Shown in pieces: positions 1 to 47,295 of a stretch of DNA of 47,295 bases. Position numbers and translations under genes: made by a program. Numbering within the stretch: position 1 is the first letter of the stretch; the number at the start of each line of letters is the position of its first letter. The notes under the pieces are model-generated. The model was not told the origin of the DNA, searched no databases, and was given only the letters and a program-made list of their open reading frames with translations. The stretch lies in assembly GCA_963733095.1 (NCBI GenBank), contig CAVTBV010000011.1, positions 1 to 47,295 of the forward strand. Reading direction: 5' to 3'. The DNA comes from Candidatus Bathyarchaeota archaeon. GTDB taxonomy: Archaea; Thermoproteota; Bathyarchaeia; Bathyarchaeales; Bathycorpusculaceae.

Positions 1-2
1 AG

Positions 3-75
3 AGCTGGGGATGGGAGTTGAACCCATATAGAGCAGCTCTGCAGGCTACCGCCTGAACCGTTCGGCCACCCCAGC
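3..75 (-). tRNA. tRNA-Cys(GCA)
   Basis: Reverse complement folds as a cloverleaf: acceptor GCTGGGG/CCCCAGC, anticodon arm GTAGC-ctGCAga-GCTGC, T-loop GGTTCAACTCC. Confidence 0.93.
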
Positions 76-163
76 ACAAGAATCTAGAACTTTGTGTGAC
101 ATAAATATATTGTTGGTTTCTTGGGTTTTCTATTATGTCTGTACAGCGCTTGGTTGAGGGCGG

Positions 164-526
164 CTATTTTTTGAACGCTAACCCGTTGAATAAAGCTACG
201 GTTTTGTCTTCTTTGCGAACCGTAACCTGATATAACCCTGTAGTTTTGCCATCGGAAACCCTTGTTGCTTCAGCAGTTAAGGTGTCTGTTTCAACTGAGG
301 GTTTCAGGAAATTTATGCTAACTTGAACCGCCACAGCCACATTATCTCCGAAGTTACATGCTTGAGCAAAGGCATAATCTGCCAACGAAAAAATTGCTCC
401 CCCATGCGTGAATCCCAACGCGTTAGTATGGATCTTTTCAATTTTCATCGTAACTTTGGAGTAACCGTCCTTTGCCTCAAGAACCTTGATGCCTAAAGCT
501 TCTGCAAAATGGTCTTTTCCTTTCAT
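164..526 (-). CDS. paaI: PaaI-family hotdog-fold acyl-CoA thioesterase
   Basis: 120 aa with N-x-x-G-x-x-HGG-x-x-x-x-LAD motif; lies in an operon with paaK. Confidence 0.88.
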   Translation of the reverse strand: MKGKDHFAEALGIKVLEAKDGYSKVTMKIEKIHTNALGFTHGGAIFSLADYAFAQACNFGDNVAVAVQVSINFLKPSVETDTLTAEATRVSDGKTTGLYQVTVRKEDKTVALFNGLAFKK

Positions 527-1617
527 TTGACTTTTTCTTCCTTTTTCTTTTCAGGAGTTTTTAGGTAAACGTAGAACTTTCTAAAAAACGATGAGAGCCC
601 TTTGGGAGCAAAGATAACAATCAACAACAGGATTACGCCGATGAACAACAGACTCAAGGGTGGTCCAACGTTGCTCACTGATGGGAAATATGAGCCGAGG
701 GATGTGCGAAGGTAATCGACCACTCCTGGAAGCGCAAGGGTCTGCTGAACAGAAACAAGGAAGATGGCGCCGATGATTGGTCCCGCAACGGTTCCCAACC
801 CTCCTATGACGGTCATTATAAGGGGCATGAAAGAGTTTGCTGGGGAGAAAATGGAGTTATCCACGAACCTCAAAAAGTACGAGTACAATCCGCCTGCAAT
901 GCCGGCAAAGAATGTGCTGATGACAAACGCTATCAGTTTATACTTGGCTGTGTTAATTCCAATCATTCTTGCTTCTGCTTCGTTTCCATGGATGGCTTTG
1001 AAAGCTAATCCCATGCGCGACTTCATAATCAAGTACATAACCGTGATGGATGCTACAGCGAAAGAAACTACGAGGATGTAGAATGGGTAACCTTTTGGGA
1101 CAAGTGTGACTGGCGCGAATCCGTTTATGCCGTTAGTGAATGAGTCAAATTGGCTTGAGAGAGTAGCTGCTATCACAGAGAAGCCAAACGTCACCATAGC
1201 CAAGTACCAGGCCTTCAACCTAACGCACGCCAAACCTATCAGAAGACCGATTCCAGCTGAAACCAAGCCGCCGACAAGAAGCACCACAACCTGAATCGAA
1301 ATGGAAACGGCGCCTATCGGCATTTGAGTTACACCCATCAATCCAATCAACGACGCTGAGATTTTGCCCCCAACTATTGCTGACGAAAACCCGCCGATGC
1401 CCAAGAAAACCGCATGTCCAAGGGAGCCTTGCCCTGAATTTGCCAGAAAATTCCAGCTCGCTGCATAAATTGCGAAGACAAAGATGAGTGTCAGGATGTA
1501 GAGGAAAAAGCTGTCGTTCACAAATATGGGTAATACCGCTAAGATTGCGAAGGTGACTAGTAAAAGTTGGAAGTTTTTTGAATGCAGGAATGCGGTGATT
1601 GCTTGTTTTATATTCAT
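523..1617 (-). CDS. livM: HAAT (branched-chain amino acid-type) ABC transporter permease, LivM-like
   Basis: Multi-TM protein with SGQGSLGHAVF, YLAMVT and GGLGTVAGP motifs; start placed at the ATG at 1617, just after the livH stop. Confidence 0.88.
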   Translation of the reverse strand: MNIKQAITAFLHSKNFQLLLVTFAILAVLPIFVNDSFFLYILTLIFVFAIYAASWNFLANSGQGSLGHAVFLGIGGFSSAIVGGKISASLIGLMGVTQMPIGAVSISIQVVVLLVGGLVSAGIGLLIGLACVRLKAWYLAMVTFGFSVIAATLSSQFDSFTNGINGFAPVTLVPKGYPFYILVVSFAVASITVMYLIMKSRMGLAFKAIHGNEAEARMIGINTAKYKLIAFVISTFFAGIAGGLYSYFLRFVDNSIFSPANSFMPLIMTVIGGLGTVAGPIIGAIFLVSVQQTLALPGVVDYLRTSLGSYFPSVSNVGPPLSLLFIGVILLLIVIFAPKGLSSFFRKFYVYLKTPEKKKEEKVK

Positions 1618-1618
1618 T

Positions 1619-2497
1619 CTATTCTCCTTTTTCACCGAATATCCCACTGGGTCTTATTATGAGGACTACTATTAGCATGGCGAATGCGACAGCGCTTCCC
1701 CAGATTCCTCCTAAAAACAGAGTTGCAAGTTGCTCTGCGACGCCGTAGAGTAATCCGCCGATGATTGCGCCTTTTATGCTGCCTAAGCCTCCGAGGATTA
1801 TAATGGCGAAGGCAATGATTGTAGGCATGGCGCCCACTTGATAATCAAAAGAGAAAATAATACCGTAGAGTCCCCCGGCTAAGGCGGCTAAAGCTGCGCC
1901 GAGGGCGAATGTGAACATGTAAATTTTCTCTATATTTATGCCCATAAGCATCGCTGTTGTGCTTCTTTGGCTTGTTGCCCGCATGGCTAAACCGAGCTTT
2001 GTTTTCTGAATCAACAAACCAAAAGTTACCAGTGCAGCAATCACCACGATTACGGCGACTATCCGGTCATACGTTATAGATATGCTTGGCAAACTCAAAC
2101 TTAACCCCGCGAAGGGACTTGTTACCTGCTTTGAATTGGGTCCCCAAAGAAGCATAGCTGCGTTCTCAAAAATGTAAATCAAACCTAAGCTAACAAAAAT
2201 CTCGTTAAGTTTGTCTGTGCCCAAAACTCGGCGAAAAGTAAGTCTTTCAACACCCACTCCTAAAACGGCAACCACTACCATAGAAATTAGGATTGCCACG
2301 TAAGCATTTATGCCAACTGAAACTGAGATTGTCCAAGTTAAGAAAGCACCTATCATGAGTAATTGTCCGTGTGCAAAGTTCACGAGTTTCATAACGCCAA
2401 AGATTATGTTCAATCCTGTTGCCAAAAGAATGTATATGCAACCAACAGCGACACCCCATATTAGCGTTAGAATGATTGTTGGTGTCGTTATATCCAT
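1619..2497 (-). CDS. livH: HAAT ABC transporter permease, LivH-like
   Basis: GLNIIFGVMKLVNFAHG and ILGGLGSI motifs. Confidence 0.9.
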   Translation of the reverse strand: MDITTPTIILTLIWGVAVGCIYILLATGLNIIFGVMKLVNFAHGQLLMIGAFLTWTISVSVGINAYVAILISMVVVAVLGVGVERLTFRRVLGTDKLNEIFVSLGLIYIFENAAMLLWGPNSKQVTSPFAGLSLSLPSISITYDRIVAVIVVIAALVTFGLLIQKTKLGLAMRATSQRSTTAMLMGINIEKIYMFTFALGAALAALAGGLYGIIFSFDYQVGAMPTIIAFAIIILGGLGSIKGAIIGGLLYGVAEQLATLFLGGIWGSAVAFAMLIVVLIIRPSGIFGEKGE

Positions 2498-2599
2498 TGT
2501 GAACTCTATCCTCTTTTAGATTAAGCGGTTGACATAATTTCTCAGGTTAACTATTTAAAATATGCGAGAAACAAAAGAAAAGAAGGGTTTGAATTGTTT

Positions 2600-3967
2600 T
2601 TATTGTCCGGGTTGATAGCCTGTTGGTAGTGTAAAGCTGGTTTGTTCTAGGTCGCTGTGGCCTGTTGGGTCCCAAACGATTTGTGATGTTAGCTTATTGG
2701 CTGTTGCATCCCATTTGAGTTGCTCGACGAAGGTTACGGGGCTGATTTCATGGTAGTTGATTCCTGTGCTGAATTGTATTTTACCCGTCTGGGTTATTAT
2801 GAGCATCTGGTTCATGTTGGTGTCTTCTATTGCCTGTCGTACTGCTGCTTTATCTACTGTTCCAGCGCTTTCGATTGCGTTCTTTGCGATGTAGAAGGCG
2901 TCATAAGTGTCAGCACCCATCATTCCTGGCACTACACCGTAGAGCTGGTTGAATTTTTCTGAGTATGTCTGGACTGCTGGTAGATACGAGGGAACCATGA
3001 ATGGGTCTAGTTTTGATTCGAGAAGTTGTCCATCACCGCTGCTTCCGAGGAGCGAATAGAATGTGGGGTCTTGGTTGTTTTCAACAGCTATGTAAACGGT
3101 TTTTAATCCAACGTCGTCCCATCCTTGCTTTATTATGAGTGGTGTTTTATCGGGGTTATCAACGACGAACACTGCGTCTGGATGTGAAGCAGCGACTGCT
3201 GTTAGGTCAGTTTGGTAGTTTGTTGTCGCAGGGTCATAGTTTCTGTCAGCTACAATGTTGATAGGTAAGCTTTCGTTCTCTATCCAATATTTTGTTGCTT
3301 GTTCAACTCCTTGTCCGAAAGCATCGTTGCGGTAAAGTATGGCGAGGCTGAAGTCTCGGTCAGGTGCAACTAAAGGTTTCATCTCTGATGCGAAGAAGTC
3401 AACGACTGTTTTGCTGTAGTCGTAGGTTGTGGTGCAGTAGTGGAACATGTAACTCATGCCTTCTGCGTCAGATATACTGTTGGCTCCGTTTGCGCCGAAG
3501 CCGCCATAATCGCCTTGTGGTCCTCTTCGGGTAACAAGTTGGTTTGATGCTCCAGTGATTATGAATGGGACTTTGTCGTTGATTGCGACCACTTGGTCTG
3601 CTAAGGTTCCTGCGCTTCCGTATCCGCCTATGAGAAGGTCAACTTGGCTTGACTCAACTGCTTGAGTTACCGGTGTCACTGCGTTGCCCGGGGCGTCATT
3701 TACTGTGTCAGCAACTATTAATGTGATGTTGACTTTGGTGTTCCATTCAGAAACGTAGATGCCGCCTGCGTTGTTTATTTCATCAACAGCCATTCTTGCG
3801 GCGCGTTCCATATCTTGGCCTACTGGTGAGCCCGATACAGGCGCAACTAAGCCTATTTTGATGTTTCGAGCGTCGGCTGAAGGTGTTTTTGGTGATAACT
3901 GTAAAGCTGCGACAGCTGAGACAGCAATTATTATGACAACTAATATAGCGAGTATTTTCTTTTGCAT
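2600..3967 (-). CDS. livK: HAAT ABC transporter substrate-binding protein
   Basis: N-terminal signal/anchor, then IKIGLVAPVSG...AVDEIN..GG and YDA motifs of type-1 binding proteins. Confidence 0.85.
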   Translation of the reverse strand: MQKKILAILVVIIIAVSAVAALQLSPKTPSADARNIKIGLVAPVSGSPVGQDMERAARMAVDEINNAGGIYVSEWNTKVNITLIVADTVNDAPGNAVTPVTQAVESSQVDLLIGGYGSAGTLADQVVAINDKVPFIITGASNQLVTRRGPQGDYGGFGANGANSISDAEGMSYMFHYCTTTYDYSKTVVDFFASEMKPLVAPDRDFSLAILYRNDAFGQGVEQATKYWIENESLPINIVADRNYDPATTNYQTDLTAVAASHPDAVFVVDNPDKTPLIIKQGWDDVGLKTVYIAVENNQDPTFYSLLGSSGDGQLLESKLDPFMVPSYLPAVQTYSEKFNQLYGVVPGMMGADTYDAFYIAKNAIESAGTVDKAAVRQAIEDTNMNQMLIITQTGKIQFSTGINYHEISPVTFVEQLKWDATANKLTSQIVWDPTGHSDLEQTSFTLPTGYQPGQ

Positions 3968-4025
3968 TTTAATTATCCTCTGTTTTTTCTTTGCTATATC
4001 CAAGTAAATGCTTAATAAAATTATC

Positions 4026-4607
4026 TCATAATACGCTATCTCGGCCTAGTTGGAAGGCTTTAAGGTTTAGATTGATGTATTTTTCTTTAAGTCTGCTCGC
4101 TATTGCACGCTGGAAAGACTCCACTTTAACTGGTATCTCTGGAAGCGCAGATAAGGCTCCAAGAAGAATTGTGTTTACGACGAGCATGTTGCCCAATTTT
4201 TCAGCTATGCCGACACCATCTACTTCATGAACCGAGGCCTTTGCCCTCAGCATATCCATTAAATCCTCAGTCTTTTTGGGTTTAACTCCTGCGCCAGTGC
4301 AGTTGGGCGGAATGTACTTCATGTTTACTATTACTGTGCCATTTTTTTTGAGCATCGGCAAGGCTCTTGCTGTTTCAAGTATTTCAAACCCCACAATTGC
4401 ATCGGCTTTTCCCGTCTCAATCAGGGGGGATTCAACTTTGCTGCCGATTCTTGCATAGGCAACAATTGAGCCGCCGCGTTGAGCCATCCCATGAATCTCA
4501 GCCTTCGCAACGTCGAAACTCTCCAGCATGGCAGCTTCGCAATAAATGTCACTTAAAACTACGACTCCTTGTCCGCCCACGCCACTAAAGACTATGTCGA
4601 GGTTCAA
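4026..4607 (-). CDS. iorB: Indolepyruvate:ferredoxin oxidoreductase beta subunit
   Basis: GVGGQG and EIHGMAQRGGS motifs; overlaps the iorA stop. Confidence 0.93.
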   Translation of the reverse strand: MNLDIVFSGVGGQGVVVLSDIYCEAAMLESFDVAKAEIHGMAQRGGSIVAYARIGSKVESPLIETGKADAIVGFEILETARALPMLKKNGTVIVNMKYIPPNCTGAGVKPKKTEDLMDMLRAKASVHEVDGVGIAEKLGNMLVVNTILLGALSALPEIPVKVESFQRAIASRLKEKYINLNLKAFQLGRDSVL

Positions 4608-6796
4608 CTTTGTCTCCTCCCTATCGCTTCAAAGGGACAGACCGTTTCGCAGACGCCGCATCCGTAGCATAAGTCAGGATCTATTACTGCTTTTTCGCTT
4701 TTTAGGCTGATGGCTGGGCACCCGAAGGATTTTACGCAGACTCCGCAGGCGTTGCATTCTTCTTTGACTTCGCGAGGGTTGCCGCGTTCAATTAGCAGGG
4801 GACAGGGTCTTTGAGAGATGATGACGGAAGGCCCATGGTAGTTTAAGGTCTGTCTGACTGTAGCGGTTGCAGCTTTTAGGTCGTATGGGTCGATAACGTC
4901 GACCTTTTCTATGCCGACTGCTTTGGCGATGTCTTGGATTCGGATGACTTTAGCATCTGTGCCCATGGCGGTTTTTCCTGAACCTGGAGTAGGTTGATGC
5001 CCCGTCATGGCAACTACACTGTTATCCATTACGATTACACATACGTTGGCCTTGTTGTAAACAATGTTAAGCAGCCCAGGCATGCCTCCGTGGAAAAAGG
5101 TTGAATCGCCTATAACCGCAAACACCTTTTCTTTTACGCCCGCATGAACCATTCCTGCAGCCTGAGAAATCCCGCCGCCCATGCAAAGGCACGATTGAAC
5201 CGCATTAACAGGAGGCAAAACACCCAGCGTGTAGCAACCGATGTCGCCGGTGACGATTTTGTCGTTTGATTTTCCTGTTAAACTTAGGGCGCTCTCAGGG
5301 CAGGCTGGAATGCATTTGGGGTTGCCTCCACATGTGTCGCAGATGATGGCTTTGTGACTTGTGGGATGAAGTGTTATGGCGCCGTATTTGCAGGCATCGA
5401 TGCACCAGTCGCAGCCCTTGCATTTGGTTTCGTCAACGATTATTGAGCCGCTCTCTTTAGCTTGACTTATCGCATTTTCAGAGCATGCGCGAATGCAGGG
5501 GGCGTCGAGGCAGCCTTTGCAAGTAACTGCAGTGTTGAATGTTTGTCCAATCCTGACCGAGCGGATTCTCGATTTGAGGGGATTGAAGACTCGTTCTTTC
5601 TCAAACGAGCATGCATACTCACATATGTCGCAGCCTACACATTTTTCGGTGTCGCATTCAACGTGTTGGTTGAGCATGTTTAAGGCGTAGTAGAATGCGC
5701 GGTGGGGACATCCAGGGCAGAGGGCTGGCGGTCTTGGCGGTAAAGCATAAAGTTCTGGTGTTTCCGCCATCGAAGTTAAGCATAGTTTGGCGAAGGCTTG
5801 GCGCACGTTGTCAGGGGTAAATTCGCCAATTTCTTCCAAACCCAATTCGGCTTTTCCGGAAACCTCAAGGTTTAGACGTTGAAGGTTCTCTTCGATGTAA
5901 GGTCTAAGTTCTTCAACAACTATCAACTTTTTCACTTTGGAAGCAAAAGACTTCACTGTTTCTGCTGGAAAAGGATGAACAAACCCCAGTTTTAACCAAG
6001 AAAACCTTTTGGTATCTAAAACCGACCGTGCATAATAGTAGCCTACTCCACTGCCTATAATGCCTATTTCACTACCATTATCCTCAACCGAATTGAACTT
6101 TGAATCGTTCGCGATCTTTCTTGCATCCATCAGTCTGCCCTCCAAAACGCGGTGCTGCCGAATAGCGTTCGAGGGAACCATAACCCATTTGGAGCCGTTC
6201 TTATCAAATTCGGAATTGCGGGTAATTTTCTGAAATTCGCCGAGTTTCACTTTTGCTTTTCCGTGTGCAACCCGAGTTGTTAGTCTCAGGATTACGGGCA
6301 GGTGGATTTTTTCGCTTATTTCGAACGCTTCTTTTGCCATGTCGAGGGCTTCTTGTGGGCTGCCTGCATCCAGCAGCGGCAGCTTTGAGTGAACTGCGAA
6401 ATAACGTGTGTCTTGCTCGTTTTGACTACTGTGCAATGCGGGGTCATCGCAGACAGCGATTACCATGCCGCCTTCGACGCCTGTGTAAGCCAACGTCATA
6501 ACTGCGTCCGCAGCAACGTTCAAGCCAACATGCTTCATAGAAACAATGGATCGCACTCCCGTCATGGAAGCGCCCGCTGCAACCTCAGCAGCGACAATCT
6601 CGTTAATGCTCCATTCAGCGTAAATGCCAAATTCTTTGGCTACATCAGCAATGGTTTCCAATATTTCCGTAGCAGGTGTCCCTGGATATGAAGCGGCAAC
6701 TTTAACGGTGGCTTCCACTGCCCCACGTGCAACCGCTTCATCACCGTTAAGCAAGGCAAAACTGCCCGGCTTACCTGCCGCAATCTTGGAAGTCAT
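4604..6796 (-). CDS. iorA: Indolepyruvate:ferredoxin oxidoreductase alpha subunit with an internal four-cluster ferredoxin insertion
   Basis: YPGTP, MKHVGLNVAAD, SSQNEQD, LCPGCPHR, GDIGCY, GDSTFFH and AMTGHQ motifs; C-terminal 2x[4Fe-4S]; extra ~130-aa Cys-rich insert. Confidence 0.93.
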   Translation of the reverse strand: MTSKIAAGKPGSFALLNGDEAVARGAVEATVKVAASYPGTPATEILETIADVAKEFGIYAEWSINEIVAAEVAAGASMTGVRSIVSMKHVGLNVAADAVMTLAYTGVEGGMVIAVCDDPALHSSQNEQDTRYFAVHSKLPLLDAGSPQEALDMAKEAFEISEKIHLPVILRLTTRVAHGKAKVKLGEFQKITRNSEFDKNGSKWVMVPSNAIRQHRVLEGRLMDARKIANDSKFNSVEDNGSEIGIIGSGVGYYYARSVLDTKRFSWLKLGFVHPFPAETVKSFASKVKKLIVVEELRPYIEENLQRLNLEVSGKAELGLEEIGEFTPDNVRQAFAKLCLTSMAETPELYALPPRPPALCPGCPHRAFYYALNMLNQHVECDTEKCVGCDICEYACSFEKERVFNPLKSRIRSVRIGQTFNTAVTCKGCLDAPCIRACSENAISQAKESGSIIVDETKCKGCDWCIDACKYGAITLHPTSHKAIICDTCGGNPKCIPACPESALSLTGKSNDKIVTGDIGCYTLGVLPPVNAVQSCLCMGGGISQAAGMVHAGVKEKVFAVIGDSTFFHGGMPGLLNIVYNKANVCVIVMDNSVVAMTGHQPTPGSGKTAMGTDAKVIRIQDIAKAVGIEKVDVIDPYDLKAATATVRQTLNYHGPSVIISQRPCPLLIERGNPREVKEECNACGVCVKSFGCPAISLKSEKAVIDPDLCYGCGVCETVCPFEAIGRRQS

Positions 6797-6806
6797 AACT
6801 TTATCC

Positions 6807-8126
6807 TTACATTTTGCCCTTACGCAAATCCAATACTCTTTTTGCTTTGCCCTCAGTTCGTGGAAGTTCGCCTGGCTTCACGATTTCCACATCAGCCGAT
6901 ATACCGGTTACGATGTGAATTCTCTTCTGGATGTCACTTATCAAGGCTTTCTTGTCGAGCTGTGGATTTTTGGAGGCTTGCTCAGACAACTCAACCTTAA
7001 CGACAAAAGTATCCAAAGCGCCGGGACGGTCAAGAACGATGAGGTACTGGGTTGCAAGTTCAGAGAAACACATCACCGCGTACTCGATTTGTGATGGGAA
7101 CACGTTTACTCCGCGGATAATGAGCATATCGTCGGATCTACCCGTTACTCTTTCCATTCTTGCATGCGTTCTTCCACATGCACATTTTTCTGTGTTGATT
7201 TTTGAGATATCTCTTGTCCTGTAACGTAAAATGGGCAAACCTGTTTTGCTGAGTGCTGTGAAGACAAGTTCTCCTTCTTCTCCCTGCGGCAACACTTCGC
7301 CTGTGTCAGGGTTTATTGTTTCTACGATGAAGTGGTCTTCCCAAATATGCAAACCATTGTGCTCGGAGCACTCGATGGATACGCCTGGACCGCAAAGTTC
7401 TGTTAACCCATAAACGTCAAAGGCTTCTATGTTCATCTCTTTTTCGATTCTTTCGCGGATTTTATGTGACCATGGTTCGGCGCCGAACATGCCGAGTCTG
7501 AGTTTTAGGTCTTTTTGTGGAACTACACCTTCCTGAGCCATTGTCTCAGCTAAATAAACTGCAAAGCTGGGCGTACAGGCTAAGATGGTTACCTCTAGGT
7601 CTTTCATGAGTTTGATTTGCCGTTGAGTCATGCCGCCGCTTGCCGGAACAATTTTAGCTCCAACTTTTTGAGCGCCGTAATGGAAGCCTAAACCGCCCGT
7701 AAACAAGCCGTAGCCGTAAGCGATGTGGATGACGTCTTGGCGTCTGCCGCCGACAGCGTAGATAGAACGCGCCATAAGTTCCTGCCACATATCCATGTCG
7801 CTTCTCGTGTAAGCGCCTATAATCGGGTTTCCTGTTGTTCCGCTGGAAGCATGAATCTCAACTATCTCATCTGATTTAGCGGCAACCATCCCAAACGGGT
7901 AATTATCCCTCAAATCACTCTTAACCGTAAAAGGAATCTTTTGCAAATCATCAAGAGAACGAATATCTTCGGGTTTCAATCCCACACTATCAAATCTTTT
8001 TCTGTAAAAACCGCTGTTCTCATAGCTATGTTTGACTTGTGCTTTGAGCTTTTGGAGCTGATGCTTTTTTATTTCTTCAGCAGGCATCGTTTCTATTTTT
8101 TCGTTCCAGTATTTGCCATCCGCCAA
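6807..8126 (-). CDS. paaK: Phenylacetate-CoA ligase
   Basis: HASSGTTG, YGYGLFTGGLG, DVYGLTE, RYRTRD and GRSDDM motifs; C-terminal PRTEGKAKRV. Confidence 0.93.
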   Translation of the reverse strand: MADGKYWNEKIETMPAEEIKKHQLQKLKAQVKHSYENSGFYRKRFDSVGLKPEDIRSLDDLQKIPFTVKSDLRDNYPFGMVAAKSDEIVEIHASSGTTGNPIIGAYTRSDMDMWQELMARSIYAVGGRRQDVIHIAYGYGLFTGGLGFHYGAQKVGAKIVPASGGMTQRQIKLMKDLEVTILACTPSFAVYLAETMAQEGVVPQKDLKLRLGMFGAEPWSHKIRERIEKEMNIEAFDVYGLTELCGPGVSIECSEHNGLHIWEDHFIVETINPDTGEVLPQGEEGELVFTALSKTGLPILRYRTRDISKINTEKCACGRTHARMERVTGRSDDMLIIRGVNVFPSQIEYAVMCFSELATQYLIVLDRPGALDTFVVKVELSEQASKNPQLDKKALISDIQKRIHIVTGISADVEIVKPGELPRTEGKAKRVLDLRKGKM

Positions 8127-8146
8127 GTTCTTTGCCCCTCTCTGCT

Positions 8147-8851
8147 TTAAAGGCCTAGATACACTTCTTTTATATGGGTATTAGATAAAAGTTCCCTACT
8201 CTTCCCTTCCAATATTATCTTGCCTTCCTCAAGAACGTATCCTCTGTCGGCGACATTAAGGCTATCATGAATGTTCTGCTCGACCAAAAGCACAGTTACG
8301 CCTTCCTCGTTTATGGTGCGTACGGTGTCGAGAACTTTCTCAACGATTATTGGTGCCAACCCGAGCGAAGGTTCATCAAGAATTAGCAGTTGGGGGTTTG
8401 ACATGAGGCTTCGGCAGATAACAAGCATCTGTTGCTCGCCGCCGCTTAGAGTTTGAGCCAGAGCTTTTTCCTTCTTCTTTAGCACTGGAAAAATGTTGAA
8501 TGCTTTCTCTTTGGTTTCTTTAACTTTGGATTTGTCTTTTATGCTGTAGGCGCCCAGTTGGAGGTTTTCTTCAACACTCATGCGGGGAAAGATTTCTCTG
8601 CCTTCAGGAATCATGGTTAATCCTTTTTTGACTATCTCGTAAGTTGATAGTTTTTCGATGTTTTCGTCCTTAAACTTTATTGAACCTGTTTTTGGATGCA
8701 AAAAACCCATTATGGTCTTTACAAGGGTAGTTTTTCCTGCCCCGTTAGGACCAATAATGCTTATGATTTCGCCTTGTTCCACCTTAAAGTATACGTCATA
8801 GAGAATCTGCACCATTCCATATGCAGCAGATAAATTTGAGATTTCCAGCAT
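8147..8851 (-). CDS. livF: HAAT ABC transporter ATPase LivF
   Basis: GPNGAGKT, LSGGEQQM, LDEPSLGLAP, VEQN. Confidence 0.92.
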   Translation of the reverse strand: MLEISNLSAAYGMVQILYDVYFKVEQGEIISIIGPNGAGKTTLVKTIMGFLHPKTGSIKFKDENIEKLSTYEIVKKGLTMIPEGREIFPRMSVEENLQLGAYSIKDKSKVKETKEKAFNIFPVLKKKEKALAQTLSGGEQQMLVICRSLMSNPQLLILDEPSLGLAPIIVEKVLDTVRTINEEGVTVLLVEQNIHDSLNVADRGYVLEEGKIILEGKSRELLSNTHIKEVYLGL

Positions 8852-9600
8852 TACTCTTCCTCACCAAAAGTAAACCGCTTGCCCAGGTAAACATTCACAA
8901 CGTTCTCGTCACAAACCACTTGTTTGGGGCTTCCTTCACAGATTTTTTCACCATGATTCAGGACTATCACGTGGCTACATAACCCCATAATTACCCGCAT
9001 GACGTGCTCTACCATTAGTACGGTGACTCCTTGCTTGTTGATTTGCTTAATTATTTCTATGGCTTCGTCAGATTCTTTTGGAGTTAAGCCTGTGAGCATC
9101 TCATCGAGCAAGAGAAATTTAGGGTTTGTTGCCAACGCTTTTGCAAGCTGAATTCGGCGCAATTCCACGACGTTTAATTTTTTTGCTGGCAAGTCAAATT
9201 TTTCTTTGCTCAACCCCACGAACCCCAAAAGCTCCTGGGCTCTCGGTAAGGCATCAGTTTTGCCCGTGTATTTTTTTTCGTTGAACAGCACGCTTGTCAG
9301 GACGTTTTCGGTTGCGGTCATTTCTGGGAAGGACTGGACGGTTTGTGCTGTTTTAGTTATACCTTTGGCGCAGATTTTGTAGGGCGGTAACTTGGCGATG
9401 TCTTCGTTCATGAAGAGGATTTGTCCTGAGTCAGGCTTGTACACGCCGCTGATGAGGTTTAGAAGCGTCGATTTGCCTGAACCGTTGGGTCCCACAAGCC
9501 CTGCTATCTCGCCGTCGCCTATAGTGAAGTCGACGTTTTTTAATGCTTGAAGTCCCCCAAAACGCTTGGAAACCTCGGTGCATTTTAGCAAACTCTGCAT
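8851..9600 (-). CDS. livG: HAAT ABC transporter ATPase LivG
   Basis: FGGLQAL, GPNGSGKS, LLDE, VEH, C-terminal YLG. Confidence 0.9.
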   Translation of the reverse strand: MQSLLKCTEVSKRFGGLQALKNVDFTIGDGEIAGLVGPNGSGKSTLLNLISGVYKPDSGQILFMNEDIAKLPPYKICAKGITKTAQTVQSFPEMTATENVLTSVLFNEKKYTGKTDALPRAQELLGFVGLSKEKFDLPAKKLNVVELRRIQLAKALATNPKFLLLDEMLTGLTPKESDEAIEIIKQINKQGVTVLMVEHVMRVIMGLCSHVIVLNHGEKICEGSPKQVVCDENVVNVYLGKRFTFGEEE

Positions 9601-9710
9601 TCTCCGAATAGCAAGGAATTATTCATGTTGAAATATAAATGTTGGTGGAAAACGTTTTTCCTCAAAAGTTTGGTTAAAGTTAAATATTAACTGAAACTAT
9701 TGGACTGTAG

Positions 9711-10166
9711 GTGTACTGTTTGCCTATTACGCAAGTTAGTGTGTTTCTTGATAATCATCCGGGTTCTTTGTTCGAAACGATGTCGCAGTTGGATAAGAAC
9801 AAGATTAGAGTTTTTGCCCTCTCGATTGCAGATAAGGGTGAGTTTGGTTTGGTTCGATTGATTACTGAAGAACCTGAGAAAGCATCGAAGTTGTTGGAAG
9901 ATGCAGATTTTAACTTGGCAAAATCAAAGAAGAATACTGAAGTTACAGCTACCTTTATTTCTGAAGAAAATACCCTCTCGAAAATAACGAAAGTTCTTGG
10001 GGATGGCGGAATAAACATAGAGTACGCTTATTCCTCAGCGGTGCATGTGGATGGGAAAGTTGCATTGATTTTGCGTCCCAGTGACGTTGAGAAGGCAGAG
10101 GAAATGTTAGCAGCTAACAAATTGGCAGTTTTATCGCTTGAGGAAATCAAAAAATACTTCCAGTGA
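9711..10166 (+). CDS. Tandem ACT-domain protein
   Basis: QVSVFLDNHPGSL and INIEYAY; this family typically neighbours paaK/iorAB. Confidence 0.85.
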   Translation: MYCLPITQVSVFLDNHPGSLFETMSQLDKNKIRVFALSIADKGEFGLVRLITEEPEKASKLLEDADFNLAKSKKNTEVTATFISEENTLSKITKVLGDGGINIEYAYSSAVHVDGKVALILRPSDVEKAEEMLAANKLAVLSLEEIKKYFQ

Positions 10167-10285
10167 TTGCTGGTTTGTTTGCAACATTTTTTGTTTATAA
10201 AGCCGTTATATTCAGAAAATAGCGATTCTTGAACAATAAACTTTAATTCATGCCCATTACACGACCCTAACCAGAGGCAAAGAGA

Positions 10286-13111
10286 ATGGTTACCACAAAT
10301 CTTGACAAGATTTTCAATCCTCAAAATGTAGCAATCATCGGCGCCAGTGACGCAGAAGGCTCAGTTGGCTATGCCATAGTTAAAAATTTTACTAAGATGG
10401 GTTACTCTGGGAAAGTTTACTTTGTTAACATTCGAAAGCCTGAGATTTTAGGCGTTAAAACCTATCCCTCAGTCGACCAGATTCCTGAACCCATCGATTT
10501 AGCCATAATTGCCACTCCAGCCAAAACCGTTCCAGACGTTATGGAAGAATGCGGCAAAGCACAGGTTAAAGGAGTCATCATCGTTTCCGCGGGTTTCAAG
10601 GAAACAGGTCCCGCGGGCAAAGCTTTAGAAGAAAAAATATCTGAAGCCTCAAAGAAATACGGAATCAGAGTTATCGGACCAAACTGTATCGGCATAATTC
10701 GTCCGAGAAACAATCTCAACGCGACATTTTTAGATAAAATGCCTAAACCCGGCAACGTAGCTTTCCTATCTCAAAGCGGCGCCTTAGGTTCCGCAATCCT
10801 TGACTGGGCACTTCACGAAAATATCGGCTTTAGTAACTTTGTTTCGGTTGGATCAATGATTGACGTGGACTTTGGTGATTTAATCGATTATTTTGGTTCT
10901 GACCCGAAAACAAAAAGCATCCTCATGTATGTGGAAGGCATAACTGAAGCCCGCAAGTTCATGAGCGCTGCAAGACACTTCGCCAGAACCAAACCAATCA
11001 TAGTTGTTAAATCGGGCAAATTCTCTGAAAGCGCAAAAGCGGCTGCATCCCACACGGGTTCGCTTTCTGGGGAAGACAGCATTTATGATGCAGCTTTCAA
11101 GCGTGCTGGTATAGTTCGTGTTAATGAAATAGCTGACTTGTTTAATGCGGCTGAGGTTTTAGGAACTCAACCTTTGCCCAAAGGACCAAGACTTGCCATA
11201 ATAACCAATGCTGGTGGACCCGGCGTAATGGCGACGGACTCTTTGATTGCTCAAGGCGGCAAATTAGCCAAGTTAAGCCAGAAAACCCTCGATTCCCTCA
11301 ACGCTGTTTTGCCTCCATTCTGGAGCCATGGCAACCCAATCGATGTTTTAGGAGACGCTAAATCTGAGCGGTATAAAGCTGCAGTTGAAGCCTGCCTAAA
11401 CGATGACAACATCGATGGTATCATGATTGTTTTCACTCAGCAGGCAGTTTCAGAGTCTGTCGAAATCGCCAAAAACATAATTGAACTCGTCCGCAATAAA
11501 TCGTTCCAGAACAAAACAATCCTCACGTCCTTCATGGGTTACGGAGCCGTTCAAGAAGCAAACAACATCCTAAACGCAAACAACATCCCCACCTACTCAA
11601 CCCCTGAACAAGCAATCAGAACCTACATGTACATGTACAACTACCAACGCAACGTTGACCTGCTCTACGAAACACCCGAGGAACTCCCCGTTGATGCAGC
11701 ACCACCAAAACGTCCCATCATGGCAATTCTCAGAAATGCCGCGTTCGAAGACCGCGAAGTCTTAACTGAAGATGAAGCCAAAAAAATCCTAAAGTACTAC
11801 AATTTCCCGGTTGTGAAAACCGCGGTTGCCAACAACGTTGATGAGGCAGTTGCGTTCTCGCAGGAAATGGGGTTCCCAGTGGTTCTAAAGATTCTCTCGC
11901 CCCAAATTATACATAAAAGCGATGCTGGCGGAGTCATCCTCAACGTCAACTCGCCAAGCCAAGTCCGAGAAGCCTTCGAAATTCTTATCCAAAGAGCAAC
12001 CGCCTACAACCCGAACGCCCAAATCATCGGTGTCACTGTTCAACCAATGATCGAAAAGAAAGGGCACGAAATCATCATCGGCGGAAAAACCGACCCCGTA
12101 TTCGGTCCAGTTATCCTCTTCGGTATGGGCGGCGTCGGTGTAGAACTCTTCAAAGACTACTCTATCGGTCTGCCACCACTCAACACAACCCTCATTCATC
12201 GTATGATGGATGAAACCAAAGTTTACAGCTTACTCAAAGGCTGGAGAAACGCACCACCAGTTGACCTAAAAAAACTCGATGAAACTATACTTATGTTCTC
12301 TCAGCTGCTGGTTGATTTTCCACAGATAAAAGAGATCGACATAAACCCCCTGTTAATCAACGAAAAAGACGCCACTGTTCTTGATGCCCGCATAGTTGTC
12401 GACAAAGAAAAAGTCTGCAAAAAATTCGAACCACACGAACACATGGTTATCAGCCCGTACCCAAAAAAATACGAGGTGCTGTGGCTACTCAAGAACGGTC
12501 AAGAAGTTCTACTGCGCCCCATAAAACCCGAAGATGAACCCATGTGGCTGGAGATGTTCCAGAGCTTCTCAGAAGAATCCATCCGCTACCGCTTCTTCCA
12601 AATGCTAAAAGACACTCCACATGAAGTCCGAGTCCGCTACTGCAACATAGACTACGACCGAGAAATCGCCATTGTCGCTGAAATGGTGGAAAACGGCAAA
12701 AGAAAACTCCTCGGCGTAACCCGCCTCAGCTTTGAACCCGACGAAAAAAGCAGCGAAATGGCCTTCATCGTTAGCGACTACTGGCAAGGTTTAGGTTTGG
12801 GCACTAAAATGGTTGATTACGTGCTTGACATTGCAAAAGAAAAAGGCATGGAAAGCGTTCACGCCATCATTCTGCAGGATAACTACCGCGCCTTGAGTTT
12901 GTCAAAAAAGATGGGGTTCAAACTTGAATACTTAACCGACGGCACAGTTAAAGCAAAGTTGAACCTAAAAGAAGAAGACATCGACTTCCGCTGTGTGCAA
13001 CTAAAACTGCCAGAGCCACCACAAACAAAACAGGAAAAGCAACCACAAGAAGTACCCGTTTCCGAAGGCAAAAAAGCAATCCGTAACCAGCAAGAAGCAA
13101 CACCCGCCTAA
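10286..13111 (+). CDS. ADP-forming acetate/acyl-CoA ligase (alpha+beta) fused to a C-terminal GNAT acetyltransferase (Pat/YfiQ-like)
   Basis: GPNC, SQSG, SHTGSL, NPID, HKSDAGGV and DINP motifs; GNAT domain LRPIKPED...WQGLGLG. Confidence 0.9.
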   Translation: MVTTNLDKIFNPQNVAIIGASDAEGSVGYAIVKNFTKMGYSGKVYFVNIRKPEILGVKTYPSVDQIPEPIDLAIIATPAKTVPDVMEECGKAQVKGVIIVSAGFKETGPAGKALEEKISEASKKYGIRVIGPNCIGIIRPRNNLNATFLDKMPKPGNVAFLSQSGALGSAILDWALHENIGFSNFVSVGSMIDVDFGDLIDYFGSDPKTKSILMYVEGITEARKFMSAARHFARTKPIIVVKSGKFSESAKAAASHTGSLSGEDSIYDAAFKRAGIVRVNEIADLFNAAEVLGTQPLPKGPRLAIITNAGGPGVMATDSLIAQGGKLAKLSQKTLDSLNAVLPPFWSHGNPIDVLGDAKSERYKAAVEACLNDDNIDGIMIVFTQQAVSESVEIAKNIIELVRNKSFQNKTILTSFMGYGAVQEANNILNANNIPTYSTPEQAIRTYMYMYNYQRNVDLLYETPEELPVDAAPPKRPIMAILRNAAFEDREVLTEDEAKKILKYYNFPVVKTAVANNVDEAVAFSQEMGFPVVLKILSPQIIHKSDAGGVILNVNSPSQVREAFEILIQRATAYNPNAQIIGVTVQPMIEKKGHEIIIGGKTDPVFGPVILFGMGGVGVELFKDYSIGLPPLNTTLIHRMMDETKVYSLLKGWRNAPPVDLKKLDETILMFSQLLVDFPQIKEIDINPLLINEKDATVLDARIVVDKEKVCKKFEPHEHMVISPYPKKYEVLWLLKNGQEVLLRPIKPEDEPMWLEMFQSFSEESIRYRFFQMLKDTPHEVRVRYCNIDYDREIAIVAEMVENGKRKLLGVTRLSFEPDEKSSEMAFIVSDYWQGLGLGTKMVDYVLDIAKEKGMESVHAIILQDNYRALSLSKKMGFKLEYLTDGTVKAKLNLKEEDIDFRCVQLKLPEPPQTKQEKQPQEVPVSEGKKAIRNQQEATPA

Positions 13112-13132
13112 TCTTTTCTTTTTTATTTTTTG
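13112..13132 (+). terminator. Oligo-T archaeal terminator
   Basis: TCTTTTCTTTTTTATTTTTT directly after the stop codon. Confidence 0.55.
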
Positions 13133-13185
13133 CATTTTCTGGATAGTTTTAAATTTTCAACGCGCCACTTTAATCTGGTGGACGC

Positions 13186-14649
13186 ATGAGGAAGCTCATC
13201 TGGCTAGCATTGCTTGTCGCAACCTTGGTGACCAGCATGTTTCTGGTTGTTAACGTGTATGCCGCCACCTCTGTTTCTGGACAAATCAATTCTAACACAA
13301 CTTGGACCTTGGCTGGCAGCCCCTATAAGTTGACTGGAACAGTCTTTGTAAGTCCTGGCGTTACTTTAACCATCGAGCCTGGAGTAAACGTCGACTTCAA
13401 TATGTATTTCCTTCAGATTAACGGCGGCACATTCATTGCCCAAGGTACAAACGATAACAAGATGGTATTCTACTCCTCGTACACTTACAATTCCGTATCA
13501 ATTGCCTTCGCTTCATGTACAAGTTGGAATGAATCCACAGGTATCGGGAGCATAATTGAAAATGCGGTCTTCAATTCTGCATACGTCTCAATATATAGTT
13601 GCTCACCCAAGATAAGCAACAACTATTTTACGAATAACCGCTATACTTCACTTAACTTATCCAACAGCTCTTCGCTGGTCCTGAACAATTCCTTCGATAC
13701 CCAATCAACCGGCATCTACGTTTCAAGCATCGTTTCGGGCTCCCCAACAATCTCCAATAACTTTGTTAAATGCACCAGCATGGGTGGTTATGGAATCAAC
13801 GTTCTGAGCAACAATGCTTACGTCTCAAACAACAACGTCACCGGGTGCTACCTGGGAGTTTACGCCACTGGCAACGCAACCATCACAAATAACCTAATCC
13901 GAAACAATACTTACGGGATTTATTTTTCAGGCAACGCGACAAATGCAGCTTTGGTTGCGGGAAACATTGTCTCTAATAACAGCATCGGGATACTTATTGG
14001 AGGGGGGTCAATTAGGGATAACACCATCGGCAACAACCAGATAGGCTTGATTGTATCAACTGCATCTGCTCACATTTCGCAGAATAACATCTTTGGCAAC
14101 CCACAGTACAACTTGGGAATGTCGACACCAAACGCAGTGGATGCAAGCTATAACTGGTGGGGAACCACAGACACTTCAGCGATTAACCAGACAATTTATG
14201 ACAACAAAAACTCCACTTCCTTGGGCAAAGTCAACTTTGCACCCTTTTTGAACAATTCAAACCCAGCCGCGCCTGCCGTTGATACCCTGAACTATCTCCC
14301 AAACCCCACCCCAACCGCTATTCCCTCACCAGTGCCTGCCCCCAGCCCAACCTATGTTCCACTACCAACAAACATCACCTTGGGTCCTATCGTTACGGCA
14401 ACTCCTACGCCTATTCCAACAGAAACACCAACTCCCTCCCCAACATCAGTGCCTACTCCAAGCCCTACGCCTAAAATCATGCCTGGATCACCCCTATCTT
14501 TGGGAGGCTCAACATTCGCTGAAGCCATATCTCAATTCGACATCACGAACTTAGCTGAACTGGTGCTTATTGCTTTGGGGATTATATGGGTAATAGTAAT
14601 CTTGTTTTATGTTGGCCGAGAATTCGTCCATAAAGACCACAAAAAGTAA
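13186..14649 (+). CDS. Secreted, membrane-anchored right-handed beta-helix (NosD/PbH1-like) protein with a Pro/Thr linker
   Basis: Signal peptide, WTLAGSPY, Asn-rich repeats, ASYNWWG, PT-rich stalk and C-terminal TM helix. Confidence 0.8.
   Translation: MRKLIWLALLVATLVTSMFLVVNVYAATSVSGQINSNTTWTLAGSPYKLTGTVFVSPGVTLTIEPGVNVDFNMYFLQINGGTFIAQGTNDNKMVFYSSYTYNSVSIAFASCTSWNESTGIGSIIENAVFNSAYVSIYSCSPKISNNYFTNNRYTSLNLSNSSSLVLNNSFDTQSTGIYVSSIVSGSPTISNNFVKCTSMGGYGINVLSNNAYVSNNNVTGCYLGVYATGNATITNNLIRNNTYGIYFSGNATNAALVAGNIVSNNSIGILIGGGSIRDNTIGNNQIGLIVSTASAHISQNNIFGNPQYNLGMSTPNAVDASYNWWGTTDTSAINQTIYDNKNSTSLGKVNFAPFLNNSNPAAPAVDTLNYLPNPTPTAIPSPVPAPSPTYVPLPTNITLGPIVTATPTPIPTETPTPSPTSVPTPSPTPKIMPGSPLSLGGSTFAEAISQFDITNLAELVLIALGIIWVIVILFYVGREFVHKDHKK
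14300..14475 (+). repeat. Low-complexity Pro/Thr/Ser linker-coding region
   Basis: Encodes PNPTPTAIPSPVPAPSPT...TPTPIPTETPTPSPTSVPTPSPTP. Confidence 0.7.
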
Positions 14650-14680
14650 GATAACAGGGAGTTATCACCAAAAAATTAGT

Positions 14681-15252
14681 TCAGCTTTGAAGTTGAGCAT
14701 AACGAAAGCAATACACTAAATGGTCGTTTACCAGCCCTGCCGCCTGCATGAAGGCATAGCAAATTGTGGGTCCAACAAACTTGAAGCCCCTTGCTTTGAG
14801 TTCCCGACTCATCGTTTTGGACTGTTCTGTCTCAGCGGGCATTTCAGAGAAATCCTTGAAAGCATTCTGAACTGTTTTCCCGTTTACAAACTGCCAGATA
14901 AATTTATCAAATGAGCCGAATTCTTTTGGACTTTGAGGAATTGCTGCGAGTTTGTTATTGTTGCACAGATTTTGGCTCGATTCTTAACCACGCCAGGCGC
15001 CTTCATTAGGCGCTCAACATCTTTGGCAGTGTATTTTACTATTTTTGCGGGGGCGAAACTGTCAAATGCTGCCCTAAATGCTTCTCTCCGCTCCAAAATC
15101 AGCCACCACGACAACCCAGCTTGAAAACCATCTAAAACCAAAAACTCAAACAGTTTCTGGTCATCGTGGACAGGGATTCCCCATTCTTCATCGTGGTATT
15201 TGATGTAGAGGGGCTTGTCAACGTTCCAGCATCTTTTCAGAGGTGAAGTCAT
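14681..15252 (-). pseudogene. tag: DNA-3-methyladenine glycosylase I, frameshifted (or sequencing indel)
   Basis: RC-W...YHDEEWG...FQAGLSW in one frame; after CAAAAG (~14925) it continues in another frame as EFGSFDKFIW...GFKFVGPTICYAFMQAAGLVNDH. Confidence 0.85.
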
Positions 15253-15299
15253 GGCTTGTTGTTCCCCAAGGTTGTCGCTAACTTGCTTTGTCTGGTTGG

Positions 15300-15854
15300 T
15301 TATTTGTTGAGTTCTTTTCCAATTTTCCAAGCCTTAGCTAATTTTCCACCCATGCTGTAGTAGCTTTGGTTGTTCATTACGAACAGTATTGGCTGGACTT
15401 TTTCGATATCTACTTCGCCGTTGGTAAGGGTGTTCTTGTCGCAGTATGTGTTGACTATTTTGCCTATGAAAACGTCGTGGTTTGGGAAATCTACGGTTTT
15501 TATGAGTTCGCATTCCATGTTGATGCTGCATTGCTCAATTATAGGGGCGGTTTTGAGTGTTCCATAGAATGTTTTGAAGAGGTCTGCTTTGTTTTTGTCT
15601 TTCCCTGAATTTAAGCCACAATAGTCGGTTTCTTTAATCATCGTCGTTGATGGGACGTTGATGCTGAAGGTTTTGGCTGCTTTTATGCCTTGGTTGGTAT
15701 AGTGGCGTTTGTTCATGCCCAGCGAAACCGATTCAAGCTCCATTATGCCAACGTGTGCTATTGTGATGTAGTTGGGTTTTCCATTAACCAGTGCACCAAC
15801 CAACACAGTGGGCATGGGGTACAAACAGTTTTTTGCTCCAAGCTCAGTCTTCAT
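15300..15854 (-). CDS. Flavin reductase (flavoredoxin-like) family protein
   Basis: LYPMPTVLV, FSINVP, DYCG..SG, API..C..NMEC, H-x-FIG. Confidence 0.88.
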   Translation of the reverse strand: MKTELGAKNCLYPMPTVLVGALVNGKPNYITIAHVGIMELESVSLGMNKRHYTNQGIKAAKTFSINVPSTTMIKETDYCGLNSGKDKNKADLFKTFYGTLKTAPIIEQCSINMECELIKTVDFPNHDVFIGKIVNTYCDKNTLTNGEVDIEKVQPILFVMNNQSYYSMGGKLAKAWKIGKELNK

Positions 15855-16190
15855 TTCTAAATCCCCCAAAAAACAAATTTTCTTCAATTGAAAATGTGTT
15901 GTTTTAAGTATTTTAAGGAAGCGACGACTAATGCTATTCCTTTTCTCAATTTGTTGAGAAAGATGCCATAACTACTGAGATGTTTTCTGGGGTTTTTGGG
16001 TTTATCTTGGGCTGCTAGCACAACCAGTCTACAACCCCTGCTAACTCTGAACGCAAAAACACTAAAAAAGGCTAATAAAGCCCTATATTCCGTTTCCAAC
16101 AGAAAAGAACCTGCTGAAAAACAGGAATAATCAACTTCTGTATCCTTGAAACTCTTATATATGCCAGTTGATAATTCTCTGATGAGTGTC

Positions 16191-16499
16191 ATGGCTGAAG
16201 TTTGTTCAACATGTGGACTACCTAAGGACCTGTGCGTTTGTGGAGAAATAGAGAAAGAGCAACAGCGCATTCGTATACGTCTTGAAACCCGAAAATTCGG
16301 CAAAGCAACTACCATAATCGACGGTATGGATGATAAAAACTCGAATTTAACAAGCATCGCTCAAAAACTCAAAACATACTGTGCATGCGGCGGAACACAC
16401 AAAAACGGGCAAATAATGCTTCAAGGCGACCACCGCGACCGAGTACGCGATTTTCTCGTAAAGATGGGTTATCCACAAGAAAACATCGAACTACAATAA
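16191..16499 (+). CDS. sui1: Translation initiation factor aIF-1 (SUI1)
   Basis: CSTCGLPKDLCVC, RKFGK, LKTYCACGGT, LQGDHR. Confidence 0.95.
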   Translation: MAEVCSTCGLPKDLCVCGEIEKEQQRIRIRLETRKFGKATTIIDGMDDKNSNLTSIAQKLKTYCACGGTHKNGQIMLQGDHRDRVRDFLVKMGYPQENIELQ

Positions 16500-16523
16500 C
16501 CTCTCCGCGTAGTCTCAAGCAAG

Positions 16524-16760
16524 GTGAATCTTCTCTTTATGAAAAAGACAGATGGCATCCGCGACGTTTTCAAACACGCTAAACGCCGCAAACCAACCCA
16601 AATCTACTGTCCACGATGCGCCAGCCCAAAAATCGCCTTATCCAGCAGTTTATCAATATGGTTAACCCCCCAAGAATACTACTGTGAAAACTGCGGATAC
16701 CTTGGAATAATCGTTATGGAACTTGAAAAAGAAGACGAAGAAGAAAAAGAAGAAACCTAA
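16524..16760 (+). CDS. Small zinc-ribbon protein
   Basis: CPRC...YYCENCGY followed by an acidic tail. Confidence 0.7.
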   Translation: MNLLFMKKTDGIRDVFKHAKRRKPTQIYCPRCASPKIALSSSLSIWLTPQEYYCENCGYLGIIVMELEKEDEEEKEET

Positions 16761-16787
16761 TCTTTGATAGACTAAAGAAAATGGCCC

Positions 16788-17729
16788 TTAGTCGGGCAAT
16801 TCAAGGTTTAGTTGTTTTTTAAGGGTTTTATAGCGGTTGCGTACAGTTACTTCGGTTACGCCAGCGGCTTCAGCTATGTCTTTTTGTGTTTTCTTCTCAT
16901 TGTTTTGCAGACATGCAATGTAGAGGGCAGCAGCAGCTAAACCCATAGGGTCTTTTCCTGCAGCAGCGCGCTTCCGTCTTGCTTCTCTTAGAATTTGGAT
17001 GGCTGCCCCTTGAGTTTTTCCTGAGATACCTGTTTTTTCAGCGATTTTTGATACGTAAGTTAATGGGTCAGCAATGGGCATGTGGACATCGAGTTCTCGC
17101 AACAGAAGCCTGTAGCATCTTGCAACATCTTTTTTGTCAACTAGGCTTGCCTCAGCGATTTCTCTTAGCGTACGTGGAGTTCCACTTCCGCGGCAAGCAG
17201 CATACAAGGCAGCAGCGGCGATGGCGGCTATTGACCTGCCCCGAACTAAGCCTTTGTCGAGTGCTTTTCTGTAGACGACGGCGGCTTTCTCTTTGATTGG
17301 TGGTGGAATGTAGACTTTGTCTGATAAGCGGTCGAGCTCGGCCATGGCTTGAGCAAGGTTCCGGTCGATGGACGAGTGAACTCTGCTTCGAATTTGCCAT
17401 TTTCGAAGACGCCACATCTGCAGTCTGGTGGATAGTGGGAGTTTTCTTCCAAACGCATCTCGGTCCACTTGGCTGATGGCTGTGGATAAGCCTTTGTCAT
17501 GAACGGAATAGGAAGTAGGAACACCAACACGGCTTCTGGACGCTTTCTCTTCTTGGGTGAATGCACGCCATTCGGGTCCTTTATCCATCATTTGCTCGTA
17601 AACAACTAGCCCGCAATCGCCGCATACGGTTTCTCCTGTATCGTAATCGTGAACTAAATTCTCGCTACCGCACTCTGGGCACTTGTCTACCAAGCGCTGT
17701 GCTGTTCTAGGTTTATCTTTTGTGCTCAC
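16788..17729 (-). CDS. tfb: Transcription initiation factor IIB
   Basis: CPECG zinc ribbon, GPEWRAF B-reader, two cyclin repeats, VTEVTVRNRYK. Confidence 0.97.
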   Translation of the reverse strand: MSTKDKPRTAQRLVDKCPECGSENLVHDYDTGETVCGDCGLVVYEQMMDKGPEWRAFTQEEKASRSRVGVPTSYSVHDKGLSTAISQVDRDAFGRKLPLSTRLQMWRLRKWQIRSRVHSSIDRNLAQAMAELDRLSDKVYIPPPIKEKAAVVYRKALDKGLVRGRSIAAIAAAALYAACRGSGTPRTLREIAEASLVDKKDVARCYRLLLRELDVHMPIADPLTYVSKIAEKTGISGKTQGAAIQILREARRKRAAAGKDPMGLAAAALYIACLQNNEKKTQKDIAEAAGVTEVTVRNRYKTLKKQLNLELPD

Positions 17730-18101
17730 TGTCTTACCTCGATTTTGATGTGCGTAGAACCGTCACCATAGGCCATTCTGGCTAGAAAATAGTACATTCG
17801 GCCCTCGCAAACTAAGCAAAGGAAACGATTTAATATTTAAGGTTTGTGGTTTATTAAACCTATTGCACATAATTGCTTAGAATTGCCAAACATAAGGCTA
17901 TTCTGCCTATGGAAAATAACATAGAAAAATGTAAAAAAGGGCAAATTTGCGCGGCAGAAAATCATACTTTATTCATAGTTTTAACAAACAAAAAACAAAA
18001 CCAATGGGTTTTCAAAATCCGCCGGGAGAACGCTTAATAACAAAAAAGCTAACCATTAAACCTCTAACAATAAATAAAACTAGTGTCATTTGAAACCGTG
18101 C

Positions 18102-18177
18102 AGCCCGGTGGTGTAGTGGTCAAGCATAGAGGGCTTTGGACCCTCCGACGAGAGTTCGAATCTCTCCCGGGCTACCA
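18102..18177 (+). tRNA. tRNA-Gln(UUG), CCA encoded
   Basis: AGCCCGG/CCGGGCT acceptor with an A1-U72 pair, anticodon arm GAGGG-ctTTGga-CCCTC, GTTCGAATC. Confidence 0.95.
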
Positions 18178-18206
18178 TCCTCTAGAGTTAATTTTATACA
18201 AATCTG

Positions 18207-18236
18207 AATGGCGAAGGGGCTCGCCATTATTTTAGT
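18207..18236 (+). terminator. Hairpin plus T-run downstream of tRNA-Gln
   Basis: AATGGCGA-AGGGGC-TCGCCATT followed by ATTTTT. Confidence 0.45.
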
Positions 18237-18845
18237 ATTTGGGGCTTGATTTGCGTTTGGATTTATGTTACTTAGTCAGTAATGCCGCAGCTATTTTCTG
18301 CAACACTCAATCAGCGCCCTTAAGCGGCAAACCCGATTCTCCCGATTAAGCGCTTGTTGCTTTAAACCTGCCGCGGAGTGCAAAGGCATTGGGTTTGCTT
18401 ACATGCTTGTACACTCACGTCCACACTTCTCTGCATGGGTTCTATGTAGAGCGGTGTGGGTAGACATTCTTCCCACACTAAAACCGAATTAGGAAAAAAG
18501 CCTAAACAAGAAAAGCAAACGTTTCCAAAGCCCACAGTGTAGTGTGCAATTTAAAGGGCGCCACACCCACACAAAGAAAAAAAGAAACACAGGCAATAGA
18601 GCTTCTAACCAAAAAGGTGTTGGCTGAAGGTGGAATCACCCAAGAAGAATAGGCAAACTTCGAAAGCCATCAGCTCCCAGTGATAGGCAGCCAATAATTC
18701 AGCAAGCGGAAACAGGATAAATTCATCTCAAGACTGTTGAACCCCAGCGGACCAACATACACGTTCTACCATTCAGAAAAAAAGGTTTTCAGGATGCAGT
18801 TTATATAATAATTTAGAGTAAATACACAAAATGGGGTTAATTTAA

Positions 18846-18962
18846 ATGGCGGACTTGAAAGGTTGTCCTTTTGGACAAGATATACAAGATGATTGCAAAA
18901 ACTGCGATTACTCAAAAAGCAACCACTATGATTTGGCTTCCGGGAAATGTGTAAAAAGGTAA
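18846..18962 (+). CDS. 38-aa Cys-rich microprotein (not in the ORF track)
   Basis: MADLKGCPFGQDIQDDCKNCDYSKSNHYDLASGKCVKR*; upstream TTTATATAA (~18800) and GGGGT SD-like site. Confidence 0.6.
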   Translation: MADLKGCPFGQDIQDDCKNCDYSKSNHYDLASGKCVKR

Positions 18963-19060
18963 CGCACCTGACATTATTTGAGCATACCCTGAAAATTTGG
19001 ACTTTAGCCTGATTCTTAAAGGATGTTACTTTTTTTCAAAATCTACTGTGGCAGTGGCTT

Positions 19061-19879
19061 TTAGGGTTTACCGTTTGTCCGTTTGGCATTGCTTGCGATG
19101 ATTTGGTAACCGACTATAGCTGAATAGAAGGCGTATGACAGAAGAAGAATTGGGCGGTGTACAGCGTACTTTAGGTCGCTGACCATGAATTCTACGTGTT
19201 TTCGCATGGTCCACACATTTTCGGGTCTAAAATGGATGCAATAGGGCTCATAGACCCCCAGTACCTTGAAGCCTTTTTTCTCTATCCAATCTTTGATGTA
19301 TCCATCCTCGTAGGTGTGCAGTTTAAACGGTATTTTGATATCTTCGACTGTAGTTCGTCGAATTAGGGTGTCGTGGGTTCCACCTCTTTTTTCGAATATT
19401 TTAAGTGTAACCCTCTCAAAGAGGTTTAGGATTTTCCATCCTCTCAAAACTGACCAAATCTCGATCCCCCAAACTGCACCAACGTTATCATCCACAAGTT
19501 TTTGCGCCTCAACAAACCAGTTCTTTGACAAAATCACGTCGCTGTCGACGAACATGAACCATTCACTCTTAACCCTCCTAATTGCTGTCTGCCTAGCGCT
19601 GCCTCTTGTTCCTTTTTCCTGAACAAAGATAACGTTTCCATATTTTTCTTGGAACTCCTGAATTATTTCGACTGTGTTGTCAGTTGAGTAGCCGTCAACA
19701 ACAATCAGGTTTTTAACTGGTACATTTTCATAAATAGAGTTAATACATTCCCTGAGCATACGTTCACTGTTCATGGTAAGAATTGCAACATCTATGGCCC
19801 CTATTTTATTCGAAGAAGAAGTTTTTGATCGTTTGCCGTCATCTTTTTTTGGCTGAGTCGGTGATTGCTTGTCGGGCAA
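19061..19879 (-). CDS. Glycosyltransferase family 2
   Basis: VVDGYSTDNT and FVDSD (DxD) motifs. Confidence 0.88.
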   Translation of the reverse strand: MPDKQSPTQPKKDDGKRSKTSSSNKIGAIDVAILTMNSERMLRECINSIYENVPVKNLIVVDGYSTDNTVEIIQEFQEKYGNVIFVQEKGTRGSARQTAIRRVKSEWFMFVDSDVILSKNWFVEAQKLVDDNVGAVWGIEIWSVLRGWKILNLFERVTLKIFEKRGGTHDTLIRRTTVEDIKIPFKLHTYEDGYIKDWIEKKGFKVLGVYEPYCIHFRPENVWTMRKHVEFMVSDLKYAVHRPILLLSYAFYSAIVGYQIIASNAKRTNGKP

Positions 19880-19911
19880 ATGTATTCTCTCTCCTTAGGC
19901 AACAGTCGTTT

Positions 19912-21081
19912 TTAGTACCCCATTAAGCCGCAGCATCGAGAACATATTGGGAAAACTCCGTTGTCACAGCTTCTTAGGGCTTGTCTGAATTTGCGGTGTT
20001 TTTCGCCGTTGTATATTTCAAGTATACTTGATTCTTGGATGTTTCCTGTAACGAAATCTGGGAAATCTCGGCATGTAACAGTGTCTCCGTTTGGCATTAC
20101 ATCTAATTGGAACCAGGGTGAAACACATTTTTTGTAACCGAAAAAGTTTTCGGGTTCAGTGTAGTAGGTTTTTATTTGTTCGGGGTTTAGGTTAGGCACG
20201 AATAGGATGGGCGTTTTGAATTTTTCTGATTTTATCTTTTTCACTTGTTCAGTGATTTTTTGTATGTCCAATATTGAGGTGTCACGGACATAGCCTTTCC
20301 ATGCGAAGGGTGTTATGCCTAACTTTTCTTCCGCAATTTTCGTGTGTTTCTGCCCAATAGATTCTTTAGTGAACCAAGAATAGTAAATAATCATGCCATC
20401 AGGGCGCAGTTTTTCTGCTTCTTTGGCTGTCTCGTATAGATATGCTTCGTTGTTTTTTGAGATTGTCGTGAGGACATATATGCCCGGCTTCTTAGTCTTT
20501 TGCTCTTTCTTTAGCTTCTGAATAGCTACTATTCCCTTGGTCGCCGTTTCAAGTGCACCAGGCGTTCCTCGGCATTTATCATGAATTTCTTTGGGTCCAT
20601 CAAATGAGACGCAAATCATGTCCCAGCCGTTGTCCACAATGGTTTGTGCATTTTTTTCCAAGCCAACGCCATTTGTAACGATTTGAACGGTTAATCCTTT
20701 TTCTTTCATGTAGTTAACAAGAGGAACCAGCGGTTCGTAGAGGAAGGGTTCTCCACCAGTAATGTAAACATGAACTTTTTTGGGAGCAACCTCATCGATT
20801 ACTTTTTTGTAAACTTCAACTGGGACTTCGCCTGTAACTTTTGGTGTATCTTCCCTAGCATTATAACCGCTGTTTCCCCATTGAGCGCATATAGCACATC
20901 TGTGGTTGCAACGATGAGTAATTCTTAAGCTCAACAGCCAAAGAGAAGAGCTGCTTCCATCTTCATGCTTATAATCCATTCTAGACTTAACAAATTGCCT
21001 GTATGAACCTCGGGCAAAACTCTTTACGAGTTGGGGATTTTTGCATACTGGACCGAACAGCTGCGTTGGAATGCGTCTCAT
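19912..21081 (-). CDS. Radical SAM protein with a Twitch/SPASM domain
   Basis: CNHRCAIC, TGGEPF, TNG, SFDG; C-terminal Cx17Cx42CxxCC. Confidence 0.9.
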   Translation of the reverse strand: MRRIPTQLFGPVCKNPQLVKSFARGSYRQFVKSRMDYKHEDGSSSSLWLLSLRITHRCNHRCAICAQWGNSGYNAREDTPKVTGEVPVEVYKKVIDEVAPKKVHVYITGGEPFLYEPLVPLVNYMKEKGLTVQIVTNGVGLEKNAQTIVDNGWDMICVSFDGPKEIHDKCRGTPGALETATKGIVAIQKLKKEQKTKKPGIYVLTTISKNNEAYLYETAKEAEKLRPDGMIIYYSWFTKESIGQKHTKIAEEKLGITPFAWKGYVRDTSILDIQKITEQVKKIKSEKFKTPILFVPNLNPEQIKTYYTEPENFFGYKKCVSPWFQLDVMPNGDTVTCRDFPDFVTGNIQESSILEIYNGEKHRKFRQALRSCDNGVFPICSRCCGLMGY

Positions 21082-21370
21082 GAGTACTACCGTTTGTTAT
21101 GTGCCTTAAGCTAGAGTAGAATTTAAATTTGCTCCAAGTTAACAGGCTATATTGACGGTTCTGACTCGAAACAAATTGCTTGAATAGCCATTAGCTAAAA
21201 AAAGCAAAATAGTAGTTGGTACCCCCAAAACATGTAAGTTGATTATTCATCAAGTTCCTCAGGTTAATATTTGATGTTGGGTTTAGAAGCATCTATTACT
21301 TAACCTATTTAACAAAAGTTAAAGTGATGTTAGCTAGGAAGTTATTTAATGAATTCTCGTCACTTCATGT

Positions 21371-22333
21371 TTAGCACGGAACATGTTTTTTTAGAAAACT
21401 AATTCTCGAAGAGAGCAGCGGCAAGAGTTTCTCTACGGCAACAAATGCTATGGTAGCGTAGGCAATTCCTCCTAAAACATCTACTACGTAATGTTCGCCA
21501 AGGTAGACTGCGCTAAACCACGTTCCAACGGGAATTATTGCAACTGGAAGACTCTTCCACTTCCAAATTTTAAATGCAAAAAGGAAAACTAGCCAAGGCA
21601 TAGCTGAATGCATGCTTGGAAAAGCGGCGAATAAGTTTCCGCCTAAGAAGTCAAACAATGTTTTGTAGACTGGAAGTCCAAGGTTTACATCAACCGAACT
21701 AACAAGCACTCTTTGTACTACTGGACCGGCATAGGACGAAGTGAAGGCAGAGTTGAACTCGTACCATGGAGGCGCTACGGGGAAAAAGAGGAAGGTTATC
21801 AGTGCAGCATAGGTTAATACGCCAAAGGCAACTATGTATTTCCAGTAGTTCATAGGGCTTTTTTTCCAGATAACAAACGCGAATATGGTTGGTACGAAGA
21901 AGTATATTCCGTAGAAGACAGCTCCCATATAATCTAAGAATGGAAATCTAAAATTTTGCTGTAGAATCAGGCTTGGAAGCTGACCAAATAACTGCATGTC
22001 AAAGATGCGTGGTGCGGAATGAAGATTGTAGAGAGATATGGTTCCTACGAAACTGTACATGATTTCGTAGGACATAAACACCGTTACGAACGGGAGCCAA
22101 TCTTTTAGGGCTCTCCATGTTTTTTTATTGTAAGAAGCGTAAAAGAGGATGCCTAAAACAAGGAATTCTGGTCCGGGAATAACGTTGTATTGCACACAGA
22201 AGATTGTTATGGCTATGACGTAAATACCCATAAAAAGAAGAGAGAAGAACCGTGAAGAATGATAGTCGAAACCTAACTCGAGTTTCAACTTTTCAAGATT
22301 GAGTTTTTTGCTCTCCTCTTCCTTCTTCACCAT
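21371..22333 (-). CDS. PAP2-superfamily, inositol-phosphorylceramide synthase (Aur1)-like membrane protein
   Basis: FPVAPPW, AAFPSMH and VYLGEHYVVDVLGG motifs; multi-TM. Confidence 0.85.
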   Translation of the reverse strand: MVKKEEESKKLNLEKLKLELGFDYHSSRFFSLLFMGIYVIAITIFCVQYNVIPGPEFLVLGILFYASYNKKTWRALKDWLPFVTVFMSYEIMYSFVGTISLYNLHSAPRIFDMQLFGQLPSLILQQNFRFPFLDYMGAVFYGIYFFVPTIFAFVIWKKSPMNYWKYIVAFGVLTYAALITFLFFPVAPPWYEFNSAFTSSYAGPVVQRVLVSSVDVNLGLPVYKTLFDFLGGNLFAAFPSMHSAMPWLVFLFAFKIWKWKSLPVAIIPVGTWFSAVYLGEHYVVDVLGGIAYATIAFVAVEKLLPLLSSRISFLKKHVPC

Positions 22334-22504
22334 TATTTGATTACCCAGCTTCCAATTACTTTATCCTTTTTTAAATGCCTTTTCCCAATTCACTGGAAAA
22401 TTATTTATTAAATCCGTGGACGATTGAAATTTAGGGGAAATATCTCTAACTTATTTTAGACAAAACCTTTAGAAATAACGTAAACCTACCGTACCTGTGA
22501 AAAA

Positions 22505-22819
22505 ATGGAGAAAGTTTGGGAGGAGCTAAAAAAAATCGATGCGCAAGCCGAGCAAATTCGCAGCGAAGCCCAAACTGACGCTAAAGAAATAGTCAATCTC
22601 GCCCAAAAAGAATCAGAAGAACTCCTTGTAAACAGCAAAAAATATGCTCAACAAGAAGCCCAACAGCTTTATGAGGAAACCGTTGAGGAAGCCAACCGCC
22701 GAGGCGATCAACAGTTAGAAGCAAACCGAAAGGCAACAGAACACCTCAGCGAGCGAGGGCAAAAACGAATGGAAAAAGCCTCTTCAACGATTGTGTCTGC
22801 AGTGATTGGGGAAACATAG
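22505..22819 (+). CDS. atpH: A-type ATP synthase subunit H (peripheral stalk)
   Basis: ~100-aa E/A/K-rich coiled coil at the head of the ATPase cluster. Confidence 0.75.
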   Translation: MEKVWEELKKIDAQAEQIRSEAQTDAKEIVNLAQKESEELLVNSKKYAQQEAQQLYEETVEEANRRGDQQLEANRKATEHLSERGQKRMEKASSTIVSAVIGET

Positions 22820-23869
22820 TTGGCTCAGACTACCCTTTACTCGGGCGTTCTTGCTAAAATTGGTGCAGAAAGAAGCCAGCTCATAAACGAAACTAAACTT
22901 AGAACTTTAACCGAAACCAAAAACTTTACAGAACTCACAGCGCAGCTTCGAGAAACCAGCCACCAACAGCAAATCGCCAAAATATCCCCGCCGCTTACCA
23001 GCCGAAAACTGGAACGTGCATTCAATGAAAACCTCATTGAAACCTACATCAAAATGATTAAGAATGTGCCCAAAAATATCTCAACTTTTCTTCGACTATT
23101 CCTTTTGAGAGTTGAGGTTGAGAACATCAAATTGCTAATTAAAGCTGCCAATGCTAACCTGAGTTCGGAGCAGAAACTGGATCGAATCTACTTTTCAGCC
23201 GAGAACTACCTAAAGCGTCGTGGTACCCTTGAGGAGACCGGAAAAGCTCCCGATTTAAGACGAACTGTAAGTTCGCTTAAGAGTACCGAGTACGCTTTGG
23301 CGTTAAAAGAGGGTATGGTTAGTTATGAGGAGGAAGGCTCAACGGCATGTTTTGATGTTCTCTTGGATAAGCACTTCTACGAGAAACTGTTCGATGCATA
23401 CCAACAGCTTCCGGGAAAAGAGAAGTCCCATGCATACCCATACGTGAGCTTAGAGAATGACGGGTTTGTGTTGCTGACACTTCTTCGTGGCAAAAACCTG
23501 CAATATGACCCAAACTGGCTGCGTCTAGCAGTACCGGCAAAAAAATTCAATTTGTCTAACGAAGCAGTTGAGGCTATTGCTGTGGCAACAGATTTCGATT
23601 CAGCCATCAAAATCACACTTGAAAGCCACTACGGCCATTTTTTTGCAAAGGGGTCTCCTGAAGAGACTTTGGCTAACGCGGCGAAAGCCTTCAATAAAGC
23701 CTTGCTTTTGCATGCGAAAGAAAGTCGCTTTACCGAGATTTTTAACATCGGCGCAGTTCTAGCTTTTTTAACTCAGAAGCAAACTGAGGTGCAAAACCTA
23801 ATAGCCATAAGTTTGGGTGTAGAAGCGGGTTTGAAGCCTGAGGACATTCAGCAGAAGCTATTGTTCTAA
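22820..23869 (+). CDS. atpC: A-type ATP synthase subunit C
   Basis: 349 aa; ENIKLLIK, NLIAISLG; cluster context. Confidence 0.85.
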   Translation: MAQTTLYSGVLAKIGAERSQLINETKLRTLTETKNFTELTAQLRETSHQQQIAKISPPLTSRKLERAFNENLIETYIKMIKNVPKNISTFLRLFLLRVEVENIKLLIKAANANLSSEQKLDRIYFSAENYLKRRGTLEETGKAPDLRRTVSSLKSTEYALALKEGMVSYEEEGSTACFDVLLDKHFYEKLFDAYQQLPGKEKSHAYPYVSLENDGFVLLTLLRGKNLQYDPNWLRLAVPAKKFNLSNEAVEAIAVATDFDSAIKITLESHYGHFFAKGSPEETLANAAKAFNKALLLHAKESRFTEIFNIGAVLAFLTQKQTEVQNLIAISLGVEAGLKPEDIQQKLLF

Positions 23870-25860
23870 GCCTTGTTTTTGGTTAATTCAACTTCGGTGT
23901 AGACCGATTTTTGTTTGAAAGGAGTAAACGGTGTTCCCGTGCCTAAGTAGAATTTGCTAAACCACTCATAGAAGTGTAGTCTCATGGTGTGGATGAAGAC
24001 TATTAGTCCTTCGAGAGCAAGGACGAAGATGTTGCCTGCAACTATTATTATTCCGCTTAAAATTACAGTTAAAATCGACGCCGAACCAATCAAGCCTGCA
24101 ACCGTGTAAACCACAAGAATCAGTGCCCAATGTGCCATAAGAAGAGCCAGAATTCGAGTATAGGAAATGGTGTTGCTGAGGAGTCGTGTCACTAAGTCTC
24201 CGCTTTCAAAGAGTCTTTCCCCAAAAGAGGTTTGCTCGCTTGGGATTTCAATGGAGTTCCATGTGAGTCTTTTCGCCACTGAAAATATGGGCTTCCCAAA
24301 GACTAAAACGGCAAAAGGAACAATCGCCAATAATATTGGACCGCTAAACCAAGCGCCAAAATCCAACTGGTAGAGTGCAACAAGAGAAACTGAGCCAAGG
24401 TAGAACGCAATTTTCGGCACAGAAGTCAACACCACATCGACCACGTTATGTTTAAACAGAAAATCAACCATCTCCAAAACCAACCCGCTGACTATTTGTA
24501 TGACTCCAACGAATAGGCTAAAAATCAGAAACATGAGCACATTATCGAACGGGCTAAACCATATTGGCGCAAACACCTCGATTCCGAAAAACTCGCCAAA
24601 CAAAATACCTGCAATAATAGCACCGACTCCGCAGGTAGCTAAAATCCAACAGACATTCTTGATTGCCTGCCCCTTCTTTATTAATGTTCCAAGCGTTGCT
24701 CCGCCGATTAGCAGCAGTAAACCATGTCCTATGTCGCCAAACATTAACCCAAAGATCAAAGGGAATGTAATTGCGATGATGGGTGTAGGGTCCAGTTCGT
24801 TGTAGTGGGGTACGCCGTAGAGTTTGGTGATTTCTTCAAATGGTTTAACGAAGCGGTTGTGGCTAACCATTGTAGGCGGGTCTGCGTCTGGAATGTGCTC
24901 GTTTTCAAGCACCAAAGCTTTTCCATTCAAATTTTCACTGATTTTTTTTGCTAATGTATCGAACTTTTTCTGGGGCACAAAACCTTTGATGCTCGCCAGC
25001 CTTCCTGACTGCAAAATTTTTCTTTCCGCCTGCAACAAGGTAAATATGTTTTCGATGGTTTCTTTCCATGATTTAAGCGTGTTGTGTTTTTCTTTGCCGA
25101 GTTTTTTGAGTTTAGATAAAACCTGTTTTTCTTGATGTGATATTTTCTTTAATTGGTTGTTTACTTCTTTTAGTGCTAAAGTTATGTCGTGGGGGAGTTC
25201 CTCGGGGATTTGGAAGATTTCGCTATGGTGTGTCTTTAGGATTCGTTCGATGTCTGTTTGGTGTTTTGTGGGCATGGCAAAACACATGAAGTCGATTTCT
25301 TTGGTTAGGTAGCATCGGTGTATGATAACTGGAAAGTCTGCGAGAGCGACTTCAAGAAGGGGGAGATTCTTATGTGGTACGCTTGCGATTTCAATATGAA
25401 TTAGCTTGAGTTCTTCCGTGGCCACAAGATCTGCACCCATCTTATCCATAGTTGTAAGCATATTTTTGATGTGGACGAGCTGTTCGGTTTTGTCCTGCAG
25501 ACCTGATGTGGAAGCGATGAGTTCGTCAACCTCTTTTTTTAGCGCCGAAATTTGTTGCATTGTGGTTTCTTGGAGGGTTTGCCAATTCTCCGAAGTAACT
25601 CGAGCCTTAATTGGCTGCTCCAACCTAAAAATGTCCGTGAACCCTGGGGGTTGGGTAATTAACTGTTTTGATAAGTCATTGACTTCTACAAGTGCTTCTT
25701 CAACCCGTTGGATATTCTGGTTGAATTGCTCAACACTTACGCTTTCAGCGCTTTGCTCCACGTGGAATTCGCCAAAGCCGCTTAGCACTTCCAGTACCAA
25801 CTCAACATCTCTTCCTACACAGAATATCGAAGCAGAAGTCATTCTTTCTGGACGAAGCAT
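23866..25860 (-). CDS. atpI: A-type ATP synthase subunit I (a), inverted relative to the cluster
   Basis: YGVPHYNELDPT, FGLMFGDIGHG, SNTISYTRILAL (essential Arg), RLHFYEWFSKFY. Confidence 0.95.
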   Translation of the reverse strand: MLRPERMTSASIFCVGRDVELVLEVLSGFGEFHVEQSAESVSVEQFNQNIQRVEEALVEVNDLSKQLITQPPGFTDIFRLEQPIKARVTSENWQTLQETTMQQISALKKEVDELIASTSGLQDKTEQLVHIKNMLTTMDKMGADLVATEELKLIHIEIASVPHKNLPLLEVALADFPVIIHRCYLTKEIDFMCFAMPTKHQTDIERILKTHHSEIFQIPEELPHDITLALKEVNNQLKKISHQEKQVLSKLKKLGKEKHNTLKSWKETIENIFTLLQAERKILQSGRLASIKGFVPQKKFDTLAKKISENLNGKALVLENEHIPDADPPTMVSHNRFVKPFEEITKLYGVPHYNELDPTPIIAITFPLIFGLMFGDIGHGLLLLIGGATLGTLIKKGQAIKNVCWILATCGVGAIIAGILFGEFFGIEVFAPIWFSPFDNVLMFLIFSLFVGVIQIVSGLVLEMVDFLFKHNVVDVVLTSVPKIAFYLGSVSLVALYQLDFGAWFSGPILLAIVPFAVLVFGKPIFSVAKRLTWNSIEIPSEQTSFGERLFESGDLVTRLLSNTISYTRILALLMAHWALILVVYTVAGLIGSASILTVILSGIIIVAGNIFVLALEGLIVFIHTMRLHFYEWFSKFYLGTGTPFTPFKQKSVYTEVELTKNKA

Positions 25861-25918
25861 GCTTGCCTAACAAAATGTTGATTAACCAAAGAATTAAACT
25901 TTCATTTGGAGAGCTCGA

Positions 25919-26227
25919 ATGCTTGGTTTAGTTATTGGCGATAGCGACATGGTTACAGGTTTCAGGCTTGTCGGCGTCCAAGGAATAGAAGCAACTTCGA
26001 CTCAAATGGCGCAGGAAGCATTGGAAAAGGCTCTGGCACGCAACGACTTAGCAATTGTAATTGTTAGCGAAGAATTCTCAGTTCAACCTCAAATGCACGA
26101 AGTAATCGATAGGTTGCGCCGAGAACGCATCAGTCCTCTAATTGTTGAGTTGCCAGGAAGCAGAGGAAAACCAAGCGAAATTCGCGTGTCAGAGTTAATC
26201 AGTAAAACTTTAGGGGTTAGAGTGTAG
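25919..26227 (+). CDS. atpF: A-type ATP synthase subunit F
   Basis: VIGDSDMVTGFRLVG...PLIVELP. Confidence 0.92.
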   Translation: MLGLVIGDSDMVTGFRLVGVQGIEATSTQMAQEALEKALARNDLAIVIVSEEFSVQPQMHEVIDRLRRERISPLIVELPGSRGKPSEIRVSELISKTLGVRV

Positions 26228-26239
26228 GCGAACATACCG

Positions 26240-26860
26240 ATGGATGTTAAGGCTGGTCTTGTGACGATTGCTGGGGAGGTTTTAGGGGATGTGCAGAAGG
26301 AAGCGGAAGCCCTAATATTAGCGGCTGAAAAAGAAGCAAAAAAAACACTGCAGGCGGCTAAAACGCAGGCAGATCAAGACTACCTCATACTCATAGGTCA
26401 AACGAAGGTTAACGCTGAGGTGGAACAGCGTAGAATTGCCTCTTTAACTGAAGTGGAAATTAGGAATCGGCTGCTTCATGCAAAAGAAAAATTGGTCGAC
26501 AAAGCTTTTGAAACAGCGCTGGGTAAACTTGAGGCTTTTGTGGAAACCCCCGCCTATCGTGATTACCTTTTCAGGCTCATCGTGGACGCAGCTAGAAGAA
26601 TCAGCTCAAAAACCCTCATCCTTCAAGTTAACGACAAAGACAAAGCTTGGCTGGCTCAAGAAACCCTCCAAGACTTATCCAAAAAACTAAATGCCAATCT
26701 AAAACTGTCCGGCCAGACACAAATTTGCATAGGAGGCTGCAAAATCCAAACAGAAGACGGCAAAGTCACCTACGACAACACAATAGACAGTCGGTTCCTA
26801 GAACTCAAACAAACCTTACGTACTGAAGTTGCAAGAATTCTATTCGAGGAGGAAGCTTGA
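26240..26860 (+). CDS. atpE: A-type ATP synthase subunit E
   Basis: N-terminal coiled coil; IGG...DG...YDNT...R. Confidence 0.88.
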   Translation: MDVKAGLVTIAGEVLGDVQKEAEALILAAEKEAKKTLQAAKTQADQDYLILIGQTKVNAEVEQRRIASLTEVEIRNRLLHAKEKLVDKAFETALGKLEAFVETPAYRDYLFRLIVDAARRISSKTLILQVNDKDKAWLAQETLQDLSKKLNANLKLSGQTQICIGGCKIQTEDGKVTYDNTIDSRFLELKQTLRTEVARILFEEEA

Positions 26861-26862
26861 TT

Positions 26863-28629
26863 ATGACGGCTAAGGGTAGGATTATCCGCGTTGCAGGACC
26901 CGTAGTGGAAGCCAAGGGCATGGCAGAAGCTGTCATGCATGAACTCGTTGAAGTGGGCGATGAGAACTTAATTGGTGAAATCATACGTTTAGAGGGTGAA
27001 CGTGCAATCATCCAAGTTTACCAAAACACATCTGGACTAAAACTCGGCGAGGAAGTTTTAGGTACGGGGAACCCGCTTTCAGTGGAGTTGGCTCCTGGTT
27101 TGGTGGGGACAGTTTTTGACGGTATACAAAGACCTCTTGAAGTTTTAAAGGCAACAACTGGACCCTTCATTAAACATTGCTCAATAAAAGCCCTTTCACG
27201 CGACAAGAAATGGTCTTTTACCCCCAAAGGAAAAGTTGGCGTACAATTGGCTAGCGGCGTCACTATTGGAACAGTCTCAGAAACTGACCTTATCGAACAT
27301 CACATACTCTTACCGCCTAACATTGCAGGAAAACTAATTCAAATCGCCCCTCAAGGCGAATACACAATAACCGAACCAGTTGCCACCATAGAGGCAAACG
27401 GAGTCAAATCTGAAGTCTCGATGCTGCAGAAGTGGCCGGTCAGAAAGCCCCGTCCCTACAGTCGAAGACTTCCTCCCACTTCTCCTCTGATTACAGGTCA
27501 AAGGGTCATTGACACTTTGTTTCCTATTGCGAAAGGAGGAAGCGCAGCCATCCCTGGAGGCTTCGGCACGGGAAAAACCATCACCCAACAGCAACTTGCC
27601 AAATGGTCCGACGCAAACCTTGTAATCTACGTTGGCTGCGGTGAACGGGGCAATGAGATGGTGGATGTGTTGACGAGTTTTCCCAAGTTAACAGACCCAA
27701 CCTCTGGGCGCCCACTTATGGAGCGAACAATCCTTATCGCAAACACTAGTAACATGCCTGTTTCCGCCCGAGAAGCCAGCATCTACACAGGCATAACCAT
27801 AGCTGAATACTACCGCGACATGGGCTACGCGGTGGCGTTGATGGCGGATTCCACAAGCAGATGGGCAGAAGCCCTCCGAGAAGTTTCAGGGCGGCTCGAA
27901 GAAATGCCCGCCGAAGAAGGCTTCCCAAGCTACCTGCCCTCTAGGCTCGCGGAGTTTTATGAGCGCACCGGAGTTATAGAAACTTTGGGTACAGAGAAAC
28001 GGGTCGGCTCAATTTGTGCCATTGGCGCGGTTTCTCCTCCAGGAGGCGACTTCTCTGAGCCAGTCACCCAACACACCAAACGTTTCACTCGAGTTTTCTG
28101 GGCGCTTGACCCTGAACTCGCGGATGCAAGGCATTATCCTGCGATCAATTGGATGCAGAGCTACAGCGGCTATATTCCGGAACTTGAAGATTGGTGGAGC
28201 AAACAAGTAGAAAAAGATTGGAACAGCTACCGGGAACAAACTATGCAGATACTTCAAGTTGAGGATGACCTCAAAAACATCGTTAAACTAGTTGGTCCAG
28301 AAGCTCTGCCCAATCGCCAACGCTTGATTCTGGAAACAGCAAGAATCATTCGCACCGCTTTTCTGCAGCAAAACGCCTTAGACCCGGTGGATACTTACTG
28401 TTCCCCCGAAAAACAATTCAAAATGCTCAAGATAATTGTTGACTTCCATCATTTAGCCGAACGTATAGTTAGCAAAGGAGCACCAATCTTCAAAATAACT
28501 GAGCTGCCCCTTACGGAGGAAATTTTACGCATGAAAACCGTAGTGCCCAACGACAAAGTCAGTCTTCTTGACGATTTAGAGAAACGTATGCTTCAACGTT
28601 TTGAAGAGTTAGAGGAAAGTTTGAGGTAA
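26863..28629 (+). CDS. atpA: A-type ATP synthase subunit A
   Basis: GGFGTGKT P-loop, [17 protein letters not shown]; no intein. Confidence 0.97.
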
Positions 28630-28633
28630 AATT

Positions 28634-30031
28634 ATGGTTGCAGGCTTAGAATATAGAGGCGTCAGCTTCATTTCGGGTCCGATAATCATTGTAGAAAATG
28701 TGCGAGATGTTGGGTTTGATGAGCTTGTCAGTGTTAAGGTGCAGACTGGCGAAATCCGTCTGGGCAGAGTTATAGAGGTAACGCAGAAGAGTGTAACGGT
28801 TCAGGTTTTTGAGGGAACCACCGGTTTGTCGCCTTCCGAGACTCGTACACGTTTTCTGGGTAAATCCTTGGAAGTTCCTGTTTCAACAGAGATGCTTGGG
28901 AGGGTTATGGATAGTTTCGGTGAGCCAATCGACGGGCATCCACGCTTCTTCACTGAAGAAAAACGTGACGTGAACGGCTACCCAATTAATCCGACGGCCA
29001 GAGAATACCCCAGAGACTTCATCCAAACAGGCATCTCGGCAATCGACGGCTTAACCAGCCTTGTGCGGGGCCAGAAGCTTCCAGTGTTCAGCGGTCCAGG
29101 GTTATCCCACAATCAACTGGCGGCTCAGGTGGTAAGGCAAGCGCAGATTCGAGGCGGCAGCGAAGAATTCTACGTTGTTTTCATCGCTATGGGTTTGGAG
29201 CATGATGATGCCACTTTTTTCCGCAGAAGCTTTGAAGAAACGGGCGCGATAAAGAACGTGGCGATGTTTCTTAATTTGGCAGAGGATCCGCCTGTGGAAC
29301 GGATTATTACGCCTCGGGCTGGTTTGACTTTGGCAGAGTACTTGGCGTTTGATCAGGGTTCCCATGTGCTTGTGGTCTTAACTGATATGACGAATTACTG
29401 TGAGGCATTGCGTGAGGTCAGCGCTTCGATGGAGGAGGTTCCCAGCAGGAAAGGTTACCCCGGCTACATGTACAGTGACCTTGCAAGCCTCTACGAACGC
29501 GCAGGCAGAATCACAGGCAAAAAAGGCTCAATTACCCAAATGCCGATTTTAACCATGCCAAATGACGATATCACCCACCCCATCCCCGACCTAACCGGCT
29601 ACATCACTGAAGGACAAATCGTATTGTCTCGTTCACTGGAAAAACAAGGCATCTACCCCCCCATCAATATTTCCACTAGTCTCTCAAGGCTAATGAAAGA
29701 CGGCATAGGAAAAGACCACACACGCGAAGACCACGCAGACATCGCAAGCCAACTGTACTCAGCCTACGCCCAGTACTCCTCCGTTAAATCTCTAGCAACA
29801 ATCATCGGCGAAGAAGGATTAGGAAGCAGAGACAAAGAGTTCATGCGTTTTGGGGAACGTTTTGAGCGTAGCTTGATTAGTCAGGGAAGAGATGAGAACC
29901 GATCCATCGAGCAAACGCTCTCTATTGCATGGGATACTATCTCAGTTCTGCCAGAAGAAGAACTAACCAGTATTCACCCTGAATTTATCAAGAAATACTC
30001 TTCAAAGCCCTCAAACGAGGTTCAGCTGTAA
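28634..30031 (+). CDS. atpB: A-type ATP synthase subunit B
   Basis: [32 protein letters not shown]. Confidence 0.97.
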
Positions 30032-30657
30032 TGTCTCTTGAAAACATCAGCGCCACAAGAATCAACCTCATTCAAACAAAGAAGACACTCGGTCTGGCAG
30101 AGTCAGGGCGCGACATACTGGAACGCAAACGCGACATCCTTCTGCGGGAGCTAAGGACCAGCATTTATGAGGCGGAGCGCGCCAGAGACGAATTGTCAGA
30201 AGCACTATCAAAGGCTTATCGAAATCTAAAAGAGGCGGATATGGCTAAGGGTTCAGAATCTGTAGCGAGTGTGGCTTTGGGTTCAAATTACAAAGCCGAT
30301 TTCCTTTTGGATTACCACAGCATCATGGGCGTAACCGTTCCAATCGTTGAATTTAAAAGCGAAACAGAAGTAAAACCCGACTATGGCTTTGCAAACACCA
30401 GTGTTGAACTGGACATGGCCTTTAAACAGTTCTATGCGCTCTTGAGCTTTATTGCTGAATTGGCGCGTGCCGAAGGTACAGTTTTCCAAATCGCCAACGA
30501 CGTGCACAGAACCCAGCGACGCGTAAATGCGCTAAACTATGTTCTAATCCCAAAGTACCGAGGCACTGTGAAGCGAATAGAGCAGGTTTTAGAAGAGAAA
30601 GAACGAGAAGAGTTTGTTCGAACAAAACGAATAAAACATATGATCAAAAGGAGATGA
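30031..30657 (+). CDS. atpD: A-type ATP synthase subunit D
   Basis: TRINL, LERKRD, TQRRVNAL, LEEKEREEF. Confidence 0.95.
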   Translation: MSLENISATRINLIQTKKTLGLAESGRDILERKRDILLRELRTSIYEAERARDELSEALSKAYRNLKEADMAKGSESVASVALGSNYKADFLLDYHSIMGVTVPIVEFKSETEVKPDYGFANTSVELDMAFKQFYALLSFIAELARAEGTVFQIANDVHRTQRRVNALNYVLIPKYRGTVKRIEQVLEEKEREEFVRTKRIKHMIKRR

Positions 30658-30661
30658 AACT

Positions 30662-31105
30662 TTGAGTTTAGATTTTGCTAATATCAAAAAAATCTTAATT
30701 CCCATTGATGGGTCAGACCACAGCACCCGTGCCGCGGAGCTTGGAGTAAGCGTGGCTAAACTGGTCGGAGCCCAAGTTATGATCTTTTACGTTATTGACA
30801 CCGTTGTTTTGGATCAGATAGCAAAAGGTAGCGAACGCGAAGACGTTGAACGAGAACTAAAACAAGATGGAGAACGCTACATAAATTACGTTCTAAAGTT
30901 AGCGGAAAAACAAAACGTTAAGGCTGATTCTTTGCTTGGTAAAGGACGCCCGTTTGAACAAGTGGTGAATTTGGCGAAGAGATTGGATATGGATCTAATC
31001 GTTATGGGTACTTATGGGCGACGGGGTTCAGATCGCATTCTTATCGGTAGCGTGGCAGAACGAGTAATCGAGTACGCGTCATGCCCTGTTTTGGTAGCAA
31101 AGTAG
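30662..31105 (+). CDS. Universal stress protein (UspA family)
   Basis: ILIPIDGS, DLIVMGTYG, LIGSVAERV, PVLV. Confidence 0.92.
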   Translation: MSLDFANIKKILIPIDGSDHSTRAAELGVSVAKLVGAQVMIFYVIDTVVLDQIAKGSEREDVERELKQDGERYINYVLKLAEKQNVKADSLLGKGRPFEQVVNLAKRLDMDLIVMGTYGRRGSDRILIGSVAERVIEYASCPVLVAK

Positions 31106-31119
31106 AGGGAAGAAAAAGC

Positions 31120-31308
31120 ATGTCGAGAAAGTCAAAGATAGAAGAAGACTTCGACGAATACAATGCGGCCATCGAACGCAAAACTCAAGAAGAAATAAAA
31201 AAAATTAAAAACAAAATTGAGCAAGTCGAAGAAGAAGCGGAAAAAGTAGGAAAAAACTTAAAGCCCAAAGCTACTAAATCCCAATCTAAAGGAGAAGAAA
31301 AAAGTTAA
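31120..31308 (+). CDS. Small K/E-rich coiled-coil hypothetical protein
   Basis: 62-aa ORF between usp and atpK with an upstream GAGGGA. Confidence 0.55.
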   Translation: MSRKSKIEEDFDEYNAAIERKTQEEIKKIKNKIEQVEEEAEKVGKNLKPKATKSQSKGEEKS

Positions 31309-31680
<372 letters not shown>

Positions 31681-31749
31681 GCTCGGTCTCCCGAACCTTT
31701 TATCCTAACCCTTATAGGGCACCTGCTACTAGCCAGATATTGACGAAAC

Positions 31750-33105
31750 TTGCCGCATTCAACAACTAACTTTCGTGCTCGAAGCATCCTAATATTATTC
31801 TGCCTGGCGTTGTTTTGGGTAGTCATTGGAGGTTTTCTGTTTGCTCCAGAAAATTCAGTTGCCGCTGTGCCTACTGCGTCCGAGTCCACTGGCGGCCCGG
31901 TTTTGGTCGTGGATTTTAATGTTCCCGTGGATCCAGGGTCTGCGACGTTTATGTCCCGTGTCGTTACTACCGCCCAGAGCCAGCATGCAACAGCCATCAT
32001 TATAGAGATGAATACGCCCGGCGGTTTGCTGAGCGACATGATTTCAATCGTAAACTCTATTACAACGGCTAATCAGTCGGGTATCCCAACCTACACATTT
32101 ATTGAGCCTAACGGTTTAGGTGCCTCCGCAGGCAGCTACATCGCAATGGCAACTAACCAGATATTGATGGCGCCTGGCAGCGAGATTGGTCCAAGCACCC
32201 CCATCGTAGTTGGGGGATCTGCGTTGGAGCAAAATCACACTCAAGCTGCCATGCTTGACTACATGACCAGTCTAGCTGAGAGATGGGGACGAAACACCAC
32301 GGCAGTCTACGATATGGTTCAATATGACCAGGCGTTCTCAGCGAATCAGGCAGTTGCAGTTCATGTAGCCGATGGAACAGCCGATTCATTTTCTGCTGTC
32401 CTTGCTCAACTAGGCTTGTCGAATAATCCTCAGGAAAAGCTCGGAGAAAACCTGTACGAACAGATAATTAGTGCATTAAGCAATAGTATCCTTGACGGCA
32501 TCCTCATCCTGTTGGGCGTTATAGCCATTGTGCTTGACATTTATCATCCAACGATTGTGTTAACGGTTGTTGGCGTAATAGCTATCGTTGCCGGGTTAAT
32601 CGGCGCTGAAGTAATTGATGCATCGGCGCTGGGGCTTGTAATTCTGGTGCTAGCAGCAGCTTTGATTATTGTGGAGTTAAAGCTCGGTCACGGTTTCGCG
32701 TTGATGGCCGGCGTGGTCCTGGGAGCATTAGGAATCTATTATCTATCCTTTGGTCTGCAATACTCTCCTTCACCAATAACGGGTCTAGTGGAAATAGAGC
32801 TAGGCATACTTGTCGTTTTCGGGGTCCTAATCGGATTGTATATTCGATGGATCGTTGGGCCTCTTAGGCGACGAAAAAGACTCACTGGTTCAGAAGCCAT
32901 GATGGGAAAAACAGGTATTGCACTCACCGACCTTACTCCCAAAGGCGAAGTTCGAGTTCAAGGGGAAATCTGGCGAGCCGAATCCGTTTCAGGCAACATT
33001 CAGAAAAATGAACAAGTCACCGTTAAAGCCCTAAGGGGGCTTGTTATAATAGTTGAAAAAGCCCAGGTTTCCAAGGAAAAAACGCAAACAACTACGACAA
33101 TTTAA
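31750..33105 (+). CDS. nfeD: NfeD-family membrane-bound ClpP-class protease (long form)
   Basis: NTPGG, ASAG, MAPGSEIG, TM region, C-terminal OB domain PKGEVRVQGEIWRA. Confidence 0.88.
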   Translation: MPHSTTNFRARSILILFCLALFWVVIGGFLFAPENSVAAVPTASESTGGPVLVVDFNVPVDPGSATFMSRVVTTAQSQHATAIIIEMNTPGGLLSDMISIVNSITTANQSGIPTYTFIEPNGLGASAGSYIAMATNQILMAPGSEIGPSTPIVVGGSALEQNHTQAAMLDYMTSLAERWGRNTTAVYDMVQYDQAFSANQAVAVHVADGTADSFSAVLAQLGLSNNPQEKLGENLYEQIISALSNSILDGILILLGVIAIVLDIYHPTIVLTVVGVIAIVAGLIGAEVIDASALGLVILVLAAALIIVELKLGHGFALMAGVVLGALGIYYLSFGLQYSPSPITGLVEIELGILVVFGVLIGLYIRWIVGPLRRRKRLTGSEAMMGKTGIALTDLTPKGEVRVQGEIWRAESVSGNIQKNEQVTVKALRGLVIIVEKAQVSKEKTQTTTTI

Positions 33106-33215
33106 CGATTGATGTTAGGCAGCATGAGGTTTTTTTAGGCTCTTAGTCGCTATTACAACTGCTATGCTACAACAATAGCCTTAAAAGCTCTTTTAATTCT
33201 AGTAAAGATGTTTTT

Positions 33216-34070
33216 GTGCCAATTTCTAGACGTGAATTTATTAAAATTGGCGCCGCGGCTGCTATCGGTGCTGGAGTTGCCAGTGCAATTGAAATTCCAA
33301 TTCTTGAAAACTCAATAAATAACGATAATATCGAAGGTAAGTAACTCCAAACCCAGATAACTCAGAGCCAAGCCTTCTTAACCTTAAACCCCGCTGAGCA
33401 AGTGACAGTTGAGGCTTTAGCTGAATCCATAATCCCAACCTGCAGCACTAGTCCAGGTGCCAAAGAGGCTGGCATCGTCTAACTCTATTGACTAAATTAT
33501 AGCAGGAAATATGGTAAAGGCGGTAACATGTTTCTTCAGGGGACATTCGTAACTCCGCATTTTGGGTCAGTTACAATTATGGGGGCAGTTTACCCCAGCC
33601 AAACAAAGACCACCATTACTTATTCAGGCGGGATCATAACGCTAGTGTTACAGGCTGGTTTAGCTTACCACTACGTTTTTAATCCAAGAGAGTTCTGACG
33701 ACGCGGCCTCGTAGCCCTTGAAGACTACTGTACGGCGGCAAAAGGTGGAAAGTTTGAAACTCTTTCCTCAGCAATGCGAACGACGGTGCTACAAGAAATG
33801 TACGATAACGCTGCTTTACAGACTTCTTTTCAATGTCCAAATATTGCAGAATTCTTCAACGAAGTCTAAGACATCATCGTTGCAGGCTTCAGGGCAAATC
33901 CAATCTACGGTTGAACAACGTATGGTAGGTTGGGTTCTGATAGCTTTCAACGCCAATTACTGGGGCGACGACATGGCTTGGGCGCGATGAAGTTGATGAT
34001 TGCAAGTTCACCTACAAGGTTGCCTCCGAAAAGTCTTTGGCAGCTTCAAAAAGAAGGCGGAGGTCTATAG
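33216..34070 (+). pseudogene. Decayed Tat-exported gluconate 2-dehydrogenase subunit-3-like gene
   Basis: MPISRREFIKIG Tat motif; LAESIIP...PGAKEAGIV; multiple stops and frameshifts. Confidence 0.7.
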
Positions 34071-34071
34071 A

Positions 34072-34225
34072 ATGTCAAGTCCAATAAATCATCCTCAGAT
34101 AGACGTTGTCGTTTTCAGATTAGGTCACACGGGAGGTCCGATAGCAACGGAACTAACCCCGCAGGATACAACGTTGTAGGCAATAGAGAAAGGTCCATTT
34201 TGGGAAGTACATCAAGACAATAGCT
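34072..34225 (+). pseudogene. 5' remnant of a GMC oxidoreductase flavoprotein
   Basis: DVVVFRLGHTGGPIATEL / AGYNVV / IEKGPFW: a degenerate FAD-binding N-terminus spread over shifted frames. Confidence 0.6.
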
Positions 34226-34486
34226 AAATAACAGAGTTAATTTTTTGCAGACAACGAACCTATTTGGAGCCTATTTAGCAAATCTATGCAGAAACGATAG
34301 AGGGGTTAGGTCACTAAGAAGAGAACCCTGAGAGGGTTAGTTCGTATTGGTGTTTTCAGTCGTCATTAACATGTTGAAAACACATAGTTATGAATTTAAG
34401 AAATGGGTTTGATAAGTTCATTTACCCTTAACTAGTCAAAGTTAATATTGACCCAGAAATCATTTGTTTGAACGGGGACTTCTGCA

Positions 34487-35164
34487 TTGAAGAGTTTCAA
34501 AGGTATCTTGGTGGTTGGTGAGAGAAACATTTTCAGCGAATTATCCCAAATTATCACCGTTGCAGTGGAAGCCAACACCATCCTAAAAGTCATGTTCAAA
34601 GACTGCTGTAATAGTAAGGCGTTAACCGAGAATATGCATGTTGTCCGTGATTTAGAGAAGAAATCAGATGTAATCGCCTTTAAACTTAACGAAGATATCA
34701 CGGCTGGAGCAATCAGCCCCAACCTAATCGATGACCTTATCGAAAGTACACACTTGGCCGACAACATAGTAGATATTATCTTTTATTTGAGCCGAGAACT
34801 TAGCCGTATGGCTAAAGTCAACATGACAGACTCTTCGGCAGAACGTCAGGAGGTTGAATGGGCTGATGTTTACTTGAAGATACTTGCCCTCGTTGACCAA
34901 TCACTGCCTAAACTGCAACTAATGCTATCCAGCAATAATGTTCCAAAAATCTTGCAGCTACGCATGGAAATTGAGGTCCTCGAAGAACAGGGCGACGACA
35001 TAAAGGATGCTGGGTTTGACACGCTCTATTCCAAGGCAGCAGGAATGAATTATCTGCAATTTTACAATTACAGTGAAATGCTCCATAAATCCGACGATAT
35101 ATTGGACACTTGCGAGGACCTCTCCGATGTACTCGTTTCGATAGTTACCTCAATTCTCAAGTGA
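34487..35164 (+). CDS. DUF47/PhoU-like phosphate transport regulator
   Basis: LEKKSD and LEEQGDDI repeats; directly upstream of PiT. Confidence 0.85.
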   Translation: MKSFKGILVVGERNIFSELSQIITVAVEANTILKVMFKDCCNSKALTENMHVVRDLEKKSDVIAFKLNEDITAGAISPNLIDDLIESTHLADNIVDIIFYLSRELSRMAKVNMTDSSAERQEVEWADVYLKILALVDQSLPKLQLMLSSNNVPKILQLRMEIEVLEEQGDDIKDAGFDTLYSKAAGMNYLQFYNYSEMLHKSDDILDTCEDLSDVLVSIVTSILK

Positions 35165-35171
35165 CCGAAGA

Positions 35172-36080
35172 ATGCTTTTGTTGTCTGTTGCGCTTTTAAT
35201 CTTGGTTTTTGTAGCAGTTGTGCTAGTTGCAGGCAACAACCTGTCCGCTTGTGTGGGGCCGGCTATAGGTTCAAGAATTGTCACCAAACGATTCGGTATA
35301 CTTGTGGGTGCCGCCGGTTTTTCTGCTGGTTTGCTGGTTCAAGGCTCAATCATGACGCAGTCAGTTAGCACTTTACTCCCTAATGCATCGCCTGCACTTA
35401 GGGCAGAGGCTCTGCTGGTTGCGATTGTTGTCTTCGCAATTGCTTTCAAGATGCGGGTGCCTATGTCGCTGAACATGGCGTTGGTGGGGCTTTTGGCTGG
35501 TCTCTCAATTGCTGGAAATGCGCCCGCTAATGGATTATATTTGGGTGAAGTAGTTTTAACGTGGATTCTTGTGCCGTTAATAGCGTTTGGAGTGGCTTTT
35601 GGTCTTATCCGCGTGCTAAATAGGAGTTGGCCAAAAAACCTTTGGCATCGTCTTCAGGCCTACAAGGTTGTGCTTATTGTGGCGTCATTCACAACTGCCT
35701 ACGTGACCGGTGCAAACACTTTAGGTATGATCGTTGCCACAGAAGGATTTGACTTAGCCTCTGTTTTAGCTGCAGTTGTCGCAATTTTTGTGGGATGCTT
35801 TTTCCTCAGTGAAGGCGCGATAAGAAGAGTTTCGCAAGAACTCTTCCTAATGCGTTACGCAAACGCCGCTGTGACGCTGGTGACTTCAACAGTTCTGGTG
35901 GAAGTCGCCACAATCTTCAACATTCCACTATCCATCACTCAAACAACATCCACAGCAGTCTTAGGTGCAGGGTTATCTTACCGAACAAAATTTGTGTCAA
36001 CAAAACCTTTTCTAAAAGTTGCTGCCGGATGGATAATTGCGCCTTTGTTGAGCTTTGCCATCGGTTTACTCATCGGTTAA
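35172..36080 (+). CDS. PiT-family inorganic phosphate transporter
   Basis: AGNN and GANT repeats, IPLSITQ, GWIIAP; multi-TM. Confidence 0.85.
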   Translation: MLLLSVALLILVFVAVVLVAGNNLSACVGPAIGSRIVTKRFGILVGAAGFSAGLLVQGSIMTQSVSTLLPNASPALRAEALLVAIVVFAIAFKMRVPMSLNMALVGLLAGLSIAGNAPANGLYLGEVVLTWILVPLIAFGVAFGLIRVLNRSWPKNLWHRLQAYKVVLIVASFTTAYVTGANTLGMIVATEGFDLASVLAAVVAIFVGCFFLSEGAIRRVSQELFLMRYANAAVTLVTSTVLVEVATIFNIPLSITQTTSTAVLGAGLSYRTKFVSTKPFLKVAAGWIIAPLLSFAIGLLIG

Positions 36081-36217
36081 TCGTCGAGAACTTCGTTCAT
36101 GGGTTTGCCGCAGCACCACGGCGCCTTTTCCACATTACGTTTAGCGTCGCCTGTGCAGGAAACTTCAAATTCTTCACGCTTTTTGTGGCCGCAAACGGTA
36201 CATTCAAACACTGGCAA
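36077..36217 (-). CDS. 46-aa desulforedoxin-like metal-binding microprotein (not in the ORF track)
   Basis: MPVFECTVCGHKKREEFEVSCTGDAKRNVEKAPWCCGKPMNEVLDD*; TTG start with GAGGA 7 nt upstream. Confidence 0.72.
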   Translation of the reverse strand: MPVFECTVCGHKKREEFEVSCTGDAKRNVEKAPWCCGKPMNEVLDD

Positions 36218-36440
36218 GTTCAAATCCTCAAACCATGTAAAAGAAAACCCGAAATAATAAACAATTCTAAACCGTCTTCATTTACAAAAAAATTTCGGGA
36301 AAACAGAGGACAGACAGTGTTTGACCATAAAAAGGGCGGTTTGATCCAAGTTACCGCCATAACGGCAGTAAATCAAGCCAAAAAGCCATTGTCACTATGT
36401 TTTTATTTGATCAGACTATAAAATTTTATGAGGGTTTGCG

Positions 36441-36540
36441 AAGAAAGAGGGTTAACTTAAACGCAAGCGAATTAAGGAAGAGAGAGGGGGGAACACTTCG
36501 CCTGCATTTAAGCCAACCCTTTCCTTGATTGTTAATGCGT
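36441..36540 (-). ncRNA. Candidate structured RNA (long hairpin with a pyrimidine-rich loop)
   Basis: 24-bp stem 36448-36471/36497-36520 whose 4 non-Watson-Crick positions are all G-U on the minus strand. Confidence 0.5.
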
Positions 36541-37292
36541 GTTTGAACAATAAATAATCTTGTGATTGTGCTAGCACAGTAACAATTTGGGGCAGTCGAT
36601 AATTAACAGACCTATTGTAGAATTGCTTTTTTTTTGGGGGGGGGAACCCGGCTCCTTTGACGCGCTATGGCTTTCCAAAACTCATTGGACCAACTTCCTG
36701 AAATATTCCGCTGGCTTCTTTGGTTGATGTTAACCAACCATTTAGATCCTATTAGAAAATTATTAAACAACCTGATAGAGGAGTCAAAGAGCCCTTAAGT
36801 GAGGTATTGGTGCGGGATTTGTCCCTTTTAACATGTGATTAGTTTTGGTTTGCCTTGGCAATATTGGTTTTTTTGGAAAATTTTAGATTTAACTTGTTAA
36901 ATTTGTGCTGACTTGTTCTTGTGGTTGTTTTTGTGTTCCTTTGAAGCAACGGATTTGTCAGGGACAATGCGTTCAAAAATGGTGCCTAAAATGGTTTGTA
37001 ACAGCAAATTCCTGTTTGATTCAGCCAAGAAAGTTTTAGGCGTGTGGCTGAGATAGTTGTTTTGTGATTTTCAGATAATGTTGACGAGAACAAAGTCTTG
37101 CTGAGCAGGCAAAAAAGCGATGGAAAATTCACCTTCTCAATCCTGCTTAAAACTTCAACCACCTGTGGTGAAAAACAATTAATCACAACCAAAATAACGT
37201 GAAAATATCAGAAAAACGTTAAAAGCTGCTAATTTGTGTTTTTAATGCCTCACGGCTACTCTTTGTTCCATTTAACAGTCTTTGTGTAGGCT

Positions 37293-37311
37293 GAAAAGAA
37301 ACGTTTATATC
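37293..37311 (+). promoter_or_regulatory. Probable rRNA promoter (BRE + TATA)
   Basis: GAAAAGAAACG-TTTATAT about 25-30 nt before the start of the paired leader. Confidence 0.6.
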
Positions 37312-37518
37312 AGTTGACTAGGCTTCTGTTAGAATTCAGCTATAATTGCTAGCCCCGCAATTTTCACATGGCGGCGGCTCAACCCCTACCGAAACGGCGA
37401 TTACGCCTTGCAGGAATGACGGAGTTGGCCTCCAATTGCGGGGACAAAAATAGGAAATGTGGACCTGACTAATTGCTCAGTTAGGTCTGAATTGGGCTTT
37501 GACGTATAATTTGTGGAG

Positions 37519-37557
37519 AATGTTTCTCCCTCCAAATCCAGTTAGGCATAGATATGC
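37519..37557 (+). other. 5' strand of the 16S processing stem with bulge-helix-bulge motif
   Basis: Pairs with 39132-39169; central helix CTCC/GGAG flanked by AAA and CAA bulges. Confidence 0.85.
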
Positions 37558-37628
37558 GAATAGTGCAGAACGTACCACACAAAAAACAAGATAGTAAAGA
37601 TCCGCAGAAATCATTACGGAGTGTCACA

Positions 37629-39122
<1,494 letters not shown>

Positions 39123-39131
39123 AAGTAAAAA

Positions 39132-39169
39132 GCATGTATATGCTTGATTGGAGGAGCAAGGAGAACATT
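39132..39169 (+). other. 3' strand of the 16S processing stem (BHB)
   Basis: Complementary to 37519-37557. Confidence 0.85.
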
Positions 39170-39425
39170 AGAGCAGGCCACAAAGGACACGTCAAAGCCC
39201 AGTAACATTAGCAATATAGCTGCAAATCGGGTTTCAACAAATTCTTTCTTCTCTTTACGAATTTATCCTCTAATTGGTGCAACTCTTAATTTGCTGCATA
39301 CCCCTCTTAGGTTTGTGCAATGAGTTTCTAAAAGGGGTCCACACAGACTCGTTTAACCCGCTGGCAGATTTGGGATAAAACTTATATTCCCTCTGTAGCT
39401 CCGTTGCTTTAAGGAGAATCGAGTT

Positions 39426-39809
39426 TTGCAGCAACCAAACCCTCCACCAGCCACTTATAGTCATCATCGAGCAACCTTAGGCTTAGCGTTTTCCATTGCT
39501 GGCGCCGTCTTGATTTTGCTACGGGGATTAGTGCGAATTGTCGCAGGCGACGTTATCACCTTCGCTGGTTCAGATGTAGTTCGCCATAGGTTTCTAGCTG
39601 GGTTAGCGTTAAATATCATTGGTGGAATCGCTATTGCCTTCGCTGTTCTAATCATAGTCGGTGCCTACCTGATTTATAATGGCATGGAAGCTGCTGGAGG
39701 CGTGTTGGTTTTGGTCTTTTCAGTGTTAAGTATTTTCGTTGGCAGCGGCTGGTTCATCGGCTTAATCCTTGGCGTAATAGGCGGCATCCTTGCGCTGATA
39801 AAAAAGTAG
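39426..39809 (+). CDS. Small multi-pass membrane protein
   Basis: About four Gly-rich hydrophobic helices. Confidence 0.7.
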   Translation: MQQPNPPPATYSHHRATLGLAFSIAGAVLILLRGLVRIVAGDVITFAGSDVVRHRFLAGLALNIIGGIAIAFAVLIIVGAYLIYNGMEAAGGVLVLVFSVLSIFVGSGWFIGLILGVIGGILALIKK

Positions 39810-39825
39810 TTTGGACTGATGGTGC

Positions 39826-40074
39826 ATGTTTAATCGACGCGAAGAAATCCGCAAACAACTAACCGATTTGATAGCAAAATTCAAAGAAAAAGGCGCTACC
39901 GCCCCAGAAAAAGCAATGACCGCCCAAGAGTTGGGGCTACCCCCACGATTTCAGGGAGCGATGCAGAGGCGTTTAGGCAAGAGCGGAATCTTTGTTGAAG
40001 TCAACGGAAAATATTGCTTGTCAGAAGAGCGGCTTAAAGAGGTTCAGGTAAGACTTTCTTCTCGGCGATTTTAA
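39826..40074 (+). CDS. Small basic hypothetical protein (possible winged helix)
   Basis: 82-aa ORF (AMTAQELGL...IFVEVNGKY) followed by a T-rich terminator. Confidence 0.65.
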   Translation: MFNRREEIRKQLTDLIAKFKEKGATAPEKAMTAQELGLPPRFQGAMQRRLGKSGIFVEVNGKYCLSEERLKEVQVRLSSRRF

Positions 40075-40242
40075 TTTTTTATTTGTTGTTTATTTTTGCA
40101 TTTTTTGATAACCCTCTTTTTTCACTTATTTTAAAGCACAATTGACCGGGCTGGACAACTTTTGCTTGAACGCTTTTTCGCTTTAGAATACTAAAACTTA
40201 AAGATAACATGCGTTATTGCATCCCAGCGTAGCTTGGGATAA

Positions 40243-41337
40243 ATAATCATTCAAGACGACAGTATCTCTGACAAAAAACACGGCAGTTTTCCTATTTCAG
40301 TAGACCTCATCCGCGTCGTTGCCATCATAATGGTTATAATGTTTCATGCAGTCAACGAACCCTACTCCGCGCTACACCTAACTTCAACCCAGTACTTTGT
40401 TTTTTGGTGGAGCTCAACTATTTATCTGGCACTAGTCATCATGGGTGTTCCCCTTTTCATAATGTTGAGCGGTTCTCTGTTGCTTCAGCCCTCTAAGGTT
40501 GATGAGCCAATCAGGGTTTTTCTTAAAAAGCGTCTCAGCCGAATAGGCATCGCTTTCGTGTTCTGGAGTATCATCTACTTCGCCTGGAGCTACTACGTCA
40601 ATCACGCAGCGCTCACACTTAACTCCGTGATTCAATCTTTTCTAAGCGGAGGCGCCTACAAACAGTTCTGGTTCATTTACCTAATAATGGGCCTCTACCT
40701 AATTACTCCTATACTGCGAATCGTAGTAGCTCACGCTGACAAAAAGATCCTTCGCTACACAATCATGCTTTGGTTTATAGGGACAACTTTGCTTCCGCTT
40801 TTTCACCTAATCACCGGGTTTGAGGTGGATAACAACCTTTTCGCGTTTACCGGCTTTATCGGCTATTTTGTCCTGGGCACATACCTAGTCGGGATTGAAG
40901 TTAAAGCCAAGACGTTAAAAAAACTCCTTGTTGCCGCTATAATCTCGACGATAATTGGGTTATACCTCATGGCTTTCCCCTTCCATTCTGCGGGACAGTA
41001 TTTCTTCTTCACCTACATAACTTCTGCAAATGTTGTGTTAGCCTCAATCGCAACCTACATGCTCTTAGCCAAATATCCCAAAGATTGGCCCAAAAATAGT
41101 CACCCCAAACTCAGCCGATTAACAAAAGCAATAAGCGCAAACACCCTGCCCATCTTCTTCTTCCATGTCATTGTTTTGGAAACGTTCAACCAAGGTTTGC
41201 TGGGCTTTAGGATTAGCATGTTACAAATGTCACCTGTAATAGAGATTCCTTTAGTCACCGCTGTCACGCTCTTCATAACGTTAGGTTTGGTTCTATTGGT
41301 GAAAAAAGTACCGATTCTTAAAACCCTCATAGGATAA
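40243..41337 (+). CDS. Acyltransferase family 3 membrane O-acyltransferase
   Basis: DLIRVVAIIMVIMFH, VPLFIMLSG, FWFIY, GYFVLG; the frame is open from 40243 but the first ATG is at 40330. Confidence 0.85.
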   Translation: MIIQDDSISDKKHGSFPISVDLIRVVAIIMVIMFHAVNEPYSALHLTSTQYFVFWWSSTIYLALVIMGVPLFIMLSGSLLLQPSKVDEPIRVFLKKRLSRIGIAFVFWSIIYFAWSYYVNHAALTLNSVIQSFLSGGAYKQFWFIYLIMGLYLITPILRIVVAHADKKILRYTIMLWFIGTTLLPLFHLITGFEVDNNLFAFTGFIGYFVLGTYLVGIEVKAKTLKKLLVAAIISTIIGLYLMAFPFHSAGQYFFFTYITSANVVLASIATYMLLAKYPKDWPKNSHPKLSRLTKAISANTLPIFFFHVIVLETFNQGLLGFRISMLQMSPVIEIPLVTAVTLFITLGLVLLVKKVPILKTLIG

Positions 41338-41414
41338 TATGTTTTTTCTCCTTGTGCATGAAAAACCTTTTTTCTTGCAATAACAACGAATACTCAATAA
41401 GGCGTTAATTACTG

Positions 41415-42437
41415 ATGGAAAGAAAAGATTACCTCAAAGAACCCGTAACACACATAAAAATAAACGGCGCCCTAACAGTCGACGAACTGATGCAGCAATT
41501 CAAGAATTCCGGTTCGTTGGGCGCTGGGCGGTTAGCGTCTGCATGCGACATTTACGAGAAGATGCTTCGCGAAAAGGATTGTACAGTTTTCTTGGCTTTG
41601 TCGGGTGCGGTGGTTCCCGCAGGAATGCGTACCATAGTTGCCGATTTGATACGCAACCACCTTGTGGATGTGATTGTAAGCACAGGTGCTTGCATGGTCC
41701 ACGACGCCATCGAAGCCGTCGGCGGACACCACTACAAAGGCGGCTGGTCAGTCAACGACGTAGAACTCTACAAGTTCCATCTCTTCCGCATCTACGACAT
41801 CTTTGTTCCCGAAGAAGACTATGTCCAATTAGACTTCAAACTCTCAGAAATGTACGCAGAAATCGCCAAAGAACACAAAGGCAACGGCTTAGCCTCAAAC
41901 GAGTTCACCTACGAAATAGGTAAACGCTTAACCGACAAAAACTCCATCCTCCGCGCAGCCTACGAAGAAAACGTACCCATCTTTCTTCCGTCAGTGCGCG
42001 ACTCAGAATTCGGCTTCATCCACTGGCTTCATGCCTCACAGAAAGACCAGAAAAACGTTCTGTTAGTTGATGCCTTCAAGGATGTTCCAACAATTTGCAA
42101 TATATGCTCTCAATCGCCCAAAAATGGCATGATAGTTATCGGCGGCGGAGTTCCACGCAACACGATCCAGTCGTCTGCGCTTGCATCAAAGAAAGGCTTG
42201 GACTATGCGGTGGTCATCACTTTGGATCGTCCCGAAACCGGGGGCTTGTCGGGTTCAACGCTTGAGGAAACCGTGAGTTGGGGCAAAATGAAGGGTTCAG
42301 CCGACCACGTAACTGTTATAGGCGAAGCATTAATGGTTTTTCCGTTCCTGGTGGCTTCGGCAACTGAACGGTTAGGTCCAGATTTTAAACGTAACTCATT
42401 TTTGCAGAGGGAAAAACTTGCAGGCAGGGAAATCTAA
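41415..42437 (+). CDS. dys: Deoxyhypusine synthase
   Basis: SGAVVPAG, STGA..HD, GGGVPRN, GGLSGST, SWGK (catalytic Lys). Confidence 0.9.
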   Translation: MERKDYLKEPVTHIKINGALTVDELMQQFKNSGSLGAGRLASACDIYEKMLREKDCTVFLALSGAVVPAGMRTIVADLIRNHLVDVIVSTGACMVHDAIEAVGGHHYKGGWSVNDVELYKFHLFRIYDIFVPEEDYVQLDFKLSEMYAEIAKEHKGNGLASNEFTYEIGKRLTDKNSILRAAYEENVPIFLPSVRDSEFGFIHWLHASQKDQKNVLLVDAFKDVPTICNICSQSPKNGMIVIGGGVPRNTIQSSALASKKGLDYAVVITLDRPETGGLSGSTLEETVSWGKMKGSADHVTVIGEALMVFPFLVASATERLGPDFKRNSFLQREKLAGREI

Positions 42438-42438
42438 A

Positions 42439-42657
42439 ATGCAAACCAACAATGGAGAGTACTGCGGCAACTGCGACAGCCACAACTCATACCGGTACCC
42501 AACCAAAGTTTTCTGTTCCACACGCTACTGGCACCATGAAAACCCCATCGTAGACACACTTTGGCACTGCGACAGCTACAACAGAGTGAGCCAAGAATGC
42601 TACTGCGTACGCGAAGCACAAAAACAACAAAACAACAGCGATGAGGCGGAAAGTTAA
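42439..42657 (+). CDS. Small Cys/His-rich hypothetical protein
   Basis: 72 aa, CGNCDSH...FC...HC...CYC; starts 1 nt after the dys stop. Confidence 0.65.
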   Translation: MQTNNGEYCGNCDSHNSYRYPTKVFCSTRYWHHENPIVDTLWHCDSYNRVSQECYCVREAQKQQNNSDEAES

Positions 42658-42694
42658 AGTTAATAATTGGAACCCTGTTTATTTGAAACCCTAA

Positions 42695-42767
42695 AGCCCG
42701 GTGGTGTAGTGGTCAAGCATAGGGGCCTCTGGAGCCCTTGACGAGAGTTCGAATCTCTCCCGGGCTA
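42695..42767 (+). tRNA. tRNA-Gln(CUG)
   Basis: Same body as the 18102 tRNA, with anticodon arm GGGGC-ctCTGga-GCCCT; CCA not encoded. Confidence 0.95.
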
Positions 42768-42769
42768 TG

Positions 42770-43095
42770 TTCCACAACTCCCGAGTAGTTATCTAAACGT
42801 ATTATTGAAACTGAAACGAGATGGCTTTTCGGAATCTACTCTAAAAGGATTCAGTAAATGGCTTAAACTGTTATCAATAAATTGTAACATTGAAAACCCA
42901 GATGCTGTAAAAAATTTCATTGCTAATCTCAATCGGAGCACTGATTATAAGCGTAACTTGGTAGCGGCTTACGACCACTTTGGTAAATATTATCAGATAA
43001 AGTGGGAAAGACCGAGGTATAAAAAGACTGGTAACCACAAAAAAGATCCCTATCTAAGATACGCTTCAAAAGATTTCCCTTTGTTCGTTTTTTGA
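42770..43095 (+). mobile_element. Truncated tyrosine integrase (N-terminal/core-binding part) abutting tRNA-Gln
   Basis: LKRDGFSESTLKGFSKWLK...PDAVKNFIA...KRNLVAAYDHF...W..PRY resembles an integrase SAM-like domain; no catalytic domain follows. Confidence 0.55.
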
Positions 43096-43271
43096 TGCTT
43101 AGCTAATAATATCATATTAATAAAAAACAACAATACAAGTACTATTAGCACGATAGCTAGGATTTCAGGGCGTTCACTGCCGTTTGACGCACGAATGCCC
43201 AATTCTATGCTATACACTCCAATAACGGCTGTTACAATTAAAGCTGCTATCAAACCTATTTTTGCGTTCAA
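43050..43271 (-). CDS. Small two-TM hypothetical protein
   Basis: 73 aa with two hydrophobic segments. Confidence 0.5.
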   Translation of the reverse strand: MNAKIGLIAALIVTAVIGVYSIELGIRASNGSERPEILAIVLIVLVLLFFINMILLAKHQKTNKGKSFEAYLR

Positions 43272-43328
43272 AATGGCCTTCTCTGAATGGTTACGTTTTC
43301 TTTTTCTTATTTGCTTTTCTGAAGCGTG

Positions 43329-43503
43329 CTCTTTCGTTCACTCTTTAACCTAATAAGCAAACCCTGGCACATCTACCCAATCGGTGTACTGTTCGGTATG
43401 GGATTCGACACTGTGAGCGAAATTGCTTTAATTGCCTATTGTTGGAATAAGTGTTTCAATAGACATGCCGTTGTATTATGTGCTTAGCAACCAACTATCT
43501 TAG
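43329..43503 (+). pseudogene. Internal fragment of a NiCoT (HoxN/NixA) nickel permease
   Basis: LFNLISKPWHIYPIGVLFGMGFDTVSEIALIA, matching the NiCoT YPxGxLFGLGFDT motif; no start codon, frameshifted. Confidence 0.75.
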
Positions 43504-43553
43504 AATTCGGTTCAAGTCTCAAAGACTTTTCTAGTTGCCTAAAAAAATTAGCT

Positions 43554-44869
43554 TTAGACACTGGACGTTGTCTTTTGCGCTTTCAGTTCTTCAACAGTGT
43601 ACTCTTTAATTATACCATTAATGCCTTTGCTTATTATCCACATGAAGATATATGATAATACAAAGACTGTGATGATAACTACTGGAATAGCTAGCAATTG
43701 AAGCCCAAGTTGATGCAAAGCAGTCATCCCGCCCCCGAAAAATATACCGTTTGAAAGACCAAACCCACCTCCGAAATCTGCAAATGACTTCTGCGTGAAA
43801 AACGCAACCATAATGAAACCAAATATGCCGCCTAAAAAGTGCCCTGGAAACAGACCAACTGGATCAGTAAACCATTTAGCTCGCTGGAGAAGTTTCTCGC
43901 CTAAAATAAATAAAATTGACCCCAATATTCCCAGAATAACTGCGCTCTGAGGACCTACGTATCCAGCAACTGGGGTGATAACGATTAAACCTATGAGAAT
44001 ACCATTTGCCGCATACATTATGCTGGGCATTTTTTTTATCTCAAGGTACTTGAAAAACATTGTAAACAAAAAGCCGGTCGCTGCAGCAAGAAAAGTTATT
44101 AGAACTACAATGTAGGATTGGATATTTAGTGCTAAGGTGCTTCCTGGGTTGAAACCAAACCATCCGAGCCAAAGAAGAAGAATTGACAGCACTAGCCAAG
44201 GAGTGTTTGGCTTAGGTTTTATTTGTGGGCTTTCCTGGAATCCTTTCTTTTTTTCTTCCTGCCAAACTCTAAGGACAATGGCTAAGCCTGCTGCTCCCGC
44301 TGCTCCATGGACAACTAATCCGCCTGCAAAGTCTCTTACGCCCAATACGTACAGCCACCCTTGTGGGTTCCATATCCATGCAGCAGGCAATGCCCAAATG
44401 AGGATGAAGTAGGGAATTGAATAAAGAAAGAACGCTTCCAGTTTCATTTTTCTTAGAACAACTACACCGACCAACGCCAGGGTTACCGTAGCGAATGCTG
44501 TTTCAAAGAAAAAATAAGAAGGAAGAGTAACTGAATTGTTAAAATATTGTGGACCCATTGACCACCAAGCTTGCGTGAATATATCTGCAGAATTATTATT
44601 GAAACTGCCCATGAAAGGAAAATTATAGAGTGGATTGCCCATCAAACCATTGCCGATTGTGGGGGCGAAAGCAACGCTAAACCCAAGAAATGCCATGAAA
44701 AAGAAGCCTGAACAGGAAATCATAATATTCTTCATTAAGGCTCTGTCGGCGCCTCTGCCAAGTTCTCCTCTCTCAGTATTCCAACTGAAATAGTCATGAT
44801 GAAAACAAGAACTCCGCATATCAAAACCCAAAGATTATTGAAAAGATTTTCTGCAGGTAGAGCTGACAT
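43554..44869 (-). CDS. amt: Ammonium transporter, with a frameshift near the 5' end
   Basis: DFAGGLVVH, WLGWFGFNPGS, PGH; the true TM1 (MSALPAEN...WVLICGVLVFIM) is in another frame, shift at ~44772. Confidence 0.88.
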
Positions 44870-44900
44870 ATTGGCATCCATCCATAACGCTATTTAGGCA

Positions 44901-46049
44901 CTAAAGTAGCACCAATGCAAAATGATGCATAAACTGCATAAGCACTGGAGCACCGCCGGTTGTTAAAATGACTATTTGTGCTGGAGCTATTGAAGGAAAA
45001 ACGTGTGCGCCCAACTCTATAAGCCAAGCAGTGAACACAAACGGGCCTGTTAGGGTGGGCAGGTTGAAACGTCCTGTTATTGTTCCCATGAAAGCGGTCA
45101 CTACAGTCGAGAAAGCCGTCGCGAAAAGCATGACTAAGAAGTTAATTGGTGCACCATTGAAGGGACTTATTGGCCAGAGGAATCCAACAAAGACACCCAT
45201 TACTGCCAAGGCTGTTAAGGTTCCGTTAAAACCGTATAGCCCAATTAGGACAGATGATCTGTCAGCTTTGAATGCAATCGCGGCTAATGTTGCAGAAAGA
45301 GTGCCTATGAACGCTGTGATTCCAGCAAAGTATATTGGATATTGCACTGGGAACCCATAGGGGTTTAATGGAATGGTGGCGACAGTTAACCCGATGAAAA
45401 TTAAAACTCCTGTCTTCCAGTTTTCCTGAAAGAATACTTGAGCGATACCCGTGAAGACTAGTTTTACAAATCCACCAGCGGTGAATTCACTTAATCGCAA
45501 GGGCTCTTTTTTCTCTGTATCTTGAGGATTTTTGAGTAATGTGCTTCTTTGTTTTGGTGCAGGTGGAGGGCCAGCCAATTTCACGGCGGAAAACTTTTTG
45601 GCTGCAAAAAGGAAAATCCAAGTTGTTAATACAAACGCTGAAGTTTCCACTGGAAGACCAAACATTTTAGTGAACCAAATTAATGAAGCAGTAATAAAAC
45701 CCGTTATAAGAGCGCCTACAATTGCTGCGGTTGTTGCTGATCTTCCTTTTTCAAGGAACGTATCGCCCAATGCAATAGCTGTTAAAACAGAGTTAAACCC
45801 AAAGATTCCGTAAGTTAGCGCATTGTCGGGTGAAGACAAAGAAGCAGGTACCAATTCTATACCTAAAGCTAAACCCACCAAGCTGCCAGCTATTGACCCT
45901 ATGACAGCAAAGGCAGCTGCCCTTTTTGAGTTAATGGCAAGAGCAATTACAAAGATAATTCCAACTAAAGGTGAGCCCATGAAGAAAACTTGAGCAACAC
46001 CATTAAGAACAAAATTTATAGTTCCCGAAATTGGATCCATAAAAATCAC
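44901..46049 (-). CDS. UT/Yut-family urea transporter
   Basis: Two homologous halves, each with GxAQVFF, GxxGFN and LPxxTxxF motifs. Confidence 0.88.
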   Translation of the reverse strand: MIFMDPISGTINFVLNGVAQVFFMGSPLVGIIFVIALAINSKRAAAFAVIGSIAGSLVGLALGIELVPASLSSPDNALTYGIFGFNSVLTAIALGDTFLEKGRSATTAAIVGALITGFITASLIWFTKMFGLPVETSAFVLTTWIFLFAAKKFSAVKLAGPPPAPKQRSTLLKNPQDTEKKEPLRLSEFTAGGFVKLVFTGIAQVFFQENWKTGVLIFIGLTVATIPLNPYGFPVQYPIYFAGITAFIGTLSATLAAIAFKADRSSVLIGLYGFNGTLTALAVMGVFVGFLWPISPFNGAPINFLVMLFATAFSTVVTAFMGTITGRFNLPTLTGPFVFTAWLIELGAHVFPSIAPAQIVILTTGGAPVLMQFMHHFALVLL

Positions 46050-46174
46050 TCTTTATTAAAGAGATTTAGCTAGCGCTATATAGTTTTGTGGGCTTCAAGC
46101 TGTAACAACATAGCCTTAAACCGACCTTTGAAACTCCTAATATTGTTTCTTTTAAAACTAAAAAGGTGAATAAA

Positions 46175-46499
46175 ATGAAACTAATTCCACGCGAAACAGA
46201 AAAGATGATGATTTTTACTGCTGCACAAATGGCAGAGCGAAGACTTAAAAACGGGCTAAAACTGAACTATCCTGAAGCTGTAGCAATCATTGCTGATTTT
46301 GTTCAAGAAGGCGCTAGACGAGGCGTAGATGTAGCTAAAATAGCTCAAAGATGCTAGGCACGTTTTGACGATGGCTGACGTAATGCCCAACGTAGCGGAA
46401 ATGATAACTCTGGTGCAGGTAGAGGCAACTTTTCCAGACGGCACCAAATTAGTAAGTGTGCACAATCCAATCCAGCCAAAGGAGGAAAACAAAAAATGA
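46175..46499 (+). CDS. ureA: Urease gamma subunit, +1 frameshift at ~46349
   Basis: [10 protein letters not shown]...KLNYPEA, then [20 protein letters not shown] in the shifted frame; its stop overlaps the ureB start (ATGA). Confidence 0.9.
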
Positions 46500-46873
46500 C
46501 CCCAAACACGGTAGGCCAAATAACCCTTGGGCAAGGAGACATAGAAGCATTCCAAAATAGAAAAACAATTACATTAAAAGTAAAAAACACTGGTGACAGA
46601 GGAATCCAAGTAGGTTCGCACTTCCACTTCTTTGAAGCGAATAGAGCATTAGAATTCGAAAGAGAAAAAGCATATGGCATGAAACTTGCAATCCCAGCAG
46701 GCACAAGCGTAAGATTTGAACCAGGCCAAGAAAAAGAAGTCACGCTTGTCGAATACGGAGGCAAAAAATACATCCACGGATTCAACAACCTCGTCGACGG
46801 TAGCGTACGAACAATATACCGAAAAGACATGGCGCTTTCAAAAGCAAAGAAACTTAAGTTCAAAGGAGCCTGA
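46496..46873 (+). CDS. ureB: Urease beta subunit
   Basis: [31 protein letters not shown]. Confidence 0.96.
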
Positions 46874-46877
46874 AAAA

Positions 46878-47295
46878 ATGAAAATTACAAGAAGACAATA
46901 TTTAGACCTGTATGGCCCGACAAAAGGTGACAAAATTCAATTAGCAGACACAAACTTGATAATTGAAGTAGAAAAAGATTGTACGTCTTTTGGCGATGAG
47001 TTGGTCTTCGGTGGTGGAAAGACTGCTAGGCAAGGAATGGGCTTAGCGGCTGGAACTACACAGGCAGATGGAGCTCTTGACCATGTTATCACCAACGTTG
47101 TAGTGTTGGATGCTATACTAGGTGTTGTCAAAGCTGACATAGGCATTAGAAACGGGGTGATTGCCGGAATCGGAAAAGCTGGAAACCCAAGTACAATGGA
47201 TAACGTTACTGAAAACATGGTCGTAAGCAACTCAACCGAAGTAACTGCTGGAGAAGGATTGATAGCTACTGCTGGCTTCTTCGATACACATGTAC
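46878..47295 (+). CDS. ureC: Urease alpha subunit (5' part, runs off the window)
   Basis: [40 protein letters not shown]. Confidence 0.96.

Follow-up and report, generated by a model that had tools for sequence, protein, structure and literature searches.

OFORs are central to anaerobic carbon and amino-acid metabolism. Within this family, canonical IorAB (TIGR03336/TIGR03334) includes the enzymes of Pyrococcus furiosus and methanogens. In the OFOR structures and literature that we compared, a catalytic unit carries between one and three clusters, and the electrons pass to diffusible ferredoxin. Four-cluster modules of the WorS/AorA kind occur in WorABCSL and AorABC, where, according to the accessible parts of the reports, they relay electrons from the catalytic subunit (PMC12318220, PMC10413684). 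Here we analyze a window of 47,295 nucleotides, the whole stretch of bathyarchaeal DNA under study, that links the OFOR family with these polyferredoxin "nanowire" modules, which have come to notice in tungsten enzymes only recently, since a module of this kind sits inside one of its genes, iorA. We think it likely that this module is a vertically inherited WorS/AorA-type insertion which acts as a built-in, covalently tethered polyferredoxin relay in IorA.

The iorA open reading frame occupies 4604..6796 on the minus strand, as do all window features given below, and translates into 730 residues. By profile assignment its product is IorA, the alpha subunit of indolepyruvate:ferredoxin oxidoreductase: it scores 699.5 bits against the equivalog model TIGR03336 IOR_alpha (cut-off 650.9; 699.7 bits in the genome search), and the match falls in two pieces, the first up to profile position 375 and the second from position 376 on. 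Pfam places POR_N (aa 25-195), TPP_enzyme_C (aa 518-659) and Fer4/Fer4_7 (aa 681-725) in this one chain. The N-terminal half (aa 1-345; 5762..6796) holds OFOR domain I, the pyrimidine-binding domain, and domain II, as indicated by POR_N and by VIA, in which model residues 11-340 match OFOR alpha subunits with Z of 31-34.5. It is followed by CPGC (5708..5719), which supplies Cys1 and Cys2 of the proximal [4Fe-4S] cluster (C360 and C363), and further on by the third ligand, C521 in GDIGC (5234..5236), the TPP-binding domain (aa 515-664; 4805..5254) and, after that domain, the fourth ligand, C665 (4802-4804). C360 and C363 are invariant in 145/145 rows of our IorA alignment A1 and in 120/120 listed insert-bearing rows; C521 is invariant in A1 and in the insert-bearing set, and C665 in 145/145 A1 rows, with Cys in all 115 insert-bearing rows that have no gap there. 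The chain closes with a C-terminal 2x[4Fe-4S] ferredoxin domain (aa 675-727; 4616..4774; Fer4/Fer4_7 and VIA), the seat of the medial and distal clusters, whose eight Cys (C681-C720) are all kept in the insert-bearing alignment. The sequence-only reading had stated that the proximal cluster and this C-terminal domain were retained, and the conservation of these twelve ligands bears it out. Moreover, the IorA core and the C-terminal ferredoxin domain jointly superpose in VIA on 6cin_A, the PFOR of M. thermoacetica (513 residues, model 12-712). The canonical path from TPP to the proximal, medial and distal clusters is thus retained intact. A Foldseek search of IorA against the PDB returned PFOR and other TPP enzymes only, with no solved IOR among them; overall, the strongest matches in the PDB come from PFOR, OGOR and OOR.

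Between C363 and C521 lies the inserted module, a WorS/AorA-type double-ferredoxin domain by phmmer, VIA and its paralogs (aa 375-513; 5258..5674), with ligands for four [4Fe-4S] clusters. The earlier description of an in-frame block of about 130 residues at 5279-5665 agrees with the translation, where these positions are aa 378-506, that is 129 residues in frame; the flanks it named, LCPGCPHRAFYYAL and IVTGDIGCY, are both present in the 730-residue product, and so are all four of its Cys motifs. These are motif I, CVGCDICEYAC (C386, C389, C392, C396; 5609..5641), motif II, CKGCLDAPCIRAC (C426, C429, C434, C438; 5483..5521), motif III, CKGCDWCIDAC (C459, C462, C465, C469; 5390..5422), and motif IV, CDTCGGNPKCIPAC (C486, C489, C495, C499; 5300..5341). 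All 16 motif Cys are invariant in 120/120 listed homologs, a degree of conservation far beyond chance, and C381 is an additional invariant Cys in the insert. Pfam matches Fer4_11 to aa 423-505. Mean column identity in the listed insert-bearing alignment is 0.855 in the insert against 0.87-0.89 in the remaining protein, a nearly equal level of conservation, and the GC content of the window across the insert block is unremarkable. The distance from Cys2 to Cys3 is 158 residues here and 157-158 in 115 of the 120 listed insert-bearing entries (the 115 being those that could be measured), against 22-36, with a median of 26, in all of the best 150 IorA representatives at 50% identity. The flanks are therefore close together in ordinary IorA, as had been claimed, although the normal spacing is about 26 residues rather than a few. 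The net gain in length over the closest insert-less IorA ortholog is about 122 residues.

The insert is widespread within a narrow lineage. Its region matched 384 protein clusters at E ≤ 1e-3 among IorA-length proteins, and each of the 120 protein clusters among the matches listed has the insert, with identities of 72-100%. Of 401 genomes drawn from the class, 59 contain it, and these belong to two families within a single order. Both insert junctions are spanned in 69 of 80 genome-contig loci, and 64 of these 69 carry the labels Bathyarchaeota, Bathyarchaeia or Bathycorpusculum. Bathycorpusculum records with the insert reach identities as low as 53-61% and still keep all 16 ligands. In the protein-cluster atlas, the sole cluster with a length of 730 residues is the protein's own (53 members, Bathyarchaeota), next to which the atlas lists a bacterial IorA cluster of 701 residues, and the insert is absent from 150/150 of the best IorA cluster representatives at 50% identity. 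Nearly all carriers are thus Bathyarchaeia of the Bathy-6/Bathycorpusculum lineage. The presence of the insert in hundreds of independent assemblies argues against a chimera. As to reads spanning both junctions, a check that the sequence-only reading had put forward, one run contig (5016-5343, 0 mismatches) bridges the junction at 5258, but the junction at 5674/5680 is unbridged in the material used, fragmentary Logan contigs from three DNA runs, and its support comes from the independent assemblies. The insert architecture is genuine and conserved, and no assembly artefact.

The literature that we searched does not describe the insert, within its open-access main texts (supplements and non-open-access papers may bear on the point). 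In the accessible part of Loh et al., Ior is listed in Bathy-6 genomes and its architecture passes uncommented (PMC7886697). In a genome study the words "indolepyruvate" and "IOR" do not occur, and its authors state that they could not identify a terminal electron acceptor (PMC11697101).

Where did the module come from? A phmmer search of the insert against solved proteins finds WorS (9mqx_E, E = 6.9e-25), WOR5-S (6x6u_B, 1e-24) and AorA (8c0z_C, 2.2e-20), and VIA finds the same family, with Z of 20.6 and rmsd of 3.7 over 148 residues for 9mqx_E, 18.9 and 2.0 over 139 residues for 6x6u_B, and 17.1 and 1.8 over 135 residues for 8c0z_F. The same genome encodes three free-standing paralogs of the insert, 50-56% identical to it, two of which lie directly downstream of AFOR_N/AFOR_C genes and so are AOR-adjacent small subunits. 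By homology, then, the insert belongs specifically with WorS, AorA and WOR5-S, the small subunits of tungsten aldehyde oxidoreductases, and the connection to AOR at which the sequence-only reading had guessed is echoed by this relationship. Its assignment of the block to a DmsB/CooF/HydN type stands as regards the broad DmsB/HycB four-cluster class (Fer4_11), but equivalog models of the DmsB, HydN and CooF types fall well short of their cut-offs (DmsB 67.1 against 214.1 bits, HydN 47.5 against 260, NrfC 47.5 against 377.6).

In our tree a single branch with SH-aLRT of 95 divides the inserts (39 rows) from the free-standing proteins (47 rows). Two genomes, G393 and G346, of a genus that otherwise bears the insert, have orthologous IorA proteins of 607 and 605 residues without it, in the same synteny, so that IOR function as such does not require the module. 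When all insert-bearing rows were constrained to form a monophyletic group, the AU test gave a borderline p of 0.0504. A single capture and a single loss of the module are the probable history; secondary loss in the insert-less genomes is favoured, not proven. We envisage that, in an ancestor of the Bathy-6/Bathycorpusculum lineage, a copy of the ferredoxin core from a WorS/AorA-type small subunit would have entered iorA, in frame and at a surface loop between the proximal-cluster ligands Cys2 and Cys3, and that the insertion would since then have been passed on vertically.

How might such a module work within IorA? The sequence-only reading had counted up to seven clusters, and ligands for seven [4Fe-4S] clusters are indeed present in the chain. 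Because the 16 ligands and the double-ferredoxin fold are kept, the module most likely binds four clusters, which would bring the total of IorA to seven. An AF2 model built with free-standing homologs in the alignment has a mean pLDDT of 95.4 and a pTM of 0.91, with pLDDT of 85-97 in the insert; in a first run, from alignment A1 and without free-standing homologs, pLDDT in the insert stayed below 50, so that the confident placement is partly learned ferredoxin geometry, and that run was not used for the insert. In the model a helix of about ten residues (H364-373) follows Cys2 and the insertion point is at its far end, so a considerable distance could separate the first cluster of the module from the proximal one. 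The alignment to 9mqx_E spans model residues 375-707, with at least nine aligned residues past 513 and the last at 707, within the C-terminal ferredoxin domain; these alignment ranges suggest that in the model this domain adjoins the module. Both chain ends of the module are in the half built from motifs I and IV. In WorSL-type enzymes the motif I/IV half faces the catalytic subunit, by analogy with four-cluster proteins of the fold. On this analogy, the TPP domain of IorA would occupy the place of WorL, and the motif II/III half would point outward. The module would then extend or branch the electron path of IorA and would offer a new port for low-potential electron exchange with cellular partners, in the service of the reversible reaction arylpyruvate + CoA ↔ arylacetyl-CoA + CO2 + 2 e−. 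The competence of the module in electron transfer, its polarity and its role as a relay are what we infer from these likenesses.

Activity on aromatic 2-oxoacids is predicted for IorA from a context of PaaK-type ligase, thioesterase and ABC transporter. The start of iorB (4026..4607; beta subunit, 193 residues, POR domain at 129 bits in Pfam) overlaps the iorA stop; its best scores against the NCBIfam IorB equivalogs, 165-190 bits, are below the cut-offs of 206-237, and it follows iorA in 67 of 69 related loci. Directly upstream of iorA is a putative PaaK-type aryl-CoA ligase (6807..8126), so named from its domain pair AMP-binding and AMP-binding_C_2, and the order PaaK-IorA-IorB likewise holds in 67/69. 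Still further upstream are two ABC ATPase genes (8147..9600; open reading frames named LivF-like and LivG-like from sequence motifs), conserved in 46/69. Downstream, Pfam identifies a Liv-type substrate-binding protein (2600-4003), two permeases (1619-2497 and 523-1647) and a 4HBT thioesterase (164-526), and these operon genes (164..4003) are conserved in 47-50 of the 69 loci. No redox-partner gene in the operon is conserved across these 69 loci, which thus lend no support to the docking on a hydrogenase, an AOR or a bifurcating complex that the sequence-only reading had suggested. [quoted passage not shown]

Could the module be a docking adaptor and not just a relay? We hold this to be unlikely. 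In that case IOR would attach to the cell's own free-standing WorS-AOR units, with a 2-oxoacid/aldehyde oxidoreductase supercomplex on one Fe-S wire as the outcome. AOR reportedly oxidises aldehydes that arise as by-products of OFORs, which would favor such an arrangement. On this reading the motif II/III half, being exposed, would retain the beta-sheet groove in which WorS/AorA filaments take up the C-terminal helix of the neighboring small subunit. The groove residues of A. mobile WorS given in the available part of the report (Tyr40, Phe42, Val48, Met50 and Phe96; PMC12318220) align with V414, I416, T422, V424 and Y471 of the insert, and four of these five positions agree with the free-standing family, whose consensus there is hydrophobic (V, L, L, V, Y); T422, however, is polar: 30 of 39 insert rows have Thr, whereas 28 of the 47 free proteins have Leu. 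At their C-terminal end the three free paralogs share a conserved tail, VTxDxLAQKARxxAVKKLFQEA, which is absent from the insert, and an HMM of this tail gives three significant matches among the 13,217 open reading frames of the genome, namely the free paralogs only. A small open reading frame matching the insert lies on the opposite strand downstream of iorB in 7 of the 69 loci (L052, L055, L056, L057, L061, L064 and L066); in L052, the one inspected, a WorS-like gene is found about 4 kb downstream of iorB with an AOR gene adjoining. On the other hand, AOR genes are outside the conserved operon of the 69 loci, and the two insert-less genomes retain their AOR and WorS pairs, so there is no co-loss. 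A complex prediction of the insert (aa 373-513) with an AOR-linked small subunit (C6:46676-47185) scored 0.01 against a mark of 0.32 and, having no controls, carries no weight either way. It seems improbable to us that the C-terminal helices of WorS, or that of the orphan 207-residue paralog, dock in the insert groove so that IOR and tungsten AORs share one nanowire. If this were true, electrons from the oxidation of aromatic 2-oxoacids and of aldehydes could be pooled or exchanged without diffusible ferredoxin, and IorA would be the first OFOR in the polyferredoxin-nanowire enzyme class.

We regard it as quite unlikely that the module instead wires IOR to a flavoprotein, in which case electrons would pass to or from NAD(P) or a bifurcating module in place of free ferredoxin. 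The module of PadEFGHI, the phenylglyoxylate:NAD+ oxidoreductase, ends on an FAD/FMN subunit, and in the PadI model a domain of this kind is fused next to the corresponding part of an OFOR beta subunit. Those of AorABC and WorABCSL also end on an FAD or FMN subunit, as their accessible descriptions have it. However, no flavoprotein gene is conserved beside iorAB in the 69 loci, and in this genome the one Pyr_redox_2 gene that was found next to a WorS-like gene is part of a glutamate-synthase-like cluster, whose ferredoxin is only 34% identical to the insert.

The natural insert-less orthologs in the same operon context would also suit a redox-inert structural or regulatory appendage that serves stability, oxygen protection or redox sensing without catalytic electron flux; yet the clade-wide invariance of the 16 ligands fits selection for four intact clusters, and the fold agrees with true electron-transfer subunits at an rmsd of 1.8-2.0 Å, which makes such an appendage very improbable. 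Finally, a chimeric assembly, a misjoin of contigs or a selfish insertion of the intein type can for practical purposes be dismissed: the window's first 9,999 bases do recur reverse-complemented at the start of another contig with 99.95% identity, so the assembly has redundant ends, but the reading is refuted by the same 730-residue architecture in at least 120 protein clusters, 59 genomes and 69 loci, and by the contig that bridges the 5258 junction. Pfam finds ferredoxin domains only and no intein family in the insert, and we rejected the intein or mobile-element reading.

The proximal-cluster loop of an OFOR evidently tolerates a redox domain of 139 residues, an unusual case of natural protein engineering. 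The carriers are Bathyarchaeia of the Bathy-6 lineage, abundant and almost uncultured organisms that live in peat, in wetland soil and in the guts of termites. Orthologs with and without the insert occur in the same operon and offer a natural comparison of how additional clusters affect partner choice, reversibility (CO2 fixation into aromatic 2-oxoacids) and oxygen tolerance.

How, then, does this IorA compare with known systems? With canonical IorAB it shares POR_N, TPP_enzyme_C and the C-terminal 2x[4Fe-4S] domain in one chain, the four proximal Cys, the adjacent IorB and an operon with a PaaK-type ligase, and it differs in the 139-residue four-cluster module between Cys2 and Cys3, which gives it ligands for seven clusters rather than three. 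With WorS, AorA and WOR5-S (9MQX chain E, 8C0Z, 6X6U/6X1O) the insert shares the four Cys motifs with their 16 ligands and the double-ferredoxin fold, at 34-36% identity over 135-148 aligned residues and Z of 17-21, and its identity to the free-standing bathyarchaeal members of the WorS type is 50-61%. Unlike WorS and AorA, which are separate polypeptides beside an AOR gene, the insert is embedded in iorA with no AOR gene adjoining; the C-terminal filament helix of AorA and WorS is missing, the chain re-entering IorA right after motif IV; and the near-invariant Trp that precedes the last CP in the free family (W133 in alignment A3) is replaced by Ala.

PadI (NF045766) likewise combines an OFOR TPP/beta domain and a four-cluster ferredoxin domain in one chain, near the proximal CxxC. 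The insert matches positions 7-139 of that profile, and this genome's PorB matches positions 144-384. In PadI, however, the ferredoxin domain is an N-terminal fusion ahead of CxxC, whereas here it is an internal insertion after CxxC in an IorA whose alpha and beta parts are fused, and the score of 70.2 bits against a cut-off of 700 means that this IorA is not a member of the PadI family. Methanogen PorE and PorF are a further case of an extra polyferredoxin associated with an OFOR; in the accessible part of their description they are separate and loosely bound, with their status as subunits doubted (PMC13768988), whereas the polyferredoxin of the bathyarchaeal IorA is a domain within the catalytic chain itself.

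The 730-residue product of iorA (P0001; 4604-6796, minus strand) belongs by score and architecture to the IOR alpha family, and it carries within its TPP domain a four-cluster ferredoxin module at residues 375-513 (nucleotides 5258-5674, minus strand). Against the NCBIfam equivalog TIGR03336 (IOR_alpha) it scores 699.5 bits, the cut-off being 650.9, and Pfam places POR_N at residues 25-195, TPP_enzyme_C at 518-659 and a C-terminal Fer4 pair at 681-725; the one family feature that it lacks is a contiguous TPP domain. The IOR_alpha match is split into two pieces, precisely at profile positions 375/376, and the gap is filled by Fer4_11 (residues 423-505). The insert separates C363 from C521, ligands 2 and 3 of the proximal cluster, which lie 157-158 residues apart in all insert-bearing entries where the spacing is measurable (115 of 120); in the best 150 IorA representatives this spacing is 22-36 residues (150 of 150; median 26). 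Re-translation confirmed what the sequence-only reading had described at 5279-5665, which is residues 378-506 of P0001: its flanking strings and four Cys motifs are all present, and the canonical features that it took to be retained, C665 (the fourth proximal ligand) and the eight cysteines of the C-terminal ferredoxin domain, are in place.

Several observations show that the insert is no artefact. A search with the insert region among IorA-length proteins (523 candidates) matched 384 clusters at E <= 1e-3; the insert is present in all 120 clusters among the matches listed, at 72-100% identity, and, also among the matches listed and with the query excluded, 108 of 119 proteins are 720-735 aa long. 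The 16 motif cysteines are all invariant in these 120 sequences, and the insert is conserved about equally with the remaining protein (mean column identity 0.855 versus 0.87-0.89). Of 401 sampled genomes of the class, 315 matched at E <= 1e-30 and 59 bear the insert, counted as rows where one match spans query residues 1 to about 729 and taking in the window's own genome (G000), a frameshift-split copy (G369) and a contig-end copy (G355). A scan of named genomes, one per species, kept 80 loci, 69 of which span both junctions; among those 69, the titles of 64 read Bathyarchaeota, Bathyarchaeia or Candidatus Bathycorpusculum, and the other five, labelled Thermoproteota, Nanoarchaeia, Methanocella and 'uncultured archaeon' (twice), nest in the same clade as far as our tree includes them. 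The sequence-only reading had named a chimeric assembly as what would undo it; in fragments from public runs the junction at 5258 is bridged, by a contig with 0 mismatches, but the other junction is unbridged in the few fragments.

The assemblies themselves show some irregularities. Window positions 1-9999 are the reverse complement of positions 1-9999 of contig C10 of the same assembly at 99.95% identity; since C10 and the window's contig C11 overlap end to end, the complete iorAB operon appears in duplicate in the G000 assembly and the two iorA copies are one locus. At nine related loci (L019, L021, L025, L027, L035, L041, L054, L085 and L090) IorA and its neighbours are broken into two or three ORFs, which look like assembly frameshift errors rather than pseudogenes. 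Insert-bearing contigs with the Bathy-6-type operon are filed as Nanoarchaeia (L072), Methanocella (L096) and Thermoproteota (L071), and a protein, P0088, as Binatia; because L072, L096 and P0088 nest in the bathyarchaeal clade (L071 lies outside the tree set), we consider misbinning or mislabelling more likely than gene transfer.

To which family does the insert belong? Among solved structures, its best sequence relatives are small Fe-S subunits from tungsten aldehyde oxidoreductases (AOR): 9mqx_E (E 6.9e-25), the WOR5 small subunit (6x6u_B and 6x1o_B, E 1e-24) and AorA (8c0z_C, E 2.2e-20). Entry 9MQX is WorABCSL of Acetomicrobium mobile, and we read its chain E as WorS from the entry description and the paper's chain letters. 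In a second AF2 model (mean pLDDT 95.4, pTM 0.91, insert 85-97), residues 375-513 match 6x6u_B (Z 18.9, rmsd 2.0 A, 139 aligned residues) and 8c0z_F (Z 17.1, rmsd 1.8 A, 135 aligned residues), and the model matches 9mqx_E with Z 20.6 and rmsd 3.7 A. The DmsB, HydN and NrfC equivalogs, tried as families for the insert, score far under their cut-offs, so that the earlier assignment to a DmsB/HydN type holds at the level of the superfamily and fails at that of the family.

The same genome encodes three free-standing paralogs of the insert, with 50-56% identity. Two, of 169 and 172 aa, lie directly 3' of AFOR_N/AFOR_C genes for products of 637 and 684 aa, respectively, in two tandem pairs (L015, C6:44761-50141), and the third is an orphan of 207 aa with a long C-terminal extension (C12:504201-504824). 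G000 has four AOR-family genes in all. At L017 (C12:203000-215500) it also encodes a more distant four-cluster ferredoxin of 147 aa with 34% identity to the insert, whose neighbours are a Pyr_redox_2 flavoprotein and split glutamate-synthase-like genes. Searching with the insert alone gave about 45 free-standing proteins, 153-209 aa long and 50-61% identical to it; those with names are called bathyarchaeal 4Fe-4S dicluster proteins. Free-standing WorS-like proteins have in common a conserved C-terminal tail, at the position of the AorA/WorS filament helix, while in the insert the chain re-enters IorA immediately past motif IV and there is no tail. Passages on AorA and WorS describe this C-terminal helix as mediating filament formation (PMC12318220, PMC10413684). 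A 17th cysteine just before motif I, C381 (window 5654-5656), is invariant in the inserts (120/120, and 39/39 in a second alignment); at this position 47 free-standing proteins have Ala (30), Val (8), Cys (6), Thr (2) or Ser (1).

One branch of the tree (SH-aLRT 95) divides the inserts (39 rows) from the free proteins (47 rows), which is consistent with the module having been captured once. In IorA trees computed after excising the insert, all insert-bearing proteins group in a single long-stemmed clade (SH-aLRT 99-100), and this clade includes the insert-less IorA of G393 (identical to P0121; 607 aa, L099 2675-4498) and G346 (605 aa, L100 3159-4976), two genomes of an otherwise insert-bearing genus. 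Both are placed next to two insert-bearing rows (support 93 and 99 in two trees), and their loci share with insert-bearing loci the synteny LivF-PaaK-IorA-IorB-SBP, so that the favoured history is a single gain and one clean loss later on. Because an AU test that held all insert-bearing rows together was borderline (p = 0.0504), we grade the loss as not proven. The carriers belong to a single order, in which they come from two families, f1 (genera g1, g3, g6, g7, g8, g13 and g23) and f5 (g42); IorA in the class's other families is of the ordinary type, with 40-50% identity. The L099 and L100 orthologs offer a natural control pair for experiments.

The operon runs through two ABC ATPases, a PaaK-type aryl-CoA ligase, IorA, IorB, a Liv-type binding protein, two permeases and a 4HBT thioesterase; PaaK and IorB are kept in 67 of the 69 related loci and the transporter genes in 46-48. 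This points to a predicted role in aromatic acid or amino-acid uptake coupled to arylacetyl-CoA/arylpyruvate interconversion. The operon context leaves the direction of reaction unfixed, as the genome encodes chorismate synthase, EPSP synthase and prephenate dehydratase. Divergent from the operon are an ACT-pair protein (9711-10166) and, next to it on the plus strand, a 941-aa fusion of CoA-binding, succinyl-CoA-ligase-like, ATP-grasp_5 and C-terminal GNAT acetyltransferase domains (10286-13111), which is conserved in 36-37 of the 69 loci and presumably resembles Pat/PatZ-type protein acetyltransferases. Seven of the 69 loci have a small opposite-strand insert-like ORF downstream of iorB; at L052, the one locus looked at, this ORF is WorS-like, lies about 4 kb downstream and adjoins an AOR gene.

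How might the module work within IorA? The core and C-terminal ferredoxin domain of the AF2 model superpose jointly on Moorella PFOR (513 residues, model 12-712), and hence, as modelled, the module adds to the canonical TPP-proximal-medial-distal chain and leaves it intact. The motif I/IV half holds both chain ends of the module, and we take it, by other four-cluster proteins of the fold, to be the half facing the catalytic subunit; if so, the TPP domain would occupy the place of WorL, the AOR catalytic subunit, with the motif II/III half turned outward. Passages on WorSL and AorAB describe a small subunit with one half towards the cluster of the catalytic subunit and the other forming the onward wire (PMC12318220, PMC10413684). 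The 9mqx_E match comprises 148 aligned residues over model 375-707, so that at least nine lie past 513, the last being 707 in the C-terminal ferredoxin domain, and these ranges suggest that this domain neighbours the module. From the kept chain and this placement we think it probable that the module is a tethered polyferredoxin relay, which would lengthen or fork the electron path of IorA and provide a new port. Against such a relay, the insertion point in the model is at the far end of the helix after Cys2, the insert-less orthologs show that IOR as such can do without the module, no conserved partner gene was found in the operon across the 69 loci, and a first AF2 model, from an alignment without free-standing homologs, did not resolve the insert.

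If the module is a relay, the port could serve AOR/WorS units, with which it would agree that, out of five groove residues named for WorS, the insert keeps four as hydrophobic ones, V414, I416, V424 and Y471, and that the matching tail occurs in G000 only on the three WorS paralogs. A flavoprotein, as in the PadI-type enzyme, is another candidate, since the PadI family model unites a homologous four-cluster domain with an OFOR beta subunit. Free ferredoxin is the remaining candidate.

In the titles, abstracts and passages covered, we found no insert-in-IorA architecture, and in the passages of the Bathy-6 genome papers Ior appears as an ordinary enzyme only, or not at all (PMC7886697, PMC11697101). 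The nearest precedent is PadI, an OFOR fused to such a four-cluster domain, although the topology of that fusion differs from the insertion in IorA. With WorS and AorA the insert shares homology, yet it is not a separate subunit and is without their C-terminal helix.
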